Assembly (NCBI GenBank): GCA_964634935.1
Contig: CAZWJT010000001.1
Coordinates: 16,203-80,202 of the forward strand
Length of the DNA stretch: 64,000 nucleotides
Direction: 5' to 3'
Source of the DNA: an uncultured Planctomycetia bacterium
Lineage (GTDB): Bacteria > Omnitrophota > Gorgyraeia > Duberdicusellales > Duberdicusellaceae
Shown here: piece after piece, positions 1 through 64,000 of the stretch
Layout: the number at the start of each line of letters is the position of its first letter
Numbering within the stretch: position 1 is the stretch's first letter
The notes under the pieces: generated by a model
The model's database searches: none
What the model was told of the DNA's origin: nothing
What the model saw: the letters and a program-made list of their open reading frames with translations, nothing else
Position numbers and translations under genes: made by a program

Positions 1-46
1 TTCCTTTCTGATTCGCTTGCAATTGCGCTAAAGAAATTTTTTTCAT
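1..46 (-). CDS. N-terminal fragment of an unidentified CDS that runs off the window (MKKISLAQLQANQKG...)
   Basis: ATG at 44-46 on the minus strand, preceded by an AAAGGGGAAC ribosome-binding-like motif. The frame stays open to the window edge. Too short to assign a function. Confidence 0.3.
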   Translation of the reverse strand, partial: MKKISLAQLQANQKG

Positions 47-121
47 GAGTTCCCCTTTATCGTTCGACTACTTGCTCTGAAACTTTACCAACAAAAACAT
101 ACGCACAGATTGCCAACCCTG

Positions 122-628
122 CTAATTATTTTTCCCGAATGCCCTAGGATTTTTCTCCACTATCTCCGCTGATTTGGTTAATTCCTCGAGAATATGCTGC
201 GCATCTTCACGAGATAAGAGCGGAATAGGATCTGCTGATCGCAATCTAGATAAAAAAGAACCTTTTAGAAAACGCATGGAAAAATAGACCTTGCTTCCAC
301 GCATATAGGTTTTTGGGGTTGGCCGCGGATAGGAAAACATGAAAGTTTTAAGTTGAATTGAACACTTTGGTTTTAGATAAATCTGTAATTCATTTTCTTC
401 ATGGAAAATATTATAATCCCATCCGAATTTACGCGTTTGATACATACCACTTAAACAAAGCGTCATACCGAAGAACCGAGATATAACTTTTGGCATTTCA
501 AGAAACTGCGAAAAAGCGCTAAAGCTTTGAATCGCCCTATTTCTCTGGCGTTTAAGCCAGTAAACAGCAAAAATGCAAACAAAACCAAGAAGAACTAAAT
601 GATAGAGATTTTTCGGACACATATACAA
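122..628 (-). CDS. hypothetical membrane-anchored protein
   Basis: 168-aa ORF with an N-terminal hydrophobic segment (LVLLGFVCIFAVYWL). No recognisable motif. Confidence 0.35.
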   Translation of the reverse strand: MYMCPKNLYHLVLLGFVCIFAVYWLKRQRNRAIQSFSAFSQFLEMPKVISRFFGMTLCLSGMYQTRKFGWDYNIFHEENELQIYLKPKCSIQLKTFMFSYPRPTPKTYMRGSKVYFSMRFLKGSFLSRLRSADPIPLLSREDAQHILEELTKSAEIVEKNPRAFGKNN

Positions 629-725
629 ATCGGATTTGGTAGTGTATATGATATCATAAATAACGGAAGGATAAATAAAAAAAGGCTACCACTAAAAGAC
701 AGCTCTAGAGAAACAAAAATAGTTT

Positions 726-1146
726 TCAAGATTGACAATCAAGCCAGGCTTTAACTTTATCCTCAATCTGTTTCCTGATCACCCTTATCTTACGCAATCT
801 CTCGCCCTCTGATCCCGTAAAACTTGAAGGATCCTGAAATCCCCAATGAAGCCGTTCCCCTTTACCCGGGAACACCGGACAAGCCCCAGATTGCGACTCA
901 TCGCAGACCGTAATCACATAATCGTATTGTTTACCCTGCTTATAGAAATCAAAAACACTCTTGGTCTTATTTTTCGAGATATCTATGCCGACTTCCTTCA
1001 TAGCCCCAACCACAATAGGATTGAGCTTGCCCGGCTCAAGACCGGCGCTTTCCACCTCAAAGCGATCACCTCCATATTTCTTCAAGAATGCCTCTGCCAT
1101 CTGCGAGCGCGCAGAGTTGTGAATACATACAAACAAAACCTTTTTC

Positions 1147-1154
<8 letters not shown>
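726..1154 (-). CDS. arsC: arsenate reductase, LMW-PTP/thioredoxin-coupled type
   Basis: Starts [16 protein letters not shown], the CX5R(S) P-loop of the low-molecular-weight phosphatase family. Downstream Cys residues present. 142 aa. Overlaps the ACR3 gene by 8 nt. Confidence 0.85.
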
Positions 1155-2247
<1,093 letters not shown>

Positions 2248-2260
2248 TTACTCTCCTTCC

Positions 2261-2947
2261 CTAAAACAACTTCAAGATATAAATTCCGGAATAATATAAG
2301 CCAACGAGAATAAAAATAACCCCGGTGATCCTGCGGGTATAAAATTCCAGCTTCGTGATTTTATGGAACCAATGGCTCATCGATGTCACTCCCAGCGCAA
2401 CAGCAACAGCGAAACCCAGCACCGGAAGTCCTGTCCCTATACCATAGATAAACGGCAATATCGTTCCGGCTTTGCTATTAAGCGCCAATGGAATAAGACT
2501 CCCGAAGAATAACGCCGCCGAGACAGGACAAAACGCTAAAGCAAATATAACCCCCAAAAGGAAAGCGCCGGGAGCACCCGACTCCACAAGTTTATTGTGG
2601 TGCTTTTGAGACAGTGTCACGCCGGGCAATTTTATCGTGATAACTTCCAACAAAAACAATCCTGTAATTATCAAAAGAGGCCCTAATGCCTTAACCATGT
2701 ATTTCTGCAAAAACTGCGCAACTTGCGGAACGCTTAACAGCGAACCGATAATGATCCAGCCGAGAACAGCGTAAGCAACCATCCTGCCGAGCGTATAGGC
2801 GAGCCCTGAAATAAACACCATAAACGGATGAGCTATCTTCTTTGAAAGAAATGATACCGCCGCAATATTTGTGGCTAAAGGGCATGGGCTGATTGACGTC
2901 AATATTCCAAGCCAAACGGCTGAACCTAAAGCGATTAAAAACTCCAT
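2261..2947 (-). CDS. ccdA: CcdA/DsbD-family transmembrane thiol:disulfide electron transporter
   Basis: 228 aa, about 6 TM segments. SPCPLA motif in TM1 and a second Cys (FCPVSAALFF), typical of the DsbD transmembrane-domain family. Its start overlaps the stop of the upstream thioredoxin-like gene (TAATG). Confidence 0.75.
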   Translation of the reverse strand: MEFLIALGSAVWLGILTSISPCPLATNIAAVSFLSKKIAHPFMVFISGLAYTLGRMVAYAVLGWIIIGSLLSVPQVAQFLQKYMVKALGPLLIITGLFLLEVITIKLPGVTLSQKHHNKLVESGAPGAFLLGVIFALAFCPVSAALFFGSLIPLALNSKAGTILPFIYGIGTGLPVLGFAVAVALGVTSMSHWFHKITKLEFYTRRITGVIFILVGLYYSGIYILKLF

Positions 2948-3366
2948 TATTGCGTATCCTTCATAAATGTATTTAATTCACCAGTCACATAATCCATAAA
3001 CTTTTGCTTATTGCGGGCAAGCTCCCAGATCTTATCAAGATTCTTCGATTTAGCTTCCTTGCCGTCTTTGACCAGCGAAAGAATAAGCGACTTGGTGTAC
3101 AGCTTATAGTCATCTACAAAATGCTCATTGCCCCGGTCCTCAACGTTTACCGCCTTAAACTCAAGTCTGCCCGAAGTGAGAGCATCTTTAAAATTCACCT
3201 CGATTGCCTCTCTGGAATACTTCTCCATGTTGGTGCAAGTGACACACCGAAATGATCCATGGAAATAATAAACGATGACTTTCGCTTGCGGACTTGATTG
3301 GGCTAAAGCGAAGGAACCGGTGCTAATTGCCGCAACAACCGCAAGAACCTGAATTATTTTTCTCAC
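2947..3366 (-). CDS. exported thioredoxin-fold protein with CxxC (CVTC) motif
   Basis: The track ORF runs to 3399. I prefer a GTG start at 3364-3366 because AGGAGG lies 5 nt upstream of it. That start gives the signal peptide M-RKIIQVLAVVAAISTGSFALA/QS. CVTC redox motif in a thioredoxin-like context (VIVYYFHGSFRCVTC). Confidence 0.55.
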   Translation of the reverse strand: MRKIIQVLAVVAAISTGSFALAQSSPQAKVIVYYFHGSFRCVTCTNMEKYSREAIEVNFKDALTSGRLEFKAVNVEDRGNEHFVDDYKLYTKSLILSLVKDGKEAKSKNLDKIWELARNKQKFMDYVTGELNTFMKDTQ

Positions 3367-3604
3367 ATCCGCCTCCTGAAAGGATTGTTTTGATCTCATT
3401 CTTACTTAAGACTTTCCCGGATGAAACTACCTTGCCATCAATAGCCAATCCGGGCGTCATCATGACACCGTATGCGGTAATTTTATCGATATCCGTGACC
3501 TTACCGATCTCGGCTTGAATGTTAAGTTCTTTAATAGCTTCCTCGGCGTTCGCCGTAAGCTGTTTGCATTTAGGGCACCCGACACCCAATATTTCAATCT
3601 TCAT
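3323..3604 (-). CDS. small thioredoxin-family protein (redox-active disulfide protein 2 type) with a C-terminal Cys-rich tail
   Basis: Real start is MKIEILGVGCPKCK with GGAGG 6 nt upstream; the first 37 codons of the track ORF are upstream read-through. CPKC active site and YGVM.TP..AIDGKVV core. Extra tail GGGCEKNNSGSCGCCGN. Confidence 0.7.
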   Translation of the reverse strand: MKIEILGVGCPKCKQLTANAEEAIKELNIQAEIGKVTDIDKITAYGVMMTPGLAIDGKVVSSGKVLSKNEIKTILSGGGCEKNNSGSCGCCGN

Positions 3605-3716
3605 ATCCCGCCTCCATCTTAACTTTAACCATTGTTTAATCAGAGTAAATATCTTTAGCCCTACCGCACTAAAGAATACGTAGCACAATCCCGTATTTCC
3701 ACAATATTGGCACATA

Positions 3717-4889
3717 TCATTTAACTATTGCTCCAAAAATCATTCCGCTTATCGTCGCCATAATGACAACGAGTGCCACGTATATAATTGTTTTTTTGGT
3801 ACCGATAACTCCTCTTATAACCAGCATACTCGGCAAGCTCAGCGCAGGCCCGGCCAAGAGAAGCGCTAACGCAGGCCCTTTACCCATTCCTGATCCGATC
3901 AATCCCTGCAAGATCGGAATCTCGGTAAGCGTGGCAAAATACATGAATGCCGCTACAATCGATGAGAAGAAATTCGCCCGCAAAGAATTGCCTCCGACCA
4001 ACGCCTCTACCCAGCGGGAAGGAATAACGCCTTCGTGACCGACCCTTCCCAAGAGAAACCCGGAAATCAGAACACCGCCCAAAAGAAGCGGAAGTATTTG
4101 CAAAGCGAAAGCCCATGTTGCCGAAGTCCACTCTTTTAATTCATCCTTTTTGAACCACTTGATAAGCATTGCCGCCAAGCTAACAAGAGAGAAACCTGCG
4201 ATCCACCATTTATATTGATAAATGAACGACCATGCGCCATGATCGCCTTCTAATGGCTTGCCCCAATTAGCGAAAACCAGTATTACCACCATAGAGGCAA
4301 AATAAAGAACGGCCTGTGCTAATGAGCGGGTTTCTTTTACCTCTCCGACGTTAAAATCGCCGTTTGCATGCCGAGCTCTCTCTTTTTTTAGAAATATCAA
4401 ATGCATCAATAATCCGATTACGACGCTAAAAACCACAGCCCCGATAGCTCGAGCCAATCCTAATTGCCAGCCAAGGATCCGGGCCGTCAAGATAATCGCC
4501 AAAACATTGATTGCGGGTCCGGAATAAAGGAAGGTGATCGCAGGCCCAAGCCCTGCGCCGCGTTTGTAGATGCCGGAAAACAAAGGCAAAACCGTACACG
4601 AACATACCGCCAAGATCGTCCCGGACACGGACGCCACACTGTAGGAAAGAAACTTATTCGCCTTCGCGCCGAAATACTTCATAACCGACGCTTGACTGAC
4701 AAACACAGAAATGGCTCCCGCAATAAAGAACGCCGGAACAAGACACAAAAGCACGTGCTCCCGGGCGTACCATTTAACAAGCGCCAAAGCTTCAAAGACA
4801 GCGTTGGTAAAACGAAAATTCTCAACCGGCAGGTAAAAACAGCCTAAGAATATGGCGGCAATATATAAAAATTTCTTCCATTCTTTCAT
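3717..4889 (-). CDS. COG0701/DUF318-type membrane permease (ArsP-like)
   Basis: 390-aa polytopic membrane protein with an intramembrane CSC motif (AVCSCTVLPLF), as in ArsP-type organoarsenical permeases. Embedded in the ars cluster. ATGA overlap with the upstream regulator gene. Confidence 0.65.
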   Translation of the reverse strand: MKEWKKFLYIAAIFLGCFYLPVENFRFTNAVFEALALVKWYAREHVLLCLVPAFFIAGAISVFVSQASVMKYFGAKANKFLSYSVASVSGTILAVCSCTVLPLFSGIYKRGAGLGPAITFLYSGPAINVLAIILTARILGWQLGLARAIGAVVFSVVIGLLMHLIFLKKERARHANGDFNVGEVKETRSLAQAVLYFASMVVILVFANWGKPLEGDHGAWSFIYQYKWWIAGFSLVSLAAMLIKWFKKDELKEWTSATWAFALQILPLLLGGVLISGFLLGRVGHEGVIPSRWVEALVGGNSLRANFFSSIVAAFMYFATLTEIPILQGLIGSGMGKGPALALLLAGPALSLPSMLVIRGVIGTKKTIIYVALVVIMATISGMIFGAIVK

Positions 4890-5194
4890 CTTTTAATCGC
4901 CTTCCCTACGACAGAACAACAGCCCCCCTCAATGCGTATTGCCTTAATATTCACCAGTGCGTCAGTCACTTTTTTATGGGCTGATGCTAGAATACGCGAA
5001 ATCGTCGATTGATGTATTTTCATCTGCTTAGCTATCTTTCCCTGCTCATACCCCTCAAGATATGAAAGGCGCATTGCCTCAAATTCATCTAAAGTAAGGA
5101 TAACACCTTCAAGCTCGCTTTTTGACTTGCATTGAGGCCGGAAACAACGCTCTCCCGGCTCACATGTTACCCATCTTGTCTTTTTAGGCCTCAT
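4886..5194 (-). CDS. DUF134/UPF0251-type small DNA-binding protein (sigma-70 region-4-like HTH) with N- and C-terminal Cys clusters
   Basis: 102 aa. HTH segment GKIAKQMKIHQSTISRILASA. Cys residues at VTCEPGERCFRPQC and GGCC. First gene after a strong promoter, with GGAGAAGG ribosome-binding site. Confidence 0.6.
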   Translation of the reverse strand: MRPKKTRWVTCEPGERCFRPQCKSKSELEGVILTLDEFEAMRLSYLEGYEQGKIAKQMKIHQSTISRILASAHKKVTDALVNIKAIRIEGGCCSVVGKAIKR

Positions 5195-5210
5195 CCTTCT
5201 CCGCGTAGTT

Positions 5211-5240
5211 ATGCATATATATGCATTATAGTAGAATGCA
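5211..5240. promoter_or_regulatory. candidate operator: perfect 16-bp palindrome ATGCATATATATGCAT (5211-5226) and overlapping TGCATT-N7-AATGCA (5222-5240)
   Basis: Read directly from the sequence. The palindromes overlap the -10 element and the +1 region of the promoter above. Confidence 0.45.
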
Positions 5241-5252
5241 TTCCTTTGTCAA
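5225..5252 (-). promoter_or_regulatory. near-consensus sigma-70 promoter for the ars-like operon (minus strand TTGACA-16 nt-TATAAT)
   Basis: The reverse complement of 5225-5252 reads TTGACAaaggaatgcattctacTATAAT. It lies 30 nt upstream of the ATG at 5194. Confidence 0.5.
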
Positions 5253-5296
5253 GATCGATATGAGCAGAAATTATTTTCCGGCCTGGGAGAAAAGGC

Positions 5297-7903
5297 TTAT
5301 TTTTTACGCTTCGCCAAGAGGCTTGAATCGCTGGAAAAACAAAGTACTTTTTGGGTTATAACATCAGCCATAATTTTTAGCTCTTTTTCTGAAGCATCAT
5401 ATACTTTAATAACTTTGTCATATTTTTTGTAGGAAGGAAGGTACCGCCCCAAACCATCAAAATAGGTGTTGAAAATATCAGATCGCACACAGACGCCCGG
5501 CTTACCTGGAAACAACGCCAAGTAAAAGATGCCGGCCTCGACTAAATCCTGGAAAAAATGGGTTCCGTAGGAAAGTTCGGGCATAACATTACCTTCTGAA
5601 AAAGCAATTTCTCCCAAAACAGAAACATTATTAATCTCGGAAAAAGAAACCGGAACTCCAAGCGAAGGAGTACTCGTCCCCCATCGTCCAGGCCCCAAAA
5701 GCATGGTTACTTTTTCTTCCGTATGCCGTATTTGCTTATTCAATTCTCCTATCGCACGGGCGATATCATACCGGGACGATTGAGACTTCAAAGCACAGTA
5801 AGCTTTTGGATCAACATAAATAATCCGATGAAGATTCAAAGATACATTGCCCCCGATGAAATTACCGTGTGACTGGAAAAGAATCTTTTCCCGATCTATT
5901 GTTTCCGGAATATCAACCTTGTTCCCTAAACCTTTCGTCTGCATGGGCCTGCACTGTAAAAGATTCAGCTGAAATCCGCCGTTCCTTTTGAAATTCACCG
6001 TAAACTCTATATCGACAGGATATTGATAAGTTTCCTGAAGAACCCGAAGAAGCTTCCGCATTGTTTCCCCAAATCTAGTCTTGGAAAAAAGCTGATCAAA
6101 AGTAATAATCCAGCCTCTTTTATCTTGCTCTAAGCTATCCGCCTCTCCTTCAATCCCGGGTCCCTTTGTAGCAATCAAGTCTAAATCCAAGTCCAGTCCT
6201 TCATCGAGTAAATGACCCAAAAAAACTGTCTGCAGGGTATTTTCCCGAACATTCAACACATCAACATCATGCTGAGAGAACCTTTGTGCCTCTTCGATGT
6301 CGCCATGGACTTTCAGCAATGGGTCATCTAAGGCTACAATGCGGGGATAATCACCTTCAACGCGGTTTACAGCCCGGGTGCCAAGACCGAGTACCAACCG
6401 TAACATTCCTGCTTTGGGGTCTAAATCTTTCTTCCAAACAAAAGCATTATACGAAATCCCGACGCCGGCAACGTCCGGGAAAAAATACTTCCCATGAAAA
6501 ATACCTGAAACACGTTGTACTAGTAAAGCCATCTGCTCGTCAAGTTTATCTAAACCGCGTTGTAAGCGATAAGCCAAAGCATCTTCGTTTAAAGTGGAAG
6601 CATATACTTGCAGGATAGCACGGACGAACTTTTCATATCGTTCTTCCGGCGTGCCTTGATTCACCAAAAAAATGCTTTCGTATTTTCCCGCGAAAGCATT
6701 GCCGTAACCATCTTCTAGCAAACTACTTGACCGAACAATAATCGGCGATTGACCAAAATAATCAATCAAATGTTGAAATTGTTCTTTGAGCTCCTCTGGG
6801 AAAAAACCTCGCAATAGCTTTTCTCGCAAAGTACGAGCAACCGTAAAATACCCTTCCTGTGTTTTCTGTTCCATACGTTCATTCCACCAACCGTTCTCTA
6901 CAATATAGGTATAGAAAACATCTGAACCAATATAGAAAGAATCATGTGGTTCAAAAAACTTTTCTACCTGTAAAGACTTCTCTCGCGCAAGTATATTTCG
7001 AGCAATCAACATCCCAACAGACTTTCCTCCAATGAAACCTGTCCCGATCATCCGTGATTTAATCGTAAGAAAATCTTCTATCGTCAGATTTTCCCTAGCA
7101 AGCTTCAGTATTTTTTCATCACGGGAAATAATCAATTTTGACAGCTGGTCAATTACCCGCGCTTTTTCCTTGCGCGATATTCCTTTTTGACCGGCAAGAT
7201 CTTCCGCTTTCATAAAAATCCTATCCCAACTGTCCAATTTTCGTTTTGTACTCTTTGTTCCCTGCTTAAACACATTTGAAAATAAACGAGCGGTATCAAC
7301 ACTACTCGCAATAGGAACAAAACACCCTTTCTTTTTTACATGAGGCAAAAACATCGCTGGGGTATATCGATTCCAGACTTTCAGCGGGTGCACATAATGA
7401 TGACCTTGGTAACGATAGACGTCAATGAGAAGTTGCGTCGTATCACGAATACGAGCAATCGTCTTGAAAGAGTGGCTATAGCGGAAAATCGAAAAATAGG
7501 CAATGGTGTCAAGTTCAAAAAGGAATGGGCAGGTTATTTTAAAAAAATTTCCGATCATTAAATCATTGGACCAGACAGAAAGCAGATCAGAAAGACAATC
7601 AAAAACATAAAAAACACCTTTACCTTCTCTCCTGATAATGCCGTTGAGCGTGGTAGAAAAAGATTCAAATCCAAGCGAAGCATTGACTTCGTAAAAAACC
7701 GATACCTGTGATTTCTCAAAAAGAGGTTTATGATTGGCAAAGCGTATATAAACAACGCGTCTTTTTTCTTTGAGGGAATTACGCACAAAGGGAGCAGTAA
7801 GATCCCGGTAGTCATGCATAGAATCAATCTGCCAGACGACGTTATCACCCAGTTGTAAACCAGTGAGAACTTTATCTAAACTCAGATCTCCGGTACTAAC
7901 CAT
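5297..7903 (-). CDS. PEP/pyruvate-binding (PPDK_N, ATP-grasp) domain protein with a large unknown N-terminal domain
   Basis: 868 aa. The central region has FIGGKSVGMLIARNIL ... IIVRSSSLLEDG ... GPGRWGT, typical of the nucleotide-binding domain of PEP synthase / pyruvate phosphate dikinase. No His swivel domain or PEP-utilising C-domain is evident. Confidence 0.6.
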   Translation of the reverse strand: MVSTGDLSLDKVLTGLQLGDNVVWQIDSMHDYRDLTAPFVRNSLKEKRRVVYIRFANHKPLFEKSQVSVFYEVNASLGFESFSTTLNGIIRREGKGVFYVFDCLSDLLSVWSNDLMIGNFFKITCPFLFELDTIAYFSIFRYSHSFKTIARIRDTTQLLIDVYRYQGHHYVHPLKVWNRYTPAMFLPHVKKKGCFVPIASSVDTARLFSNVFKQGTKSTKRKLDSWDRIFMKAEDLAGQKGISRKEKARVIDQLSKLIISRDEKILKLARENLTIEDFLTIKSRMIGTGFIGGKSVGMLIARNILAREKSLQVEKFFEPHDSFYIGSDVFYTYIVENGWWNERMEQKTQEGYFTVARTLREKLLRGFFPEELKEQFQHLIDYFGQSPIIVRSSSLLEDGYGNAFAGKYESIFLVNQGTPEERYEKFVRAILQVYASTLNEDALAYRLQRGLDKLDEQMALLVQRVSGIFHGKYFFPDVAGVGISYNAFVWKKDLDPKAGMLRLVLGLGTRAVNRVEGDYPRIVALDDPLLKVHGDIEEAQRFSQHDVDVLNVRENTLQTVFLGHLLDEGLDLDLDLIATKGPGIEGEADSLEQDKRGWIITFDQLFSKTRFGETMRKLLRVLQETYQYPVDIEFTVNFKRNGGFQLNLLQCRPMQTKGLGNKVDIPETIDREKILFQSHGNFIGGNVSLNLHRIIYVDPKAYCALKSQSSRYDIARAIGELNKQIRHTEEKVTMLLGPGRWGTSTPSLGVPVSFSEINNVSVLGEIAFSEGNVMPELSYGTHFFQDLVEAGIFYLALFPGKPGVCVRSDIFNTYFDGLGRYLPSYKKYDKVIKVYDASEKELKIMADVITQKVLCFSSDSSLLAKRKK

Positions 7904-8094
7904 TCATATTCTCTTGTATGATCATTTTTATGAATACCCCACGAAATGCCAGTGTACTCTGCAGGGTTTTTCCCTGGACATCATTGTAGCATAAAAACTA
8001 TACCAAAAATAAGTTTTGAATGTATAAAAGTATTTTAAAAAAGATACCGGAATATCAAAGAAGATAAAATCGTAACTGGAAAAACAAGGGTTAT

Positions 8095-8134
8095 TACAAA
8101 AAACGCTAGCCAGATTTACCCTGACTAGCGTTTT
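8095..8134 (-). terminator. intrinsic terminator-like hairpin downstream of gdhA
   Basis: AAAACGCTAGCCAG / CTGACTAGCGTTTT inverted repeat (9 of 10 bp paired, plus A:T extension). On the minus strand it is followed by TTTTTTGTAATAA. Confidence 0.45.
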
Positions 8135-8153
8135 GCTCTCTCAGAAAAATTTT

Positions 8154-9491
8154 CTATACGACTCCTTGTGCTAACATTGCGTCAGCCACTTTGACAAACC
8201 CAGCGATATTCGCGCCTTTTACGTAATTTATGTATTTATCGTCTTTCCCATAACGCACGCAATTTTCGTGGATTGCAATCATGATATCGTGAAGCTTGCT
8301 GTCGACTTCCTCGCGCGACCATGACATCCGCATGCTGTTCTGGCTCATTTCCAAGCCTGACGTAGCAACACCACCGGCATTTGCTGCTTTACCCGGGGCA
8401 TATAAAATCTTTGCTTTCTGAAATATTTCTATCCCTTCAGGCGTGGTAGGCATATTCGCGCCCTCTCCTATCGCGATACAACCACTCTTGACAAGTACCT
8501 TTGCGTCTTCGCCTGAAATTTCATTCTGAGTGGCCGAGGGGAAAGCAACATCGCATTGTACCTGCCAGGGTTTTTTCTTCTCAAAATATTTGCATTTGAA
8601 TTCTTTTGCACACTCTTTAATACGCCCGCGGCGGTTGTTCTTTAGATCCAAGACGCATTTTAACTCCTTGTGATCAATCCCACCCTCATCATAGATAAAA
8701 CCGTCCGAATCCGATAAAGTAACGACTTTTGCTCCCAGTTGCAAAAGTTTCTCAACCGTATACTGCGCAACGTTTCCTGAACCGGATACTGCACAAACTT
8801 TACCTTTTAGTGAGTCACCCCTGGTTTTTAACATTTCCTCCACAAAATAAACGCACCCATATCCTGTTGCTTCCGGCCGAATGAGACTTCCGCCCCAGTT
8901 CAAACCCTTACCGGTAAGAACTCCCGTAAATTCATTTCTCAATCTTTTGTATTGGCCAAACATGTACCCAATTTCACGCCCACCGACACCGATATCTCCA
9001 GCCGGAACGTCTGTGTCCGGGCCAATATGCCGGAAAAGTTCACTCATAAAACTCTGGCAAAAACGCATCACTTCATTATCCGATTTTCCTTTTGGATCAA
9101 AATCAGAACCGCCTTTTCCGCCTCCCATAGGAAGCGTAGTCAAGCTGTTCTTTAGAACCTGTTCAAAAGCCAGAAATTTAAGAATGCTCAAATTAACGCT
9201 TGGATGAAACCGAAGGCCGCCTTTATATGGCCCTATGGCGCTGTTCATCTCAATGCGATAGCCCTTATTAATTTGGACTTCTCCTTTATCGTCAAGCCAA
9301 GGAACCCGAAACATAATCACCCGTTCCGGTTCAGTCATCCTTTCCAGAATTTTAGCATCACGGTATTTTGGGTTTTTCTCAATGAATGCGTACAACGACT
9401 CAACAACTTCCCGCACTGCCTGATGAAATTCAGGTTCTCCCGGATTTTTGCGCATAACATCATTCATGATTGCCTGAATCTTGCTTTCCAT
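8154..9491 (-). CDS. gdhA: NADP-specific glutamate dehydrogenase
   Basis: 445 aa. GPYKGGLRFHP, LPMGGGKGGSDFDPKG and VPAGDIGVGGREIG are hallmark Glu/Leu/Phe/Val dehydrogenase motifs. Confidence 0.9.
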   Translation of the reverse strand: MESKIQAIMNDVMRKNPGEPEFHQAVREVVESLYAFIEKNPKYRDAKILERMTEPERVIMFRVPWLDDKGEVQINKGYRIEMNSAIGPYKGGLRFHPSVNLSILKFLAFEQVLKNSLTTLPMGGGKGGSDFDPKGKSDNEVMRFCQSFMSELFRHIGPDTDVPAGDIGVGGREIGYMFGQYKRLRNEFTGVLTGKGLNWGGSLIRPEATGYGCVYFVEEMLKTRGDSLKGKVCAVSGSGNVAQYTVEKLLQLGAKVVTLSDSDGFIYDEGGIDHKELKCVLDLKNNRRGRIKECAKEFKCKYFEKKKPWQVQCDVAFPSATQNEISGEDAKVLVKSGCIAIGEGANMPTTPEGIEIFQKAKILYAPGKAANAGGVATSGLEMSQNSMRMSWSREEVDSKLHDIMIAIHENCVRYGKDDKYINYVKGANIAGFVKVADAMLAQGVV

Positions 9492-9542
9492 ACTTAGCCT
9501 CCTTAACCTTGTTAGTATTTTGTATGATGAAACACCTAAAAA

Positions 9543-10967
9543 TCACTGTAAACGAGATAAATAATTGAGCAGGGCAAGCGAGGCTTTCTTAGCCATCCCC
9601 ATCGCCTCGATGACGGTGCCTTCACCTCCTACAATATCACCTCCGGCAAAAACACCCGGAATAGAAGTTTCCATGGTTTCGAAATTCACCTTTACGTCTC
9701 CATAGGTATCCACTGTCAATTGCGGAGTAACACTGGTAAGTATCTTGTTCGCTCCTAAGCCGACTGCAATTACGGCAAGATCACACGCAGCGTCGGAAGA
9801 ACTGTCCGGGATAACAACAGGTTTGCGCCGGCCGCTTGCATCCGGTTCTCCTAATTCACACCTTGAAAAACGCATCTTTGTGACAAACCCTTTTTCATCG
9901 CCTAAAAATTCCTCTGGTTTTACCAGCACAGCAAATTGAACGCCTTCTTCCTTAGCGTGTTCTATTTCCAGTCGGCGAGCCGGCATTTCGATCTCGCTGC
10001 GCCTGTAAGCTATGGTTGTATCGGGAGTTATTCCGCTTGCATGCTGGAGTCTGATAGCAACACGCGCCGCATCCATCGCAGTATTTCCTCCTCCGATGAC
10101 CACAATGTGTTTGCCGATATTAATCGGCGTATGATATTTGGGAAATTGATTGGCAGACATTAAGTTTACCCGCGTTAAAAATTCATTCGCCGAATAAATA
10201 TTGCAGAGATTCTCTCCGGGAATCCCCATAAAAGAAGGAATACCAGCGCCTAAACCTAGAAAAACAGCAGAAAAACCTTCTTTGAAAAGCTCATCGAGCG
10301 TCTTTGCTTTCCCAACTATATAGTTCGTTCTGATTTCAACTCCAAGCTTCTTTAGAGAATCAATCTCAAAATCAAGAATAGTCCTCGGAAGCCTGAAAGG
10401 CGGGATGCCATAACGCAGAACGCCTCCAGTTTTGTGCAAACCTTCAAAAACAACCACCTGCACGCCATTCCGCGCCAGTTCCCCGGCACAGCATAATCCT
10501 GCGGGACCAGAGCCAACAATAGCAACCTTAAACTTTGAGTATCGGCCGTCATGCTTCGTTTCTACAGTGAGCCCTTTCTGCGCGCCATAATCTCCGACAA
10601 ACCTTTCAAGAAAATGGATATTAATCGCTTCTTCGGAAGCAAAAACATCGCCTTTCTTTGTAAAAATACAAGCTTTGCGGCATTGATATTCTGCAGGACA
10701 GACTCTTCCGCAGATAGAAGGAAAATTATTTTTCTGCCGTATCGTGGCATAGGCTTGATCATAATTTCTTTTCGTTATATGCCCGATAAAAGTTTTGATA
10801 TCAATGCCAACCGGACAACCTGAAATACATTTTGGATCTTTACACTGAACACACCTTGAGGCCTCTTCCAAAGCTTCTGCCTCAGAAAAACCCAGAACTA
10901 CCTCTTCAAAACTCTTTACCCTTGCTGCTTTATCTTTCTCTTGTACATGTACTGGTTTCTTTTTCAT
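9543..10967 (-). CDS. nfnB: NfnB/SudA/GltD-like NADPH-dependent oxidoreductase, large subunit (FAD, 2x[4Fe-4S])
   Basis: CxxCxxxxCxxxCP ferredoxin-like N-terminus (CVQCKDPKCISGCPVG) and two dinucleotide-binding folds (VAIVGSGPAGL, VVIGGGNTAMD). I chose MKKKPV as the start because it has GAGGTGG upstream and leaves a 13-nt gap to the preceding gene. The track ORF reaches 11093. Confidence 0.8.
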   Translation of the reverse strand: MKKKPVHVQEKDKAARVKSFEEVVLGFSEAEALEEASRCVQCKDPKCISGCPVGIDIKTFIGHITKRNYDQAYATIRQKNNFPSICGRVCPAEYQCRKACIFTKKGDVFASEEAINIHFLERFVGDYGAQKGLTVETKHDGRYSKFKVAIVGSGPAGLCCAGELARNGVQVVVFEGLHKTGGVLRYGIPPFRLPRTILDFEIDSLKKLGVEIRTNYIVGKAKTLDELFKEGFSAVFLGLGAGIPSFMGIPGENLCNIYSANEFLTRVNLMSANQFPKYHTPINIGKHIVVIGGGNTAMDAARVAIRLQHASGITPDTTIAYRRSEIEMPARRLEIEHAKEEGVQFAVLVKPEEFLGDEKGFVTKMRFSRCELGEPDASGRRKPVVIPDSSSDAACDLAVIAVGLGANKILTSVTPQLTVDTYGDVKVNFETMETSIPGVFAGGDIVGGEGTVIEAMGMAKKASLALLNYLSRLQ

Positions 10968-10980
10968 TGCCCACCTCTTC

Positions 10981-11808
10981 TTATAAAGTGTTGAGACGAC
11001 AAATATGCTGTTCTTTTTCGCCATAGACACTGTTTCGTTTCCCCAATTCCTGCCAATCAACTGCGCTCGCATCGAACTCCGGACCATCAACACAGCTGAA
11101 TTTTACTGCTCCACCCACGCTAACCCGGCAACAACCGCACATTCCAGTCCCGTCAACCATAAGCGCATTCAAGGATACAAGTGTAGGCACGGAAGAAATC
11201 TTAGTCACCTCAGCAACAGCTCGCATCATCGGCAATGGGCCTACCGCATATGCTAAATCGCATTTCTCTTGGGTCAAAAGCTCTTTCAGTGCTTCAGTTA
11301 CAAATCCTTTTCTCGCATATGAACCATCATCAGTCATAACAACCAATTGATTTGAAACTTCTTTTAATTCTCGTTCCAGGATCAAAAGCGCCTTTGTGCG
11401 CGCGCCGATAATTGTCGTAACACTATTGCCTGCACCTTTTAAAGCTTTAGCCACAGGATATATTTCTGCTATTCCAACCCCGCCTCCAATCAAAACAACC
11501 TTACCATATTTTTTAATTTCAGTAGGATGGCCCAAGGGGCCAACAAATGAATACAGAGCATCACCGGGTTGAAGACTTGCGAGAAGCTTTGTGGTAAATC
11601 CGGCTGCCTGAGCAATGAGCACCACGACACCCTGAACCGAATCAGTGCTTACGATGGTCAAGGGAATTCGTTCTCCTTCTTCTTTCACCATGAGAACAAC
11701 AAATTGACCAGCCTGTGCTTTTGTAGCGATATCGGGTGATTGAATCCCAAGTTTTACGATAACCGCACCGCGGACATCTGCTAAGATTTCTTTACTTACA
11801 ATCTTCAT
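10981..11808 (-). CDS. nfnA: NfnA/SudB/PyrK-like ferredoxin-NADP+ reductase small subunit (FAD, [2Fe-2S])
   Basis: 275 aa. C-terminal DGTGMCGCCRV ... KFSCVDGPEF Cys cluster typical of PyrK/GltD-partner electron-transfer subunits. Confidence 0.8.
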   Translation of the reverse strand: MKIVSKEILADVRGAVIVKLGIQSPDIATKAQAGQFVVLMVKEEGERIPLTIVSTDSVQGVVVLIAQAAGFTTKLLASLQPGDALYSFVGPLGHPTEIKKYGKVVLIGGGVGIAEIYPVAKALKGAGNSVTTIIGARTKALLILERELKEVSNQLVVMTDDGSYARKGFVTEALKELLTQEKCDLAYAVGPLPMMRAVAEVTKISSVPTLVSLNALMVDGTGMCGCCRVSVGGAVKFSCVDGPEFDASAVDWQELGKRNSVYGEKEQHICRLNTL

Positions 11809-11871
11809 AAACCCTTTCCTTGTTCAGTGATTGTCATATAAATAACTGCCTAGTTATCGGGCATCTATGCT

Positions 11872-11904
11872 AAAAAAAAAGACGCCCGCTGTATGGACGT
11901 CTTT
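11872..11904 (-). terminator. intrinsic terminator downstream of uvdE
   Basis: Hairpin AAAGACG(CC)...(GG)ACGTCTTT. On the minus strand it is followed by T9-10 (plus strand A9 at 11872-11880). Confidence 0.5.
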
Positions 11905-12055
11905 GTCTTACATGAAATACAGTGATTGGCTATCGAACAACAAAATGGATTTTATATTTATTTTTTAATTTTGTCAATTATTATTTTACCTCAATCATGT
12001 CAAGGCGCTCGAGATGAGATACAAATATCGCGTACAGCACACATTGAATACGCGC

Positions 12056-12994
12056 CTAAGATTTAAGCATCCGGCTGGCCTCAACAAAAAGGGACTTCTT
12101 CTTTTTTGAAAGCTCTTGATACAGTTTCTTCACTGCCAATTCTTTCGCTTTTGCCTCTACTTCAACCGTGATATTTAAGGAAATCCATTCTCGGGGAAAA
12201 TCTCGTATATCAATAGAGTCATGATGCCATCGTAATCGCTTATTTTTCCACCCGTATTTTGGACTTGAAATATGGAAGAGTGGCTCGCGATTCCATGTTT
12301 TAAGAGCTAACCGTGTTGCTTCTGGAATAGTGAGTGTATCCGGCAAGCAGCGATGATGATGTACATCATACACGAATGGAATTCCGTGAACGTTGCAAAA
12401 TGGGATCAAATCAACTGGTGTATAGATACGGTCATCATTCTCGAGAGTTAACAGGGATCGAAGATGCCTACTCAACTTTTTAATAACTTTATCCATACGC
12501 TGCAGCGTCAAAGCTTTATCACCGTACGCGCCTCCCGCATGAATGTTGATCACATCAGCTCCGATAAGACGGCTTACTTCTGCCTGATATTCAAGCTCTC
12601 TGAGCGACCGTTGAACCAATACATCATCTTGAGAACTCAAAAGCACAAATTGATCAGGATGAAATGAAAGACGAACGTTACAACTCTCTGCCTCTTTGTG
12701 GCATGTGTTTAAAATGAGAAGGAGTCTGTGTCTGTCTGGTAAATCTTTTATCGCATACCCGAAATCAGGGTGTGTTGCAAGCGGGAAAAATCTACTGTTG
12801 ACCCGGAAACAGCCGATGTTATTTTGCGCGCAATATCGGATAGCGCTTGAGAGCGACAATGCGTTCTCAATGCACAGGTCTGAGAGTTTCTGAAGCTGCC
12901 ACGGACGACTAAAACCGCTCAGATATTTGGCGGTAATAGTGCGAAAACGAATTGGCTCTTGAGAAAACTTACAACAGAGCCCTAGCCGCATCAT
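12056..12994 (-). CDS. uvdE: UV DNA damage endonuclease
   Basis: RLSFHPDQF, INIHAGGAYGDK, TLENDD and VYDVHHH align with the conserved blocks of the UvsE/UVDE family. Confidence 0.85.
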   Translation of the reverse strand: MMRLGLCCKFSQEPIRFRTITAKYLSGFSRPWQLQKLSDLCIENALSLSSAIRYCAQNNIGCFRVNSRFFPLATHPDFGYAIKDLPDRHRLLLILNTCHKEAESCNVRLSFHPDQFVLLSSQDDVLVQRSLRELEYQAEVSRLIGADVINIHAGGAYGDKALTLQRMDKVIKKLSRHLRSLLTLENDDRIYTPVDLIPFCNVHGIPFVYDVHHHRCLPDTLTIPEATRLALKTWNREPLFHISSPKYGWKNKRLRWHHDSIDIRDFPREWISLNITVEVEAKAKELAVKKLYQELSKKKKSLFVEASRMLKS

Positions 12995-13041
12995 GAAAAT
13001 CTACCGATAAAGCTACTTTGGGTTAAAATGACCAAAAAATC

Positions 13042-13812
13042 CTATTTACCTTCTTGTGAAAAAATACCCTGCAGATCCTTCTTGGTTTTATCAAGAGATG
13101 CTTTGGCCGATGTTTCAATCTCTTTTACTGAAGATTGCACGGCTTTCGCGCTTGCATCCAAAGCCTGCGTAACTGCCTGTTGCGTTTGATTCACCTGTTC
13201 TGAAATATCGAATGCCGCGAATTTTGTTATACCAATACGCGAAAGAATTTTTTTAAGAATTTGCCCTGATAGCGCCGAGGGATTTGTCACGTCTTTAAAC
13301 GTCTCTTCGATATCCGGATGAAATTCCATTGTTTTCTTGCCCAGGGGAGCAAAAAAAGATTTATATCCAACTTTCCCAATTTTTACGGAGAATTCATCAA
13401 TTTTTACTTCCGGAGATTTGCCAGTGCCTGGTTTGGGCATCAGGAGGGTCAATGCATTTAGGTTCAATTTTCCCTGTTCATTCAAAACAACCAAAAGCTC
13501 TTGGACTTCGATTGCTATTTTATTCAAGTGCACGCGGTTTCCAAAAAATCCTCCCAGATCATAATCGACAAAAACCCTGGGAATCTCAATCATCATCGCT
13601 CCAGGAAAACCGTCGGGATTAAAAATCTTTAGGGAATTAATCTCAAAGGTATGATTAAATCCCATATTGACTTTCTCGATCTCAACCGGCACTCCTGCCA
13701 GCGCTTCAACCCCTTTTACGATTACTTTCTTGATGATAAAGTTTCGCCCCACCATGACAATCGCAATCAAACAAAAGAATAGCACGAAAAGACCAATCAA
13801 TATTTTTTTCAT
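13042..13812 (-). CDS. hypothetical N-terminally membrane-anchored protein
   Basis: Start chosen at MKKILIG (GGAGGG 5 nt upstream). One TM segment followed by a soluble domain of unknown function. Confidence 0.4.
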   Translation of the reverse strand: MKKILIGLFVLFFCLIAIVMVGRNFIIKKVIVKGVEALAGVPVEIEKVNMGFNHTFEINSLKIFNPDGFPGAMMIEIPRVFVDYDLGGFFGNRVHLNKIAIEVQELLVVLNEQGKLNLNALTLLMPKPGTGKSPEVKIDEFSVKIGKVGYKSFFAPLGKKTMEFHPDIEETFKDVTNPSALSGQILKKILSRIGITKFAAFDISEQVNQTQQAVTQALDASAKAVQSSVKEIETSAKASLDKTKKDLQGIFSQEGK

Positions 13813-13884
13813 AAATACCCTCCAGGATATTTTGAATTCAACTGACGATAACCATATGCTTCCGTCTGAAAACAAGCATTCTTG

Positions 13885-13922
13885 TGAAAACAGGCTGCAA
13901 CAGATTATTCTGCTGCAGCCTG
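13885..13922 (-). terminator. terminator-like hairpin after the DUF4337 gene
   Basis: CAGGCTGCAACAG / CTGCTGCAGCCTG inverted repeat (1 mismatch) followed by TTTTC on the minus strand. Confidence 0.4.
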
Positions 13923-13947
13923 TTGCGATCTGATAATCTAAAACAAT

Positions 13948-14484
13948 CTAGAAAAGAAGTGGCCCAAGGAATAAACCGTAACCCAAAAGAACCGTCGCAA
14001 GAACACCAAAGACTAAACCAAAAAACCACATCAATTTCCGCTTGAGCAAAGCGCTCACCGAAGAAAGCATAATCGCTATCTGGAAAAAAACCACTGCCGC
14101 TGAGAAAAAAGTCCCCTTTTTTGCCAAGCGTTTATTTTCTGCCGCAGTATTTTCAGCTTCTTCTTTTATTTGGTTCTTTTCACCTTCATAGCGCTCCGCT
14201 TCAAGAATTGCTGTTTTCAACTTCTCAGCATAGAGTGCTTTCTGCTGAGCATTCATTGCTCCTAAAATTTCAACTTCAAAAGCGTTCTTCTGTGTTTCAA
14301 CTAAATTCTGCTTAATACTCTTGGCTTGGTAATAAGCCCATTTGCTGGACTCAATCGCGGTTAATAACTGTGTCTTGGCACCGCAGGCTGCTCCACGCGC
14401 CGCTGCGATAGCAGTCATAACCGCAAGACATGTCGTAGTTACCGCTACTCCTCTCATCCATTTTTCTTGTAAAATTTCTGCCAT
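13948..14484 (-). CDS. DUF4337-like membrane protein
   Basis: 178 aa with a coiled-coil, Ala/Lys/Glu-rich middle region and two C-terminal TM helices. This architecture is typical of DUF4337. Confidence 0.5.
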   Translation of the reverse strand: MAEILQEKWMRGVAVTTTCLAVMTAIAAARGAACGAKTQLLTAIESSKWAYYQAKSIKQNLVETQKNAFEVEILGAMNAQQKALYAEKLKTAILEAERYEGEKNQIKEEAENTAAENKRLAKKGTFFSAAVVFFQIAIMLSSVSALLKRKLMWFFGLVFGVLATVLLGYGLFLGPLLF

Positions 14485-14510
14485 AAAACACCTTTCGGGG
14501 GCTTGCTCAA

Positions 14511-14852
14511 CTACTTACCGAGCAGTTTTTTCTTAACATCGTCTGCCGCCTTCTGCGCCGCTGCCTGAAGCTGAGCTTTCGCTTTCTCGATTAAATCTTT
14601 TGCTGCCTGAGAATTCTTATCGATATTGCTCAAAATATACTGAGCAGTTTCGATGGCCTGTTGAAATTCTTTAGAACTATAGAATGCCTCCGCCTGCTTA
14701 ACGAGGTAATTTGCTTTCTCTTCAACGGTCTTCATAGCCTGCGAATTCTGAATTGCTTCATTGACTGACGCAGCTTTTTTAGCGCAACCGATATTCATAA
14801 ATACGCTACAACTCAAACAAACGACAAGCGCAAATAACCATACTATTCTCAT
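14511..14852 (-). CDS. hypothetical exported/lipo-protein, coiled-coil
   Basis: N-terminal signal sequence with a Cys (FMNIGC), then a helical Ala/Lys/Gln-rich region. Confidence 0.4.
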   Translation of the reverse strand: MRIVWLFALVVCLSCSVFMNIGCAKKAASVNEAIQNSQAMKTVEEKANYLVKQAEAFYSSKEFQQAIETAQYILSNIDKNSQAAKDLIEKAKAQLQAAAQKAADDVKKKLLGK

Positions 14853-14863
14853 GGATACCCTCC

Positions 14864-15043
14864 TTAATTAGTCATCTTTCTTTTTTGATCAGTCAAAACT
14901 AGCCATAAAGCATGTATAATCCCAGGAACTATACCGAGAATCGTCAAAATGATATTAATCCACAGATGCGCTGTAACGCCTACCTGAAGAAAAGCAGCTA
15001 TGGGCGGGAAAATAATTGAAAAGATAACCTTTAGAATTTTCAT
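14864..15043 (-). CDS. Pmp3/YqaE (UPF0057) family small membrane proteolipid
   Basis: Core sequence MKILKVIFSIIFPPIAAFLQVG...ILTILGIVPGIIHALWLV is the signature of the YqaE/Pmp3 family. Start chosen at MKILK (GGAGGTGG upstream). Confidence 0.7.
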   Translation of the reverse strand: MKILKVIFSIIFPPIAAFLQVGVTAHLWINIILTILGIVPGIIHALWLVLTDQKRKMTN

Positions 15044-15063
15044 ACCACCTCCTTTTTCAACCA

Positions 15064-15387
15064 TCATGCTGATTTCTTCTTCAAAGTATTCAGGCCTTTT
15101 ACGACGATAAAAATAGAGAATGCGACGATCAGAAAATCAATCAGGGTATTGATAAACTGGCCATAGTTTAAGGTTACTGCTGGGGCCTCCAGTGTAGCGG
15201 ACTTAAGAGTAAATTTAAGGTTCTTAAAATCAACTCCTCCTAAAAGTAATCCGATAGGCGGCATAATCACGTCAGAAACAAGAGAAGTAACAATCTTACC
15301 AAAGGCCGCTCCGATAATAATACCCACCGCCATATCTACGGCATTTCCCTTCACTGCGAATTCTCTAAATTCCTTGATAATCGACAT
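15064..15387 (-). CDS. mscL: large-conductance mechanosensitive channel
   Basis: [33 protein letters not shown], 107 aa: canonical MscL. Confidence 0.9.
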
Positions 15388-15404
15388 TGCTCACCTCCCT
15401 TTTC

Positions 15405-15911
15405 TCATGCTCGATGAATCAAAATTTTATCAGCAGTTATTTTTGCATTAGGAATAATAACGGTTTTATTGTCTCTTGTCTCCATGATTGTGCTGAAAAT
15501 CTGTATCTCTTTGACAATGCCGCTTGCTCCGCTTACTTCAACCTCATCCCCAACTTTAAACGGCTGAAAAAGAATCAACATCACTCCGGCGGCAAAATTA
15601 GCCAACGAACCTTGTAAAGCAAGCCCAACCGCTAAGCCAGCTGCTCCAATCAGCGCAACGAATGAAGTAGTTTCGATACCAAGCTTATTTAAAGCCGCGA
15701 TAGAAACAAAAATAAGCAGAATATAATAAATAATATTTTTTAGGAATGAAGAAAGCGTCTGATTCAGCTTTGCTTTCGCCATAACATTAGCCGCAATCCT
15801 AGAGACAAGTCGCGCAACCCATTTTCCAATAATAAAAATAAGAATGGCGTAGATAAAACTGAGACCGTATTGCATGAGGTAGGTTAGAGCCTTATCAAGC
15901 ATATCCTGCAT
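15405..15911 (-). CDS. short MscS-family mechanosensitive channel (TM3 and beta-domain only)
   Basis: GLAVGLALQGSLANFAAGVMLILFQPFKVGD followed by the beta-domain. The ORF ends at 168 aa with no C-terminal alpha-beta or barrel domain. Confidence 0.65.
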   Translation of the reverse strand: MQDMLDKALTYLMQYGLSFIYAILIFIIGKWVARLVSRIAANVMAKAKLNQTLSSFLKNIIYYILLIFVSIAALNKLGIETTSFVALIGAAGLAVGLALQGSLANFAAGVMLILFQPFKVGDEVEVSGASGIVKEIQIFSTIMETRDNKTVIIPNAKITADKILIHRA

Positions 15912-15972
15912 TATGCCCCCCTGTTTTGAAGAAATGATTTTATGGAAGAAATAGCTGCAAGAAACACCTCAT

Positions 15973-16000
15973 AGTATAGAAACAAAAAGAACCAAGTCAA
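15973..16000 (-). promoter_or_regulatory. candidate sigma-70 promoter for the short MscS gene (TTGACT-16-TATACT on minus strand)
   Basis: Reverse complement of 15973-16000 reads TTGACTtggttctttttgtttcTATACT, about 60 nt upstream of the ATG at 15911. Confidence 0.35.
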
Positions 16001-16080
16001 GAGCAATTTTTCGAAAAATAAGGAATGATTATCGGAATCTTTGAATATCTAAAAATCTTATATCCTATATTCATATAACC

Positions 16081-16590
16081 CTATGGACAATAAGGTATTA
16101 GACGCGGAATCCAACGGGGAACATGTTCCTTATAATCCTGATAATCCTTGCCAAACCTTCTCAACAAGCTTTTTTCTTCAAAAAAGGGAAGATAGATAAG
16201 GTTGGCTAGAAAAAATAGCAACATCCAGAAAAACAACAGCCAAGAACTAAATAGCAGAGACTCTCCCGCCAGCAAAAACAATACTCCAGTAATCATTGGA
16301 TTTCTCACAAATCTATAGGGCCCGAGAACAACTAATTTTTTAGGAGGATCCCAAGGAGCAGGAGTTCCTTTTCCTTTCGTAAGAAATAAACGGACTGTTA
16401 AGAATGCAAGTAACGAACCAATGAAAAAAAATATGAGCGATAAAAAAATATGATACCAAACCTGAGAAATAACATGATTTACCCCTACAAAAGTAGCTGA
16501 GATATAGAGAAGGACCGCGGGAATAAAAACAACTACGGTGCCAGGAAGAACGATGAGGGACATAAAAAGAGACCTTGCCCGCTGTGTCAC
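16081..16590 (-). CDS. ICMT/PEMT-family membrane methyltransferase
   Basis: 169 aa, 4-5 TM. C-terminal PYRFVRNPMITGVLFLLAGESLLFSS matches the isoprenylcysteine carboxyl / phospholipid methyltransferase family. Confidence 0.6.
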   Translation of the reverse strand: MTQRARSLFMSLIVLPGTVVVFIPAVLLYISATFVGVNHVISQVWYHIFLSLIFFFIGSLLAFLTVRLFLTKGKGTPAPWDPPKKLVVLGPYRFVRNPMITGVLFLLAGESLLFSSWLLFFWMLLFFLANLIYLPFFEEKSLLRRFGKDYQDYKEHVPRWIPRLIPYCP

Positions 16591-16679
16591 AATACTACGA
16601 CCTTCTCCTCTTTTTACTCTTTTCTGATATACTTGAGAATAAACAGAAAGAATGGATTATAAAACTCAAATGTGTTCAT

Positions 16680-17891
16680 CTATAAATAAACTAAATCCTC
16701 TTTATGATACAAGGAAAGAAATAAAAGCATGTAATCCCTAAGGTGCCGCGTTAATAAAAAATTATTCCGGATATGCTCGCGCCCATTCTCTCCTAATTTT
16801 TTCGCATAGGCTGGGCTATTCAGCAATTGTTTTAACGCAAAAGCTGCTCCATCTACTGAATGACAAAGTAACCCGGAATATTTATGGGTAATTTGCAATG
16901 GAATACCGCCTACGTTTGAAGCCACTACTGGCTTTGCCTTCCATAAAGCCTCAGTAACCGTTAACCCAAATCCTTCCTTAAGAGACTTCTGAATCAGGAT
17001 TGTCGAAGCCCTCTGAATGGCATTTACCTCTAAGTCATTCTGCTGAAGAAGCAAAATATGGATGTCTGGATCATGTTTTGCTTGCTCTTGAACTTCCGCG
17101 TATACCTGCATACCCTCTGGATCATCGAGAGCAGTTCCACCCGCCAAAATAAGACGGCACTCAACATAGCGTTTTACTCTTTTATATGCCTCAATCACGC
17201 CAAGGGGGTCTTTAAGACGATCAAAACGCGAAATTTGCGTAAGTATCGGTTTATCGTTCGGTATCGAGTATTTCTCTAAAACTCTGCCAATCTCATCCTG
17301 TGAAAGCTCTTTATTCTTATCGCTTAATGGATCTATGGATGGGGCAATCAAAAACTGGCGGGTTGGAAATCTTTGCGAAAAGGCAGGAGCTGAAAATACT
17401 GCGGCATCATACTGGATGATAAAATCCCTTAAAAAATCCCATACCTGCTTGTCGGGATGTGAAACGTCGATATGGCATCTCCAGATCCATTTATTCCCGG
17501 CCCGCTTCTGTATCAGAGCAATAGGCTGAGGATCATGAATAAAAACAACATCCCCGTATGTGCGTACTTCTTCGATATTTTTCAAGCTTGTTTCCATAAA
17601 AATATCGAAATCTCGCTGAACCAAATCTTCCGGTTTCCCGTGTAAGGCGTTATGAAACTTCTTCGTAACCTCGAAAAACTGTTCTCCCCCTTTTATCACA
17701 TCCCATTTCGTTTCTACGCCTAATTCGTTTAAGAGAGGAACCATACGGTTTAGAATCTCCGCCACTCCGCCTCCAACAGCAGTAGAATTAATATGCTGAA
17801 TAACTTTCCCGCGTAAACGTTCAGAAAGAAGCCAAAGATCTTCAAGAATTGACTGCCCAACAATAGGTGCATACGCATCAAGCTTTATCAT
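16680..17891 (-). CDS. treT: trehalose glycosyltransferring synthase (GT4), TreT-like
   Basis: Blocks INSTAVGGGVAEIL, HDPQP, IWRCHID, IAPSIDPLS, TQISRFDRLKDP, DDPEG and QKSLKEGFGLTVTEALWK match the TreT family as remembered from Thermococcus/Thermotoga enzymes. Confidence 0.75.
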   Translation of the reverse strand: MIKLDAYAPIVGQSILEDLWLLSERLRGKVIQHINSTAVGGGVAEILNRMVPLLNELGVETKWDVIKGGEQFFEVTKKFHNALHGKPEDLVQRDFDIFMETSLKNIEEVRTYGDVVFIHDPQPIALIQKRAGNKWIWRCHIDVSHPDKQVWDFLRDFIIQYDAAVFSAPAFSQRFPTRQFLIAPSIDPLSDKNKELSQDEIGRVLEKYSIPNDKPILTQISRFDRLKDPLGVIEAYKRVKRYVECRLILAGGTALDDPEGMQVYAEVQEQAKHDPDIHILLLQQNDLEVNAIQRASTILIQKSLKEGFGLTVTEALWKAKPVVASNVGGIPLQITHKYSGLLCHSVDGAAFALKQLLNSPAYAKKLGENGREHIRNNFLLTRHLRDYMLLFLSLYHKEDLVYL

Positions 17892-18559
17892 TCCGTAATT
17901 CTCTCCTTAATTATGTTCAACAGCGTCGTTCTTAATCCTTCCATCGTTTGCGTATAAGGATCAAGCCGGGATATCATCCTGGCAAGCTGAATATCACCGA
18001 GCGAATGCTCAATCCAGTTTGAAAAATCATTATTGATGCGTTCAAGTCGAAGCCTCGCCTCGAAAACATGAAAATAGATTGAATCAATGGTTACTTTTCT
18101 GAGTGCTTCTTCAAACTCTTTTAAATCATAAACCTTATATCGCGTAGGTAGCACGAAACTAATTGATTTCATGAAATGAAATTCTTCGCCTGATTGAGAA
18201 AACCTTAAATGCGCTGTTTTATGCTCACTGAGATATTCTTCAATGGTAGCAACGATTTTTTCCCGCAACTGGCGTATTGTTCCATATTGTATCGTATCGA
18301 TACTCGCGAGTTTTTCTCCTAATTCATCCTCGCCTAAAACCTCAGTCACCCAATATGCAAAATCATTGGGAGGCTCTGGAGAAATATATTGATGCTGCTG
18401 TAAAAACCTGTGGGTATGGTGATAAATGCACGCGCCAGGAACTTCTTTAAGTAAGCCTGCTAAATGAACCAATGTAGCAGCGCGTAAACCGGTTAGCTCT
18501 GAAAGATTAAGCCTTGTCTGAAACTGGAAAGGTTCTTGAGCGCGCTTTAAACCACTCAT
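17888..18559 (-). CDS. hypothetical protein co-transcribed within the trehalose operon
   Basis: 223 aa with no recognised motif. Overlaps both neighbours by 4 nt (ATGA), which suggests translational coupling. Confidence 0.4.
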   Translation of the reverse strand: MSGLKRAQEPFQFQTRLNLSELTGLRAATLVHLAGLLKEVPGACIYHHTHRFLQQHQYISPEPPNDFAYWVTEVLGEDELGEKLASIDTIQYGTIRQLREKIVATIEEYLSEHKTAHLRFSQSGEEFHFMKSISFVLPTRYKVYDLKEFEEALRKVTIDSIYFHVFEARLRLERINNDFSNWIEHSLGDIQLARMISRLDPYTQTMEGLRTTLLNIIKERITE

Positions 18560-19347
18560 GACATATATCCTCTAATCTTCCGTAAAAATCTTATCACTTC
18601 TTTGATGTCGTTCAAGTGATATATGGCGGAAGTTTTCGCTGTGTATCCGACAACGATAGGAATTCCTTTTTTTCGAAGTACCCGAAAAGCATCCTCATCA
18701 GTTTTATCATCGCCAATATAAAGAACAAGGGACGCCTCTTGCTGAGGAAAGATGCTTTGTTTTAAAAGCCAAAGAATAATTTTGCCCTTTCCCCAGGCCA
18801 GAGAAGGCTGCACTTCCAGCACCATTTTTCCTGAATGGACCTTTACGATTCCCTGGAAACGATACGGCGCTGTTACTTTCTGAAAAATCATCTTCGCATC
18901 CTTGATGTTCTTTCTATCTACCAAACGATAATGATAACCCAATGAATATGTTTTATTTTCCAAAAAAACTCCAGGGATAGAAGCAGCGTTCTTTCGAAGG
19001 CGATTCTCAATCTTTCGAAGCGCGACCCGGTACGACCGTGTAATGGGCAACTTAAGCCGAAGGCCAAACCCACAAAGCTCAAAACCATGATTCCCGGCAT
19101 ACAATGCACGCCGTATTCCTATCCTCTTCTTTAAATCACTGAGTTTCCGACCGCTGATAAACGCTAATCGTATTTTTGGGATACGAGAAATCCGCCACAA
19201 TAGATTTCTCGTACTTCTTGCAAGCACAGCCCGTTTCGGCGTAGAAACAATTGGAGTTAGAGTCCCATCAAAGTCTAAACAAAACAGTATATTTTTTAAA
19301 ATAAGTCTCTTTTCGATCTCTGGAAAACTCTGGAGCGCGTGCTTCAT
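18556..19347 (-). CDS. otsB: trehalose-6-phosphate phosphatase (HAD-IIB)
   Basis: DFDGTL motif I, SGR motif II and GDDKTDEDAF motif IV. The start at MKHALQ leaves a 13-nt gap to otsA; the track ORF extends to 19434. Confidence 0.8.
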   Translation of the reverse strand: MKHALQSFPEIEKRLILKNILFCLDFDGTLTPIVSTPKRAVLARSTRNLLWRISRIPKIRLAFISGRKLSDLKKRIGIRRALYAGNHGFELCGFGLRLKLPITRSYRVALRKIENRLRKNAASIPGVFLENKTYSLGYHYRLVDRKNIKDAKMIFQKVTAPYRFQGIVKVHSGKMVLEVQPSLAWGKGKIILWLLKQSIFPQQEASLVLYIGDDKTDEDAFRVLRKKGIPIVVGYTAKTSAIYHLNDIKEVIRFLRKIRGYMS

Positions 19348-19360
19348 TATTGACACAAAA

Positions 19361-21598
19361 TCAAGTTTTTCGGAGAGAAACCAACTCGGTAACAATATTC
19401 CCAACCCAACGATAGATGTTGTTTGCAGAAACAATTTTTCTCATATTCTCCATACGTTTCTTTTTTTCTGGATCAGGCATTTCAACTGCGATTTTTATTG
19501 ACTCTGCAAACTCTTCAATTGCATACGGGTTAAATTGAACTGCATCCGTAAGTTCTCGAGCAGCACCAGTAAACTGGCTTAGAATGAGACTGCCGGATAA
19601 ATCGCTCTTACTTGCAACGTATTCCTTGGCAACCAGATTCATCCCATCATGTAGGGAACTGACAATGCAAAAATCGGCTAATTTATAAAAAGGCATAATT
19701 TCTTCGGCCGAGAAATGTTTTTTAAGATATACGATGGGCTTCCAATCTCCATCCATGTGTTTCCAGTTTTTCTTCTCCACAAGCTCATCAACTTCGGCGA
19801 TAAGATCGTGGTATCGTTTTATGTGCACACGACTTGGGGCAGCCATCTGGATGAAAGTCACTTTCTTCTTATAGTGAGGGTATTTTTCAAAGAATCTGTC
19901 AAGAGCTAAAATTCGCTCAATCAGCCCTTTTGTGTAATCAATTCTGTCTACTCCGATGCCGATGATCCTGCCTTCTAAATCAAATTCACTCTTGATCTTT
20001 GCGATCTGCCGCTCTAGAGGAGAATTATCACATGCTACGGGCATATCCTCTTTCACGCTGATCGGAAAAGCCTTAATAAATGTTTCTTTCTGTGAACGAA
20101 CGACGCTGAATTTCTCCGTGTCTACTCTTGACTCAAGAAGCCGATTTACAGTATCCAAAAAATTATTACAATGATTTTGTACATGAAAACCGATCAAATC
20201 ACACCCGAGCATTCCATCAAGCACTTCTTTCTGATATGGGCATATTGCGAATGATTCTGGGGTAGGCCACGGTATATGCCAAAACAAAGCGATAATCGCA
20301 TCCGGCCTTCTCTCCTTAATCATCTTTCCCAACAGGGTAAAGTGGTAATCCTGAATGAATACAAAAGGGGCAGTCGCAGGCAACTCAGCTATGATACTAT
20401 CAGCAAACTTTTGGTTTACTTGCTTATACATAATCCAATCAGATTCTCGAAAAATAGGGCGGGTATGCGTATTATGACAAAGAGGCCAGAGCCCCTCATT
20501 AGAAAACCCATAATAGTAACCGTCTTCTTCTTCTTTAGTAAGCCAAATCCGCTTAAGAATATACCTGTTGTCTTCCGGAGGAACCCCAAGCTTATCTTTC
20601 GAATTAACGAATTTTTTATCCGCGTTTCCAGCGCCATGCGCAATCCATGTGCCGCCACAAGCGCATAAAATCGGATGAATGGCAGTAACAACGCCACTCG
20701 CCGGTTGTATGCAACGAGCTATCCCTGTTTCCTCGTCAGTAACGTGCATATAGGGCTCACGGTTAGAGACGACAAATAACGAATTCTCTCCTAACTTTGC
20801 TCGCACAAGATCTCTGAGCTTTGCCTCGGTCCAAGCTTCGTCTTTTTGGAGACGCTCTGAAGCTTCTTCCGAGACTGTTCGGCGTGCGATACGTAAACTC
20901 AAAGCAACCTGTTCTACTTCACTTGCCAGCTTCCCAAACTCTCCGTGTTCTTTGATAGGATGCAATTCGTCCGTCTCTCCCTTTTGAAAGTGCGAAAACC
21001 ATACCGTCAATCGTTCAACCGGCAAGGAAAAAATCTGCCTGTGAAGAAAAATCGCTACGATGAAAATAGCAATAACAAGAATGACAAGTGTTACACTGAT
21101 TCTTCGCCAAATCTCAATGAGTCGAGCAAACACATAGGAGGTGTCATGGATAACCTCAACAAGACCAAGAAGCAAGCCCTCTTCATTAACAATCGGCAAC
21201 AAATAACTATATACCGTATAATCCTTAAATTTTTCAAGCTCTCCCCGAGGGATCTGGGTGGACAAAACATCCGGGAGATACGGTTTTTCTTTTTCTTTCC
21301 AATCACTGAATCTTTTCGTGATCGCAATAATTTCTCCTGAAGCATTATACAAAACACAACCTTGCAACCTCTCCCGTGTTTCAAACTTCTCAACTAAATA
21401 ATTAGCATGCCGCATGTTCTTAGCAGTAAAAACCCCCTGGGCCGAAAGCTCCATGCTCTCAGCTATATGTTTTGACTTTCTCTTCAAATCATCAAGAAGC
21501 CTCTCTTCTTCAAAATGAACCTGAAAGTAACCAAACAACGTAAACGCTGCTGTTACAACAATGAGGATTGGAAGAATAAAAAGTAAAACGCGTTTCAT
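19361..21598 (-). CDS. otsA: fusion protein: N-terminal 2-TM periplasmic sensor + HAMP-like linker, C-terminal trehalose-6-phosphate synthase (GT20)
   Basis: Residues ~250-745 carry SLFVVSNREPY, WPLCH, WIQDYHF, GIGVDRIDYTKGL and SLHDGMNLVAKEY (OtsA). Residues 1-250 have TM1 (LLFILPILIVVTAAF), a ~140-aa extracytoplasmic domain, TM2 (VTLVILVIAIFIVAIFL) and an amphipathic linker. Confidence 0.85.
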   Translation of the reverse strand: MKRVLLFILPILIVVTAAFTLFGYFQVHFEEERLLDDLKRKSKHIAESMELSAQGVFTAKNMRHANYLVEKFETRERLQGCVLYNASGEIIAITKRFSDWKEKEKPYLPDVLSTQIPRGELEKFKDYTVYSYLLPIVNEEGLLLGLVEVIHDTSYVFARLIEIWRRISVTLVILVIAIFIVAIFLHRQIFSLPVERLTVWFSHFQKGETDELHPIKEHGEFGKLASEVEQVALSLRIARRTVSEEASERLQKDEAWTEAKLRDLVRAKLGENSLFVVSNREPYMHVTDEETGIARCIQPASGVVTAIHPILCACGGTWIAHGAGNADKKFVNSKDKLGVPPEDNRYILKRIWLTKEEEDGYYYGFSNEGLWPLCHNTHTRPIFRESDWIMYKQVNQKFADSIIAELPATAPFVFIQDYHFTLLGKMIKERRPDAIIALFWHIPWPTPESFAICPYQKEVLDGMLGCDLIGFHVQNHCNNFLDTVNRLLESRVDTEKFSVVRSQKETFIKAFPISVKEDMPVACDNSPLERQIAKIKSEFDLEGRIIGIGVDRIDYTKGLIERILALDRFFEKYPHYKKKVTFIQMAAPSRVHIKRYHDLIAEVDELVEKKNWKHMDGDWKPIVYLKKHFSAEEIMPFYKLADFCIVSSLHDGMNLVAKEYVASKSDLSGSLILSQFTGAARELTDAVQFNPYAIEEFAESIKIAVEMPDPEKKKRMENMRKIVSANNIYRWVGNIVTELVSLRKT

Positions 21599-22677
21599 GA
21601 GAAATTCTTCTCCTGGTTGTAGTTCATTGCCCGAATAGGATAAGGAATAACGATCCCCTCTTTTTTATAACGGCTATGGAGCGCTTTAATAAATTCATGC
21701 TTGACAAGATGCTGATCGACAAATTCTTGAACTCGCAAAATAACTGTAAAATTAATGCTAAAATCACCGAAAGTGTGATAGCGGATAAAGGGGTCGAAAT
21801 CTGGAATGCCTCCCGGGACGATCCGCATAATATCCTTGGCTACCTCACGCGTAATGTGTTCTACTTTCACCAAATCACTTTGGTAATGTACTCCAATATT
21901 TACCAAAACAGCAAGCTCCTTATCTGGTAAATAATAATTCGTAATTATCGATTTGGTCAGTTTTTCGTTCGGCACGAGTATGGCATTATTTGGAAGCATC
22001 CGTATTTTAGTAGTACGCCAGGTTATATCCATCACATACCCCTCTTCTCCTGTTTCGAGTTTAATATAATCGCCGATTTTTACTTGCCGTGCTATGATAA
22101 TATAAAATCCAGAAAAGATATTAGAGAGGGTATCTTGTAACGCCAAAGCAACCGCTAAACTCCCTATGCCCAAAGTAGCCAAAAGCGGAGCAATAGAAAG
22201 CCCCAGGCTGTTCAAAATAATGAGTATTCCTATAGCGAAAATAACCGTCCGACTAATATTTTGGGTGAGCGAGGTTATCGGAAGGGTGGTTTGGATCTTG
22301 TGAGAATACACCCGAATCACACGCGTTGAAATATGCCCCAAAACCAGCATAACCGAAACAACTCCGAGAATAAAAATTGCCTTCTCTACGCCCACAATAA
22401 TCTCTCCTGGAAAACGAGAAATTGCAAGCCCAAAATACGCACCAAGCATAATAAACCAAAGAAGAAAAGGACCCCTTACTGCTTCAATAATAATGTCATC
22501 AATCTGAGACTTGGTGTGCTGAGACCATTGAACCAATCTCTGAAATAAAAATCTCCGTGTACTATACCCGCAAAGGAGTGTAACCAGAAAAACAAGCAAT
22601 GGATTGACAATAAGAACCAGATTTTGCGTAACATACTCCCAAAACATATTCCTCCTGCTCTTAAAATAAAAAGCCAC
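21595..22677 (-). CDS. MscS-family mechanosensitive channel
   Basis: 360 aa, 4-5 TM. Pore helix GIGSLAVALALQDTLSNIFSGFYII, then a beta-domain (VKIGDYIKLETGEEGYVMDITWRTT). Confidence 0.8.
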   Translation of the reverse strand: MAFYFKSRRNMFWEYVTQNLVLIVNPLLVFLVTLLCGYSTRRFLFQRLVQWSQHTKSQIDDIIIEAVRGPFLLWFIMLGAYFGLAISRFPGEIIVGVEKAIFILGVVSVMLVLGHISTRVIRVYSHKIQTTLPITSLTQNISRTVIFAIGILIILNSLGLSIAPLLATLGIGSLAVALALQDTLSNIFSGFYIIIARQVKIGDYIKLETGEEGYVMDITWRTTKIRMLPNNAILVPNEKLTKSIITNYYLPDKELAVLVNIGVHYQSDLVKVEHITREVAKDIMRIVPGGIPDFDPFIRYHTFGDFSINFTVILRVQEFVDQHLVKHEFIKALHSRYKKEGIVIPYPIRAMNYNQEKNFS

Positions 22678-22902
22678 CTTGCGTTATTAAGCAAGATGGC
22701 GGCCCGACCATCAAAAAACCTCCAGGAGAATTATTCCTGGACCCAAATCTTTTTTACTTTACTATTTCGTTCTGTCGCTGAGTCTTATTTTCTGATCGCT
22801 TCTTGCATATCGTTCAGCGCTTGGATGTAGGTTGTTGAATGTAAATATAAGTTTATTATATACAAAAAAAACTTTTCGGCAAGGATGAATTCAGCGAGAA
22901 AC

Positions 22903-23508
22903 TTAAGTGTTATTCCGGGCAAACATTACGTCAAAATTGATTGTAACTTCATCCTGCACTCTTATAATCCCAAGAACGGTTGGCGGCCGCAAGGTAAACT
23001 CTTTGAGGCTAACGACTGTAAATCCGCGCACGATAAATCCGTCGCCCATAGGAATGATCTGAACTGGACACTCAAAAGATCTCTGAATATCCTTGATCTT
23101 CAGAACTGCCCTGAGTTTTCCGTCTTGTTGAGAGCTTAAATCCGCAGCGGTAAATTCCAAGACATCAATCTGACAATAAATCTTAGGGTAGAGCTTCGCA
23201 TGAAACATCCGATACATATTCCGATCTAGAGCCTTATTACCGCTTACTAATCCCTCAACTTCCACCTCAACGTTTCCGTTTATCACGGGAACAAAAGATC
23301 CAGATTCAGCCTTAAGTATCCCCTTAAATTTTTTTGCCTTACCATAAATGGGGTGTAATGTCGATTTTGCTTTAAACATAATCTGGCTTTTCGAAGAATC
23401 TATGGGATAGAACGCAACCTCGGCATAGATAGATACCGAACAAAAACTTAAAAAACACATAAACAAGAAAATCGTAGAAACTTTTTTTCTATGTGCGTTT
23501 TTGGCCAT
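22903..23508 (-). CDS. YceI-like periplasmic protein
   Basis: Signal peptide followed by HPIYGKAKKFKG and a beta-barrel-like composition, as in the YceI family. Start chosen at MAKNAH (AGGGAG upstream); the track ORF extends to 23577. Confidence 0.65.
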   Translation of the reverse strand: MAKNAHRKKVSTIFLFMCFLSFCSVSIYAEVAFYPIDSSKSQIMFKAKSTLHPIYGKAKKFKGILKAESGSFVPVINGNVEVEVEGLVSGNKALDRNMYRMFHAKLYPKIYCQIDVLEFTAADLSSQQDGKLRAVLKIKDIQRSFECPVQIIPMGDGFIVRGFTVVSLKEFTLRPPTVLGIIRVQDEVTINFDVMFARNNT

Positions 23509-23566
23509 AGAAACTCCCTGGTGACTTTTCATCCAATTCAACCGTGTTTCCGTATAGCATTTTCTT

Positions 23567-23695
23567 CTATTTCTCAATTTCCATCATTGGTTTTTTGCAA
23601 CAAACAAGTTCCCCTCCTCCAACTTTCTTAACCTCAACGATATTTCCACATACGCTGCATTCGTAAATCTCGCCAACGTTCTGAACATTTGCCAT
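23567..23695 (-). CDS. dsr: desulforedoxin (42 aa, Fe(Cys)4)
   Basis: Not in the ORF track because it is under 60 aa. Translation is [42 protein letters not shown], with the C-x2-C ... G-G-G-x-L-V-C-C pattern of desulforedoxin. GGAGG lies 6 nt upstream of the ATG. Confidence 0.75.
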
Positions 23696-23708
23696 ACATA
23701 TCCTCCGG

Positions 23709-24467
23709 TTAAACCTCTTTTACCTCAACTGAGGCGTTTCCATCAAATGGATTAGTCCGCATTGCCAATGAGAAAAGATATGGATAATCATTCTTCAAAT
23801 GCCGCATATAATCAAGCCATTGTCCAAGAATCTGATGATAAACCCGCTCAATATCTCCTAAAAGATGCTGCCGGTCTTGAGCGTATAGGTTGCTTACATC
23901 TTTTCTCTGTACAAGTTCATCAGTCAGATGAAAAACTGCCCAAAGCAAATTTGTGAACGATTCATGCTCCAATAAATTCGGATTCTCCAAAAGCACCAAT
24001 AAAAACCCCCTTTTCCTTACAAGAAAATCCTTGATTTGGCAAAGGTCTTTCGATGTAGCAAGAAAACGAGCTCTATAATCGCACACGATTCTTTGTACTC
24101 GTAAAAAATCGCGATGGGACCATTCCCTGGTAACTACAAGCTCTTTACTGACTGCTCGAATATTGGCATCAATTTGCGCGCATTGCCTCATAAGCTCTAT
24201 GCCAACTTCGCTAAAAAAAGTTCCGATAACCATATTGAGTTTTCTCAGGATTGATTTTTTCTCGCGATATTCAAGCAAACGGTGCAACACGAGCATCACG
24301 ATAAGCACATCGATAAATAGAAAGGCAATATCCCCAATCAGATATAAGAAAATATGGTGCGCATCGCGGAAGATAAAATAATGAATACAGTAAAAAACCG
24401 TGGATAGGAAAATAAGAATAAACCCAAGAATGATTTGTCCGCTAAAGAAACGTCTGAGGGTACTCAT
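23709..24467 (-). CDS. hypothetical membrane protein
   Basis: 252 aa. Two N-terminal TM helices, then a soluble domain with no recognised motif. Confidence 0.4.
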
Positions 24468-24468
24468 T

Positions 24469-25281
24469 TTATCCTAAGGCAACGTCCAACACCATCATGA
24501 TCAAGAAACCGAATATTGCGCCACCCGTAGCGAGATCAGTATTTCCATTCCGCTGCGACTCTGGAATTACCTCTTCCACCACAACAAAAATCATTGCACC
24601 GGCAGCAAACCCTAAAGCATATGGTAGCAATGGTCGCGCGAAGAATACTGCTGCTGCACCAATACAGCTTGCGATCGGCTCAACAAACGCAGAAAGCTGT
24701 CCAAACCAAAAACTCTTAAAACGTGACACTCCTTCGCGCCGCAAAGGAATTGAGACTGCGCAACCTTCAGGAAAATTCTGAATACCAATACCTAAGACCA
24801 GCGCGAGGGCTCCCGATAATGTAGCTTCAGGAAAACCAGCAGCGGCAGCACCAAATGCAACACCAATAGCTAAACCTTCTGGAATGTTATGCAAAGTAAT
24901 TGCTAACACAAGGAGCGTGCTTCGCTGCCATGAAGTTTTTATCCCTTCGGCTTCATTCCTGGGAAATCCAAGATGGAGATGAGGTAAAATCTTATCAATG
25001 ACACGTAAACAAATTGCCCCCAATAAAAACCCTCCGGCAGCAGGCATCCAAGGAGCGCCAGATCCGCCCCGGGACATTGCAATAGCGGGAGCAAGCAAAG
25101 ACCAGAAACTTGCTGCAATCATGATTCCACCGGCAAATCCCAGCATAGTATCAAGCATTTTTTGATCAACCCGCTTCGTGATAAAGACAAGCGCCGCACC
25201 GAGAGCAGTCAAAAACCAAGTAAAAACTCCAGCTATAAGCGCCTGAATAATCGGGTTGAAAGGCGTAAAAAATCCAACCAT
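24469..25281 (-). CDS. zupT: ZIP-family divalent metal transporter
   Basis: [19 protein letters not shown] and [11 protein letters not shown] are the two ZIP signature helices. 270 aa, 8 TM. Confidence 0.85.
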
Positions 25282-25284
25282 AGT

Positions 25285-25593
25285 CTATTCCTCCTGACCT
25301 CGTTGATCCATGCGCCATCGGTTCTGCACATGAGAAACAAAATTGTTAATCTCTCCTATGCGCTCTTGATCTACCACAACATGAAAATGTTCTGAAAGTT
25401 CGCATTGAATAAAAGCGGATAATCTCTTGCGGGTTGCTCCCTCTTTGAGTAACGAATAAAGACCATTCACGAAACAATCGTACTCATCTTCCGGAGCACC
25501 CAGAGAAAGAAGCTTAACCGGATCCCAAGCGTTGACAAGAGTTCTTAAAGCGGTGATTTTGCGCTTATTATCCCGGCAATGCTGCTGTGTCAT
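25285..25593 (-). CDS. small hypothetical protein (DUF1871-like, AWDP...PEDEYD motif)
   Basis: 102 aa, soluble. Motif NAWDPVKLLSLGAPEDEYD. Assignment tentative. Confidence 0.35.
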   Translation of the reverse strand: MTQQHCRDNKRKITALRTLVNAWDPVKLLSLGAPEDEYDCFVNGLYSLLKEGATRKRLSAFIQCELSEHFHVVVDQERIGEINNFVSHVQNRWRMDQRGQEE

Positions 25594-25602
25594 CTTTTTT
25601 AT

Positions 25603-25923
25603 CTATTTTTTCTTGAGCTTTACTGCTGTTCCATAGACAAACAGTTCCGAAGCTGCCTGCATAATCGAAGATGTCGTGAAACGTATGCAGACAATCCCAT
25701 CTGCCCCCATACTGTGAGCGTGCTCAACCATTCTATCAATTGACTGTTCACGAGATTCAGCAAGGAGTTTTGTATACTCAATAATTTCTCCACCGATGAT
25801 ATTTCGAAAACCCGCTAAGATATCTTTTCCAATATGCCGGGCACGCACGGTATTTCCCCGAACAAGACCAAGGGTTTCGGTAACCTCATAGCCTTCCAAA
25901 GTATCTTGCGTAGTTAAAAGCAT
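25603..25923 (-). CDS. ybjQ: YbjQ/UPF0145 family protein
   Basis: 106 aa. GYEVTETLGLVRG ... GADGIVCIRF matches the YbjQ heavy-metal-binding-like family. Confidence 0.8.
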   Translation of the reverse strand: MLLTTQDTLEGYEVTETLGLVRGNTVRARHIGKDILAGFRNIIGGEIIEYTKLLAESREQSIDRMVEHAHSMGADGIVCIRFTTSSIMQAASELFVYGTAVKLKKK

Positions 25924-25931
25924 ACATTCTC

Positions 25932-26135
25932 CTATTGTTCTATAGTGTTTGAATACTTATCATCTTTCTTGGTGTTTAGACGATCCGCCAGCGCTCGTAC
26001 GAAAAGAAACCCCAGCCCAATGATTGCAAGCAATCCGATAATTCCAACCGGGAAAGTTACTATCATTCCCGCAATCATTGCGACAATCCAACAACATGCG
26101 ACAAAGCCCAATATTATGTATCCAATCCTCTCCAT
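25932..26135 (-). CDS. small 2-TM membrane protein
   Basis: 67 aa, two hydrophobic helices. GGGGAG ribosome-binding site. Lies 8 nt upstream of ybjQ. Confidence 0.35.
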   Translation of the reverse strand: MERIGYIILGFVACCWIVAMIAGMIVTFPVGIIGLLAIIGLGFLFVRALADRLNTKKDDKYSNTIEQ

Positions 26136-26204
26136 TATTCTCCCCTTTCTTTTCTCAACCTCTGTCCACCATGAAAACAGCAGCGCATAAAAACCGGCAA
26201 TTTA

Positions 26205-27773
26205 TCAACCTCTCAGATGGTCCTGTGCTTTTTTAAGTCGATGAGAAAATATTCCCTTTTTAAATTCTGAATTCCAGCCTTTCATAATGAGCCAACCCCC
26301 AAAACGAATGAGATTATTACGCCATGGCCGATACCACCGTTTCCATCCCATATTAAGGTTGTGCAAAAAGAAAACAAGCGACGGGAAAGAAAATATTTGC
26401 AACCCTATCATAAACATATACTTAAACTGATAGAATTTTCCCATAATTTTCCGGATGGAATGTTGCAATCTTTCGGGCGTTAAAGGTTGATCCGGCTCAA
26501 AAGTAGGAAAATTACCATCATAATACTCCCAACCAATATCCTGACTTGGATAGATTCTATTTTGCACCTGCAATCTCTGCCTTAACTCTGTTCCAGGCAA
26601 AGGTACAGGCAAAAGCACCTGTATAGTGTCTATCTGGGCACGCTTAATAAAAATTCTGTACGTTTCGATGCGCTCACGCAAGGACATCGTAAAAGAAAGA
26701 TTTTCCCGGAGCGGGTAACCAAAAATAAACATTCCATGGACCAAAAATCCAAAACGGTGGTAAATCTTAGCAAGATCGATCATTTCCTGAGGTTTTATTT
26801 GTTTTTTCATCGCGGATAACTCTTCTTCAATGGGAGATTCAAATCCAATGGCAACCGTCGTAATTCCTGCTTGACGCATGGCGGCGAGTAATTCCCCGTC
26901 CTTAGCCTTATCTAAACGTATTTGCACAGTGATATCCAAACGTTTGCCTATGTTTCTTTGATAATCCCTGAGCATAGCGCAAAACCGCATAGTTTCATTA
27001 CGGTATTGCCCAAAAAGATCGTCAACAATAAAAAAATGCCGAGCATCCAGTGTTTCCAAAGGATAGCGAATATCCTCAAGCAAACGTTCGGGAGAAGCTG
27101 ACCTTGGCTTCCCTTTCACGGTACAAAACTCACAATCCATGCCACAGCCTCGAATCCGGCCTACGGGATATAGCGTAATCTTCGCGTAACGCACGAGGGA
27201 AAAATCCGGTGAAGGCAAAACATCAAAATCAGTAATCGGCTCACGAGGTTCAGTCATAATACATTTATCGTTTTCTAAATAAGCAATGCCTTTGACTCGG
27301 CTTAAATCCTGATTATTCCGAAGCGAGGTCAGAATCTCTTTTATGGTCAATTCGCCTTCGCCAATAACCAAATAATCAATTGAAGATCGCAAGGCTTCAT
27401 CGATATTTTCCTGGACAAAATGCTGTCCGCCAGCAATCGTTATAGTTCCCATTGATTTATAAAATCGTGCGATTTCATAGAGCCGCGGAATCGTACTGGT
27501 TAACCCCCCGTACAAACCAACAATATCTGCTGGCCTCTCCCGCTGGAGAAACGCGTGATCAACCCCGCCAGATTGAGTTTTCGGGCCATACCGGCGGAAA
27601 TTATTCTCATCGATAACTTCTACATCCCACCCTTCAATTTCGTTGACCATGCTCGCGATACATACAGGTCCTAAAGCGGTGGTTCTGCGGGCAATGCTCG
27701 AGTAAATATTAAAAGTCGGATAAGCTGGAATTACAATCCTTAGTCTATGTCTTTTTTTATTTGAATCAAGCAT
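26205..27773 (-). CDS. B12-binding-domain radical SAM protein (class B) with hydrophobic DUF4070-like C-terminus
   Basis: N-terminal Rossmann-like B12-binding region (DYLVIGEGE), then radical SAM CGMDCEFC (CxxxCxxC) and a C-terminal amphipathic/hydrophobic tail. Confidence 0.75.
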   Translation of the reverse strand: MLDSNKKRHRLRIVIPAYPTFNIYSSIARRTTALGPVCIASMVNEIEGWDVEVIDENNFRRYGPKTQSGGVDHAFLQRERPADIVGLYGGLTSTIPRLYEIARFYKSMGTITIAGGQHFVQENIDEALRSSIDYLVIGEGELTIKEILTSLRNNQDLSRVKGIAYLENDKCIMTEPREPITDFDVLPSPDFSLVRYAKITLYPVGRIRGCGMDCEFCTVKGKPRSASPERLLEDIRYPLETLDARHFFIVDDLFGQYRNETMRFCAMLRDYQRNIGKRLDITVQIRLDKAKDGELLAAMRQAGITTVAIGFESPIEEELSAMKKQIKPQEMIDLAKIYHRFGFLVHGMFIFGYPLRENLSFTMSLRERIETYRIFIKRAQIDTIQVLLPVPLPGTELRQRLQVQNRIYPSQDIGWEYYDGNFPTFEPDQPLTPERLQHSIRKIMGKFYQFKYMFMIGLQIFSFPSLVFFLHNLNMGWKRWYRPWRNNLIRFGGWLIMKGWNSEFKKGIFSHRLKKAQDHLRG

Positions 27774-27800
27774 ATCCTGCTCATTAGCTTAGAGTCTTTT

Positions 27801-28535
27801 TTATTTCTTTGCATGAATTATAAGATGCCGTCCAAATAACAGTTCTCTTGAAAAAAGTATCCGATGTATCCGCTGAAAACCAACATTCCCCTTTCTCCGA
27901 TCTCTGCGCTCTTTTAGATAGGCTTGTCCCTTTAAAAATGGACTTAAGAAAAAATAAAGAAATTTGAGCGGCATACGTTCTAAATCAGTATAAATTCCAG
28001 CCACGCGCAACTTATTCTTGCAAAGAAGATACTCCAGTTCGTGATAACGCCAAGGAATAACATGCATGTTTTGGAAAGCACCCGGAAAAACCCGACAATA
28101 ATCAGCTAATGGCTCACGAAAAAAATCAAAACTACCCTCAAACAAAAATCTCATCCTTGAGCCTACATTCAAGATGTTTGGTGTGGATAAAAATAAACTA
28201 CCATCGGACTTTAACACCCTCTGTATTTCAGAAATAACAAAATCCGGGTTATAGAGATGTTCAATTACCTCAAGAAAAAGAACAAAATCAAATGCTTTAT
28301 CGGAAAATGGAAGCGGAAAACTAAGGTTAGAATGGATAAAAGGTATTTCCTGGTCAAACTGGAATCTCTGTTTGTCCATGTCTGATGCCGTAACCGAAAA
28401 ACCTAAATCAAATAAACGCTTTGAGGTTATTCCATGCCCGCAGCCTAAATCAAGAACAGCGCCCTTTGTCTGCTGAGAACAGAGAGCAATGACTTTCTCT
28501 GAAAGATAATTTTGTGAGCGTTTATTGATTTTCAT
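27801..28535 (-). CDS. class I SAM-dependent methyltransferase
   Basis: VLDLGCGHG (motif I) and a D/E acidic loop. 244 aa. Confidence 0.7.
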   Translation of the reverse strand: MKINKRSQNYLSEKVIALCSQQTKGAVLDLGCGHGITSKRLFDLGFSVTASDMDKQRFQFDQEIPFIHSNLSFPLPFSDKAFDFVLFLEVIEHLYNPDFVISEIQRVLKSDGSLFLSTPNILNVGSRMRFLFEGSFDFFREPLADYCRVFPGAFQNMHVIPWRYHELEYLLCKNKLRVAGIYTDLERMPLKFLYFFLSPFLKGQAYLKERRDRRKGNVGFQRIHRILFSRELLFGRHLIIHAKK

Positions 28536-28840
28536 AGAGATAACTCTCCATGCTCTGTCGCATAGAAACTACTCAAAGAGCCCCCGCATTTGTTTATTAA
28601 CTCTTGCTTCTGCTTCCGTGTTAATTTCTTAAATCGTAATTCGGCAAGAAACGCTGGCTTAAAATATTTATATTCCCGATACCATACAAGCTTCACGGGA
28701 AGTCTGGCGCGTGTGTACTTCGCTCCTTTCCCTGAAGCATGAAGCTTAAAGCGCTCGGCAAGATCTGAAGTATATCCCGTATAGTAGGTAGAATCGGCAC
28801 ATTGCAGTATATAGACATAGAATTTACCGCTCCGTTTCAC
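28532..28840 (-). CDS. GIY-YIG domain protein (UPF0213 type)
   Basis: FYVYILQCADSTYYTGYTSDLAERFKLH is the canonical GIY-YIG block. 102 aa. Confidence 0.8.
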   Translation of the reverse strand: MKRSGKFYVYILQCADSTYYTGYTSDLAERFKLHASGKGAKYTRARLPVKLVWYREYKYFKPAFLAELRFKKLTRKQKQELINKCGGSLSSFYATEHGELSL

Positions 28841-28934
28841 AAGTATGTATTATAGCAGAAGAACGAAATTCTCTGACAATTTTTTACAGACGTAGTACGA
28901 CAACCTTGGAAAAAGCAGGAAAAAATTTCCGCAC

Positions 28935-31022
28935 CTAAACTCTTCGTTCCTGTATCGGAAGCACAAAGTAAAAGACTGATCCCGACCCAGATACTGATTC
29001 AACCCAAATCTTGCCACGATGCGATTCAATAATTTTTTTAGAGATAGCAAGCCCAAGACCACTGCTTCCTTTGCTGCGTTCGCCTGAGTTGTGCAACTGA
29101 ACAAATTGCTGGAACAATTTCGTGATGTCCTCTGCTTTAATGCCAGGTCCAGTGTCCGAAACAGACACTTCAACAATGTTATTCTTGCAAATGGTAGCTA
29201 CCGTAACCTGCCCTTTTTCGGTAAATTTTAAAGCATTACTCAGAAGATTCGTTATCACCTGAATAATTTTATCCCGGTCAAACTCAATCCGCGGTATATG
29301 CTCTCCAAGCTTCAAAAACAACCCGATACCTTTTGCCTTCGCCATCGGCTCCATACTCGCATATACCTCCCGAGCAACTTCATTGATATCATGCTCCTGA
29401 AATACAAAAGACATCTTGCCTGAATCAAGTTTCTGAAAATCAAGAACTGAGTTAATAAGCCGTGTTAACCTCTCCACGTTCCGTTTTGCAAGATTCAAAA
29501 ATTCTGTCTGTTCTGGACTTAATGTTCCGGTTGTGCCATCTAAAACAATAGCAATGCCCTCTTTGATTGCTGTCAACGGGGTCCTCAATTCATGGGAAAC
29601 CATTGAAGTAAAATCTGATTTTATCGCAAGAGCAAGTTCCAGTTTCTTTTTCACTTCGGTTAAATCCTCTAGAATATTCATCGTTGCCTCCTGGGTTCTC
29701 GTTAATTCACGAGTACGATCTGTAACTTTTTCTTCCAGATGCTTCGATAGCTCTTCGAGTTCTTTCTGAGTCTGTAAGAGTATATTTTGTTTTGACTTGA
29801 TCTGGGAAATCATCTCTTGAAAAGTTTCGGAGAATTGCTCGATTTCATCACGAGTGTGGATATCAAGCGAATAATTCCAGTTACCCTCGAGAATCTTTTC
29901 AGTCGCCATATGTAATTCATGAATCGGTTTGGAAAAGATAGAACCAAAAACATAACCCAAAGGAATGATAAGCATAATAAGTAAAAAAAGAACAAAAAGA
30001 AGATTTGCTATATATTTTGTAAGAGGAATGAAAGCTTCTCGGGAATCCTGGGCAAACACGACAAACAAGATCGGCCCATCTTCTTGCACCGGGGAAAGCC
30101 GGGATCGTGCAAATACCATAAGTATTTTCTCGTGATGTGGAATAAACTTGTCTTTTTCTTCGCTATGCGCGCGCGGATCAGCTATGAGCCACCCATTCTC
30201 TTGGCCTAAGATACGAGGAATCAGATTTTCTGGTAGAATTTTCTGGGTTAATGGCGTTACATTCTGATGAAAAATAACAGTACCCTGTTCATCCACCAAG
30301 CTAGCATGCCCGGTGGTTCCTGCACGAAAATCAGAGAGTATGGATATTACCGATGAGAGATTAAGAACCCCCTTGCAGACACCGATTACTTTTCTGCTAG
30401 AATCGAAGATCGGCACAGCAAGCGGAAGCGAAAATACTCCAGCAGACTCATCAAACTCCACATTACCGATATAATTACTTCCGGCACCATCTGAAAATGC
30501 TGCCTGCCACCATCGTTCGTCTGCTTGATAAAAATCAGAAGTTTTATCCGAGCTGGCAACGAGACCACCATACTGGTCGGTAATAAAGAGTTCCGCTATA
30601 CGCGTATCACTCGCTGCTATTTCTTTCAGTTCTTGAGCGAGTGGTGTCGCAAGCTGCATCGCAAAAACTTCCTCATTCTCGGAGTGTTTCCATGTGGAAT
30701 CTTTCTCGATGAGCAATTGTTCTATTTCGTCGGACTTCAGAGAAACGTATCCCTTATTAGCCTGGCGAATCTCCTCCTTCCAAGATGTGCTTCTTGAATA
30801 TACGCGTAAATCCTCAAGCTCTTCATGGATAATTCTTTCCAAGGCCGCAACAAGAACTTTGACTTCGAGTAACCTTTGGTCCACGAGAATCTTTGTGATC
30901 AGGGTTTTCCCATAAAAATATGCAGCAACAGCGCCGCTCAACGCTACAACAAGAGCAAAACAACAAATCAACAATGTCACTTTCCTCTGAATACCCCGTT
31001 TAGACTTCTTTTTTGTGTTCAT
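28935..31022 (-). CDS. sensor histidine kinase (TM, extracytoplasmic dCache-like domain, TM, HAMP, HisKA, HATPase_c)
   Basis: SHELRTPLTAI H-box. N, G1 (DTGPGI) and G2 (GSSGLGLAI) boxes. Two TM helices flank a ~300-aa sensor domain. Start chosen at MNTKKK. Confidence 0.8.
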   Translation of the reverse strand: MNTKKKSKRGIQRKVTLLICCFALVVALSGAVAAYFYGKTLITKILVDQRLLEVKVLVAALERIIHEELEDLRVYSRSTSWKEEIRQANKGYVSLKSDEIEQLLIEKDSTWKHSENEEVFAMQLATPLAQELKEIAASDTRIAELFITDQYGGLVASSDKTSDFYQADERWWQAAFSDGAGSNYIGNVEFDESAGVFSLPLAVPIFDSSRKVIGVCKGVLNLSSVISILSDFRAGTTGHASLVDEQGTVIFHQNVTPLTQKILPENLIPRILGQENGWLIADPRAHSEEKDKFIPHHEKILMVFARSRLSPVQEDGPILFVVFAQDSREAFIPLTKYIANLLFVLFLLIMLIIPLGYVFGSIFSKPIHELHMATEKILEGNWNYSLDIHTRDEIEQFSETFQEMISQIKSKQNILLQTQKELEELSKHLEEKVTDRTRELTRTQEATMNILEDLTEVKKKLELALAIKSDFTSMVSHELRTPLTAIKEGIAIVLDGTTGTLSPEQTEFLNLAKRNVERLTRLINSVLDFQKLDSGKMSFVFQEHDINEVAREVYASMEPMAKAKGIGLFLKLGEHIPRIEFDRDKIIQVITNLLSNALKFTEKGQVTVATICKNNIVEVSVSDTGPGIKAEDITKLFQQFVQLHNSGERSKGSSGLGLAISKKIIESHRGKIWVESVSGSGSVFYFVLPIQERRV

Positions 31023-31353
31023 CTGATTGCATTGTTGTGCCATCCGGTAGCAAATTCTCAGGGACATTTTTTCCAGACTCTCTCAGCAGATAACGTTGGC
31101 AGGTATTCGCTTGTAGCGTTAAGCAATATCGCTCAGTAAGCTTCACAAGCGCATCAAAGTTTAGGGCTCCAAAATACTTAAAAAGAACGCATTGTTTTAT
31201 ATAGATACACGCAACATCTGGATTTTGGAGCACCTGATAAAAAGGGCATCCTTTATATCTTTCGCTCGTGCAGAATTCAAAAGTATCCTGCGGTATATTT
31301 CCTACATGGTTGGTACACTCCCGAATATAATCTATGAATAACGGACAATTCAT
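31000..31353 (-). CDS. hypothetical Cys-rich small protein (8 Cys)
   Basis: 117 aa. Overlaps the kinase start and the PAS-protein stop (ATGA). No recognised motif. Confidence 0.4.
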   Translation of the reverse strand: MNCPLFIDYIRECTNHVGNIPQDTFEFCTSERYKGCPFYQVLQNPDVACIYIKQCVLFKYFGALNFDALVKLTERYCLTLQANTCQRYLLRESGKNVPENLLPDGTTMQSDEHKKEV

Positions 31354-31955
31354 AATTGTTGCGAAAGCTGTAACTTCAGTTTCGCAAGCTCTGCCTTAAG
31401 CTCTTTCATTCTTAACTCCCGGTCCACCGTAATGCGCTGGAAACGCTCGAGCGCTTCTATTTTTTTCGTTAACTCCTGCTCGGACATCTTGTAACCAGTC
31501 ACATCATATACCAGATGGACCGAACCCAAAAATTCTCCCTCGGCGCTAAAAAGCGGTGAAGTAGTAACCCTCAGATACAACTGCAGGCGTTCATCAAAAA
31601 ACTCAGCACTATGTTTTTCTTGAGTAGCAATAGTATGCGTGTGAGGACAAACCCACAAAGGACTTTTGGTGCCATGGACTATTTCATAACAATGCTTACC
31701 AAGCGCGTCGTCCGGATTTATCTTTAATGCAGAGGCAAAAGACTGATTAATACGTACCACTCTATGATCTTTATCAATCAAAGCGACCATCTCTGTTATA
31801 GAGTTAAATATTTTCTCCCATTCATCTTCCTGGAGACGCAGTTTCGCTATTACCTGTTCAAGCTCAGATTGCTTCTCCAGCAGACGATTCAGTTCTTCCT
31901 GAAGAATTTTTATCTTGTTGTTTAAAGATTCAGACTCAGCGGCATTGCGATCCAT
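31350..31955 (-). CDS. PAS-domain protein flanked by coiled coils
   Basis: N-terminal and C-terminal heptad-rich segments (LQEELNRLLEKQSELEQVIAKL; LKAELAKLKLQLSQQL) around a PAS-like core. Confidence 0.55.
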   Translation of the reverse strand: MDRNAAESESLNNKIKILQEELNRLLEKQSELEQVIAKLRLQEDEWEKIFNSITEMVALIDKDHRVVRINQSFASALKINPDDALGKHCYEIVHGTKSPLWVCPHTHTIATQEKHSAEFFDERLQLYLRVTTSPLFSAEGEFLGSVHLVYDVTGYKMSEQELTKKIEALERFQRITVDRELRMKELKAELAKLKLQLSQQL

Positions 31956-31968
31956 ACATGCTCCAGAT

Positions 31969-34065
31969 CTATCTTCTGTGTAAAATCATCTTAATCCGCG
32001 CCAGCAACTTGTCAGAATCAAAGGGTTTGATAATATAGTCATCCGCGCCTTGCGCAAAACCCTCAAGCTCACTTGACTTATCCTGCCGAGCAGTCAGCAT
32101 AATTACCGGAATCACTGCTGTTTCTAAACGCGATCGCAAATGGCGCAACATCTCGAAACCGTTCATCTTCGGCATAGTAACATCACTAATAATCAAATCC
32201 GGCTTGGCCCGATGCGCAAGCTCTAGAGCTTCGCTTCCGTCGCGGGCGACAATCACTTGATACCCAAAGCTCTGCAATCGGGCTTCGAGAATCCTTAAAA
32301 TATCCTCTTCATCATCGGCGATAAGAATTTTTATTTTTTGTCCGGTATCCCGGGAAAACTTATCGATTCTATCCTCTTCTCTCACTCCAATAACCCGAAT
32401 AAGCTCATCGAGGGTGCTCATTCCGGATGCAACTTTGTCCATCCCGGAATAGATAAGGGGCTTGAGACCGTTGTTTTGGGCGGCGAGGAAAATCTGTTCT
32501 TCAGGAACTTCTTCGGCAATTAGTCTACGGATAGAATCATTGATTGCCATCATCTCAAAAATAGCTGTTCTCCCCATATATCCAGTAAAATTGCATCGCG
32601 GACATCCTTTGCCATGGAAAAATTTAGTAATCCGCAACTCTTCTATGTGTTTTCGAAAATCAGCAATTAAATTTTGCGGAGGAACATATTCTTCCCGACA
32701 ATCAGAACAAATCACTTTTATAAGCCTCTGTGCCACTATCAGGACAACCGACGAAGCAATACTATACGCTTCAACACCTAAATCTCTCAGGCGCGTTACC
32801 GAAGAAACAGAATTATTTGTGTGCATTGTCGAAAGAACCAGATGTCCGGTAAGTGAAGATTGGAATGCGATTTCCGCTGTCTCTTGGTCTCGGATTTCGC
32901 CTACGAGAATAATATTAGGATCCTGTCGTAAAATACTCCTCAATCCGGTAGCAAAGGTGACATTCTTCTGAGGATTTACCTGCATTTGGTTAACCCCCGC
33001 GATAAGATACTCAATCGGATCTTCAATGGTGACGATGTTTTTTGTCTCGTGCTTTATATAATTTAAAGCGGCGTAAAGCGTGCTGGTTTTCCCTGAACCA
33101 GTAGGCCCAGTTACTAAAATCATTCCCTGGGGTTTCCGAATGGCACTCTGAAAAATATGCGAATCAGAAGAACTTAAGCCTATTTTGGCTAAATCGATCT
33201 TTGCCTCTTGAAGATCAAGGAGTCGCATCTCAACTTTTTCTCCGAAAAAAGTTGGAATAACCGAAACACGCAGATCAATCTTCCTGCCATATACAAGAAT
33301 TTTGCTTCGCCCGTCTTGTGGCTTGCGCGTCTCAGCAATATCAAGCTCGGAAAGAATCTTGAGACGAGAAACAATGAACGGATGGAGGGCGGCGGGAATC
33401 CGCATAACATTTTGGAGATCTCCGTCTACCCGATAACGCACGATTACCTCGGATTCTTGCACTTCGACATGAATATCACTTGCCCGGGCTTTCACGGCAT
33501 CGGTAATAATAAGGGTACAAAGACGAACTACCGGAGCGTCTGAATCTTCAATAAGCTGAACAGCGCCGCTGGATGTGAATTTTTTAATCGGCTCAAGAGA
33601 TGTTTGATCGACAATATTCTTTAAAATATCATACACCGTTTCATCTGAATGATAGTGCTGCTCAAGAAAAACCTTAATCACACTTTTTGAACAGAGAATT
33701 GGCTGAATATCCTTTTTCGCAATAACCGCAAGGTCATCCCGCGCGATAACATCTTGAGGATCACTCATCGCAAGAACAAGTGCATTTCTTTCAATCCGAA
33801 CAGGAAACACGCCATATCGTTTTGCCAGTTCATAGGGAACAAGCTTAACAACTTCAGGATCAAACGACTCAGCGGAAAGATCGCATATGGGCATATGGAA
33901 AACTTCCGCGGCTACTTCAACCACCACTTCTTCCTTGATAAAACCCATATCAATAAGCACTTCGTGCAAAGGAATTTTTGCTCCCTGCTGTTTTGATCTG
34001 GCATCATTGATTTGCTCTTGAGTCACCAGTTCTTTTTCCAATAATGCGGTTACGAGTAGTGACAT
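31969..34065 (-). CDS. GspE/PilB-family secretion ATPase fused to a C-terminal CheY-like receiver domain
   Basis: T2SSE_N-like N-domain. Walker A GPTGSGKTST and tetracysteine (CSDC...CPRC). C-terminal ILIADDEEDI...DLIISDVTMPKMNGFE...K receiver domain with the phospho-acceptor Asp. Confidence 0.8.
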   Translation of the reverse strand: MSLLVTALLEKELVTQEQINDARSKQQGAKIPLHEVLIDMGFIKEEVVVEVAAEVFHMPICDLSAESFDPEVVKLVPYELAKRYGVFPVRIERNALVLAMSDPQDVIARDDLAVIAKKDIQPILCSKSVIKVFLEQHYHSDETVYDILKNIVDQTSLEPIKKFTSSGAVQLIEDSDAPVVRLCTLIITDAVKARASDIHVEVQESEVIVRYRVDGDLQNVMRIPAALHPFIVSRLKILSELDIAETRKPQDGRSKILVYGRKIDLRVSVIPTFFGEKVEMRLLDLQEAKIDLAKIGLSSSDSHIFQSAIRKPQGMILVTGPTGSGKTSTLYAALNYIKHETKNIVTIEDPIEYLIAGVNQMQVNPQKNVTFATGLRSILRQDPNIILVGEIRDQETAEIAFQSSLTGHLVLSTMHTNNSVSSVTRLRDLGVEAYSIASSVVLIVAQRLIKVICSDCREEYVPPQNLIADFRKHIEELRITKFFHGKGCPRCNFTGYMGRTAIFEMMAINDSIRRLIAEEVPEEQIFLAAQNNGLKPLIYSGMDKVASGMSTLDELIRVIGVREEDRIDKFSRDTGQKIKILIADDEEDILRILEARLQSFGYQVIVARDGSEALELAHRAKPDLIISDVTMPKMNGFEMLRHLRSRLETAVIPVIMLTARQDKSSELEGFAQGADDYIIKPFDSDKLLARIKMILHRR

Positions 34066-34112
34066 ATTATTGTTGCATGAAATGAGTTTCTAACGAGTAT
34101 GCCCTCGAAAGT

Positions 34113-35600
34113 TTACAGGTTTTTTGTGCATCTGCAATCATCTTGTTTTTGCCTTTTGGGTATATTTTGTTTATCTTGAGAATACATCTTATCGCGCATA
34201 CCGGAGGAATTACCCAACCAACAATAGAGACATAAATTTTCCCTGGGAAGCCCGATAGCAGACACCATATCTTCTATGGTCTGAAAACGCAATGTGGTAA
34301 CCCCTAAATCTTTCGTAATCCAAGAAACCATCTGCTGGTATTTCTCAGAGTGAGGACTCAAGTAATCGGACACATCGTCAATGTCGTGTCCCTCAAGAGC
34401 ACGAATTGCACGGCGGGCGGCAAGCTCATGAATGCTCCGGGTAGAAAGACAAAATTTGCAGGGAAACAGCAACGGTGGACACGCAGGTCGAACATGGATT
34501 TCCCGGGCGCCGTTCTCCCACAATTTATTTGTAGTAAAATTTTTGAGTTGGGTTCCACGCACTATTGAATCTTCACAAACAACAATCCGCTGCCCGGCAA
34601 TAATTTCCCGGATAGGAACAAGCTTCATACGGGCTATCAAATCTCTCGTTTCTTGTGACGGAGGCGTATAACTTCTCCCGTATCCCGGCGTATACTTGAC
34701 GAGCGGCCGACGATGCGGAATTCCGGATTCCATGGAATAACCAATAGCATGCGCTGTCCCCGAATCAGGAATCCCGCAAACAAGATCCGCCTGCATATCA
34801 ATGTCTTTCTTCGCCAAAAACCTTCCACATCGCTCCCGAACTGTTTCCACGGTAATCCCTTCATAGCTTGAGGCTGGAAAACCAGTATAAATCCAAAGAA
34901 AAGAACAAATTTGTTTTTTACTCATTCCTGAAACTTTAGAAACTATGCCGGTTTCATTCAATAAAACGATCTCCCCGGGATCAAGATATTTAACTATAGT
35001 AAAACCGAGGTTTGGAAACGCGCTGGTCTCTGTGGCAATAGCCCAATCGTTATCTTTTTGTGCGATAACCAGTGGCGTATAACCAAACCTATCCCGAGCA
35101 GCATAAATTCCGTCTTTATGCAGAATAAGCAACGAACAAGAACCCTCAATAAGATCAAACATCCGCTCAATTCCGTTTTCTAGTGTTACCCCTTCAAGAA
35201 TAAGTTTTCCAATAAGCTCAGTAACATTCACTCCGCTTTTTCCTACCTCGCTGAACGAAACACCCCCCTGAAGTAAACGTTCCGCCAGAATTTCTTTATT
35301 TTCCAAAAGTCCCGCGGTAACAATACAAAAGGAACCAAATTTTGAATGTAGATAAATGGGTTGCTCGTTGCTATCACTAATAACCCCGATTCCCTTATTC
35401 CCATGCATATGCTTATAATCTTCGAAGAATTTAGACTTAAACTGGCTCTGGCTGATATTATGAATATGCCGGCTGAGTTTTTCTCCTAGAATAGCAAGTC
35501 CTCCATATTCTGTCCCAAGGTGCGAATGATAATCTGTTCCATAAAATAAAAATTGTGCGCAATCTCCTTGGGCGCAAACTGTTCCAAAAATTCCACTCAT
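34113..35600 (-). CDS. amidophosphoribosyltransferase (PurF)-like protein with Ser in place of the N-terminal nucleophile Cys
   Basis: Ntn-type glutamine amidotransferase domain (MSGIFG..., GIGVISD) plus a type-I PRTase motif VVCEDSIVRGTQL. Codon 2 is AGT (Ser), where PurF has TGT (Cys1). Confidence 0.7.
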   Translation of the reverse strand: MSGIFGTVCAQGDCAQFLFYGTDYHSHLGTEYGGLAILGEKLSRHIHNISQSQFKSKFFEDYKHMHGNKGIGVISDSNEQPIYLHSKFGSFCIVTAGLLENKEILAERLLQGGVSFSEVGKSGVNVTELIGKLILEGVTLENGIERMFDLIEGSCSLLILHKDGIYAARDRFGYTPLVIAQKDNDWAIATETSAFPNLGFTIVKYLDPGEIVLLNETGIVSKVSGMSKKQICSFLWIYTGFPASSYEGITVETVRERCGRFLAKKDIDMQADLVCGIPDSGTAHAIGYSMESGIPHRRPLVKYTPGYGRSYTPPSQETRDLIARMKLVPIREIIAGQRIVVCEDSIVRGTQLKNFTTNKLWENGAREIHVRPACPPLLFPCKFCLSTRSIHELAARRAIRALEGHDIDDVSDYLSPHSEKYQQMVSWITKDLGVTTLRFQTIEDMVSAIGLPRENLCLYCWLGNSSGMRDKMYSQDKQNIPKRQKQDDCRCTKNL

Positions 35601-35654
35601 AGCATATCCTCCCGATGTTATCAGCCTGTACCGAAAATTCGCCTCAGAAAAAAA

Positions 35655-37535
35655 TCAATTCTTCTCAACCGGAGAAAAATTTCCTTCATCCTGCGGCTTT
35701 ACTCCCATTATTTCTTTTGGCCTAGTAATTTGAAAAACCTTATTGAAGTCGGAAAATAATTGCATGTACTCAAGATCAACCGGGTTATTTTTTGCCGTAG
35801 TTCCTTTAACTTTTACCACCGTTTTCACGATAGTTTTCGATGCTTTATCAATCCAAATAAACAGAGAGAAAGAGATATTATCTTCGCTCTGTTTCTGGTA
35901 AAAATCAAGCAGTTGTTTTGGCTTGTATTCTAAAACCGCGTATCGGCTTCCTGAACAATAGATTTCTCCGGGGTCAGGGCTATTCTCTTCCATAAGCTTC
36001 AGGTATTTTTCGATAGTAAGAAAATTGTTTGTTTTATTCCGATCCCAGGTTTGACTTGTATTTTCCGGCTCCTCAAACCACATGCCAATCTCAAAATAGT
36101 GCTTCTTTTCAATACTCATCCACCGGTCAGCAACCCCATGCTCATGATCCTGCTGCATCACTGAAAATCTATCCGGGGTTTCATACTGGATATCCCACTC
36201 GATACCCTTGTATTGTTTCGATTGTAACTTCTCGTTGGTAAAATCAAACATATACAATCTGCTCCCATATGAACTTGCCGCGCGGACAGCCGCGATGGTT
36301 TCTTTGACCAAATTCGTAAGAGCAACCGCTTCTTGAATCTTTTCGAGCTTATTGATTTCCAGAACTTCAAGCCTCGCATAATCTAGCTCCCGCTCAAGAA
36401 GAGCAGCCGATTCACTGCCGAGCGACCGTAAAGAATCGATCTCCAAAGATGCTCCCTGAAAATCTCGGTTCCTCAGGTGAATCATTCCAAGGGAATAATG
36501 CGCAAAAGCATCATTGGGATTCTCTAAAATAAGCTGTTTCAAGCGGTATGCCGCCTCTGAAATATTATAATCAGAAAGGTATTTCATAATCACCATTCTC
36601 AAAAGCTCTATTCTGGCAGAACCTTTCTGCCGTGCAATTTCTTCTAGACAAATCTCAAAAACCCTGGGATGTTGGCGACAATTACTGTCTAAAGACCAGC
36701 TGGCAGACCATTTAGTTACAAGATATAAAAATTCCTGATCAGTTAAACGGAGCGCATCCCGAATCGCGTGAAAAGCCTCTGGATCTTTCTTTGAGTACCG
36801 CAAGGACTTTGCCAAAATAATATCTAAATCGTCCCTTGTTGTAATTTCCTGTTTCTTGAGGTCAGAGGCAATTTGTAAACGGGTATTCAAAAGCTGTATG
36901 ATTTTCTCTTTTTCTTGAGACGCAGCCTGGCTCCTCAAGTATTCGGTTAATTTAGAACGAACCCTATCCGGCCAATTCAGCACACTAATAATTTTCTGAA
37001 CCGCTCCAGCGTCCCCGGAAACCATAAATTCAGCCCACAAGAAATCAAGATCCTCCGCAGTCTGTGCTTCCCGTAAGAGCGGGTTAAATTTCATTGGAAA
37101 ATCCTGAGCAAGAAAACTTTGAATAATTTCGCGCTCTTGAGAAAAATCGGTATCCTGAACTTTGCTCAAAAGGAAGTCTTGCACTTCTTTCGTCGCACAA
37201 AATTGGAAAACCTGAAGAAGAAAAATTCTTCCCTTGGATGACGCAGTCGCAAAAAGCTCCAGGTAACTGGAAAGTATCTCGGGAGAAAACTGAGCAATCC
37301 GCCCAAATGAATAAGCAGTGCTGTTTAAATTCTTTTGCTGGGTAGCGTTTAAACCATTAAAGAATGAAGAAGAAATAAACTCTTTCAGTGCTTGCGGAAC
37401 TTTTTCTGGAAGGGGGTGGACATAGTAATAAGTGAGAATGTCTCCTACCTTGTTTTTCGGATCCTCTTGAGCATACATCATGCTTACCCCAATCCAGAAA
37501 AGAAAAAACATAGAAAGAATTTTCATCCCGCGCAT
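35655..37535 (-). CDS. hypothetical exported protein with TPR-like segment
   Basis: Signal peptide MRGMKILSMFFLFWIGVSMMYAQ. 626 aa. One TPR-like stretch (AYRLKQLILENPNDAFAHYSLGMIHL). Confidence 0.45.
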   Translation of the reverse strand: MRGMKILSMFFLFWIGVSMMYAQEDPKNKVGDILTYYYVHPLPEKVPQALKEFISSSFFNGLNATQQKNLNSTAYSFGRIAQFSPEILSSYLELFATASSKGRIFLLQVFQFCATKEVQDFLLSKVQDTDFSQEREIIQSFLAQDFPMKFNPLLREAQTAEDLDFLWAEFMVSGDAGAVQKIISVLNWPDRVRSKLTEYLRSQAASQEKEKIIQLLNTRLQIASDLKKQEITTRDDLDIILAKSLRYSKKDPEAFHAIRDALRLTDQEFLYLVTKWSASWSLDSNCRQHPRVFEICLEEIARQKGSARIELLRMVIMKYLSDYNISEAAYRLKQLILENPNDAFAHYSLGMIHLRNRDFQGASLEIDSLRSLGSESAALLERELDYARLEVLEINKLEKIQEAVALTNLVKETIAAVRAASSYGSRLYMFDFTNEKLQSKQYKGIEWDIQYETPDRFSVMQQDHEHGVADRWMSIEKKHYFEIGMWFEEPENTSQTWDRNKTNNFLTIEKYLKLMEENSPDPGEIYCSGSRYAVLEYKPKQLLDFYQKQSEDNISFSLFIWIDKASKTIVKTVVKVKGTTAKNNPVDLEYMQLFSDFNKVFQITRPKEIMGVKPQDEGNFSPVEKN

Positions 37536-37565
37536 ACCAGCTCCTTGTGGTTCGCAAAAATTATT

Positions 37566-38198
37566 CTACTCGTATAACAGGTTGTCAATTTGAACACGCT
37601 TCACATAAATAATCTCACAAGAACCCATCCCTGTGTCTGATCTACTTAAACTCGTATTCCACCATACTGGATTTTCCCCTTGAAATCCTTTAATGTTAAC
37701 AAGATAGCCCTCGATTCGCATCTTCTGGTTAATGCGCGCAGCACACATCGCCCGATACACGCTTTCATTAGCAGGAATTGTATGGTTATTAGAAGAATGA
37801 GTAATGATATCTTCATTCTGGAAAGGACTCTCTGGGGTATATTGCCAATAATACCATCGATTATTCTGCCAATAGCGGACGAAACGCTTGGCTTCCGACT
37901 CAGCCAGCTTCCCCCAAACAAAAGCAACATCAAACGGAGCTAAACATGCTTCCCAGCTCGAAGAGTACTTTTTTTTGCCCACTACTACGCCAGAAAGAGC
38001 ATAGCGCGCAACTGGCAGAATTTGAAATTCTTCCGTTCCGCATCGAACAGTCAATGTTTCACCGTCAAACGGTTCTTGACAAGGATCCTCGTAGATATCA
38101 ATGATTTGGGAAACTTCTTCTTTTCCCTTATGATTACCACACCCAGAAACTATCAAACCAATGGAACAGAACCCCAGAAAAACAACCAGACTTTTCAT
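37566..38198 (-). CDS. hypothetical lipoprotein
   Basis: Signal peptide with lipobox LIVSGC. 210 aa, Trp/Tyr-rich. Confidence 0.45.
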   Translation of the reverse strand: MKSLVVFLGFCSIGLIVSGCGNHKGKEEVSQIIDIYEDPCQEPFDGETLTVRCGTEEFQILPVARYALSGVVVGKKKYSSSWEACLAPFDVAFVWGKLAESEAKRFVRYWQNNRWYYWQYTPESPFQNEDIITHSSNNHTIPANESVYRAMCAARINQKMRIEGYLVNIKGFQGENPVWWNTSLSRSDTGMGSCEIIYVKRVQIDNLLYE

Positions 38199-38267
38199 AG
38201 AAATAACGGCATTTTTCAGGTGTTTCCCGATAAAGAATAAAACAATTGAACTTTATTCTTCAACCAG

Positions 38268-38870
38268 TCACGAAATGACCAATTCAACAGTGTCAAAATA
38301 AAAGACTCCCTTACTTTCTGGCTTTGGTTCAAACTGAAAACTCTTTAACGGAAAGTCCAGCTGGAAATTGTTATCGGCATTATCCGGCTGCCAGTCTCCT
38401 CGAGGAAGAAAATCATCGAGAGAACAAACAATCTGCTTCCAGCCAGTAAAGGTATCTTCGATAAGATACCGGAAAATCTCATTACCGCTATCTTTTATGT
38501 CGAACGCGATATTAGCCTGGGAATTATTTCCATATACCCAGACGGAAATTGCGCGAACTTTCTTCCATTCAATTCCATCGGGCTTGATGAGCCAAGAAGA
38601 GTTTTTGGCGTCCAGGCCGTACCCGCGAGCAATCCAGATATAGCCGCCAGAAACTGCTTGATAGTCGACTTTAAGCGACTGGTTCCCCGTGTGTTTCATT
38701 TGCTGGTCGGCAGAAACTGCCACCGCTGAACCATTCCCGGATCCAAAATCAACAGTTCCCTCTGGACCACCAATTAAATTTCCCTCAAAATCATCAAGTA
38801 AAATATTTGCTCCTTCCGCGAAACAAACACCTGCAAACAACACGATAACAATCAACCAAAATAAACGCAT
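38268..38870 (-). CDS. hypothetical exported beta-rich protein
   Basis: Start chosen at MRLFWLIVIVLFAGVCFA/EG (GGAGGGG upstream); the track ORF extends to 38924. No motif recognised. Confidence 0.4.
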   Translation of the reverse strand: MRLFWLIVIVLFAGVCFAEGANILLDDFEGNLIGGPEGTVDFGSGNGSAVAVSADQQMKHTGNQSLKVDYQAVSGGYIWIARGYGLDAKNSSWLIKPDGIEWKKVRAISVWVYGNNSQANIAFDIKDSGNEIFRYLIEDTFTGWKQIVCSLDDFLPRGDWQPDNADNNFQLDFPLKSFQFEPKPESKGVFYFDTVELVIS

Positions 38871-38907
38871 TATCCCCTCCTTTTTCATGCTATTAGTATA
38901 CACGAAA

Positions 38908-39927
38908 TCATCGAATATTCCCATTCAAAACGGCTTCTTCCTGGTATTTTCTTAGAAATGGTTCCTCGCATGAATACGAGTTAAAGCATGCTTCAGCCGC
39001 AGCTTTGCATCCGCCGAAACAGCGAAGTCGTAATTTGCATAAACGACAGAATGGAGGAAAAACAGCGACAAAATCCCGTGCAGCCTTTTTCGCGATAATA
39101 TGCTCAAATGACTCAGTATCAATATTACCAAGGATCATCCCGCTATGATTGCACATGCGCACATTACCAAGCGGATCAATCGTGTAATACGCGTTTTCGG
39201 TTCCGGCAGAACAAAATCCAAAGTGAAGCTTCTGGAATTTTCCTAGATTTATTAGGCAGGGCTGAATAGGAATTGAACATGAAATTGGAAAATTATATCG
39301 CATACTAAAAGCGTCTGCTTGCGCAAGAACCAAATCTATCTGGGAAGGTGTCGGAAGCAGCTCTTCGCAATGAAAAACCCCTTCACCGCCGGGATTAAAA
39401 CGGTTAAGCATTAAACTATCCGCACCCAAAGCAAAAGCCAGCTTCGCGGTACCCTCAAAATCCTCAATATTCTTACGGGTTGCAACAAACACAACGACTA
39501 CTCGCGCATGATATTGTTTTAAAGTTACCAGCGTACGGGTAATCTCGTCGAAAGCATCATATCGCATAAGAGCGTTATGAACTGCACGATGACAGCTCAA
39601 TAACGGCAACTCAAAGGTAACGAACTTGGAACAATTTCTTGCCGCTTGCTGAGAGATAAGAGTTCCATTCGTAATGATATTAATCAGAACAGCCTGATCT
39701 TTTAAAAAATGAACTATTTCTTCAAGATCATCACGAAGAAATGGTTCTCCGCCAGTAAGCGTTATAACCGAGGCTTTCGTCTCAGAAAGAATCTTTGCCA
39801 ATAAATCCTTGGTTTTTGCGGTATCAAGTTCTCCCCGCGGGTAGCTAGGATTGCGTTTCCATACGTTATAACAATAAACACAAGAACTGTTACAGCGCTG
39901 GGTAATCTCAAAAATAATATTCCTTAT
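38908..39927 (-). CDS. radical SAM / SPASM-domain maturase; no canonical start codon
   Basis: The in-frame translation upstream of the track ORF gives ...IRNIIFEITQRCNSSCVYCYN (CxxxCxxC), then GGEPFL, and a C-terminal auxiliary-cluster Cys array (CRLCKLRLRCFGGCKAAAEAC). There is no ATG, GTG or TTG between the upstream in-frame TGA and the Cys motif. The only candidates are ATA at 39925-39927 (5 nt after AAGGAGGG) or ATT. The 5' boundary is uncertain. Confidence 0.6.
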   Translation of the reverse strand: MRNIIFEITQRCNSSCVYCYNVWKRNPSYPRGELDTAKTKDLLAKILSETKASVITLTGGEPFLRDDLEEIVHFLKDQAVLINIITNGTLISQQAARNCSKFVTFELPLLSCHRAVHNALMRYDAFDEITRTLVTLKQYHARVVVVFVATRKNIEDFEGTAKLAFALGADSLMLNRFNPGGEGVFHCEELLPTPSQIDLVLAQADAFSMRYNFPISCSIPIQPCLINLGKFQKLHFGFCSAGTENAYYTIDPLGNVRMCNHSGMILGNIDTESFEHIIAKKAARDFVAVFPPFCRLCKLRLRCFGGCKAAAEACFNSYSCEEPFLRKYQEEAVLNGNIR

Positions 39928-39940
39928 GGCTCCCTCCTTC

Positions 39941-41380
39941 TTATTGATTCATTGCTACGATAAAAGAAAGTGCTTCAATCATTTCTGGCCGCACGGGAAA
40001 ATCATCTCGTATCTCTGCTGAATCATATTCCTGGTTTATAAAATAACTCAAAAGTTTCTGCTCTTCTTTTTGATAAAGTTCCCAATTTTTCCCGGATGCT
40101 TTTTTCCAGGCTCCTTCGATGCAAAGCACCATTTCCATATCTTTTGCCAGATTCTTCTCAGCTTGGGCGAGAACTCCCCGTTCAACGATACCCTGCCCTT
40201 GCAACGTTCGAAGCTCTTTTAATCGCGCCTCAATATCGTCACGTAACTTTTGCTGTTTAAATCCCAACACTGTTGGCTCGTAACACGTAATTGCGCTCGT
40301 TGAACGCAAGCGGTGAAAGACACGGTCCTTATAAATACCAACGAGCAGCTCAGCCGTTGAAACGCTGATAATCTTTCTCGCCGTGAACACCGAAAGAAGA
40401 TTACGAAGCTCTTCCTCTTCGCGGGCAAGCGTTGCTGGTATATTTGATGAACGGAAATCCGCTAATCCATTAAACTCATGAACCGAATTCCATTTTTTCT
40501 TCAACACAGCCCACTCAGAAAACGCAGAATAATCTTGGTTTTGGAAATCATTCTCGGACGTATGCCTTTTCGCAACATTCGGAGCAGCCAAAGAATAGAA
40601 ATCAATTATATAGTTGACAGCCTCTTGGACAGAAGGACTGACCACAAGCTCAAAACTCACTTTTCCTTCAGCAAAAAGAAGCGCCAACGCCTCCTCTTCC
40701 TGAAAATCATACTGATGGGTTTGCTGTGTTTTCGCAAAAAGAGCTTCAGCGCGCTTGAGATATTCGATATCGCGACCCAAGGTTTCTTTGGAAGCCCGAA
40801 TAATACTTTCTTCAACATACCCACGGGCCGCAATCTCACCAAGCATTTGGCATCGCTTTTCTAAATTCTCTCGTACAGACCAAACTGAACTACCCAAAGT
40901 AGTCGGTTTATAACAGGTTTCTCCCGATTGCGAGCGCAACCGATGAAAAATCATCTCACCATAAATCATTTCCAGAACAATGGCAACATCTTTTCGAATC
41001 AACCCTTTATCAACAAGAGCAGAAAAATTTCTGGCGAGAATCTGCTTTTTTGTAGCGATAACATCCCGATAATCCGCAGCAGCAGCAACCGCCTCTTTTG
41101 TAAGATCAAGCCACTGCGAGCGAATAGCCAGCCATTCGGAAGTATTTTTCAAATCAGGGGTCTTGGAAAATAAACAATCTTCATTGTTCTTTGCTTGTGC
41201 ATAAGCAAAAGATTGTTGTTGCGAAAAGATAGCAAGAAACGAGGAAAGTGCGATGAAAAATTGCCGACTTAAAAAAGTATTTCCTTTCAGATGAAAAATG
41301 GGTTTTTTTCTCGTGCAGATATAGTAAAGAGCAACAAAAAACGCAAACACGCTCAGCGTAAAAACAGCTATCTTATGCAT
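39941..41380 (-). CDS. hypothetical exported protein with an internal ~190-aa tandem duplication
   Basis: Repeat 1 contains SEWLAIRSQW ... IYGEMIFHRLRSQSGETCYKPTTLG. Repeat 2 contains SEWAVLKKKW ... IYKDRVFHRLRSTSAITCYEPTVLG. N-terminal TM or signal segments. Confidence 0.45.
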   Translation of the reverse strand: MHKIAVFTLSVFAFFVALYYICTRKKPIFHLKGNTFLSRQFFIALSSFLAIFSQQQSFAYAQAKNNEDCLFSKTPDLKNTSEWLAIRSQWLDLTKEAVAAAADYRDVIATKKQILARNFSALVDKGLIRKDVAIVLEMIYGEMIFHRLRSQSGETCYKPTTLGSSVWSVRENLEKRCQMLGEIAARGYVEESIIRASKETLGRDIEYLKRAEALFAKTQQTHQYDFQEEEALALLFAEGKVSFELVVSPSVQEAVNYIIDFYSLAAPNVAKRHTSENDFQNQDYSAFSEWAVLKKKWNSVHEFNGLADFRSSNIPATLAREEEELRNLLSVFTARKIISVSTAELLVGIYKDRVFHRLRSTSAITCYEPTVLGFKQQKLRDDIEARLKELRTLQGQGIVERGVLAQAEKNLAKDMEMVLCIEGAWKKASGKNWELYQKEEQKLLSYFINQEYDSAEIRDDFPVRPEMIEALSFIVAMNQ

Positions 41381-41635
41381 ATTTCTCCTTGGTTAATCTT
41401 GCGGGAATTATTCGCAAAGATAGTTTCTCCGAAAAATTCTTCCGGCTGCATAATGCGCTATCTTCTTTTCCTCCATTCAAGCGCACCAAAAAACAGTAAA
41501 CATAGCAAACAGGTACCATATTATTTCAAATACCGCGCACAGCCTTCCTAAGAGACCGCGGAAAAAACTCTCGGTCAATCATACAACATCCACGGCATAA
41601 ACAACCGGCAAGAATCACAAGACAAGAATACTTTT

Positions 41636-42853
41636 CTAATTTTCATGGTTTATACCGCAACTTGCACGGAAAATTGCCTGCCTGCCAAGTTTGCTTCGGA
41701 TTTTTTCAACCGCCCGGTGTAAATTTTCTCTACGCTTCTCTTCCTGCCAAAAAATAGTCTCGCTCTCTTTTTGACCGCTTAAACGGGAAATCTTAATCCC
41801 GAGAAGCCTAATCATTCCCGCTTGGTCTATGTGTTGGAAAAGAGCGACTGCGTGACGAAACAATATGTCAACAAAGTTTGTGGAAAAAGCTAACGTCACG
41901 GATTTTGTTGTCGTGGTGAAATCTGAGAACCGCACCTTTACTACCAGTGTTCTTCCAACAATCTGTTCATGCCTCAATCTCTCAGAAACATCCTCACAAA
42001 GAGAAAATAGTGTTTTCCTGAGAAGATCGCCATCTCGGGTATCGCGTTCGAAGGTAACCTCGGAACTTATCGATTTTGTCGTAGCATTCTCCTCAACCTG
42101 GTGTGCATCTCTGCCCCAAGCAAGTTCAAAGAAATAATTTCCGTTCTTTCCAAACAATCTCTGCAAAACCTTTAAATCATACCGTGCGAGAGCTCCAATC
42201 GTAGCGACACCCATCCGACGAAGAACTTCTTCTGTTTTCTTACCCAAACCGCACAACTTGGTTACCGGGAGAGGCCACAAAAATTTAAGCAGATCTTGGG
42301 GAACAACCTCGACTAATCCATCTGGCTTCTGAAGATCAGAAGCTATTTTTGCCGCCATTTTTGTTGGTGCAATTCCTAAAGAAGCAGTAAGACCAAGTTT
42401 TTTCAAGATACATTCTTTTAAACTTCTTGCGGCATGAAGACTGGATGCGTATCGATGCATCGTACTCGTCATGTCTAAAAATGCTTCATCGATACTCACG
42501 ACCTCATGCACGGGGGTAAAAGCATCAAAAATCTGATACAATTGACGGGAAACCTGTTGGTAGCGTTCCATACGGACCGGAACGAATACCGCCTGAGGGC
42601 ATAACTTATACGCAATAGATATGGGCATCGCGGAATGTATTCCAAAGGCGCGCGCCTGGTAAGAACAAGTAGAAACTACTCCTCGCCCCCGCCCTCCCTT
42701 GGGGTCGGCGCCAACAATGAGAGGACGGTCACGATAGCTAGGGTTATCTTTCTGCTCTACAGAAGCAAAGAAAGCATCCATGTCTACATGAAAAATTACC
42801 GAAAAATGTTCAACAGACACGCTTTTATTCAATCTAAGCAACCAGTCCATCAA
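41636..42853 (-). CDS. dinB: DNA polymerase IV (Y-family)
   Basis: IFHVDMDAFFASVE catalytic block, SIDEAFLD, and a little-finger domain. 405 aa. Confidence 0.85.
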   Translation of the reverse strand: MMDWLLRLNKSVSVEHFSVIFHVDMDAFFASVEQKDNPSYRDRPLIVGADPKGGRGRGVVSTCSYQARAFGIHSAMPISIAYKLCPQAVFVPVRMERYQQVSRQLYQIFDAFTPVHEVVSIDEAFLDMTSTMHRYASSLHAARSLKECILKKLGLTASLGIAPTKMAAKIASDLQKPDGLVEVVPQDLLKFLWPLPVTKLCGLGKKTEEVLRRMGVATIGALARYDLKVLQRLFGKNGNYFFELAWGRDAHQVEENATTKSISSEVTFERDTRDGDLLRKTLFSLCEDVSERLRHEQIVGRTLVVKVRFSDFTTTTKSVTLAFSTNFVDILFRHAVALFQHIDQAGMIRLLGIKISRLSGQKESETIFWQEEKRRENLHRAVEKIRSKLGRQAIFRASCGINHEN

Positions 42854-45218
42854 CCACTCTTACAGCTTCGACGCAATCTTTCGCATATTCTGCGCCGATG
42901 CTTTGAGCATACCTTTGCGTCACGACTGCTCCGCCAACCACAAAAAAACAATCGATACCTTCTTTCCGAGCCGCTTGAATTACTTCATCCATCTTCACCA
43001 TTGTCGTTGTCATGAGAGCCGAGAGTCCGACGACCTTTGGTTTATGCTGCTTTATTGCCTTGATAATTGTGCCTGTTGAAACATCCTTTCCTAAATCCAC
43101 CACCTCAAAACCATGATTCTTAAGCATCAAGGAAACTAAATTTTTTCCAATATCATGAATATCACCTTCAACGGTAGCTAAAATAACAACGGCTTTGTAG
43201 GCATTTCCCGCATGCTCACGACGCAGTAAAGGATTTAAATGCTCTAATGCTTTCTTTACCACTTCAGCGCTTGCAATAAGCTGAGGAAGAAAATATTCTT
43301 TCCGGTCAAACAAATGACCGACATTTGTGATAGCCGGAATTACAACCGTGTTAACCAAAGCAATGGCCGAGATACCCTCTGCCAAAGCCTGCTTCACAAA
43401 CTTCAAAATTTCTTCCTTATTCCCCTGGCAGATCGCGGAAAAAATTTGATCATGAGAAGAAGTTTTTCCCGACTGAATGTGTTTTGTTCCGTCTTTCTTA
43501 AAATGAACAACATACCTCTGAGCGTGAGTGTCCCGTCCAAGCAAAAGTTCGGCGGCCTTCTTGGTGCAAACAAGTTCTTCGCTCAAAGGATCAGCGATGA
43601 CCGCTGAAAGACCCTTCTGAACCGCCATAGAAAGAAAAGAAGAATTGACCCAAGCGCGCCCAGGCAATCCAAATGAAATATTTGAAAGACCAATCACTGT
43701 ATGTGCTTTCAGTTTTTGCGTGCACCATTCGATAGTCTCTAGCGCTTCAGAAGCAGCATCTGCGCATGACGCAACACTCAAAGCCAAAGCATCAATGAAA
43801 ATATCGTCTGTAGTAAAACCGTGTTTCCGGGCAACCTCCAATACCTTTTCGATAACGTCCTTACGTTGATTGAAGGTTTCCGGAATTTTCTTCCCAGCCA
43901 CCGGCAAAAGAATAAACATAGCTCCGTACCGCCTTGCTAAAGACAAAAACCTGTTTAACTTCGATTTTTCCCCTGAAATTGAATTAATCAACGCTCTCCC
44001 TGGATAAATACGCAAGGCTTGTTCCAGGGCTTCAAAATTCGTTGTGTCCAAAACCAAAGGCAATGGACTGATTACCGATAATAAGCGGACGGCAGAAATT
44101 AAACTCTTCTCCTCAGATATCCCAGCCGCCCCCACATTAACATCCAGCAGATGTGCTCCTTTTTCTCTCTGAGCGTATGCCTGTGTACGTATATAATTTG
44201 TTGAGGAATTCCTCAACTCTGCCTGGAATGCCTTTTTACCAGTTGGATTGATTCGTTCTCCGATAAGTATAATTTCTGGGGTATTTTTGAACAAAAACCC
44301 CTCTCGGGATGAGCTGAGAGCAGAAAGAGAGATGCGTTTATTCTTTACTGGCCTAACGCCTTCTAAATGTTCTTTTAAGGCTGCTATATGTCCAGGAGTC
44401 GTACCACAACACCCTCCAATCATCCGCGCTCCGGATTGAACAATATGTACAGCTTGATGAGCAAAATCTTGCTTATTCATAGTAAATACTGCCTGCCCGT
44501 TGATTAAATGCGGGATATCAGCATTGGGTTTAGCAATGAGAGGCACAAGTGAATAGGGTTGCGCTTGCTGCATACACACAAGCATATCTTCTGGCCCAGT
44601 TGAACAATTACACCCCACAGCATGGGCCCCAAGACTCTGCAGAGTAATCAACGCAGAAAGCATTGTTGTTCCGTTTAAAGTACGGCCGTTCTTCTCGTAG
44701 GTCATCGTAACACAGGTGAATTTTTTCGTGAGTTCCTGTGCTGCAAGAAGTGCTGCTCGAGCTTCCTGGATATCGATCATCGTCTCAATCACCAAAAGAT
44801 CCACTCCGCCCGCAAGCAAACCTTCAATCTGTTCACGAAAAACCAGAACTGCCTCTTCAAACGGAAAGTCTCCGAACGGTTCAACAAATCTTCCGGTAGG
44901 ACCGATATCTCCCGCGACGAGACACCTGCCGTTGGCAGATTTACGTGCAAGCAGTGCTAAATTACGGTTAACAGCCTTAACGTCTTTACGGGAAAAATGA
45001 TCCAACTTACAACGGTTAGCGCCAAACGTGCAAGTATAAAGCACATCAGACCCAGCTCGAACATACGCATCATGAATGGTTTGAAGCACCTTGGGGTTTT
45101 CCAAACACCACAGTTCCGGACAAACTCCGGAGCGCATACCGTGTTTCTGCAACTCAGTTCCCATAGCACCATCAAGAAGAACAACTCGTTTTTGAAGAAG
45201 CTCTTGAATTTTTTCCAT
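42834..45218 (-). CDS. metH: cobalamin-dependent methionine synthase, short form (Hcy-binding, pterin-binding, B12 cap and B12-binding domains; no activation domain)
   Basis: N-terminal homocysteine S-methyltransferase domain (LLDGAMGTEL), GCCGTTP zinc site, pterin-binding barrel, and DIHDIGKNLV (DxHxxG cobalamin motif). Only 794 aa. Confidence 0.9.
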   Translation of the reverse strand: MEKIQELLQKRVVLLDGAMGTELQKHGMRSGVCPELWCLENPKVLQTIHDAYVRAGSDVLYTCTFGANRCKLDHFSRKDVKAVNRNLALLARKSANGRCLVAGDIGPTGRFVEPFGDFPFEEAVLVFREQIEGLLAGGVDLLVIETMIDIQEARAALLAAQELTKKFTCVTMTYEKNGRTLNGTTMLSALITLQSLGAHAVGCNCSTGPEDMLVCMQQAQPYSLVPLIAKPNADIPHLINGQAVFTMNKQDFAHQAVHIVQSGARMIGGCCGTTPGHIAALKEHLEGVRPVKNKRISLSALSSSREGFLFKNTPEIILIGERINPTGKKAFQAELRNSSTNYIRTQAYAQREKGAHLLDVNVGAAGISEEKSLISAVRLLSVISPLPLVLDTTNFEALEQALRIYPGRALINSISGEKSKLNRFLSLARRYGAMFILLPVAGKKIPETFNQRKDVIEKVLEVARKHGFTTDDIFIDALALSVASCADAASEALETIEWCTQKLKAHTVIGLSNISFGLPGRAWVNSSFLSMAVQKGLSAVIADPLSEELVCTKKAAELLLGRDTHAQRYVVHFKKDGTKHIQSGKTSSHDQIFSAICQGNKEEILKFVKQALAEGISAIALVNTVVIPAITNVGHLFDRKEYFLPQLIASAEVVKKALEHLNPLLRREHAGNAYKAVVILATVEGDIHDIGKNLVSLMLKNHGFEVVDLGKDVSTGTIIKAIKQHKPKVVGLSALMTTTMVKMDEVIQAARKEGIDCFFVVGGAVVTQRYAQSIGAEYAKDCVEAVRVVDGLVA

Positions 45219-45230
45219 GTTTTTCTCTCC

Positions 45231-45854
45231 TTATATCCCGCTAATGCCCGCTAGCGCGGTAACTGATTTTTCAGGAATCAACATATAGCTCGTACTCAAG
45301 GTAACACCCAGATCTTCAAGACCAAGAATCTTATAAATCAAAGATTGATTCTCAAGGGCAAAATCACCATACCCGGCAGAGAAACGCTTTGAGGTAAGGT
45401 GTTTCTTATAGCGACGTACACTTTGCTGAAAATAATCCATAATCCAATCAAGGCCGCTGTCTGTCATTTCACTCGCAACGGCATCAAAAATCACCGCTCT
45501 GGTGAAATCTTGATCTGCCGTTACCTGACGAATAATCCGCAGTATTTCTGCTCCAGCAGTAACAGCCATCACCAAAATTTCGTCTGAGTGTTTCAAAAAT
45601 CCAGAAAGCTGCCTACTCTCGAAAAGCGTCTTATCTTCCAAAAGCACGGTATTGTCTGTGATGTCACGAATACCCATGCGCACGGCAAGGCCACGTAAAT
45701 GAATATATCGAAGCGCCTCATGCATGAAGAGCGCAAATTCCTCTTCTTTGCCATCATCGATCCGAGTCAAATGCTCATGATATCCAAGTCGCCGATAAAC
45801 TCGCTCACGAGGTAAAGCAACTGCAGTAATGTCGGAAAATTTTATTTTTTCCAT
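45231..45854 (-). CDS. stand-alone methionine synthase activation (AdoMet-binding) domain protein
   Basis: RFSAGYGDF ... LSTSYMLIPEKSVTALAG parallels the RPAPGYP ... LTESFAMWPGASVSG blocks of the MetH reactivation domain. 207 aa, immediately downstream of metH. Confidence 0.6.
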   Translation of the reverse strand: MEKIKFSDITAVALPRERVYRRLGYHEHLTRIDDGKEEEFALFMHEALRYIHLRGLAVRMGIRDITDNTVLLEDKTLFESRQLSGFLKHSDEILVMAVTAGAEILRIIRQVTADQDFTRAVIFDAVASEMTDSGLDWIMDYFQQSVRRYKKHLTSKRFSAGYGDFALENQSLIYKILGLEDLGVTLSTSYMLIPEKSVTALAGISGI

Positions 45855-45865
45855 TCTATGGGCAT

Positions 45866-47017
45866 TTAGAAAAACCTGTTCGCAATATACCCCAGAATAA
45901 CAATTTGTGGAATCGTGATAATCGGAAGCCAGAGAGCGGTTTTTTTACCGATATTCTTCCAAAGAAGACCTATTTCGGTATAATCAGTAGCAACCCCGCC
46001 TAAAAGGAAAACAAGACTATTGCCAAAAGCGCCGGTTTGCCGAAAAATCTCAAAGGCGACAGGAGAAGAACCTTCTGAACAAACTTCAATGATCATCGCA
46101 AAAACGATTGTCGTCAATAAACCCAAAAGAGTCGGACCAAAATAATGTTCAAAAATATGTCCGGGGATGTAGGCGCCGATGAAACTGGCCAGGATAACAC
46201 CAAACAAGATCCACCCAAGAATCATATCAGAAATACCGCGAATCGAAAGAACAACCCCTCGGAGTTGAATCTTAGCTTCTCGCCAAGAAAATTTAATTTT
46301 TTTCAAGCGTTCTTGGATATCGGCAATGACTGAAAAATTGCCTTCAAAAACAACCGTATTTTTATTTTGCTCAATCCTTTTCAGAAATTCGAGATACTGG
46401 AAAATAAAACCGCTGTTTAAAGCAACAAGGATTGCTGACCCGATTAAAAAAAACGCCTTGAGCCCAAAAAAACTAAAAAACATAACCGTTAGAGGAAAGT
46501 TCGCCCATGGGCTGGCCAGAAGAAAAGCAACCACAGACGCGGCCGAAGCACCTTTTTTATAGAGTGCCATTGCTAACGCCAAAATACCGTGTGAACAAAC
46601 GCTCATAAAAAAACCCAATACAACCGCGCGGAAAATAGTTCTTTTTTCTGGCCGAGCAAGAAACCAAGAAATGTATTCTTGAGGAATATAATAGTCAACG
46701 AATCCTCCCAGAAAAATTCCTAATGCAATTGCCCACCATATTTTTTTTATGTACAAGAAAAATATTTCTCGGAATGGAATAAGCAGGGAGAAAAAATAAG
46801 AACTTCCGCAAACGACAATAGAAAACGCGGCAAGAAGAAAAGCTTTATTCTTGAGAAATCCCCGCCGCGAGAAAAGGCGGGTTAAGACTCTTTCTTGGGA
46901 AACGGAGAATTCTTGACGGCAACGCTGGCTGCAGAAAAAGTAGGTTACTCCTTCTTTGGTTAAAATAATATCTGTCTTCTCATCAACCTGCATCCCACAA
47001 ACAGGATCTCGCGCCAT
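45866..47017 (-). CDS. YHS/TRASH-domain fused to a polytopic membrane permease
   Basis: N-terminus DPVCGMQVDEKTDIILTKEGVTYFFCSQRC (YHS/TRASH metal-binding motif), then about 8 TM helices. Confidence 0.55.
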   Translation of the reverse strand: MARDPVCGMQVDEKTDIILTKEGVTYFFCSQRCRQEFSVSQERVLTRLFSRRGFLKNKAFLLAAFSIVVCGSSYFFSLLIPFREIFFLYIKKIWWAIALGIFLGGFVDYYIPQEYISWFLARPEKRTIFRAVVLGFFMSVCSHGILALAMALYKKGASAASVVAFLLASPWANFPLTVMFFSFFGLKAFFLIGSAILVALNSGFIFQYLEFLKRIEQNKNTVVFEGNFSVIADIQERLKKIKFSWREAKIQLRGVVLSIRGISDMILGWILFGVILASFIGAYIPGHIFEHYFGPTLLGLLTTIVFAMIIEVCSEGSSPVAFEIFRQTGAFGNSLVFLLGGVATDYTEIGLLWKNIGKKTALWLPIITIPQIVILGYIANRFF

Positions 47018-47023
47018 CTATAC

Positions 47024-48277
47024 CTACTTTTTTTCCTGGAACGGCAATTCAATTCTCTGAAGAATCTCTCGAATTTCTTCATTCTCAGAATCGAGAATAG
47101 CGGCTTTTCGAAAATACTGCCGTGCACCTTGAGCATCATAAGCAAGCTTTGAGAAGCCTATCTTACCATAATAATGCGCTGCCCATTGTTTATAGCCTAG
47201 ATGTTCGTACGACATAGCTAAAATAAGATCAATCTCTTGAACTCCCCGTAATGCCCCGGGTATATTCAAAATTTTTTCATACTCTTTGACCACCAACGCA
47301 TATCGTTTTTCCTTAAAAAGCTTCTTGAGCTTCTCTTCGGAGTGAGTAAAAGAACCTGCTGTTTGAAACTCTGCGCGATGACTATAGCTCTTCTTTTCGC
47401 CTTCGACAAGTGTCTTTTTTTGTCCTCCGTATCTCCAGGTTATCTCTTCATACGGAATAATAGGATTCACGATTGGAAAAGGAACTAAGCCATAGAATTG
47501 GCATACGCCCGTTCCTTGGCTTCCTACTACCTCGAAAGTAAACGTTGTTTCTTGATCAGAAAAACCATAAATAACATTATTTGCTGCATGGCGAGCTGGG
47601 CCAAGAGAAGAAATTTTGCCAATATCTTCCTGAATTACTCGCGAACGACGCACCTTTTCTGCAGCCTGCGAGTAATAATTGCCGAATTTCTCTATCGCCC
47701 ATGCGTGTCGAAAAGCCAAGCTACCCTGAGCGGGAAAATCACTCCACTTAATAGTGCAGAGAATCGGGATGGAAAACAACAAAACCCCAAAAAACCCAAG
47801 TACGATTCTTTTCTGGATGCTCCGAGGAGTCGCCCTTTCAAAACTGGATGCAATACGGATACCAAAAAAATACGAAATAACAAAAATGCAGTATCCGATA
47901 CCTTGAACCAAAAAATACCCTGGAAGCGCGGTGCGTTTAAAAATATTCCAGAAAATAAAAGCAATGAGATTCGCGATAAGATGCCCCAGAAAAACACCAA
48001 GCACGCCCCCAAGAGCCACAACAATCGGAATAAAATTCTTCTCGCGCTTAGAAAAGAACCAGACGGCGAATCCTCCGAGAAAATTTGCAAGAACGAAAAA
48101 GAAAAAATCACGAATTGTTTTTTCGATATCTTGAGTAAGAACGCTGAAAACACGGTAATTATAGAGAACTGTATTGAGCGCATCCCGGAAAAAAAAGAAA
48201 AAAACAAGCCAGAAAAGGACGCTAGCCGCCATGATAATACAAGACACCCTGATTTTACGATGTAGCCGTATACGCAT
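47024..48277 (-). CDS. hypothetical membrane protein with C-terminal TPR-like repeats
   Basis: Several TM helices in the first ~200 aa. C-terminal HLGYKQWAAHYYGKIGFSKLAYDAQGARQYFRKAAILD. Confidence 0.4.
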   Translation of the reverse strand: MRIRLHRKIRVSCIIMAASVLFWLVFFFFFRDALNTVLYNYRVFSVLTQDIEKTIRDFFFFVLANFLGGFAVWFFSKREKNFIPIVVALGGVLGVFLGHLIANLIAFIFWNIFKRTALPGYFLVQGIGYCIFVISYFFGIRIASSFERATPRSIQKRIVLGFFGVLLFSIPILCTIKWSDFPAQGSLAFRHAWAIEKFGNYYSQAAEKVRRSRVIQEDIGKISSLGPARHAANNVIYGFSDQETTFTFEVVGSQGTGVCQFYGLVPFPIVNPIIPYEEITWRYGGQKKTLVEGEKKSYSHRAEFQTAGSFTHSEEKLKKLFKEKRYALVVKEYEKILNIPGALRGVQEIDLILAMSYEHLGYKQWAAHYYGKIGFSKLAYDAQGARQYFRKAAILDSENEEIREILQRIELPFQEKK

Positions 48278-48350
48278 AAAATACAGATACTATGCTATTA
48301 TGATATCACGTTCCCTCAAAGACGCAATTTGGAAGTGAAAAATTATCACT

Positions 48351-48863
48351 CTATCGTGACGGATACTTTGCCTTCAGCTGAGTTAAATAGAGTACATGCT
48401 GCCGTTCTTCCTCCAAAAGCTCCTGGATAATTTCCTTCTGGCTTGAAACAAAATTAAGCAGTTCACTGAAAAAAAGTATAGCGTCCTTTTCGAAACTAAT
48501 CGCATAGAGAAGTGCGTCCACCGGAGTTTTTATTTTTTTCGAAAAACGCACCGCGACTATGTCCGCATAGAGATGATTGTCCATAATCGCCTGAAGATAT
48601 TGGCCGCGGTCAAGATGGCCGATCGAAGTATATTGAACATTCACCAGAACAGCTGCTCGTTCTCTTCCTTCTTCAATGAGTCTTCGGCGAAGCTGAGTAA
48701 ATTTCTCAACATGCTCAGACTCCCAGTCTCGCAAAGACTCAAATAATTCTCGCAAGTCTTGTTCACTAAACTTTTTGGCTACTAGAGCGTAAAATTCTTT
48801 CCGAAGTTTCTCTTTTTCAATTCCCATATCAACAACATCAAGAACGCTCAATATTCTACTCAT
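48351..48863 (-). CDS. ferritin-like/rubrerythrin-like helical protein (tentative)
   Basis: 170 aa, all-helical, with paired E..H-type segments (WESEHVEKF; EEERQHVLYL). Weak assignment. Confidence 0.35.
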   Translation of the reverse strand: MSRILSVLDVVDMGIEKEKLRKEFYALVAKKFSEQDLRELFESLRDWESEHVEKFTQLRRRLIEEGRERAAVLVNVQYTSIGHLDRGQYLQAIMDNHLYADIVAVRFSKKIKTPVDALLYAISFEKDAILFFSELLNFVSSQKEIIQELLEEERQHVLYLTQLKAKYPSR

Positions 48864-48873
48864 AGCCCTCCTC

Positions 48874-50049
48874 TCATTCTGCTTTGCTAAAAACCCGTTT
48901 CAGTAACAGAGTTCCATAGCTGCCCCGGGGAAGCGAAAAACTCAATATCAACTTTTTCTTCTGAGGGTATAGTTCGTCATCGAATACCTGCGCAAAAAGA
49001 TTCTCAGGGATAACGGAAATGCTTCGTGGTATCGACTTAAAAAATGCCTGCCGCAGAGAACGAATATTCAATAATGAAGAACGCATCCCAAACTCTGCCA
49101 AAGTTTCAGAATATACTTCCCTCAAAAGCTGGTCACTAATATTGCTTTTTGCGCCAAGAGTAGGCAAAATAAGCGCTAAGAAAAAATCCTGTTTCTCTGG
49201 TTGAAGATTTCCATAAAAGACATAATCACCAACTATTCCGGGGTATCGCCTGAAAGAATTCTTGAAAAATTTCTGGATAAATTTTTTGGTTGTTATGTTC
49301 CAAATATGCGCCTGATAGCAAGCATAATAAAGAGACATTTCTTCTTTCGAGATTTGCTGTAAAAGAGGCAGAAAATCTCGCGGGTGTTTCATGAGATACT
49401 GGAAACTCTTTTTCTCAAGCCAACTTTCAGCACGTTCCAAACACTCAGCCCATTTCTGCCAGTGATGAAAAAAGAAATCTTTCCGTATCCTTTCTGATTT
49501 GGTATCCCGGGTAGATACTCTCGTAAGATGAATCTTTAAGGCCCCCCCATAGTGCTTTTTCAGAACTTTCTCCGCGAAAAACCCGCTCCGTTGATCAAAG
49601 CTGCCAAAACGCTGATCATCAAAATAGTTCGGATAGCCTATCTTTTTAATTATTTCAAGCTCATCCAAAACACTCTGAATGGAATCACGATGAAGTTTCC
49701 GGACAACGATAGTAAAATCATTCTTGATAATCAGGTCCGGTCCTATCGGCCGCTCAAGAAATCCTTGAAAAGTTGCGCTGTATCCTCTTCCTTTAAGGTT
49801 GAACGGATAATTTCCTTGAAGCGAGATGTATTGGGAAGTACAGCCATGCCTATCTTTCCGGCCCGCATAAGAAAAACTCGCAAGCGGGATTTTCATCTTC
49901 CGGGCAAGTTCTTTTAGAAGATCGATCGTATTCCAACCGCATTTTTCCAATTGGAAAACACTATAGCCGCCAGAATTCCCAAAACAAGCGTTAATCTTTT
50001 CCCGTACGATAAAATCTTCTGGTTTAACTTTTAAGGTAAGCTGAACCAT
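48874..50049 (-). CDS. truD: tRNA pseudouridine(13) synthase
   Basis: YAGRKDRHGCTSQ (catalytic Asp block) and PNYFDDQRFG are the TruD signatures. 391 aa. Confidence 0.8.
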   Translation of the reverse strand: MVQLTLKVKPEDFIVREKINACFGNSGGYSVFQLEKCGWNTIDLLKELARKMKIPLASFSYAGRKDRHGCTSQYISLQGNYPFNLKGRGYSATFQGFLERPIGPDLIIKNDFTIVVRKLHRDSIQSVLDELEIIKKIGYPNYFDDQRFGSFDQRSGFFAEKVLKKHYGGALKIHLTRVSTRDTKSERIRKDFFFHHWQKWAECLERAESWLEKKSFQYLMKHPRDFLPLLQQISKEEMSLYYACYQAHIWNITTKKFIQKFFKNSFRRYPGIVGDYVFYGNLQPEKQDFFLALILPTLGAKSNISDQLLREVYSETLAEFGMRSSLLNIRSLRQAFFKSIPRSISVIPENLFAQVFDDELYPQKKKLILSFSLPRGSYGTLLLKRVFSKAE

Positions 50050-50077
50050 TTTGTTGTGTTTGTATAGCGTACAGCTA

Positions 50078-52960
50078 TTAAAAAACCGAGGTGGGAATCG
50101 TAAAAGTAAACCGAGTGCCCTCTTCAGGTTTACTCGTTACTGTAATTTTACCGCCGTGTGCCTCAACAATCCCCTTGCAAATCGCAAGACCCAGACCTGT
50201 ACCTTTTTCCTGACCTTCATGAATTCTACCAAATTGCTCAAATTTACTAAAAAGCTTCGGAAGGTTTTCGGACGCGATGCCACGGCCAGTATCGAGAACA
50301 CTGCATTCAATCACCCTGTCTTTATCCTTCTGTAGAATTGAAATTTCAATAAAACCCTCATTGGTAAATTTGAGGGCGTTATCGACTAAATTGGTGAAAA
50401 CCTGAATAATCTTATCTTTGTCAACGTAGGCTTCAATCACGCTATGGGAAAAACGCATCTTCAATTCAACTCTCTTGGCCTGGGCCCGCGAGAAAAATCC
50501 GTCAATTATTGTCTTAGCAAGCGCTGTAATATCGACTATTTCTTTACGCAGTTGCATCTTACCGGCTTCAAGCTTCGAGACATCAAGTAAGTCATTAACG
50601 ATACGGCCAAGCCGGTCAATAGCTCCCAAAGTAACATTCAGAAGTTCCCGTTGTGCCTGAGTAATCTTTCCATGCATCTCTCCTAAAATTTGCGAGACGC
50701 TTTCCCGGATAATCGCCATTGGCGTACGTAATTCGTGTGAAGCAGTACCGATAAAATCATCTTTTAATTGTTCGATCTGCTTACGCTCGGTAATATCGGT
50801 ACCGACACAAAGAATCTCTTCAAGTAATCCCTGATCAGAAAAGATGGGGCGATAGGTCCAGAATACCCAGGTTCCCTCTCCTCCTTTTTTCATATGCTCG
50901 GTAATCCGGCTTATGCTCTTCCCGCTGTTTTGTTGAATCTCCTCGAGAAGCCCCCCAAGATAATCTCCCTGAAACACCCCTGGACTAATTACCGTTCCAA
51001 TGAACGACCGGCCAATAGCCTCATCAGCCGAAAAGCCAAAATACAGGGCCGCGAATTTATTCCAAAAGTTAATCCGTCCTGTTGTATCCATCTTGAAAAT
51101 AATATTGTTTACGTTATCAACTAAATCGCGGTATCGCTCTTGGCTCTGTCGTAAAGCCCGTTCAGCTTTTTTTGTTTCGGCAATATCCCGGATAACTCCG
51201 ATGGATCCGGTAATTTCATTATTTTCATTCCGCAATACGCTAATAGAAATGTCTACTTCAATCAGAGTGCCATCTTTTCTCAGTACGCATGTTTCAAAAT
51301 GATGCTGGATACCTTTCTCTCGAATATTTTCTTGACGGATACGGAGCCACTCCTCTTCCGGGTAAAGAATACTCACGTTTTTCATGTATAAATCTTCAGT
51401 AGTCATACCCAGAAGAATCTCAGTAAACGGATTCCAGGAAATGATGTTTTCTTCTTTGTCGGTAACAGTTATCGCAACCGCAGAGTTATTAAAAATAGTG
51501 CGAAACTTTGCCTCTGATTCCGCGATCTTTTTTTCTGCCATCTTACGTTCAGTAATATCACGCGAGTTAAATACCAACCCTTCTATTTCTTTTTCAAGCA
51601 AGAAATCGTGCGCTATTGATTCTAAGTAAATCCACGCACCATCGCTCCGTCGGTACCGATAATTAATAGAAACAGGCTGCCCACCCTTGGGGAAAGCTTC
51701 CTGAATGGCTTTCTTGACCGATTCTAAATCGTCAGGATGGATGTACTCAAAGAAATTCTTCCCTAGCATCAGCGCTGAGTTATACCCAAGAACCCGCTCA
51801 CTGGAAGGACCCTGATAATGGATCGTGCCTCCTTGATCAATAACCGTAATCACATCAGAGGCATTCTGGATGAGAAATTTGAATCGATCTTCGCCCTCAA
51901 GAAGCTTCTGATGTGATGACTCAAGCTTGCTAAGCATTTTGTTAATCTCATGAGCAAGGCCAGCGATTTCATCATCTCCGTCGATAGAAACGTAGGAAAG
52001 AAAACCTTGATTGTCACTGACCGTGGCAACTTTCGTACTGACGGCATGAAGTCTGGAGAGTATTTCTTTCTCCAGAAAAACGAAAAGAAAAACGAACAAA
52101 AGAAAAAGAACAGAAAAAACTAATAGGCCTAATTGGATAAAACTAGAAAATCCTTGTTGGTAAATTTCCCGAGATACCTCCAGGGTGACAAGAAATGAGT
52201 GTTTACCGGAAATGTCCGGGAAAAGCGTATACCCAAGAAGTTTGTTCGAAGAAACAGGAATCGTAAGATAACGCGCTTTGTCTGAGAATTGCTCCAGCAT
52301 GTTCCCTTCTTCTGGTATCGTAAGTTCCGACGTGTGGCGCAGGGTAAAATTGAGTTGCGTTAATTTTCTAAGTTTATCGATTTCTTGGTTATCTAAAAAA
52401 CGTCCGAACAGGAGCGCGCCGCGCACAGGACCGGTATTATTGCTCCGCAAAACAGGCCAAACAGCAACAAGAAATGGAGTACCTGAAAAGTTATAGATAC
52501 CGCTCTTTGATTTCCCTGCACAGGCATCACGAATAAGAGAAAGAGGATCGGATTGAACAAGCTGGGAAAAAGAATCAGCGATCGGAGTAATTTTCTTTTC
52601 TCCGAGATCAAACCCTCTTTGAAAAACAACTTTACCGTTGACGTCGAAAAGATAAACAACATTGAGCGTTAAATTCATCAACGTATCTTCGACAAAATTT
52701 TTTTCGATATAGTCTCCCGTGCGATCCTGCAAGAAAAAATACGTATCATCCCACATGGCATAATCTCGAGCCATAGTTGAAAGCTGAGCGATAGAGTTTG
52801 AAAAAGCAGCCTCTATCCGCTGAAGATTGCTTTGTGTCCGATCGCGCTCTATTTTCTGGAATCCCCGGAATACAACAAGGTGAAAGATGAAAAAAAGTGC
52901 CGCATAAGAAACTACGGCCACAATAATCATCATGAGAAAAACTTTATTCCGAACCTTCAT
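50078..52960 (-). CDS. multi-PAS sensor histidine kinase with extracytoplasmic N-terminal sensor domain
   Basis: Two TM helices flank a ~250-aa domain. At least three PAS repeats, H-box SHELRTPMAI, and HATPase boxes (DTGRGI; GTGLGLAI). 960 aa. Confidence 0.8.
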   Translation of the reverse strand: MKVRNKVFLMMIIVAVVSYAALFFIFHLVVFRGFQKIERDRTQSNLQRIEAAFSNSIAQLSTMARDYAMWDDTYFFLQDRTGDYIEKNFVEDTLMNLTLNVVYLFDVNGKVVFQRGFDLGEKKITPIADSFSQLVQSDPLSLIRDACAGKSKSGIYNFSGTPFLVAVWPVLRSNNTGPVRGALLFGRFLDNQEIDKLRKLTQLNFTLRHTSELTIPEEGNMLEQFSDKARYLTIPVSSNKLLGYTLFPDISGKHSFLVTLEVSREIYQQGFSSFIQLGLLVFSVLFLLFVFLFVFLEKEILSRLHAVSTKVATVSDNQGFLSYVSIDGDDEIAGLAHEINKMLSKLESSHQKLLEGEDRFKFLIQNASDVITVIDQGGTIHYQGPSSERVLGYNSALMLGKNFFEYIHPDDLESVKKAIQEAFPKGGQPVSINYRYRRSDGAWIYLESIAHDFLLEKEIEGLVFNSRDITERKMAEKKIAESEAKFRTIFNNSAVAITVTDKEENIISWNPFTEILLGMTTEDLYMKNVSILYPEEEWLRIRQENIREKGIQHHFETCVLRKDGTLIEVDISISVLRNENNEITGSIGVIRDIAETKKAERALRQSQERYRDLVDNVNNIIFKMDTTGRINFWNKFAALYFGFSADEAIGRSFIGTVISPGVFQGDYLGGLLEEIQQNSGKSISRITEHMKKGGEGTWVFWTYRPIFSDQGLLEEILCVGTDITERKQIEQLKDDFIGTASHELRTPMAIIRESVSQILGEMHGKITQAQRELLNVTLGAIDRLGRIVNDLLDVSKLEAGKMQLRKEIVDITALAKTIIDGFFSRAQAKRVELKMRFSHSVIEAYVDKDKIIQVFTNLVDNALKFTNEGFIEISILQKDKDRVIECSVLDTGRGIASENLPKLFSKFEQFGRIHEGQEKGTGLGLAICKGIVEAHGGKITVTSKPEEGTRFTFTIPTSVF

Positions 52961-52975
52961 CGTTCTATCGGTTTC

Positions 52976-53962
52976 TCAGAGCCATTTTTTCCTCCGAAAA
53001 TAAAAAAGCATGAAAAACGCCACGAGAAGCATAAGCCCTAAGGCAGAAATATAACCGTATTTCGAGTTCAACTCCGGCATATTCCAGAAAGACACCTGGG
53101 TGTTAAAATTCATTCCATAGATACCCGCAATGAGCGTCAGCGGCATGAAAACAGTAGTAACTATTGTCAGGCGTTTCATAACTTCATTCAACTTGTTAGA
53201 AAGAGCAGAAAGATATACTTCAAAAACACTGGTAATAAGATCTTGCTGAACTTCGAGCAGCTCATAAATTCTCATCATATGATCATATGTGTCCCGAAAA
53301 TAAACCATATTACGGGTAGAAACCATCGAAATATCCCGCCGGCATAATCTGTTGATAACATCGCGCTGAGGAGTAAGACTTTTCCGCAGATCAAGAATTT
53401 CTTTCTTAAGGGCGAGTGTTTTTGAGATAGCGCAATCACCGGTCTGAGTAAGAACGTCCTGCTCTAAAGACTCTACAGCATCATCAAAATGATCGAGAAC
53501 CTGCATCGCATGATCACAAAGTAATTCAGTAAGCAGATAAAGCAAAAAATCTGGACCGCGATTAAAAAATGGGGGGGTTTTCAATAATCTGCCCTCAAGT
53601 TCAGTAATCAAACTTGATGGCGCCACGTGAACCGTCACCAAATAGTTCTTCCCCAGAAACGCATCAATCTCGGCATGCTCAACCTGATGAGTGGCTTCTG
53701 TAAAAAAAACATCGCGGAGAATAATAAAAAGATACTCCTCAAACTCCTCAATTTTCGGCCAATCAGTAAATTTTTGGCAGGCATCAACGGTCAAAGGATG
53801 AAATCCGAATAACTCACGAAGTAACTCAAATTCTTCGGCAGTTGGAAGAGAAAAATCAAACCATACTGGATTCCGTTTTTCGGCAAGAAAAGATGAAACG
53901 TGCTCGCGGGTCAGAGCAACTTGAACAATTCTGTTCGTATCTATATAAGAAACGTTAATCAC
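52976..53962 (-). CDS. corA: CorA-family Mg2+/Co2+ transporter
   Basis: C-terminal two TM helices with GIYGMNF (the YGMNF motif). 328 aa. Confidence 0.85.
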   Translation of the reverse strand: MINVSYIDTNRIVQVALTREHVSSFLAEKRNPVWFDFSLPTAEEFELLRELFGFHPLTVDACQKFTDWPKIEEFEEYLFIILRDVFFTEATHQVEHAEIDAFLGKNYLVTVHVAPSSLITELEGRLLKTPPFFNRGPDFLLYLLTELLCDHAMQVLDHFDDAVESLEQDVLTQTGDCAISKTLALKKEILDLRKSLTPQRDVINRLCRRDISMVSTRNMVYFRDTYDHMMRIYELLEVQQDLITSVFEVYLSALSNKLNEVMKRLTIVTTVFMPLTLIAGIYGMNFNTQVSFWNMPELNSKYGYISALGLMLLVAFFMLFYFRRKKWL

Positions 53963-53986
53963 TTGCGCTGTATTCAGAGAAAGAAA

Positions 53987-56047
53987 TTATTCTTGCGTTT
54001 TGACATGACTAAAGCTTTCTACCCGATCAGCATAAATAACACCCCGGCCGCCAAAAGCCTTCTGGGCTAAAAGACCATCGAAAATTGGATACACTGCTTC
54101 ATCGAGATATAATTTTACCAAACCGGGCATTTCTTTTTGCCGTTCATATTTTAAACGCGCCATTTCACGTTCTTCCTGTTTTTTCTCCAACTCAAGCTTG
54201 ACATTCTCAAGTGCCTCTTGCGCTTCGGAAACCCCGACCGCAATATCTTCAAGTTCCTTTTGTTTCTCCGAAATATCAACTCCTTGACCCTGCAAATCCT
54301 TTAACTCCTGTTGTGCTGCAGTCTGCCTAACATTCAAAGACGCAAGAAACTCTTGTTTCTCTACAAATGTATTCTCCAAATCCGTAACTTCTTGTTCAGC
54401 AGAACCAAAATCTCCTGGCTGTTGCGCCGAAAGAAGAGAAAACCAACCAATTCCCCATTCACAGAGCCCTCGAAGTCTCCTGACCAAAAGATCGGTCTTT
54501 AAGAAAAATAAGGAGTTGCTCTCTGTGCTAAAGCCAGGTACTACTTCTTGAAAATCCCTGTTCTCACTTAAGGCCTGGCTCTTATTCTGCAATGCATCAA
54601 CTGTATCTTGCAAAATCTTTCTATTCACGGAAATTAAAAAATAGTCTTTCAGCACACAATATCCAGGCTGCAGGCCTTCGCCGAAGGGCAGCGATATGTA
54701 ATGGAGCGTCGTTCCTTTATAATTTTCCTCCTGTAGCTGTAGTCCATTCTTTTGCAGTAGTCCAGCGATAAGATTTGGTATTTTTGCCTTATCTTTGATT
54801 TGCACAAAAAGGAGAAGGTCGGGAATCGGGAAAGGACCTTGAAGATTAATATCGGAAAGATAGCCGCCGCATTCATTACCCAATGAACGGATAAGATCGT
54901 TTTCAATACTGAAACCAAAAGAATCTTCAAATGCCTTAATAAACGCATCTGGTGAAACTTGGGTTTGCTGCTGGCTAGCTCCTTCTTTAAAACCATCAAG
55001 AAAACTCTTCCAAAGCTCTTCAAAGTCAAACGTATTTGACCAATGGTAACCAATGACTGACTTTGGGACAAAATAAATAGTTTCATTCTTCTCCGGTTTA
55101 CGAGAAAAAATTGTGACATACTTGGGGTTGATCTTCCCGCGGTCATACCGGACAATACCAAGAGTTTTAGAAATATCCCCTGCCACAAAGACTGAGGTCG
55201 CGGTCTTGAATCCTTCTATCATCTCAAGCCGTTCTTCCAGATTTTTTGGCCCAAAATCACCCCCTGCCTGCCGGCCAAGATCAAAACCTTCGAGAATAAT
55301 ATCCAAAAGATTTTGGAAATTAATAAACGAAACTATCTGGGCTGTTTTGGGAAGTTGCCCGCGAGAAAGTCGATACTCTTTATCGGTAGAAAGCGCCGCG
55401 GCACTGTGGGTTGCCGTATCAATACAAGAACGAATCATCTGGGAACTAAGACTCACAACAAGTAAATCCTTTATTTTTACATAATATACGTTCATTCCTG
55501 CGCCAACCTGAACAATAACTATCTCATAATCTTTGTATTTTTCTTGGCGCGTCTGGACGGTTTGACTGAAGGCGCTGTAAATCTTCCCAATGAATTCGAG
55601 AACCTGAGCGTCTGGTTTAAGCCGACTTACCAAAGCAAATGAATAGAGGTCTTCAGAGATTTTCTCGGCAGCCAGAAAAGCGCTAAAAGCTTGCTTGGGC
55701 TTATAGAGAGCAAATGCGATTTCTTGGCCAAAAAATTTTTCAAGGAAAAGGCTGGAGGTAACCCGCTGGAATTCATCAGAAACTTTCCTGTATTGTTCCC
55801 GGGTAGTTGCATCAACGCCGCTTTTCTCAAGCAGCAAATCAACATTAATCTTACTGATATTACGCCATAGTTTTGTGCTGGAGAATTTTTTAACACTTTT
55901 TTCAACGTCCGAAACGCAGATATATACAATTGGATTTTGAGGCAGAACGCTCTCAGGGGCTATTTTGGTTTGAGTAATCTTATACACAAGAACAATTCCT
56001 GAAACCACAACCACACCCGCCAAAAAAATACCAATTATCTTTTTCAT
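53987..56047 (-). CDS. hypothetical N-terminally anchored periplasmic protein with C-terminal coiled coil
   Basis: Signal-anchor MKKIIGIFLAGVVVVSGIVLV. 686 aa. The C-terminal ~120 aa are Glu/Lys/Gln-rich heptads. Confidence 0.4.
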   Translation of the reverse strand: MKKIIGIFLAGVVVVSGIVLVYKITQTKIAPESVLPQNPIVYICVSDVEKSVKKFSSTKLWRNISKINVDLLLEKSGVDATTREQYRKVSDEFQRVTSSLFLEKFFGQEIAFALYKPKQAFSAFLAAEKISEDLYSFALVSRLKPDAQVLEFIGKIYSAFSQTVQTRQEKYKDYEIVIVQVGAGMNVYYVKIKDLLVVSLSSQMIRSCIDTATHSAAALSTDKEYRLSRGQLPKTAQIVSFINFQNLLDIILEGFDLGRQAGGDFGPKNLEERLEMIEGFKTATSVFVAGDISKTLGIVRYDRGKINPKYVTIFSRKPEKNETIYFVPKSVIGYHWSNTFDFEELWKSFLDGFKEGASQQQTQVSPDAFIKAFEDSFGFSIENDLIRSLGNECGGYLSDINLQGPFPIPDLLLFVQIKDKAKIPNLIAGLLQKNGLQLQEENYKGTTLHYISLPFGEGLQPGYCVLKDYFLISVNRKILQDTVDALQNKSQALSENRDFQEVVPGFSTESNSLFFLKTDLLVRRLRGLCEWGIGWFSLLSAQQPGDFGSAEQEVTDLENTFVEKQEFLASLNVRQTAAQQELKDLQGQGVDISEKQKELEDIAVGVSEAQEALENVKLELEKKQEEREMARLKYERQKEMPGLVKLYLDEAVYPIFDGLLAQKAFGGRGVIYADRVESFSHVKTQE

Positions 56048-56141
56048 CCGGTTCCTCCTTCGTATAGAATAAAATAGGTAAATAATATTAACAATATCAT
56101 ACTTGTTTCATCTGTCAATATGCATTTTCCTTTCTAGCGCG

Positions 56142-56912
56142 CTAGAGCTGGAAAAAATCTCGAGAATTCTGTAAAACCTGCTCTTCAACAATCTGGACTG
56201 GAATGCCTTTCACTCTGGAAATCTCTCCTACAACGTCTTTTGTTGCAAGAGGAGTATTCAGTTGACCGCGTAAACGCTGTGGAGCCAAATACGGAGAATC
56301 TGTCTCGGTAAGCACACGCTCCAAAGGAGCCTGTTGTACTGATTGACGAAGAAGTGAAGCATTCTTAAAAGTTACATTCCCTGCAAATGAAATAAAATAA
56401 CCACGGGCAATAACCTGCGCAAGAAAACCCGGATCTTGAGAAAAACAGTGAAAAACAACTTTGGAAGGCTTATATTCATCAAGAATTTGGAGAATTTTTT
56501 GATCAAAACCGCGGTTATGAATAACTAAAGGCAAGGAAAATTCACGAGCAAGTTCGATAGATTTTCGGAACGCATGCTCTTGAGAATCAAAAGGAACACT
56601 GCTTTTTTGATCAAAGCCAATCTCACCGAAAGCCTTTATTTTTTCGCGGTTCTCCGTAAGAAGCTTCCGGTATTGCTCAAAAACAGAATCATTAATTCCC
56701 TGAACATTGTAGGGATGTAATCCGAGACTGCTGTAAATCATCGTATACCGTGAAGATAAGGCGAGCGAACGACACGAACTTGCGTAATCAATACTGCAAT
56801 CAATCAACGCAAAGAAGTCTTTTTGCTGAATAGCTTGTACCAATTGCTCAACCTGAAGAAGAAGTTCTGGAAAATTGAGATGACAGTGACTGTCAACCAG
56901 CATACGCTTCAC
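56142..56912 (-). CDS. tatD: TatD-family metal-dependent DNase
   Basis: MLVDSHCHLNFPE N-terminal HxH motif. 256 aa. Confidence 0.85.
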   Translation of the reverse strand: MKRMLVDSHCHLNFPELLLQVEQLVQAIQQKDFFALIDCSIDYASSCRSLALSSRYTMIYSSLGLHPYNVQGINDSVFEQYRKLLTENREKIKAFGEIGFDQKSSVPFDSQEHAFRKSIELAREFSLPLVIHNRGFDQKILQILDEYKPSKVVFHCFSQDPGFLAQVIARGYFISFAGNVTFKNASLLRQSVQQAPLERVLTETDSPYLAPQRLRGQLNTPLATKDVVGEISRVKGIPVQIVEEQVLQNSRDFFQL

Positions 56913-56913
56913 A

Positions 56914-58461
56914 CTATTCCCTGCGAGGAAAAAGCGGATTCCCTTTCTGTATTTTCCAAAGACGCCGGGTATCCCAAGTAACTAAGGAACAGAGGGAATT
57001 CTTCTGTGGATCAAGTTCAGGAACAATCCCAAGTTGATGCTGAATCTCCCGGGCAGTTCCGGGAATGAACGGATAAAGATAAACGCTGACAATGCGGATT
57101 GTTTCAAGAAGAGCGTAGAGAAAACCGGAAAGCTTCCGAAGATCCCCCCCCCTCAAAAGAAGCCATGGTTTTTCTTCTTCAATAGATCTATTGGCGCGAC
57201 CAATCAAAGCAAAAACTGATTCAAGAGCTTTAAAAAAATGAACTCCTTCCATAGCGACAACATAGTTCTCATATGTTTGATCGGCCTGCTGTCGCAGATA
57301 AAGAAACAGGCCATCGACAAACTCCGGACTCTGACCCTGCAAGTATTTTTCGGTCATACTCAAAACACGAAAAACAAGATTCCCTAAATCGTTCGCAAGG
57401 TCGCTGTTGATTCTTTTTAGAAATCCCGCACGGGAAAATGTCCCGTCAGTGCCAAAAGGCACTTCGCGTAGCAGAAAGAAACGAAGAGAATCACAACCGA
57501 ATTCTCTGATAATCTCTCCTGGGTCAACCACATTGCCCAATGATTTCGACATCTTTTGGGATACATCCCCCGCCTCAGCCAGCCACCAGCCATGGGCAAA
57601 TACCGTTTTGGGTAATTCCATATCCAAGGCTTTTAGAATAATAGGCCAGTACACTGTATGCTGACGAATAATATCTTTCCCCACGCAGTGCAACGATGCC
57701 GGCCAGAAGGTTTTTAACTTTTCCTTGTCAGAAGAAAATCCAACAGCACTAATATAATTCAGGAGCGCATCGAACCAGACATAGGTAACGTAATTCTTGT
57801 CAAAAGGAATCTCAATACCCCAGGATAACCGTTCCTTCGGACGACTTATGCAGAGATCAGAAAGCGTATTATTCTTCAGAAAACTAACAACTTCATTGAA
57901 ACGGGTTCTCGGCTGGATAAACAAAGGGTGCTCCTGCATATAAGTTAACAACCAAGATTGATATTGAGCCATCCGGAAAAAGTAGTTCTGTTCCTGTATG
58001 CGTTCAAGTGGTCTCTTACAATCAGGGCATAGCTGGCCGTCTTTCAATTGAGATTCAATCCAAAATAATTCACAAGGAACACAATACCATCCCGAATAGG
58101 AAGAAAGATAAATATCGCCTTTTTGATATAATACTTCCAGTGCTTTCTGCACACTTTCCATATGGCGGGTTTCGGTAGTACGAATAAAATCCGTATATTC
58201 AATATTCAGATCTTTCCAAAGCTGTTTAAAGTTATCGACAATCCCATCGATAAAATCCATAATAGCAAGATTTTTTTCTTCAGCTGCCTTGGCTATCTTT
58301 CTGCCATGCTCATCCGTCCCGGTTAGAAAGTAAACCTTTTTTCCCTGAAGCGCCTGATAGCGGGATAGCGTGTCCATCGCAACATTGGTATAAGCATGTC
58401 CGATATGAGGCGAAGAATTCACGTAATAGAGCGGAGTGGTGACGTAAAAAGTTGATTCCAT
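56914..58461 (-). CDS. metG: methionyl-tRNA synthetase (short form)
   Basis: HIGH (SPHIGHAYT), KMSKS (KMSKSLGN), and the zinc knuckle CVPCE...CPDCK. Confidence 0.9.
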   Translation of the reverse strand: MESTFYVTTPLYYVNSSPHIGHAYTNVAMDTLSRYQALQGKKVYFLTGTDEHGRKIAKAAEEKNLAIMDFIDGIVDNFKQLWKDLNIEYTDFIRTTETRHMESVQKALEVLYQKGDIYLSSYSGWYCVPCELFWIESQLKDGQLCPDCKRPLERIQEQNYFFRMAQYQSWLLTYMQEHPLFIQPRTRFNEVVSFLKNNTLSDLCISRPKERLSWGIEIPFDKNYVTYVWFDALLNYISAVGFSSDKEKLKTFWPASLHCVGKDIIRQHTVYWPIILKALDMELPKTVFAHGWWLAEAGDVSQKMSKSLGNVVDPGEIIREFGCDSLRFFLLREVPFGTDGTFSRAGFLKRINSDLANDLGNLVFRVLSMTEKYLQGQSPEFVDGLFLYLRQQADQTYENYVVAMEGVHFFKALESVFALIGRANRSIEEEKPWLLLRGGDLRKLSGFLYALLETIRIVSVYLYPFIPGTAREIQHQLGIVPELDPQKNSLCSLVTWDTRRLWKIQKGNPLFPRRE

Positions 58462-58515
58462 TGAATACGGATTTTATGTTACCCAGTCAGTCAGTCTTCG
58501 AAGATGCTCGCTCGC

Positions 58516-59298
58516 CTAATACTTTACCTTGACCACTTTTTTATCTTCGGTTTCAGCGCGCACTTCTCGCTTTAAGCTATTTACCTCAAGGACTCTCGCC
58601 TTCCCTTCTGGAGTAGTAATCCACTGTCCTTCTCGAGGAAGATGCTTATTACATTCGACATAATTCTGGTATTCATATCCTAAACAACAGAGAAGCCGAC
58701 CGCAGATTCCTGAAATCTTGGTAGGATTTAACGAAAGCCTCTGTTCTTTAGCCATCTTGATGGAAACAGCGTCAAAATTGCGCAGGTATGTTGCACAGCA
58801 AAGTGATTTACCGCACGGACCAACACCGCCAAAAATTCTTGCTTCATCCCGCACTCCTACCCGGCGCATTTCAATACGCACTTTGAATATTTTTGCCAAT
58901 TCTTTGACTAATTCACGAAAATCAACTCGGTCTTCAGAGGTAAAATAAAAAAGGATCTTGGTATTGTCAAAGGAGTATTCGGTCTCGACCAATTTCATAG
59001 GAAGCTTGAATTCTTCGATTTTGCGGGAACAAATCCGGGAAGCACGCCTCGCTTTTCCTCTGTTATTTTCCACCTGAGCCACATCCTCAGGGGTCATTTT
59101 ACGGACAATTCTTCTCAAAGACTTCTCGTCCGCAATACCTTGAGCCATACCTCTTGGTTCAGCAACCACTTGCCCGTAGTCGAGCCCGCGTTCAGCTTCA
59201 ACAATAACATTGTCTCCGACTAAAATATCCTCTAAAGAACACAGGTAGTTACCAACCAAACCTGCTTCACGGAGTTTCACAGTAATAATTGCGCTCAT
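58516..59298 (-). CDS. ricT: PSP1 C-terminal domain protein (RicT/YaaT-like)
   Basis: Conserved PSP1 block (KILFYFTSEDRVDFRELV...GVGPCGKSLCCATYL...CGRLLCCLGYE). 260 aa. Confidence 0.8.
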   Translation of the reverse strand: MSAIITVKLREAGLVGNYLCSLEDILVGDNVIVEAERGLDYGQVVAEPRGMAQGIADEKSLRRIVRKMTPEDVAQVENNRGKARRASRICSRKIEEFKLPMKLVETEYSFDNTKILFYFTSEDRVDFRELVKELAKIFKVRIEMRRVGVRDEARIFGGVGPCGKSLCCATYLRNFDAVSIKMAKEQRLSLNPTKISGICGRLLCCLGYEYQNYVECNKHLPREGQWITTPEGKARVLEVNSLKREVRAETEDKKVVKVKY

Positions 59299-60236
59299 AG
59301 ATTTTCTCGTATCATCATGCCCATCAAATTGCTGTTTGCCGTCTCAACCCCATCGTACAGCACACTTATCTTCTCAAAAGCCCGCAAAAGCTGTTGTACT
59401 GTCTTCTTTTGTTGATAGGCGCGTATTATCTCACATCTATCCTTATTTATCAATAGATCGTCGTACCCTAACTTCACGATCAGGCAATCGCGTAAAAAAG
59501 CACTAACCAGGTTTATTTTTTCTTTGAATTCCTGGCGGGTAGATTTTTCTAAGAAAAAACCGGAAAGACCATTCTGACAATCATGTCCGGTAAAAGATTG
59601 AAAGAAATAGTCTCTCTGGTCACTCGGTGATTCCAAAAAATTCTTCAGCTGTCCGAAACGACCCTCGTAGTAGTTCAGAGCTGCTTCATACCCATCCTCT
59701 GTTCCACAGGAAGCACGATGTTTCCCTAAGTGCCCTTCTATTGCTTGAGCATCAGGAAAGATCCAAAGTGTTGCCGCTCGGGAACGAACAGTATTGGCAA
59801 TTAAAGAAATACGGTGAGTAATAAGAACAATCACGCTCCTGCCGGGAGGTTCCTCTTGGAGTTTCAGAAAAGCGTTTGCCGCTTCGGAAGTCATCGTATG
59901 AGCGTTATCAATCAGCAAAACTTTCCATTCTCCGATTCCCGCAAGAAACATCTTACGCTGCGCTTCTCGGACATCATCTATCGCAATAATCCTTTTACCT
60001 TTGATTTCTACAACATCCAAATACCGGCCTTCCTCAATCTCCAAACATGTTTCACACTCTCCGCACCCTGAACCATTTTGACAATTCAACATCTTGGCAA
60101 GATGTTTGGCAAGCAAAAACTTCCCGGTGCTTTCCGGGCCGATGAATAAATAAGAATGTCCCAGCCGCCCTGAAGCTTTGCAGCGCTCCAGGTATGTAAT
60201 GTATCTATCTAAACCGATAATTTGTGTTTTTTCCAT
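59295..60236 (-). CDS. holB: DNA polymerase III delta' subunit
   Basis: HSYLFIGPESTGK Walker-like box and the zinc module C-x-x-C-x-x-C (CGECETC). Confidence 0.8.
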   Translation of the reverse strand: MEKTQIIGLDRYITYLERCKASGRLGHSYLFIGPESTGKFLLAKHLAKMLNCQNGSGCGECETCLEIEEGRYLDVVEIKGKRIIAIDDVREAQRKMFLAGIGEWKVLLIDNAHTMTSEAANAFLKLQEEPPGRSVIVLITHRISLIANTVRSRAATLWIFPDAQAIEGHLGKHRASCGTEDGYEAALNYYEGRFGQLKNFLESPSDQRDYFFQSFTGHDCQNGLSGFFLEKSTRQEFKEKINLVSAFLRDCLIVKLGYDDLLINKDRCEIIRAYQQKKTVQQLLRAFEKISVLYDGVETANSNLMGMMIRENL

Positions 60237-60835
60237 CGCTGAATAAAAATATCGCGGAGTACAACAAAGGCTTCTTCCTTACCGAGTGGCCGGATGTAAA
60301 AAATACGTTTAGGATCCGCCTTGCAAATTGTATGATATGCCTGACGAATTTGTTCATGGAATACTAATGGACGACTTTCCATGCGATCTTTCTCCTGGAT
60401 TCTCCCTAAGGCAACCCTGGGTTGAGCATCGAGAAAAAAAGTAAGATGGGGAATAATCCCAAAAGAAAAGAAACGGATTAAAGATTGAACCCGGGGCACA
60501 GACAATCCTGAAGCGTACCCCTGATAAGCAAGAGTTGAATCAAAAAACCGGTCGCACAACACAACCTCATACTGTGCCAGTGCCGGCTTCAATCGTTCAT
60601 GAATGAGTTGGGAGCGGGCCGCAAGATACAATAACAATTCAGTCCAGATGTTCATTTGAACGTTGCGTTTGTCAAGAAGAATGGAGCGAATCTTTTCTCC
60701 GATAACCGTTGACCCAGGGTCACGGAAAACTTTGACTGAAACTTTTTGCTCCTGGAGAAATTTTGTAAGTAAGGCCATCTGCGTGCTTTTGCCGCTTCCC
60801 TCTAAGCCTTCAAAAGTAACCAAAAAACTCTTCAT
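60209..60835 (-). CDS. tmk: thymidylate kinase
   Basis: FLVTFEGLEGSGKST P-loop and DRF..S.AYQG motif. Start chosen at MKSF, forming an ATGA overlap with the cysS stop. Confidence 0.85.
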   Translation of the reverse strand: MKSFLVTFEGLEGSGKSTQMALLTKFLQEQKVSVKVFRDPGSTVIGEKIRSILLDKRNVQMNIWTELLLYLAARSQLIHERLKPALAQYEVVLCDRFFDSTLAYQGYASGLSVPRVQSLIRFFSFGIIPHLTFFLDAQPRVALGRIQEKDRMESRPLVFHEQIRQAYHTICKADPKRIFYIRPLGKEEAFVVLRDIFIQRWKKHKLSV

Positions 60836-62247
60836 GCTTTTCTTCGCCATCTACTTCCTTCCTTTGTATCTTCGACGATAATTCCTTGAGCAAGCAATTC
60901 ACTGCGGATTTTATCGGCTTGAACAAAATCCTTGTTTTGTTTGCAAACAATGCGCCGCTGTATCAATTCTTCAATCATAGATTCATCAACAGTGCGCTCG
61001 CTTTTCTGGGATGAAAAAATACCCAAGATTTCCATCAATTCATTGAGAAGAATTCTCGCTGAAACAAAATCCTCAGAAGAAAAAAAAGATTGTCCACCGT
61101 CAAACATCTTATTGCAAAAACCAATGAACTCAAAAAACGCTGAAAGGGCACGAGGAGTGTTAAAATCATCATCAAGATACTTCAGAAATCTTTCTTTATA
61201 AGACAAAAACTCGTCGCTCTGCAAGGTAGAATCCGAACTGCTCTCTGCGCGCAAACGAGTATGCATCTCCAGTCGATCCTTGAGACTGCAGATACGCTCA
61301 TAAGCCTTCTTTGCTTCATCGAGTTTCTGCCAAGAAAAATCTACTGGCTGGGAATAGTGGGCATTCAGGTAAAAAAGCTTAAGGGCAGCTGCCGGAAAAC
61401 GCGTAAGCACATCCTGGATTGTAATAAAATTTCCTAACGATTTCGCCATCTTCTGGCCCTGAATCGTCAAAAGACCATGGTGTATCCAATACCGAGAAAA
61501 CTGTTTTCCACTTTTGGCTTCGGATTGGGCAATTTCATTCTCATGGTGCGGGAATAATAAATCTCTCCCACCAGCATGAATCGTCAGGGTATCAGTATTG
61601 AGAAATTTCTGACTCATAACCGAACATTCAATGTGCCAACCAGGGCGCCCTCTTCCCCAAGGACTCTCCCAGAATGGCTCCGAAGGCTTCGATATCTTCC
61701 AGAGAGCAAAATCAAGAGGATCGTCTTTTGTTTCATCTGGCTCCTTGCGGACTCCTGCCTTCATCTCATCAATGCTCTGGCCAGAAAGCTTTCCATATCC
61801 CGGAAATTTCCGCACACTGAAATAAACCCCGCTCTGCGTTGCATACGCATAACCCTTTTGAATCAACGCTTCGATAAAACGTATAATATCTGGCACGGCT
61901 TCTGTCGCCCGCGGTTCTTGATCGGCTTTCGCAATGCCGAGACTAGCAAGATCAGCATAGTATTTTCCAATATATTCTTCAGTAAGAACACGCCAATCAA
62001 TATCGCGTTCCTCAGCTCGGCGGATTATTTTATCATCAATGTCGGTAATATTCCGGACAAACTCAACTTTAAACCCACGATAGAGCAGATAACGTCGAAT
62101 AAGGTCAAATATGTATAAACTCCGGGCGTGGCCAATATGGCAAACATCGTACACGGTAACCCCACACGTATACATCTTTATTGTATCGCCAGGACGCAAT
62201 AAAAATTCTTCTTTGCGCTGAGAAAGAGAATTGTAGACTTTAATCAT
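60832..62247 (-). CDS. cysS: cysteinyl-tRNA synthetase
   Basis: CGVTVYDVCHIGHAR (HIGH with the Zn-binding Cys) and KMAKSLGN (KMSKS). Confidence 0.9.
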   Translation of the reverse strand: MIKVYNSLSQRKEEFLLRPGDTIKMYTCGVTVYDVCHIGHARSLYIFDLIRRYLLYRGFKVEFVRNITDIDDKIIRRAEERDIDWRVLTEEYIGKYYADLASLGIAKADQEPRATEAVPDIIRFIEALIQKGYAYATQSGVYFSVRKFPGYGKLSGQSIDEMKAGVRKEPDETKDDPLDFALWKISKPSEPFWESPWGRGRPGWHIECSVMSQKFLNTDTLTIHAGGRDLLFPHHENEIAQSEAKSGKQFSRYWIHHGLLTIQGQKMAKSLGNFITIQDVLTRFPAAALKLFYLNAHYSQPVDFSWQKLDEAKKAYERICSLKDRLEMHTRLRAESSSDSTLQSDEFLSYKERFLKYLDDDFNTPRALSAFFEFIGFCNKMFDGGQSFFSSEDFVSARILLNELMEILGIFSSQKSERTVDESMIEELIQRRIVCKQNKDFVQADKIRSELLAQGIIVEDTKEGSRWRRKA

Positions 62248-62318
62248 AGAGGAAAAATTTGAAGGTTATTATATCACGCCATTTCTACAATGAAACACCT
62301 TCTCTGTAAGGAACGCCG

Positions 62319-63002
62319 TTAGCTTTTACTCTTCCGGAGCGAACCTAGCAACGCCAGATCTTCTGGAAACGTAACCTTGATATTATGAAACTCACCCTCA
62401 ACGGCCTTTACCTTAATTTTTTTCTCAACCAACATTGCATCATCATAAACAAGATGACGATTCTGCAGACGCAGCATATCAAGGACGCATTTCTTTCGAA
62501 AACCCTGAGGCGTTTGAACACTTCGTAGTGAATCTCTGGGAAGTGTACGAAGAACAAAACCATGTTTATCGACGAGTTTCACGGTATCGCGTAGACTGAC
62601 AACGGGAACAACCGCCTGATAGTAATGCAAAGCGCTCATCACCCGGTCTATCAAAAAAGAAGTGACAAACGGCCGGGCGGCATCATGAATGAGTACAGCT
62701 GAAGTCGCTGGATCAAGAACTGTTAAGCCTGCACGCACGGAATCAAACCGCTCCTTCCCTCCAACCACAATAGCATTAATTTTTCTCCAGCGCTTTTTTG
62801 TGAATAGCGTGCGGGCCAAAACAAAGTCTTTCTGAGAAACTACCAAAACTATCCCTTGAACCCTGGGATGTTTTTCAAAAACATCCAGGGAAAATTCCAC
62901 AAGAAATTTTCCTCTCACCGGGATAAAAGCTTTGGAAGCCTTTGTACCAAGCCGTGTCCCTCTCCCGGCGGCAACAATCACCGCCTCCGTTCGCAGCTGC
63001 AT
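62319..63002 (-). CDS. ispD: 2-C-methyl-D-erythritol 4-phosphate cytidylyltransferase
   Basis: AVIVAAGRGTRLG...KAFIPV glycine-rich CTP-binding loop. Start chosen at MQLRTEA, which gives a TGATG one-base overlap with the yacL stop. The track ORF extends to 63089. Confidence 0.85.
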   Translation of the reverse strand: MQLRTEAVIVAAGRGTRLGTKASKAFIPVRGKFLVEFSLDVFEKHPRVQGIVLVVSQKDFVLARTLFTKKRWRKINAIVVGGKERFDSVRAGLTVLDPATSAVLIHDAARPFVTSFLIDRVMSALHYYQAVVPVVSLRDTVKLVDKHGFVLRTLPRDSLRSVQTPQGFRKKCVLDMLRLQNRHLVYDDAMLVEKKIKVKAVEGEFHNIKVTFPEDLALLGSLRKSKS

Positions 63003-63979
63003 CAGATAAGCTTGGTAAAAATAATTCTTCCGCTCGGACCCTGAAGAATTGAAGTAACTTCGACTTTCACTGTTTTCCCGATAAGCCAACGCGAATTTTC
63101 AACAACGACCATAGTACCATCTTCAAGATATCCAACAGCCTGATTGTATTCCTTACCCTCCCGAACAAGCTTCAACGAGAACTTTTCTCCCGGAAGCAAC
63201 ACCGGCTTTAAAGCCTCGGTCAACTGATTGATATTAAGCACCTTTATCCCCTCAAGTTCAGCAACCCGATTCAAATTGTAATCGGTGGTCAGCAATTTTG
63301 CATCTAAAAGCTGGGCGAGTCGCACCAGCTTTGCGTCATTATCCAAATTTCCTTCTGGTTCTTGGTCATGAATCTTTAAATTGGCGTGCGGCAATGTCTG
63401 CATCTCTTTTAAAATATCCAATCCGCGCTGCCCCCTTTGCCGCTTAATCGGGTCTGTGGAATCGGAAATGGTCTGCAGCTCCTTGAGGATAAAGCGGGGA
63501 ATATAGAGATGCGCTTCGATAAATCCTGTTTTAATAATATCGATGATACGGCCATCAATAATAACGCTTGTATCCACAAGCACAATGTCGGTAGTTTCTT
63601 TCTGGCTCTTAAAACGAATATAGGGAATCACAAGGTGAAACTCGTCTTTACCCTTCATACCGAGAATAAGACCAACATAGGCGAAAATAAGAGTTAGAAT
63701 AGTCCGAACCGTTGGCAGAACTTCACCGGAAAATGGAACAAGACTGACGACATCACCAATGAGCTTTGCCAAAAACAAACCAAGCAACACGCCAAAAACA
63801 CTGCTTGAAAGACCTCGCAGTGAAATGCGGTGAGTTACTGCTTCAAAAAATACAACAAAAAGGGAAACGAAAACAGCAACCACCGCTCCCAGATATGGAT
63901 TATCGAAAGTTACTCCGGTATGCCAGCCAACAAGAGCGAAAATAATGATGAATAAAATACGGATAAACCACAACCCCAT
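63002..63979 (-). CDS. yacL: PIN/TRAM-domain membrane-associated protein (YacL-like)
   Basis: N-terminal TM helices, PIN block IVLVDTSVIIDGRI, and a C-terminal TRAM-like beta domain. GGGAGG ribosome-binding site. Confidence 0.75.
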   Translation of the reverse strand: MGLWFIRILFIIIFALVGWHTGVTFDNPYLGAVVAVFVSLFVVFFEAVTHRISLRGLSSSVFGVLLGLFLAKLIGDVVSLVPFSGEVLPTVRTILTLIFAYVGLILGMKGKDEFHLVIPYIRFKSQKETTDIVLVDTSVIIDGRIIDIIKTGFIEAHLYIPRFILKELQTISDSTDPIKRQRGQRGLDILKEMQTLPHANLKIHDQEPEGNLDNDAKLVRLAQLLDAKLLTTDYNLNRVAELEGIKVLNINQLTEALKPVLLPGEKFSLKLVREGKEYNQAVGYLEDGTMVVVENSRWLIGKTVKVEVTSILQGPSGRIIFTKLI

Positions 63980-64000
63980 ACATCCTCCCTTTTTTAAATT

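Follow-up and report, generated by a model that had tools for sequence, protein, structure and literature searches.

A Cys-less PurF relative of a widespread family is a candidate glutamine-independent phosphoribosylamine synthase

PurF homologs without the N-terminal Cys have been described previously. The PurF′ proteins of Crenarchaeota carry Ala or Val at this position and Mlab_0150 carries Ser, and in both cases purF and other pur genes are neighbors (Brown et al. 2011, Biol Direct 6:63, PMC3261824). In the same work it was suggested, as a proposal only, that the Cys-less PurF′ is an ammonia-dependent PRPP aminotransferase, and Mlab_0150 was interpreted as having arisen recently by duplication of the local purF (PMC3261824). 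The idea of a Cys-less PurF-like protein, with the same ammonia hypothesis that we favor below, has therefore been known since 2011 from Crenarchaeota. Additionally, the C1S and C1A mutants of E. coli PurF lost glutamine-dependent activity and still worked with NH3 (Mei & Zalkin 1989, as cited in PMC3261824). Our literature search returned no characterized Cys-less bacterial PurF and no biochemical or genetic test of any member of the family described here, and Brown et al. 2011 was the one relevant report that it found.

We analyzed a 64 kb window, meaning the whole stretch of DNA under study, which encodes a PurF-like protein of 495 amino acids. The features of the gene and its product are as follows.

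34113..35600, minus strand: PurF-like protein, 495 amino acids plus stop codon (open reading frame list, PDB phmmer, TIGR01134, AF2 with Foldseek)
35607..35613, minus strand: Shine-Dalgarno-like GGGAGGA, 6 nt 5′ of the ATG (read from the sequence)
35595..35597, minus strand: codon 2, AGT (Ser), at the place of the PurF catalytic Cys1 (sequence and homologs)
34926..35597, minus strand: N-terminal Ntn-fold (class II amidotransferase-like) domain, residues 2-225 (GATase_7 and residue mapping)
34206..34925, minus strand: type I phosphoribosyltransferase (PRTase) domain and C-terminal helices, residues 226-465 (alignment to 1ao0)
34905..34907, minus strand: Cys232, predicted [4Fe-4S] ligand (B. subtilis C236 equivalent; aligns with the "sicsm" Cys of 1ao0)
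34644..34697, minus strand: PRTase flexible loop K302...R309-S310...R319 (equivalent of E. coli K326-R332 and following residues)
34548..34574, minus strand: PRPP-binding loop E343-D-S-I-V-R-G-T-Q351 (residue mapping)
34458..34460, minus strand: Cys381, predicted [4Fe-4S] ligand (B. subtilis C382 equivalent)
34221..34232, minus strand: Cys457-x-x-Cys460, predicted [4Fe-4S] ligands (B. subtilis C437/C440 equivalents)

The best match by sequence to a solved structure was B. subtilis PurF 1ao0 (E = 7e-54 over residues 3-396, PDB phmmer). An AF2 model of the window protein (pLDDT 87.9) aligned to the same structure with TM scores of 0.80/0.86 in Foldseek, and the top Foldseek matches were all PurF structures (TM 0.77-0.80, query-normalised). 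GATase_7, covering residues 74-195, was the sole Pfam match. The TIGR01134 purF score of 198.8 bits fell under the equivalog cut-off of 350, the NCBIfam matches were limited to purF, glmS and asnB, all sub-threshold, and neither NCBIfam nor Pfam holds a curated family for the Cys-less protein. The 1ao0 match, the AF2 model and the Ser at residue 2 bear out the original prediction of a PurF homolog with both domains and without Cys1. It had also read AGT at codon 2 correctly, but placed the codon at 35594-35596, one base off its true position.

Compared with the B. subtilis-type [4Fe-4S] PurF (1ao0/1gph; TIGR01134), the window protein has the same two-domain fold with about 30% identity over residues 3-396, and the two share the four Fe-S Cys, the PRPP loop, K302/R309 and, in several lineages, the operon slot. 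In contrast to B. subtilis PurF, it is without Cys1, the propeptide, R26, the R73/Y74/T76 loop, N101 and D127, and it carries RGTQ for RGTT.

A search of genome contigs with the pattern [DE]DS[IL]VRGTQ returned at least 600 loci, and the family spans no fewer than 600 bacterial and archaeal species, most of them known from uncultured genomes of anoxic habitats, among them gut Oscillospiraceae, Omnitrophota, Planctomycetota, Desulfobacterota and Asgard archaea. The window protein shares 61-75% identity with the Omnitrophota members, among them the ones encoded in pur operons. Between Omnitrophota and Oscillospiraceae the family members share 40% identity, and identity to canonical PurF of the same phylum is 30%. 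The clade is marked by a small residue other than Cys at position 2, Leu at the R26 position, a shortened glutamine loop (GIGVISD..QP) and RGTQ, all of which the window protein has, and the N-terminal Ntn-fold domain carries family motifs of its own (FYGTDYHSHLGT, QFKSKF and GIGVISD). By these sequence comparisons the Cys-less clade is large and ancient and spans phyla. Mlab_0150, by its published description, is a recent duplicate, whereas the window family is ancient and multi-phylum; the comparison with PurF′ and Mlab_0150 is by description only, and no Crenarchaeota occurred among the best 80 of the at least 600 family loci. The original prediction treated the protein as a singular oddity, when it belongs to a very large family whose members routinely carry the annotation "amidophosphoribosyltransferase".

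"Intermediate" RGTQ PurF-like proteins (for example P0170, P0180 and P0236) are 36-42% identical to the window protein, closer to it than canonical PurF is. Like the window family they have a shortened glutamine loop (GIGHVSLxExQP), have lost N101 and carry RGTQ; unlike it they have a Cys-Gly N-terminus, preceded by a short leader in P0170 and P0180, together with Arg26 and the LQHRGQ motif. These Cys-bearing proteins may still be glutaminases.

The loss at the glutamine site extends well past Cys1. Relative to E. coli and B. subtilis PurF, C1 is replaced by S2, R26 by L28, N101 by A96 and D127 by V126, the R73/Y74/T76 glutamine loop is deleted, and among the glutamine and oxyanion residues R26, R73, Y74, T76, N101/G102 and D127 the window protein retains only G102 (G97). 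Canonical PurF shows no variation at these residues in 27 sequences. Across the family, C1, R26, R73, Y74, T76, N101 and D127 are changed, variable or deleted, and the N101 and D127 equivalents vary instead of being re-fixed. The residue after the called start Met was Gly at 39 and Ser at 32 of the best 80 species loci out of at least 600, with Thr, Ala, Asp or Lys also occurring at this position; Ser2 is constant within the Omnitrophota/Planctomycetota subclade, and its codon is always AGY in family members where the N-terminal motif was found. With neither Cys1, nor R26/R73/D127 for glutamine, nor the N101 oxyanion hole, the Ntn-fold domain should be unable to hydrolyse glutamine, and the suggestion that the protein is glutaminase-dead gains support from the other replaced, variable or deleted residues. 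Mean pairwise identity within the family was 0.71 for the N-domain and 0.77 for the C-domain, a ratio of 0.92 as against 0.87 for canonical PurF of the same phylum. Judged by these values, the N-domain, though apparently dead, is not decaying and equals that of real PurF in conservation.

The phosphoribosyltransferase half is preserved. The window protein keeps the PRPP loop and the flexible-loop Lys and Arg of type I PRTases, and in the family Y238, K302, R309, D344, S345 and R348 are invariant and T350 nearly so (E. coli Y258, K326, R332, D367, S368, R371 and T373). Within the flexible loop, K302, R309, S310 and R319 are all invariant, and pLDDT is low at residues 306-310, as expected of a mobile loop. 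The final residue of the RGTQ signature is Q in 47/47 family members, while canonical PurF has RGTT (T in 26/27). The four [4Fe-4S]-type Cys (C232, C381, C457 and C460) are conserved family-wide, and the cluster itself is predicted.

In the window, tblastn with PurF, PurM, PurL, PurQ, PurB, PurE, PurD, PurC, PurN, PurH, PurO and CarB found only the PurF-like ORF, so the earlier remark that no purine genes lie nearby holds across all 64 kb, and no purine riboswitch or other Rfam element was found near the gene. Elsewhere the context is informative. In gut Oscillospiraceae the family gene is X in the operon purE-purC-X-purM-purN-purO-purH-purD-purL, the purF slot, and a 36%-identical family member is followed by purN-purD. 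The human-gut Oscillospiraceae within the family's range are abundant, and their pur operon encodes the family form only. A syntenic Omnitrophota operon, purB-purL-LOG-purQ-[slot]-purM-purD-purE, holds canonical purF in the slot at one locus (L095), canonical purF and the Ser variant in tandem in a second genome (L017), and the Ser variant alone in two others (MAGs L023 and L024). No canonical purF lies within the flank of about 7-10 kb around the family gene in the Oscillospiraceae operons, L023 or L024, the flank covered in the two MAGs being about 10 kb on each side. At the 80 best loci, same-strand pur genes were present at 10 and absent at 70, canonical purF directly adjoined the family gene at 7, carB was a neighbor at 9 and DUF1846 at 5. 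It is our guess that D. vulgaris DVU0161, a purF adjoining carB, is also a family member. A thiC-purF operon in Clostridium ragsdalei (PMC6505512) hints at a thiamine link; we rejected such a link for the family, as no ThiC cluster was among its recurrent neighbors. Through these neighborhoods, which include replacement of purF in situ, the family is linked to de novo purine synthesis.

We lean toward the view that the Cys-less PurF relative is a glutamine-independent, probably ammonia-dependent phosphoribosylamine synthase, and consider this somewhat more probable than otherwise. Inactivation of the N-terminal glutaminase would have left the Fe-S cluster site and the PRPP-binding site intact. 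Mg-PRPP would sit at E343-D-S-I-V-R-G-T-Q351 beneath the flexible loop (K302, R309), where a nitrogen nucleophile, most simply free NH3, would attack C1 to give 5-phosphoribosylamine and PPi, and PurD would then consume the 5-phosphoribosylamine. The Ntn-fold domain is under strong selection, presumably as active-site lid or entry path and as oligomer interface. From the observed anatomy and conservation of the protein we infer its catalytic activity, its nitrogen donor and its Fe-S cluster. NH3-dependent phosphoribosylamine synthesis in the PRTase domain of E. coli C1S/C1A PurF, as those variants are cited, offers a model of how the family might work; those carry single laboratory-made substitutions in a glutamine site that is intact elsewhere, in contrast to the family, where evolution has remodelled the entire site along with the Tyr74 coupling loop. 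That the family gene takes the place of purF in conserved pur operons favors an identical product. Counting against this reading, canonical PurF can already use NH3, which leaves the benefit of a dedicated enzyme unexplained, and purine neighbors are absent from the window and from 70 of the 80 best loci. Ammonia dependence, which the original prediction had raised as one option, is our leading hypothesis. As for the window gene, it probably encodes a second, glutamine-independent isozyme beside a canonical PurF encoded elsewhere in the genome; we infer that canonical purF, and the term paralog used for the window gene is plausible. Canonical Cys-PurF is common within Omnitrophota and adjoins the Ser variant in one MAG of that phylum (L017).

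The family protein could instead be a non-catalytic partner, a pseudoenzyme that binds PRPP or purine nucleotides, joins canonical PurF in mixed tetramers or joins PurD, and regulates or stabilises the first step while making no phosphoribosylamine. The dead glutaminase, the strong conservation of the N-domain, which is the source of subunit contacts in PurF, the loci with purF directly alongside and the prevalence of canonical PurF in Omnitrophota would all fit such a role. However, the PRTase catalytic and PRPP-binding residues are all invariant across phyla, which is unusual for a pure scaffold, the purF slot is filled by the family gene in Oscillospiraceae, L023 and L024 with no canonical purF in the flanks, and most loci, the window included, have no purF neighbor. 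We regard this explanation as unlikely, at something like a one-in-six level of belief.

About as unlikely, and marginally more so, is an enzyme with a different nucleophile or nitrogen donor, or one making a ribosyl-phosphate product other than phosphoribosylamine that feeds purine, thiamine or another pathway. The family departs from PurF at positions outside the glutaminase site, and these invariant changes near the PRPP site and flexible loop (T374Q, T333S, V346A, Y329T/G, F259Y/T, E255L and loss of the YGID motif with its D408) may point to another nucleophile or another product. Motifs of its own mark the conserved N-domain, and the frequent neighbors of the gene are carB and DUF1846 rather than pur genes. 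Yet the in-place substitution for purF in conserved pur operons speaks for the canonical product, the contexts point to no alternative substrate, and the former glutamine-pocket positions (N101 and D127 equivalents) have not settled on new residues.

Ser is a legitimate nucleophile in other Ntn hydrolases. The original prediction offered a Ser-nucleophile variant. In such an enzyme Ser2, exposed by Met removal, would replace Cys1 and glutamine would still be used, and the constancy of Ser2 in the Omnitrophota/Planctomycetota subclade could be read this way. We rejected Ser as the replacement nucleophile and rate it very improbable because Gly is equally common at the position, in about half of the family species, other residues occur elsewhere, and the rest of the glutamine site is gone; moreover, E. 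coli C1S PurF has no glutamine-dependent activity, as cited in PMC3261824.

A single base change separates TGT from AGT, and a misread codon, a wrong start or a decaying pseudogene was considered. The ORF opens ATG AGT GGA, and the N-terminus reads M-S-G-I-F-G. The in-frame stretch upstream, back to a TGA stop (FFSEANFRYRLITSGGYA), contains no ATG, GTG or TTG and no Cys codon, so an N-terminal Cys from an earlier start is impossible. A Ser-Gly start is present in 120/120 of the nearest homologs (67-75% identity; 119 M-S-G and 1 V-S-G, with the 100% self-match excluded), and Ser at position 2 is constant across more than 150 independent assemblies, which disposes of the read-level T/A SNP for which a check had been suggested. 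With an intact ORF, a Shine-Dalgarno site, at least 98% conservation among homologs at 166 of the 495 positions and uniform base composition around the gene, the chance of an artefact is negligible, and Ser2 is confirmed as real and free of sequencing error.

Taking glutamine-independent synthesis of phosphoribosylamine as the preferred reading, it is possible that a dedicated Fe-S enzyme of this kind makes the first purine step, wholly or partly, across many Bacteria and Archaea known mostly from anoxic habitats, with canonical PurF displaced in situ in some lineages; we hold this broader claim tentatively, just short of calling it probable. In a bolder version, the remodelled, conserved N-domain would capture or deliver a non-glutamine nitrogen donor. 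Because databases label the family "amidophosphoribosyltransferase", metabolic reconstructions assume a glutamine-dependent first step. If the enzyme is ammonia-dependent, nitrogen would bypass glutamine on its way into purines in many anaerobes, purine synthesis would be sensitive to ammonium supply, and the regulation known for PurF, through glutamine coupling at Tyr74 and nucleotide feedback, would differ. If it acts instead as a non-catalytic partner, a central pathway would have a pseudoenzyme regulator of wide distribution. The states of the Omnitrophota pur operon, with purF, with purF and the variant, and with the variant only, form a natural replacement series.

The reading frame of the PurF-like protein and its ribosome-binding site, the latter read from the sequence, are as follows.

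34113..35600, minus strand: coding sequence of the PurF-like protein, 495 aa, from the ORF listing
ending 6 nt 5′ of the ATG, minus strand: Shine-Dalgarno sequence GGGAGGA

The ORF begins ATG AGT GGA ATT TTT GGA (M-S-G-I-F-G). The original prediction was correct in placing a Ser at codon 2, although its position for the codon (35594-35596) was one base off and the AGT lies at 35595-35597. Upstream, the same frame back to a TGA stop reads FFSEANFRYRLITSGGYA; this stretch contains neither an ATG, GTG or TTG nor a Cys codon, and hence no alternative in-frame start is able to expose an N-terminal Cys, a possibility that the prediction had named as one that would refute it. GC content around the gene is uniform (0.40-0.45). 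The best 120 of 8000 database matches share 67-75% identity with the protein, besides one 100% self-match, and the source-named sequences among them are mostly Candidatus Omnitrophota MAGs. Ser-Gly directly follows the start codon in all 120 (119 M-S-G and one V-S-G), and 166 of the 495 positions are at least 98% conserved, which excludes a sequencing error or pseudogene and leaves an artefact with a practically negligible probability. We conclude that Ser2 is real and inherited.

The best PDB sequence match by phmmer was Bacillus subtilis PurF (1ao0/1gph, E = 7e-54, residues 3-396), with Arabidopsis and other PurF entries (E ~2e-36) and E. coli PurF ranked below it. An AlphaFold2 model built from a 58-sequence alignment had a mean pLDDT of 87.9, and its sole internal low-confidence segment (306-310) is the PRTase flexible loop. 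The top Foldseek matches were all PurF structures (1ao0, TM 0.80/0.86), followed by GlmS, GFAT and AsnB, which match only the N-domain. The protein did not pass the curated PurF equivalog TIGR01134 (198.8 bits, cut-off 350), and Pfam recognizes only GATase_7 in it. We conclude that it is a PurF homologue.

A wider sample of the family, a Cys-less PurF-like clade with an RGTQ signature, came from an exhaustive HMMER search of 50%-identity representatives and from scanning a single genome of each GTDB species for the motif [DE]DS[IL]VRGTQ, which gave at least 600 loci. The best 80 of these include bacteria (Omnitrophota, Planctomycetota, Desulfobacterota/Syntrophia, Elusimicrobiota, Verrucomicrobiota/Lentisphaerota, Acidobacteriota, Gemmatimonadota, Bacteroidales, Spirochaetes and Clostridia) and archaea, among them Altiarchaeota, Thermoplasmatota and Asgard lineages. 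In these 80 loci the residue next to the called start Met is Gly 39 times and Ser 32 times; the remaining start calls fall upstream of or within the gene. The 50%-identity representatives additionally show Thr, Ala, Asp or Lys at the Cys1 position. For loci with a locatable N-terminal motif, Ser was always encoded by AGY and Gly by GGN, each one step from the Cys codon TGY.

The family was aligned with E. coli PurF (from NC_000913.3), B. subtilis PurF and the canonical PurFs found here, and sites were compared with 27 canonical sequences.

Sites (near-)invariant in canonical PurF (n = 27; E. coli numbering) and their state in the family
C1: Ser or Gly
R26: Leu in 42/47
R73-Y74-x-T76-x-G78 loop: deleted, with GIGVISD..QP for GHVRYxTxG....QP
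N101: variable (V/A/D/T)
D127: variable

With C1, R26, the R73/Y74/T76 loop, N101 and D127 changed, variable or deleted, the alignment favors the glutaminase-dead protein that the original prediction had offered as one option and predicts that glutamine would not be used. Its other option, a Ser nucleophile, was rejected because Gly is as common as Ser, further residues occur at that position and the glutamine site is gone; a Ser-Ntn glutaminase is thus very improbable. Among the PRTase residues, Y258, K326, R332, D367, S368 and R371 do not vary within the family and T373 hardly does. C232, C381, C457 and C460 of the window protein are conserved and match the [4Fe-4S] ligand cysteines of B. 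subtilis PurF. T374Q, which gives RGTQ, is present in 47/47 members; other fixed changes are T333S, V346A, Y329T/G, F259Y/T and E255L, and the YGID motif is lost. These family-specific changes lie near the PRPP site and the loop that forms the channel. Averaged over pairs, identity is 0.71 for the N-domain and 0.77 for the C-domain (ratio 0.92); canonical PurF from the same phylum gives 0.62 and 0.71 (ratio 0.87). By this measure the putatively glutaminase-dead N-domain is not drifting.

Family members from Omnitrophota and Oscillospiraceae share ~40% identity, compared with ~30% to canonical PurF. Since members from different phyla are closer to each other than to their own phylum's canonical PurF, the family is an old paralogous clade and not a local degeneration. 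The Ser-bearing PurF noted originally is real and goes beyond the original prediction: it is no isolated curiosity but one member of a very large conserved clade. Omnitrophota also widely carry canonical PurF; of 120 clusters at ≥61% identity, 115 show a C-G-x-x-G start. Five representative proteins (P0170, P0180, P0202, P0236 and P0240) are intermediates that keep Cys1 and LQHRGQ together with a short glutamine loop (no R73/Y74 loop), no N101 and RGTQ, which suggests that the glutaminase site may have been remodelled stepwise before Cys was lost. A second apparently Cys-less group (P0213, P0214, P0223, P0226, P0229, P0237, P0251 and P0262) starts MAG/MSG/MNG...GLS.D and has F-Y-Q-Q-H-L-G-E in place of DYHSHLGT; its loss of Cys1 may be independent or a sister event.

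For gene context, flanking ORFs of the best 80 species loci were clustered without prior labels and recurrent clusters named by Pfam. Neighbours were CarB (9/80 loci), canonical PurF (7/80), PurM (6/80), DUF1846 and class I/II aminotransferase (5/80 each), PurL (4/80), and PurQ, PurB and PurE (3/80 each). At least one pur gene occurred in 10/80 loci, always in tight linkage, with biosynthetic pur genes on the strand of the family gene and two Asgard purF genes convergent. In these Asgard MAGs (Hermodarchaeota/Promethearchaeota; loci L038, 10001-12936, and L054, 6658-9602) the Cys-less gene and canonical purF lie 12-33 bp apart. Where canonical PurFs adjoin the family gene, they carry a propeptide whose last residue is Cys and an LQHRGQES motif. 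The carB gene is often directly next to the family gene and shares its strand in eight of the nine loci, and DUF1846 (PF08903) lies beside the family gene in its five; loci named jointly for these adjacencies are L008 (~8.3-14.7 kb), L010, L013, L047, L082, L043, L068, L069, L076 and L084. The order in L008, from Omnitrophota, is DUF1846 - PurF-like - carB with gaps of 25 bp. Source-named relatives (Dysosmobacter, Lawsonibacter, Ruminococcaceae) lie on abundant human-gut contigs, where the operon purE-purC-X-purM-purN-purO-purH-purD-purL has the family gene as X and as its sole PurF-like gene. The most divergent member examined (36% identity) has purN-purD 3′ of it.

The Omnitrophota pur operon is the most informative case; it is syntenic across MAGs as purB-(purC)-purL-LOG-like-purQ-[slot]-purM-purD-purE-Sua5-RpiB-SHMT, where the slot is the purF position.

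Slot occupancy in Omnitrophota loci
L095: canonical purF
L017: canonical purF, then the Ser variant
L023 and L024: Ser variant only (65% and 62% identity to the window protein, respectively)

The LOG-like gene (PF03641 'Lysine_decarbox'/SLOG) sits between purL and purQ or the slot (L023 9203-9940, L024 4734-5426, L095 8571-9227).

In the window, the gene has on one side a 626-aa protein that matched no family and on the other an ATPase of the PilB/GspE type that carries a fused receiver domain. The absence of other purine genes nearby, reported originally, extends over the full 64 kb.

31969-34065, minus strand: PilB/GspE-type secretion or pilus ATPase (TIGR02538, 587 bits)
35655-37535, minus strand: unmatched upstream ORF, 626 aa
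37566-38198, minus strand: unmatched upstream ORF, 210 aa
39941-41380, minus strand: unmatched upstream ORF, 479 aa
22694-22744, minus strand: nhaA-I (Na+-sensing) riboswitch RF03057 (51.9 bits, gathering score 37)
21595-22677, minus strand: MscS-like ORF
19361-21598, minus strand: GT20 ORF
42834-45218, minus strand: cobalamin-dependent methionine synthase-like gene (MetH domains)
26205-27773, minus strand: B12-binding radical SAM gene
38908-39801, minus strand: radical SAM/SPASM gene

The ATPase, with its receiver domain at the C-terminus (residues ~578-697), is immediately downstream, and PAS and histidine-kinase genes come next. The three upstream ORFs had no Pfam or NCBIfam match; that of 626 aa has an N-terminal hydrophobic, signal-peptide-like stretch. 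The riboswitch is directly upstream of the MscS-like mechanosensitive channel and GT20 (trehalose-6-phosphate synthase-like) genes, a unit that looks like putative sodium-controlled osmoprotection. The MetH-like and radical SAM genes are consistent with an anaerobic lifestyle.

The intact PRPP and Fe-S sites, abolished glutamine site and conserved fold, together with the recurrence of the gene in the purF slot and its in-situ replacement of purF, point to a protein that would act at the PurF step and be unable to use glutamine. The simplest chemistry would be NH3 + PRPP -> phosphoribosylamine, and we consider this glutamine-independent reaction moderately likely; NH3-dependent activity survives in E. 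coli PurF with Cys1 changed to Ser or Ala (Mei & Zalkin 1989, as cited in PMC3261824). Tandem purF pairs would suit a non-catalytic partner of PurF, a role that the invariant catalytic residues and the operons lacking purF make doubtful. An unlikely alternative, favored by the fixed changes near the PRPP site and by the neighbouring carB and DUF1846 genes, is a PRTase that uses a different nucleophile or nitrogen donor. Cys-less PurF′ proteins of Crenarchaeota, which have Ala/Val at the Cys position and lie beside purF, and the Ser-bearing Mlab_0150 were described by Brown et al. 2011 (PMC3261824), who proposed an ammonia-dependent enzyme 'that will require experimental testing'. Our literature search found no later biochemical or genetic work, nor did we find a curated family for these proteins, which are publicly annotated as plain 'amidophosphoribosyltransferase'. 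A 'Ser-nucleophile' enzyme would have been more exotic, and PurF′ as a general concept has already been published; the glutaminase-dead PurF-like proteins form a very large and conserved clade that is tied to purine synthesis.

Follow-up and report, generated by a model that had tools for sequence, protein, structure and literature searches.

Much new peptide chemistry comes from SPASM radical SAM enzymes, and most of the characterised SPASM maturases act on short peptides. PqqE modifies a tyrosine of a ribosomal peptide product, forming a carbon-carbon cross-link; it requires the PqqD/RRE chaperone and acts at an E-x-x-x-Y motif of the peptide PqqA (20 to 30 residues). The anaerobic sulfatase-maturating enzyme (anSME; PDB 4k36-4k39), a SPASM protein that has no RRE, acts in the cytoplasm before its full-size target is exported and modifies a Cys or Ser in a short linear motif of that target. 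To our knowledge, full-size proteins are the substrates of very few SPASM enzymes, chiefly the sulfatase maturase and QhpD, and anSME genes do not typically overlap one dedicated substrate gene. QhpD, a SPASM radical SAM enzyme whose gene adjoins that of its dedicated protein substrate QhpC, forms Cys thioether cross-links in QhpC before export (PMC11951088). In galactose oxidase and cysteine dioxygenase, a conserved Cys and Tyr make up a protein-derived feature, a Cys-Tyr cross-link that forms autocatalytically; the review that describes these proteins gives no radical SAM route to such a link (PMC11951088).

Layout of the locus and the radical SAM/SPASM enzyme

The window, a stretch of 64,000 nucleotides, contains a radical SAM/SPASM enzyme gene among four genes for exported proteins:

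39941-41380, minus strand: 479-aa exported protein with two Cys-Tyr domain copies, the proposed substrate or partner of the enzyme
38908-39927, minus strand: radical SAM/SPASM enzyme (339 aa with ATA 39927 as its start)
38268-38870, minus strand: 200-aa secreted CBM11-type β-sandwich protein, a neighbour outside the conserved cassette
37566-38198, minus strand: 210-aa lipoprotein, a neighbour outside the cassette
35655-37535, minus strand: secreted protein of 626 aa in which one stretch is weakly TPR-like, a neighbour outside the cassette

A preliminary description had treated the four exported proteins and the enzyme as one envelope-maturation system in which one of the exported proteins would be matured. 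The open reading frames have the sizes given there, all five lie on the minus strand, and N-terminal export signals can be read in all four proteins. The stated spacing is correct too, the enzyme gene being 13 nt from the 479-aa gene and 37 nt from the 200-aa gene; with the remaining gaps at 69 and 30 nt, there is therefore no room for a precursor gene within the block. Upstream of the 479-aa gene is a 255-nt gap containing only unconserved small ORFs. Co-orientation of the five genes is real but weakly informative, because almost every long ORF listed in the 28-50 kb stretch is on the minus strand.

The enzyme belongs to the radical SAM superfamily, whose family model covers the CxxxCxxC motif and a TIM-barrel core (Pfam Radical_SAM, PF04055; E 1.6e-17, 64.6 bits versus a cut-off of 29.5), with the cluster motif CNSSCVYC at residues 12-19, and to the SPASM subfamily (PF13186; E 1.1e-06, 29.2 bits versus 21.5), with the full C-terminal seven-Cys pattern (CX9-15GX4C, gap, CX2CX5CX3C, gap, C). 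Fer4_12 is matched as well (7.2e-07). The key features are as follows:

39925-39939, minus strand: Shine-Dalgarno sequence AAGGAGGG (39939-39932), 4-nt spacer and ATA (39927-39925), a near-cognate codon at which the enzyme probably starts
39871-39894, minus strand: CNSSCVYC, the radical SAM cluster motif (CxxxCxxC), which precedes TTG 39801, the first canonical start codon
38968-39258, minus strand: SPASM region in translation, C224, C239-x14-G-x4-C259, C294-x2-C297-x5-C303-x3-C307 and C313

Every invariant residue of the family alignment (A1, 26 sequences) is present in the window enzyme; these include C12, C16 and C19 and all SPASM cysteines except C313. More than 1700 homologues were found, and a scan of species-representative genomes gave 218 relatives. 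The enzyme lacks both a signal sequence and a peptide-recognition (RRE) domain, and since it begins 11 residues before the cluster motif, there is no space for an N-terminal RRE. No NCBIfam family is matched above cut-off.

The start of the enzyme gene is unusual. No ATG, GTG or TTG occurs between an in-frame TGA (39951-39949) and TTG 39801, and hence none before CxxxCxxC. TTG 39801 is the start used both in the mechanically called ORF and in its database counterpart (P0004, 297 aa; NCBI, Logan), and the cluster motif is missing from both. Relatives initiate at an ATG located 2 nt past the upstream stop. Without a canonical start codon, the enzyme in this window may be poorly expressed or inactive, and one reading is that the cassette is decaying in this genome, the enzyme being a barely expressed gene or a pseudogene and nothing being matured. 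We consider this improbable, given that the region up to ATA 39927 is open and encodes the invariant residues E7, C12, C16, C19, Y20, N21, Y29 and P30, that the remaining ORF is intact, and that a near-perfect Shine-Dalgarno sequence precedes the ATA by 4 nt, which suggests selection for initiation there. ATA 39927 is the probable start codon. The correction matters for annotation, as the protein collection holds this genome's enzyme as a 297-aa fragment without the cluster motif.

A widespread two-gene cassette

For comparison, we assembled 82 non-redundant loci with enzyme homologues (44-59% identity, at least 8 phyla), all from metagenome bins and with ORFs called mechanically. The sole recurrent neighbour in this set is a homologue of the 479-aa protein, immediately upstream of the enzyme and co-oriented with it; clustering of the neighbours gave no other gene family in more than 7 of the 82 loci. 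In near relatives, the protein encoded directly upstream is 33-35% identical to the 479-aa protein (E 1e-70 to 1e-85). The two genes are coupled as well as paired: in 41 of 76 loci, the end of the upstream gene and the start of the enzyme gene share 4 nt, and 62 of the 76 have a gap of -8 to +17 nt. An iterated domain profile, trained on the same small set, finds the partner in 79 of 90 sources, comprising Planctomycetota, Chloroflexota, Myxococcota, Verrucomicrobiota, Kiritimatiellia, Armatimonadota, Proteobacteria-labelled bins and one archaeal bin, and the family is also supported by an independent whole-library search. About 6 of the 82 loci have no Cys-Tyr ORF upstream of the enzyme and, of three domain proteins looked up in reverse, two have no radical SAM gene within 5 kb. 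Apart from the Pfam domain matches of the enzyme given above, neither cassette protein scores above cut-off in Pfam or NCBIfam, and we found no literature description of either. Partner and enzyme are a widespread, unannotated two-gene cassette. Consistent placement of maturase homologues beside sulfatases or other unrelated substrates had been named as the result that would speak against the original proposal; the homologues instead consistently adjoin homologues of the 479-aa protein, and no sulfatase lies beside the enzyme in any locus examined.

The other three exported proteins present a different picture. The 200-aa protein, for which no function had seemed assignable, is by sequence a CBM11-type β-sandwich (Pfam CBM_11, PF03425; E 1.5e-20, 74.4 bits versus a cut-off of 27; residues 21-198, model positions 11-180 of 182), with a signal peptide ending CFA|EG; it becomes 218 aa long with a start at ATG 38924. 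The 210-aa protein carries the lipobox LIVSGC (MKSLVVFLGFCSIGLIVSGC), with V-S-G-C at residues 17-20 fitting the bacterial lipoprotein pattern of a signal peptide ending [LVI][ASTVI][GAS]C; it has no family match in Pfam or NCBIfam and no PDB match, and its homologues stand alone elsewhere, in unrelated contexts. The 626-aa protein has a signal peptide ending AQE and no PDB match. Its earlier label as TPR-containing comes down to one stretch at approximately residues 325-362 that stays under all Pfam cut-offs (TPR_17, 16.6 versus 24.4; TPR_16, 15.8 versus 32.7; TPR_2, 15 versus 27). TPR repeat proteins are recognised by matches above the gathering score, usually of three or more tandem repeats.

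Could one of these three proteins be the substrate, with all five genes forming a single envelope-maturation system? Their co-orientation, tight spacing (30-69 nt gaps) and the export signals of all four proteins would fit such an arrangement. However, none of the three has a homologue in the 89 loci that carry an enzyme homologue, and in the closest relatives of the enzyme, the downstream genes differ or sit on the opposite strand. The Cys-Tyr motif described below is absent from all three, including the 200-aa protein in which a conserved Cys/Ser motif was to be sought. Their strand is that of nearly all long ORFs nearby, the lipoprotein has relatives in unrelated contexts, and the 200-aa protein falls into a known carbohydrate-binding fold family. 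These comparative data largely refute the five-gene reading, which we regard as scarcely tenable; judged by sequence, the CBM11-like protein, the lipoprotein and the weak-TPR protein are lineage-specific neighbours with no conserved part in the cassette.

The Cys-Tyr domain of the partner protein

The 479-aa gene has the Shine-Dalgarno sequence AAGGAG 5 nt ahead of its start (ATG 41380), and the protein begins with two hydrophobic segments. It has no Pfam or NCBIfam match. Its two halves are 28% identical (E 5e-20), bearing out the earlier suggestion of a duplicated domain. We define this Cys-Tyr domain by an invariant C-Y in the loop between the fourth and fifth helices and by its encoding directly upstream of the enzyme family; the 479-aa protein has two copies, a TCY in each, and an adjoining enzyme gene:

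40691-41152, minus strand: Cys-Tyr domain copy 1, residues 77-230 (hmmsearch coordinates)
40910-40918, minus strand: motif copy 1, T155-C156-Y157, translating to TCY
40040-40522, minus strand: Cys-Tyr domain copy 2, residues 287-447 (hmmsearch coordinates)
40280-40288, minus strand: motif copy 2, T365-C366-Y367, translating to TCY

The domain profile matches each copy with an E of 1e-33, and the whole-library profile search recovers the 479-aa protein with an E of 1.5e-90 over two domain stretches. Across partner proteins, which range from 170 to 1500 aa, this all-helical domain of approximately 160 aa occurs in 1-9 copies, and its profile finds 968 cluster representatives at 50% identity. Export signals in the partners resemble Tat or Sec types and are frequently accompanied by a lipobox-like Cys. 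An AlphaFold2 model of residues 285-449 has six helices (pLDDT 75.7) and places the motif in a low-confidence inter-helix loop; the Cys-Tyr pair is predicted to lie on an exposed, flexible loop.

Conservation within the domain centres on this pair. An alignment of 28 diverse domain copies, 12-42% identical to its first sequence, has no invariant column besides C and Y, and the pair usually takes the form T-C-Y-x-P. Among 331 domain instances from library representatives, the Cys is present in 298 of 312 and the Tyr in 298 of 313 non-gap cells, and 160 of 161 proteins have at least one CY, the sole exception having CH at that site. The dipeptide is also strongly enriched in the upstream ORFs, at 4.8 per 1000 aa versus 0.33 in a control set of 571 ORFs drawn from the same loci (3.9 versus 0.064 for [TS]CY), and at least one CY occurs in 89% of the upstream ORFs versus 10% of the controls. 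It also turns up away from the domain, in Pro/Thr-rich linkers and in upstream ORFs with no domain copy, which fits a short recognition site. Taken from these patterns, the invariant Cys-Tyr pair of the 479-aa protein is likely to be the modification site. The earlier idea of an exported protein as maturase substrate suits the 479-aa protein, with its conserved Cys motif and the lack of a short precursor, but not the 626-, 210- or 200-aa proteins.

A short precursor peptide, encoded nearby or elsewhere, would be the more conventional substrate given what most characterised SPASM maturases act on, in which case the adjacency of the helical protein would have another cause. A 48-aa ORF at 41373-41519 does contain VCY. 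However, this ORF lacks both a Shine-Dalgarno sequence and a conserved counterpart, there is no small conserved ORF family among the 82 loci, the enzyme has no RRE domain, and the invariant motif sits in the large partner, making a precursor peptide very improbable.

The enzyme might also act on a small molecule or cofactor such as a tetrapyrrole, with the helical protein as exported carrier or acceptor and the Cys-Tyr pair as attachment or ligand site. Its best NCBIfam matches are AhbD (85 bits) and NirJ2 (84 bits), one source labels a homologue "AdoMet-dependent heme synthase", an RRE domain is missing, and some partners have Tat-type signals; Tat substrates are often cofactor-loaded. Yet these scores are far under the cut-offs of 500 (homologues reach 110) and are matched by those for the peptide maturases PqqE, MftC and StsB (79-80 bits), and among solved structures PqqE comes closest, along the entire length. 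Moreover, no tetrapyrrole or other cofactor pathway gene recurs near the 82 loci, and a motif in unstructured Pro/Thr linkers, in up to 9 copies, would be unusual for a cofactor pocket. Membership in the AhbD/NirJ tetrapyrrole enzymes was rejected, and we consider a small-molecule substrate unlikely.

Proposed mechanism and comparison with known systems

We favour, with some confidence, a cassette in which a cytoplasmic SPASM enzyme modifies the Cys-Tyr site of its exported helical partner before export. The gene pairing, the coupling, the domain family and the invariance of the motif are observed directly; adjacency and an invariant motif do not amount to proof of a substrate, and we infer that the partner would be the substrate and that timing and chemistry would be as follows. 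The partner would be a membrane-anchored or exported protein with two all-helical domains, each presenting T-C-Y-x-P on a flexible loop. The enzyme, normally translationally coupled to the partner gene, would recognise this short linear motif while the partner is still unfolded or unexported. Cleavage of SAM would yield a 5'-deoxyadenosyl radical that abstracts a hydrogen at or next to the Cys-Tyr pair, and the covalent modification would be installed before export. A Cys-derived aldehyde, a thioether at the Cys and a PqqE-like cross-link centred on the Tyr are the candidate products. More tentatively, the invariant Cys-Tyr pair may undergo an undescribed, widespread modification to a new cross-link or cofactor, for example an oxygen-independent Cys-Tyr thioether or a Cys aldehyde. 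The pair of partner and enzyme is common in many phyla and absent from Pfam and NCBIfam, and it offers an unusually clear handle in the form of one invariant loop dipeptide and a proposed substrate gene that, in over half of the loci with measured spacing, overlaps the enzyme gene. If this reading is right, the modified proteins, with 1-9 sites each, would serve an unexplored envelope function in Planctomycetota, Chloroflexota and their relatives.

The closest solved relative of the enzyme is PqqE (PDB 6c8v; profile 75.5 bits, E 3.5e-20, residues 11-334), which shares the radical SAM core and full SPASM domain. The window system differs in having neither RRE nor PqqA, its partner being an exported protein of 170-1500 aa with a C-Y motif. 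A RiPP maturase of the PqqE, MftC or sactipeptide type was rejected on NCBIfam scores (PqqE, 79.5 versus 381; MftC, 79.2 versus 265; StsB, 79.7 versus 625 bits), together with the lack of an RRE and of a conserved small ORF. QhpD is not among the best 25 NCBIfam matches of the enzyme, the two systems being otherwise compared by description: QhpC is a small Cys-rich subunit, and its operon includes genes for a peptidase, a flavoprotein and dehydrogenase subunits, all of which are absent from the locus studied here. In galactose oxidase and cysteine dioxygenase, the linked Cys and Tyr are distant in sequence, the reaction uses a metal and O2 and needs no radical SAM enzyme, and there is no relationship in fold.

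The formylglycine-type or thioether chemistry first proposed for this locus took anSME as its paradigm, and it holds as an analogy only. By sequence, anSME is more distant from the enzyme than PqqE is (49 bits over two stretches with the family profile; unmatched at E 0.01 with the single sequence) and is not among the best 25 NCBIfam matches. Its motif in sulfatases is C-x-P-x-R, or more broadly C/S-x-P/A-x-R, in contrast to T-C-Y-x-P in helical repeats here. Low score, partner motif and the absence of a sulfatase neighbour place the window enzyme outside the anSME family. As a functional analogy for the cassette, however, anSME is the best.

Gene layout around the enzyme

Nearly all long ORFs in the listed 28-50 kb stretch of the window lie on the minus strand. 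The block around the radical SAM/SPASM enzyme and its upstream partner is organised as follows.

Features of the block in transcription order (window positions)
41636-42853, minus strand: DinB-type polymerase, first in transcription order; 255-nt gap before the 479-aa ORF
39941-41380, minus strand: 479-aa duplicated-domain protein (the partner); AAGGAG 5 nt before the ATG; 13 nt to the enzyme ORF
38908-39927, minus strand: radical SAM/SPASM ORF (the enzyme); 37 nt to the 200-aa ORF
38268-38870, minus strand: 200-aa ORF; 69 nt to the 210-aa ORF
37566-38198, minus strand: 210-aa ORF; 30 nt to the 626-aa ORF
35655-37535, minus strand: 626-aa ORF; 54 nt to the PurF-like amidotransferase
34113-35600, minus strand: PurF-like amidotransferase, last of the block

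The coordinates, sizes and spacings in the preliminary description are correct, since the ORF listing in transcription order agrees with them. No function had been assigned there to the four proteins around the enzyme, but the 200-aa protein scores well over threshold against Pfam CBM_11 (E 1.5e-20). The TPR content stated for the 626-aa protein comes down to one TPR-like stretch in Pfam, which is sub-threshold. The 210-aa protein carries a plain lipobox, and Pfam, NCBIfam and PDB sequence searches detect no family for it; AlphaFold2 with single-sequence input gave an unusable model of it (pLDDT 33). Neither this lipoprotein nor the 626-aa protein had a PDB sequence match below E 0.2, and promoter and terminator scans gave no useful excess over shuffled expectation. 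The small ORFs in the 255-nt gap 5' of the partner gene include one of 48 aa with a VCY sequence, which was rejected as a precursor, having neither a Shine-Dalgarno sequence nor a conserved counterpart.

Elsewhere in the window, an nhaA-I riboswitch-like element (22694-22744, minus strand; 51.9 bits, E 2.3e-07) is the only Rfam match at gathering threshold. Reading of the sequence also suggests that a GspE/PilB-type secretion ATPase (31969-34065, minus strand) appears to carry a putative C-terminal response-regulator receiver domain (KILIADDEEDIL...DVTMPKMNGFE).

The enzyme and its start codon

In the translated enzyme, the cluster motif CNSSCVYC occupies residues 12-19 and the SPASM cysteine pattern is complete, with Pfam matches to PF04055, PF13353 and PF13186. 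A signal sequence is absent, and there is no space for an N-terminal RRE (peptide-recognition) domain. All NCBIfam equivalogs score far under their cut-offs, the best being AhbD (85 bits) and NirJ2 (84 bits) against cut-offs of 500, while the PqqE model reaches 79.5 bits against 381. In a family profile search, the closest solved structure is PqqE, matched over the full length with 75.5 bits, followed by SkfB, MoaA, sulfatase maturase (49 bits) and CteB. No curated family was found for either the enzyme or the partner.

The enzyme frame is closed upstream by a TGA at 39951-39949, and its first ATG, GTG or TTG is the TTG at 39801, 3' of the cluster motif. Because no canonical start codon lies upstream of this motif, the copy in the searched protein collection (P0004, from NCBI and Logan), a 297-aa fragment from TTG 39801, lacks the catalytic CxxxCxxC motif. 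It is possible that the enzyme gene is decaying in the window genome. All invariant N-terminal residues of the family are encoded from ATA 39927 on, this codon is preceded, at a spacing of 4 nt, by a near-perfect Shine-Dalgarno sequence (AAGGAGGG), and enzyme relatives have an ATG start 2 nt after the stop of the upstream gene. We read ATA 39927 as a probable case of near-cognate initiation, of an ATG-to-ATA change or of sequencing error.

A conserved two-gene cassette

More than 1700 enzyme homologues are detectable, the best 120 being 47-59% identical. In the nearest relatives (57-58% identity), a protein of 457-501 aa without a Pfam match, 33-35% identical to the 479-aa protein of the window, ends 2 nt before the enzyme gene; in more distant ones, a 245- or 438-aa protein, likewise without a Pfam match, ends at or overlaps the enzyme start. 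A scan of species-representative genomes yielded 218 enzyme relatives, the window's own genome not being among the hits. The best 80 of these 218 loci come foremost from Planctomycetota (approximately 26) and Chloroflexota (approximately 30), and also from Myxococcota or Deltaproteobacteria, Verrucomicrobiota, Kiritimatiellia, Armatimonadota and Proteobacteria-labelled bins, with single bins of Cyanobacteriota and Thermoplasmatota. The comparison data all derive from metagenome bins, and ORF calls were mechanical.

When all 15 window proteins around the block were compared with 89 enzyme loci by tblastn, the enzyme was present in all 89 and the 479-aa protein was found directly in 24, while the 626-aa, 210-aa and 200-aa proteins were found in none. 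All-against-all clustering of ORFs within 5 kb at 82 non-redundant loci left the upstream co-oriented gene as the sole conserved neighbour, with no other gene family in more than 7 of the 82, and in 41 of 76 loci its stop and the enzyme start overlap by 4 nt. What is conserved is a cassette of two genes, partner and enzyme, and not a five-gene block. Metagenome homologues of the 210-aa lipoprotein lie in unrelated gene contexts.

The PurF-like class II amidotransferase of the window, 4 genes 3' of the enzyme, scores 198.8 bits against a purF cut-off of 350. A 27%-identical relative (9770-11245 in comparison locus L008) lies 2 genes 3' of the enzyme homologue in L008, L009 and L018 only; these loci have identical gene content, and the amidotransferase was rejected as a third component. 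The closest long relative contig (L004, 11121-13600) carries, downstream of the cassette, genes for a B12-binding radical SAM protein and for a type III polyketide synthase resembling chalcone synthase, neither of which was seen at other loci.

The Cys-Tyr motif and its proposed role

A domain profile seeded with both halves of the 479-aa protein and of its near relatives settled on a domain of approximately 160 aa, found in 79 of 90 sources and nearly always in an ORF ending just 5' of the enzyme gene. When 28 diverse copies, which share 12-42% identity with the first sequence, are aligned, no column is invariant apart from a Cys and the Tyr directly after it. Approximately 6 of the 82 loci have no Cys-Tyr ORF 5' of the enzyme homologue. 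At one locus (L046, 2610-3743), the ORF in this position has a SPASM-like pattern of cysteines at its end (CKYLQICRGGCW) and looks like a further radical SAM/SPASM gene, not a Cys-Tyr protein.

Word-indexed homologue searches gave only 3 matches with the 479-aa protein and 13 with the domain alignment, making an index-free search necessary. Such a search, run with a profile against 1.84 billion cluster representatives, returned 968 proteins at E <=1e-3 and 639 at E <=1e-10, each having 1 to 9 copies of the domain; the two-copy form is the commonest (106 of 161 proteins examined). Over 331 domain instances, 298 of 312 non-gap cells retain the Cys and 298 of 313 the Tyr, and at least one CY is present in 160 of 161 proteins, the sole exception having CH at the same site. 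The preferred flanking residues are T or M before the Cys and, following the Tyr, D, E or K and next P or M. The motif also occurs outside the domain, in Pro/Thr-rich linkers just past the signal sequence (three times as PPTCYAPV in L089), and in upstream ORFs wholly without the domain. Relative to 571 long control ORFs from their own loci, partners are enriched 15-fold in CY and 62-fold in [TS]CY, and 38% of partner cysteines lie within CY versus 2.4% in controls. Pfam matched 0 of 21 partner-family members and NCBIfam 0 of 7. The 1478-aa member P0141 matches the domain profile in 9 stretches and has no Pfam domain, and other members of 880-1116 aa are likewise without another recognisable domain.

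Two of three domain proteins checked in the reverse direction do not adjoin an enzyme gene, and some family members are therefore dispersed; one of these two loci holds three paralogues in tandem, and at the other the neighbours are an FG-GAP protein and a multihaem cytochrome. L090 (4271-6433) holds three tandem Cys-Tyr paralogues (237, 235 and 233 aa) that lack a radical SAM gene within 5 kb, and in one of them (P0131) Cys-His replaces Cys-Tyr.

The partner family has two types of N-terminus. The Chloroflexota type has an RRDFMK signal of Tat-like form. The Planctomycetota type consists of a first transmembrane helix, a conserved basic GPRW(K/R)RRL motif and a second hydrophobic segment often ending in a lipobox-like Cys. 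Among P0141-P0285, approximately two-thirds of family members have this unusual helix-motif-segment arrangement, in which the helix often begins MPQR, the basic motif contains twin arginines and the second segment is signal-like; the window partner (41200-41380, minus strand) has the two segments without the GPRW motif. By the positive-inside rule, the partner domains would lie outside the cytoplasm.

We consider it rather likely that the enzyme acts on the Cys-Tyr site, doing so in the cytoplasm ahead of export, because the SPASM enzyme is dedicated, translationally coupled and without an RRE, because a single dipeptide is fixed in an otherwise hypervariable partner, and because this dipeptide sits on a flexible loop and recurs in unstructured linkers and in many copies. 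The main rival, in which the enzyme would make or attach a small-molecule cofactor that the same conserved site receives, seems unlikely to us. With the Cys-Tyr site as substrate, the chemistry could be hydrogen abstraction from the Cys Cβ to yield an aldehyde, the formation of a thioether, or a cross-link centred on the Tyr, a choice that sequence cannot decide. Neither the pair nor a radical SAM route to Cys-Tyr modification was found in the literature searched, including a 2025 review of protein-derived cofactors (PMC11951088), the search covering few subscription-journal papers. On the substrate reading, a radical SAM/SPASM maturase of a known kind would act on a class of protein substrates, and at a motif, that are both new.

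The sulfatase-maturase paradigm suggested in the preliminary description applies in its logic, which the cassette shares with sulfatase maturase and QhpD; substrate and motif differ, and the enzyme is nearer to PqqE than to the sulfatase maturase (75.5 versus 49 bits). The dispersed partner-family members, for their part, resemble sulfatases, which are themselves dispersed relative to their maturase.

Follow-up and report, generated by a model that had tools for sequence, protein, structure and literature searches.

The gene at positions 38908-39927 on the minus strand of the window (the whole 64-kb stretch of DNA that was analysed) is, as judged from its sequence and predicted structure, an intact and conserved radical SAM/SPASM enzyme. 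From its sequence context, the most likely start of translation is an AUA codon placed behind a very strong Shine-Dalgarno (SD) sequence. The best explanation of the locus as a whole, to which we assign a probability of roughly 0.55, is that a complete and functional enzyme is made at low output by SD-driven AUA initiation coupled to the upstream gene; the same probability covers, jointly, the view that the annotated start at TTG 39801 is an artefact of gene calling, by which the iron-sulfur cluster motif is lost. The combination of a near-cognate start and a strong SD is a rare arrangement that is already known elsewhere. From the assembled sequence alone, an ATA start, a recent mutation and a base-call error are indistinguishable. 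The features of the gene and its start region were as follows:

38908..39927, minus strand: radical SAM/SPASM coding sequence from the proposed ATA to TGA, 339 codons plus stop (from translation, Pfam, homologue alignment and AlphaFold2)
39949..39957, minus strand: in-frame stops TAG (39957-55) and TGA (39951-49), two different stops two codons apart, which close the radical SAM frame upstream
39933..39939, minus strand: Shine-Dalgarno sequence AAGGAGG, then G at 39932 (from its copy count in the 64-kb window and its spacing to ATA)
39925..39927, minus strand: ATA, proposed as the initiation codon, at codon -11 counted from the first cluster Cys; the sole near-cognate codon at the optimal 5-nt SD spacing, with beta strand 1 of the model starting two residues on
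39913..39926, minus strand: a second, weaker candidate site, in which TAAGGA (39926-21) stands 5 nt before the second ATT (39915-13; the first is at 39918-16); a start there would remove half of beta strand 1 (residues 3-9)
39871..39894, minus strand: CxxxCxxC (CNSSCVYC) motif of the radical SAM [4Fe-4S] cluster; C12, C16 and C19 are invariant in the family alignment
39799..39801, minus strand: TTG, the first in-frame canonical start, which opens the database-annotated 297-aa product without the cluster motif (ORF 38908-39801); the codon corresponds to a conserved Leu of the family

The first codon of the open radical SAM frame is at 39948, directly past the in-frame TGA, and the frame remains free of stops until TGA 38910-38908. 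From TGA (39951-49) to the first cluster Cys, the minus-strand codons read ATC AAT AAG AAG GAG GGA GCC ATA(39927-25) AGG AAT ATT ATT TTT GAG ATT ACC CAG CGC TGT(39894). The original prediction had reported that this string contains no ATG, GTG or TTG; on re-reading, none of the three was found in frame between the upstream TGA and CNSSCVYC, and the first in-frame ATG of the gene is codon 121. The accompanying statement that the motif lies 33 nt upstream of the first ATG of the annotated ORF was wrong. An ATG (gtATGg, 39862-39860) does occur about 33 nt past the first base of the motif, but it is out of frame, and the first canonical start in frame is TTG 39801, from which the public annotation derives its 297-aa protein (P0001; NCBI and Logan, 100% identical).

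Pfam matches were obtained for Radical_SAM (PF04055, 64.6 bits against a cut-off of 29.5), SPASM (PF13186, 29.2 bits against 21.5) and Fer4_12, which also scored above its cut-off. Membership of the radical SAM superfamily was indicated by CNSSCVYC at residues 12-19, past beta strand 1, together with the profile score above the gathering cut-off, and the SAM-binding GGE motif was found as LTGGEPFL, in which G59, G60, E61 and P62 are invariant. The AlphaFold2 model of the ATA-start product had a pLDDT of 95.1; its alternating beta/alpha elements resemble those of solved radical SAM enzymes, and beta strand 1 was predicted at residues 3-9 (pLDDT 94). On this model the ATA-start product is structurally complete, and the NCBIfam profiles of AhbD and NirJ2, relatives with short N-termini, align to it from their positions 2-4. 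Sequence identity to 44 homologues was 46-57%, and the window enzyme conforms to every one of the 58 invariant columns in an alignment of 45 family members. The 42 codons 5' of the annotated TTG are clearly coding, as they encode the three invariant cluster Cys and the invariant residues E7, Y20, N21, Y29, P30 and L34. No decay was seen in the gene: its 339 codons contain no stop and each family-invariant residue is kept.

The Cys-rich C-terminus, which had been described as SPASM-type, was confirmed as a SPASM domain by the PF13186 match. It comprises:

38968..39279, minus strand: Cys-rich C-terminal SPASM region with Cys 217, 224, 239, 259, 294, 297, 303, 307, 314 and 320, in which GNVRMC corresponds to GX4C and CRLCKLRLRCFGGC to CX2CX5CX3C; the Pfam SPASM match covers residues 244-297

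Within this region Cys 224, 239, 259, 294, 297, 303 and 307 are invariant in the family alignment. The seven-Cys SPASM pattern was read directly as GNVRMC, CRLCKLRLRCFGGC and the later C314, in addition to the profile match. Its first spacing is longer than the textbook 9-15, with 14 residues between C239 and G254, closed by C259. The proposal that the gene encodes a peptide- or protein-modifying enzyme gains support from the SPASM domain, from a fold nearest to those of anSME, SuiB, SkfB and PqqE, and from the conserved T-C-Y of the neighbouring gene product.

An alignment of homologues had been suggested as a check on where they start. A canonical start codon (ATG, GTG or TTG) was present in 80 of the 81 homologue loci, at codon -12 to -26 relative to the first cluster Cys, and the window start is therefore a one-off and not a trait of the family. 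At codon -11, the N-terminus of the ATA product is the shortest in the family. A family member from another MAG (L057) also has no canonical start, and the anomaly is found in roughly 1-2% of family loci. Conservation of ATA was not seen at the family level; the three closest relatives all start at an ATG 2 nt past the stop of their partner gene, without an SD. This ATG, at codon -18, aligns with ATC 39948 of the window, and among the window and these three relatives a weak codon with a very strong SD occurs only in the window. Searches of GTDB genomes and JGI metagenomes for a genus-level relative in which ATA conservation could be assessed found none. The nearest homologue of the window enzyme is 59% identical; the GTDB genome scan gave 80 loci, none above 52% identity; and two wobble-degenerate DNA patterns for the enzyme N-terminus had 0 matches in the JGI metagenomes. 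The 119 other best-listed homologues were all 337-388 aa in length.

The strong ribosome-binding site that had been placed 5 nt before ATA was recovered as AAGGAGG(G) at 39939-39932 on the minus strand, with the spacer GAGCC between AAGGAGG and ATA, within the 13-nt gap past the TAA of the upstream gene. In the 64-kb window AAGGAGG has nine copies on the coding strand and none on the opposite strand, and of the eight besides this one, five are followed after 4-6 nt by the ATG of a real gene. Because of this strand bias and this placement before gene ATGs, the sequence is more than a chance match to a ribosome-binding site; from its frequency in the window, the chance of AAGGAGG in a given 15-nt gap is roughly 0.2%. 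Ranked against the SDs of about 50 gene starts in the window, the copy at 39939 ties for second place in strength. Its geometry with the near-cognate codon (AAGGAGG, 5 nt, ATA) matches that of confirmed ATG starts in the window, and the neighbouring gene (ATG 38870) has the same AAGGAGGG and the same 5-nt spacing. RNA folding around the ATA site was not above that of shuffled controls (z=+1.42).

The gene upstream of the enzyme has the following features:

39941..41380, minus strand: upstream partner gene, 479 aa, with an N-terminal membrane anchor or signal, then two helical repeats of roughly 190 aa (internal repeat E=3e-21); its TAA lies 13 nt before ATA
40910..40918, minus strand: first T-C-Y of the partner, aa 155-157, in FHRLRSQSGETCYKPTTLG, invariant among three orthologues
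40280..40288, minus strand: second T-C-Y of the partner, aa 365-367, in FHRLRSTSAITCYEPTVLG, invariant among three orthologues

The partner is 35% identical to the gene that precedes the radical SAM gene in one homologue locus (L001) and 34-36% identical to two further proteins (P0122 and P0123). It is intact, its C-terminus falls within one residue of the ends of its orthologues, and partner and enzyme are separate genes in all relatives. The T-C-Y motif, which takes the form T-C-Y-x-P/M in the partner, was found in the upstream genes of 61 of 77 loci from different phyla, and these genes often encode a Tat signal as well. The partner had no match in Pfam or NCBIfam, and for four partner proteins from other phyla the same two collections returned the Tat signal only. 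Its structure, predicted from a three-sequence alignment, was all-helical (pLDDT 51), with T-C-Y in low-confidence loops, a quality insufficient for fold comparison. Papers that link SPASM to TCY, or to twin-arginine and Chloroflexi, were sought in the literature, with no relevant result. The 479-aa gene is thus a conserved partner, and its conserved T-C-Y points to an uncharacterised protein-modification pair.

According to the favoured explanation, the initiator tRNA would read AUA at 39927-39925, selected by the AAGGAGG 5 nt upstream. Since the partner stops 13 nt before the AUA, ribosomes that end its translation would be handed directly to the site. AUA is a poor start codon in published work on other bacteria; enzyme output would therefore be low, and on that published evidence the enzyme may reach only a small fraction of the level of the co-transcribed partner. 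AUA initiation in E. coli is about 1-2% of AUG, with a range of 0.02-3% (bioRxiv 10.1101/063800), and the three assayed S. aureus sites, cvfC1, ccpN and citZ, gave about 10-30% of AUG (PMC13009471). The S. aureus infC, ccpN and cvfC1 genes have conserved AUA and AUU starts that pair a weak codon with a very strong SD, the citZ AUA is a lineage-specific variant, and the S. aureus genome has about 4 non-canonical starts (PMC13009471). Conserved gene order and the shared motif suggest that the partner is the substrate of the enzyme; exported or membrane-anchored, it would have its two T-C-Y sites modified in the cytoplasm before export, as anSME acts on sulfatases.

The original prediction had narrowed the choice to an ATA start, an ATT start or an assembly error, and exactly these remain after the tests, with ATA clearly the best placed. 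A different reading of the same ATA is that an ancestral ATG at 39927 has recently become ATA and that the enzyme is effectively unmade, the locus being a nascent pseudogene or strong hypomorph of no adaptive meaning. ATA is one transition from ATG, the SD and its spacing are typical of a normal ATG start and identical to those of the neighbour at 38870, the non-canonical start is a one-off in the family, and the citZ AUA of S. aureus is likewise lineage-specific (PMC13009471). Such a start-loss is nevertheless unlikely: the 339 codons carry no further lesion and keep all invariant residues, and the partner is intact. Furthermore, given a 7-nt SD and coupling, the published output of AUA starts is still 1-30% of AUG, which may suffice for a catalytic maturase; as AUA output is possibly enough, a start-loss shades into the favoured explanation. 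A sequencing, assembly or consensus artefact, in which most or all cells truly have ATG and the assembled A at 39925 is a base-call error or minority variant, is rather less probable. The source is an assembly of an uncultured organism, with a contig of 353,849 bp, and the named nearest matches of its DinB protein are without exception MAGs of Candidatus Omnitrophota. L057, from another MAG, also has no canonical start, a rate of 1-2% that would fit rare biology or rare errors. The window, however, has no broken genes, and intact ORFs of 150 aa or longer, all on one strand, cover about 90% of it, so the assembly does not appear noisy or error-prone. Given the usual error rates of a short-read consensus, a wrong letter at this one base should be much less frequent than genuine non-canonical starts.

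Initiation at the second ATT (39915-39913), which would yield (M)FEITQRC..., is served by TAAGGA at 39926-39921, a match to 6 nt of the SD consensus at a good spacing of 5 nt, and AUU is the best-documented natural non-canonical start (infC, pcnB). That SD is weaker than AAGGAGG, the product would lack the N-I-I of beta strand 1, and no family member begins closer than -12 to the first Cys, all of which make this start very unlikely. It is less credible still that the 297-aa product from TTG 39801 is a real, cluster-less pseudo-radical-SAM/SPASM protein. Pseudo-SAM/SPASM families do exist (TIGR04347 is among the NCBIfam matches) and a weak AAGGA lies 4 nt before the TTG; against this, the codons just upstream in the same frame specify an intact CxxxCxxC and nine further invariant residues, the TTG encodes a conserved Leu, the product would be without beta strand 1 and the cluster loop, two elements of a model whose confidence is high over its whole length, and each of the 119 other best-listed homologues falls within 337-388 aa. 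Recoding, whether by TGA read-through, reassignment of AUA to Met or a frameshift that fuses the partner to the enzyme, can be given almost no weight. An ATG (39952-50) does lie one base out of frame just upstream, and one A fewer in ATGAATC would give M-I-N-K-K-E-G-A-I-R-N-I-I-F-E, an N-terminus of typical length. That single-base deletion would also fuse partner and enzyme, though, there is no slippery sequence, the SD lies downstream and not upstream of the would-be shift site, and TGA and TAA end genes normally in the window. TGA recoding was ruled out by the TAG two codons above the TGA, and reassignment of AUA by internal ATA codons at Ile/Val/Leu columns and by ATG at the invariant Met. 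A frameshift or fusion through the out-of-frame ATG at 39952 was rejected on two grounds: the C-terminus of the partner is level, to within one residue, with those of its orthologues, and all relatives have two separate genes. ATC 39948 was also discarded as a start, as this codon is upstream of the SD, inside the last codons of the partner, and has no SD of its own.

Gene callers that accept only ATG, GTG and TTG shortened the window enzyme by 42 residues, with loss of the catalytic iron-sulfur motif, so a functional radical SAM enzyme would pass for a cluster-less fragment. If the AUA start is true, a maturase joins the few bacterial genes whose output is held down by a near-cognate start, in a phylum without genetics. 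The larger pay-off may be the enzyme-partner pair, which is widespread and uncurated, has an almost invariant T-C-Y site and offers a concrete candidate for a new post-translational modification by a radical SAM enzyme. More speculatively, and with the odds against it, the enzyme and its upstream gene may form a new, phylum-spanning protein-modification system, in which an RRE-less, anSME-like enzyme would modify the Cys (or the Cys-Tyr pair) of T-C-Y-x-P/M in a Tat-, Sec- or membrane-targeted protein before export, with the enzyme:substrate ratio in this organism kept deliberately low by AUA and a maximal Shine-Dalgarno sequence.

The proposed start resembles the AUU starts of E. coli infC and pcnB, the AUA starts of S. 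aureus infC, ccpN and citZ, and the AUU of cvfC1, in which a near-cognate AUN replaces AUG behind a strong, well-spaced SD and gives reduced but real expression. Like the citZ AUA, it is a lineage-specific variant and not family-wide. In contrast to the window start, which is proposed from the sequence, the E. coli and S. aureus starts were experimentally mapped and most are conserved among relatives; they also belong to regulators or translation factors, whereas the window gene encodes a maturase.

As regards the enzyme, the best full-length structural match to the model was anSME (anSMEcpe, PDB 4K37; TM 0.73 and 0.68). The two proteins are of similar size and build: each is a single polypeptide that joins a radical SAM core to a SPASM domain for two auxiliary clusters, and neither has an N-terminal RiPP-recognition domain. 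The target of anSME is a Cys within a short motif of an entire protein, which is exported afterwards. Sequence identity between the two is only 17-18%, however, and the anSME model (TIGR03942) fell outside the best 25 NCBIfam matches of the window protein and scored 67.8 against a cut-off of 349 in a family member (P0030). The substrate motif of anSME is C/S-x-P/A-x-R, compared to T-C-Y-x-P/M in the partner, which has no sulfatase domain. The best sequence-profile matches were PqqE, MftC, AhbD, NirJ and NirJ2 (79-85 bits), and PqqE was the best full-length sequence match of solved structure (6C8V, E=2e-7). Scores were nevertheless below the curated NCBIfam equivalog cut-offs for PqqE (79.5 vs 381), MftC (79.2 vs 265), AhbD (85 vs 500) and NirJ2 (84.4 vs 500), as they were for the family members P0019, P0090 and P0030. 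No pqq, mft or heme-pathway genes adjoin the gene of the window enzyme, and its neighbour encodes a 479-aa membrane or exported protein and not a short PqqA- or MftA-like peptide. Also among the top Foldseek matches were the RiPP sactipeptide and streptide maturases SkfB, SuiB, AlbA and StsB, which likewise rely on auxiliary clusters of SPASM or twitch type to act on Cys-containing substrates from neighbouring genes. In these maturases an RRE/PqqD-like domain forms the N-terminus, and their substrates are short peptides with a leader, whereas the window enzyme has beta strand 1 at its very start and a large protein as its partner.

The start of the radical SAM/SPASM enzyme gene (window 38908-39927, minus strand) was re-read together with the end of the gene upstream of it, here called the partner. 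The relevant features are listed below.

39941-41380, minus strand: partner gene, 479 aa, upstream of the enzyme gene
39948 to TGA 38910-38908, minus strand: open radical SAM frame, by direct reading
39939-39933, minus strand: AAGGAGG Shine-Dalgarno sequence, followed by GAGCC and then ATA at 39927-39925
39926-39921, minus strand: TAAGGA, a weaker alternative 5 nt ahead of the second ATT (39915)
39894-39871, minus strand: CNSSCVYC cluster motif, by direct reading
39801, minus strand: TTG, the earliest canonical start in frame, which begins the 297-aa ORF held in the public protein collection (P0001)

The partner's frame ends ...GTA GCA ATG AAT CAA TAA, and the radical SAM frame reads TAG CAA TGA ATC AAT AAG AAG GAG GGA GCC ATA AGG AAT ATT ATT TTT GAG ATT ACC CAG CGC TGT AAC AGT TCT TGT GTT TAT TGT. 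This frame, open from 39948, has no in-frame ATG, GTG or TTG ahead of CNSSCVYC, and the earliest in-frame ATG of the enzyme gene is codon 121. The original prediction had given the same codons between the upstream TGA and the motif, exactly as re-read here, and a strong Shine-Dalgarno sequence 5 nt ahead of ATA, which was found as AAGGAGG-GAGCC-ATA at 39939-39925. It had also put the motif 33 nt upstream of the first ATG; that ATG exists (gtATGg at 39862) but is out of frame. Its reading, a rare ATA or ATT start or else an assembly error, stands, and the anomaly is real.

The gene itself is intact. The product of an ATA start has 339 residues and matched the Pfam Radical_SAM, Fer4_12 and SPASM families over cut-off, the last in agreement with the SPASM-type C-terminus that had been predicted. 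It matched none of the NCBIfam equivalogs; the scores of AhbD, NirJ2, StsB, PqqE and MftC were 79-85 bits, where the cut-offs are 265-625. Of the 1728 relatives found in a protein search, the best 119 non-self matches were 337-388 aa long; among these and the self-match, only the self-match was shortened. In a 45-sequence alignment the enzyme was 46-57% identical to the others and had all 58 invariant columns, including those of GGEP, NRFNPGG, the three cluster Cys and seven of the Cys in the C-terminal region. That the annotated product, P0001, which lacks the cluster motif, is the real protein is very improbable. An AlphaFold2 model with the same alignment as input was confident (pLDDT 95.1, pTM 0.92); because beta strand 1 occupies residues 3-9 of this model, the ATA-start product is predicted to be the complete enzyme, beginning two residues before the first strand. 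In Foldseek searches the model was nearest to SkfB, SuiB, anSMEcpe and PqqE; over the full lengths of both proteins, anSMEcpe matched best (TM 0.73 and 0.68). By sequence, the best solved relative was PqqE (6C8V). The enzyme has no N-terminal RiPP-recognition domain (RRE).

Start positions were compared across 81 homologue loci, as the original prediction had proposed; 80 came from species-representative genomes and one, L001, was included with its two Logan copies. A canonical start lay 12-26 codons ahead of the first Cys, most commonly at -18, in 80 of the 81, and judged by these loci the missing canonical start is not a family trait. The sole other exception was L057, from a deltaproteobacterial MAG, where ATG, GTG and TTG are absent in frame from the 81 open codons before CxxxCxxC (L057:3780-4060) and an ATC lies 7 nt past the TAG of the upstream gene; a further non-canonical start or a further fault of assembly may account for this. 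L001, L084 and L086, the three relatives closest to the enzyme (57-58% identity), share a layout of partner stop, 2 nt and ATG, with no Shine-Dalgarno sequence. In the window the partner stop is shifted downstream by a few bases, the relatives' ATG aligns with an ATC directly after the in-frame TGA and, unlike in these relatives, a strong Shine-Dalgarno sequence and ATA follow, the ATA seven codons past the aligned ATC.

Shine-Dalgarno sites precede about half of the genes of the host, as judged from gene starts in the 64-kb window. AAGGAGG occurs nine times on the coding strand of the window and never on the other: five copies are 4-6 nt ahead of a gene's ATG, three are within large genes and the ninth is that of the enzyme gene, located in the 13-nt gap past the partner's TAA and 5 nt ahead of ATA. 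An identical AAGGAGGG at identical spacing precedes ATG 38870 of the gene that follows downstream. RNA around the ATA showed no more structure than did shuffled controls (z = +1.42). Initiation at ATT, to which the weaker TAAGGA could be assigned, is improbable; a start at 39915 would delete half of beta strand 1. ATC 39948 was rejected, being upstream of the Shine-Dalgarno sequence and having none of its own. Internal ATA codons fall at Ile/Val/Leu columns and the invariant Met is encoded by ATG; AUA has therefore not been reassigned to Met.

Recoding or fusion has only the slightest probability. Read-through of the TGA is blocked by a TAG two codons above it, and a one-A deletion in ATGAATC, which would bring ATG 39952 into frame, would also fuse the two proteins; the partner's end differs by at most one residue from those of its orthologues, and in relatives the two genes are separate. 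A real ATG-to-ATA mutation that effectively silences the gene is the foremost of the alternatives, although doubtful: there is no second lesion, so such a mutation is either recent or tolerated, and a silencing change is inseparable by sequence alone from a tolerated hypomorph. Somewhat less probable is a base-call or consensus error at the start codon, which the clean assembly makes unlikely. Frequent errors are not evident in the assembly: the 50-odd large ORFs are all on the minus strand and cover approximately 90% of the window. Of the 56 listed ORFs of at least 150 aa, 53 are on this strand and the other three are nested in larger ORFs of the minus strand; the GC skew stays negative over 1-64000, and gene co-orientation over the 64 kb is extreme.

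The surroundings are ordinary chromosomal genes (DinB, a short MetH, TruD, CorA, histidine kinases and a PilB-receiver fusion). The named best matches of the neighbouring DinB were all Candidatus Omnitrophota (about 54% identity; none closer), which makes the host an uncultured, deep-branching member of Omnitrophota. Downstream of the enzyme gene are a secreted CBM11/FlaA-like protein (38268-38924, minus strand), probably starting at ATG 38870 behind the same AAGGAGGG, and a 210-aa putative lipoprotein with a LIVSGC lipobox (37566-38198, minus strand), a neighbourhood not conserved in relatives. Other minus-strand features were recorded. The short MetH-like methionine synthase (42834-45218; 794 aa) matches positions 1-854 of a profile of 1182 and is without the C-terminal reactivation domain; there is a 20-nt overlap between its 3' end and the start of the DinB ORF. 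The PilB/GspE-type type IV pilus assembly ATPase (31969-34065) has a C-terminal response-regulator receiver domain (residues ~578-697). An nhaA-I RNA motif (Rfam RF03057; 22694-22744; 51.9 bits, gathering score 37) immediately precedes the gene of an MscS-like mechanosensitive channel (21595-22677) rather than nhaA. A second radical SAM locus (26205-28535), unrelated to the enzyme gene, encodes a B12-binding radical SAM protein with weak BchE/HpnJ-like matches beside a SAM-dependent methyltransferase; in L001 the SPASM gene is followed by a B12-radical SAM gene and a type III PKS.

The partner matched nothing in Pfam or NCBIfam, and scans that included partners from other phyla found no curated family for either protein. 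It has a hydrophobic anchor at its N-terminus and two helical repeats, homologous to each other (E = 3e-21) and about 190 aa long, each with FHRLRS-x-S-x-x-TCY-x-PT-x-LG; its structure prediction (pLDDT 51) was too poor to use. Orthologues precede the radical SAM gene in the three closest relatives, and more distant loci have weak matches directly upstream. Among 77 upstream proteins from Planctomycetota, Chloroflexota, Deltaproteobacteria, Verrucomicrobiota and others, Cys-Tyr was present in 68 (117 occurrences; ~0.09 expected per protein) and 40% of all Cys were followed by Tyr, with Thr at -1 in 89/116 motifs and Pro or Met at +3 in 88/116. An unbiased k-mer count gave TCY as the most enriched tripeptide (61 of 77 proteins; 0.38 expected). 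Partner products (window, L001, L004-L086) have one to four copies of T-C-Y-x-[P/M] in an otherwise fast-evolving protein. Many Chloroflexota partners start with a twin-arginine signal (TIGR01409 over cut-off in L017), of the form S/T-R-R-D/E-F-M/I-K-L ... L-T-R-C in L017, L014, L023, L026, L027 and others, and Planctomycetota partners have a TM helix, GPxWKRRL and a second TM helix; these N-termini suggest cytoplasmic modification before export. Conserved adjacency, motif and fold suggest that the partner is the enzyme's substrate, for which candidate reactions would include the conversion of Cys to formylglycine by oxidation, which anSME carries out, or a crosslink derived from Cys. No published description of the pair was found in a literature search. 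The start codon is of modest interest; the more promising lead is the pair formed by a SPASM enzyme lacking an RRE and its conserved T-C-Y partner.

In E. coli, AUA, AUC, AUU and CUG, each occasionally annotated as a start, initiate at ~1-2% of AUG (0.02-3% across constructs; bioRxiv 10.1101/063800). IF3 discriminates against such codons, and a Shine-Dalgarno sequence makes excess IF3 less inhibitory to re-initiation (PMC2268962). Retapamulin ribosome profiling of S. aureus mapped the starts of infC, ccpN and citZ to AUA and that of cvfC1 to AUU; conserved non-canonical sites had strong or extended Shine-Dalgarno sequences, reporters for cvfC1, ccpN and citZ gave ~10% of AUG (ccpN up to 30% in rich medium), and the citZ AUA was confined to one strain lineage (PMC13009471). 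The window has the same signature, the weakest class of start codon combined with one of the strongest Shine-Dalgarno sequences in the 64 kb, directly past the stop of a co-directional gene. On account of this combination, we rate as most likely (probability about 0.55) that initiation occurs at AUA, directed by the Shine-Dalgarno sequence and coupled to termination of partner translation; we infer that the maturase would then likely be made in amounts much below those of the partner. The AUA start appears to belong to one lineage within a family whose starts are otherwise canonical, and sequence by itself does not distinguish it from a fresh mutation or an error. The anomaly is best classed as a further example of a rare but known phenomenon, the near-cognate AUA start with a strong Shine-Dalgarno sequence.
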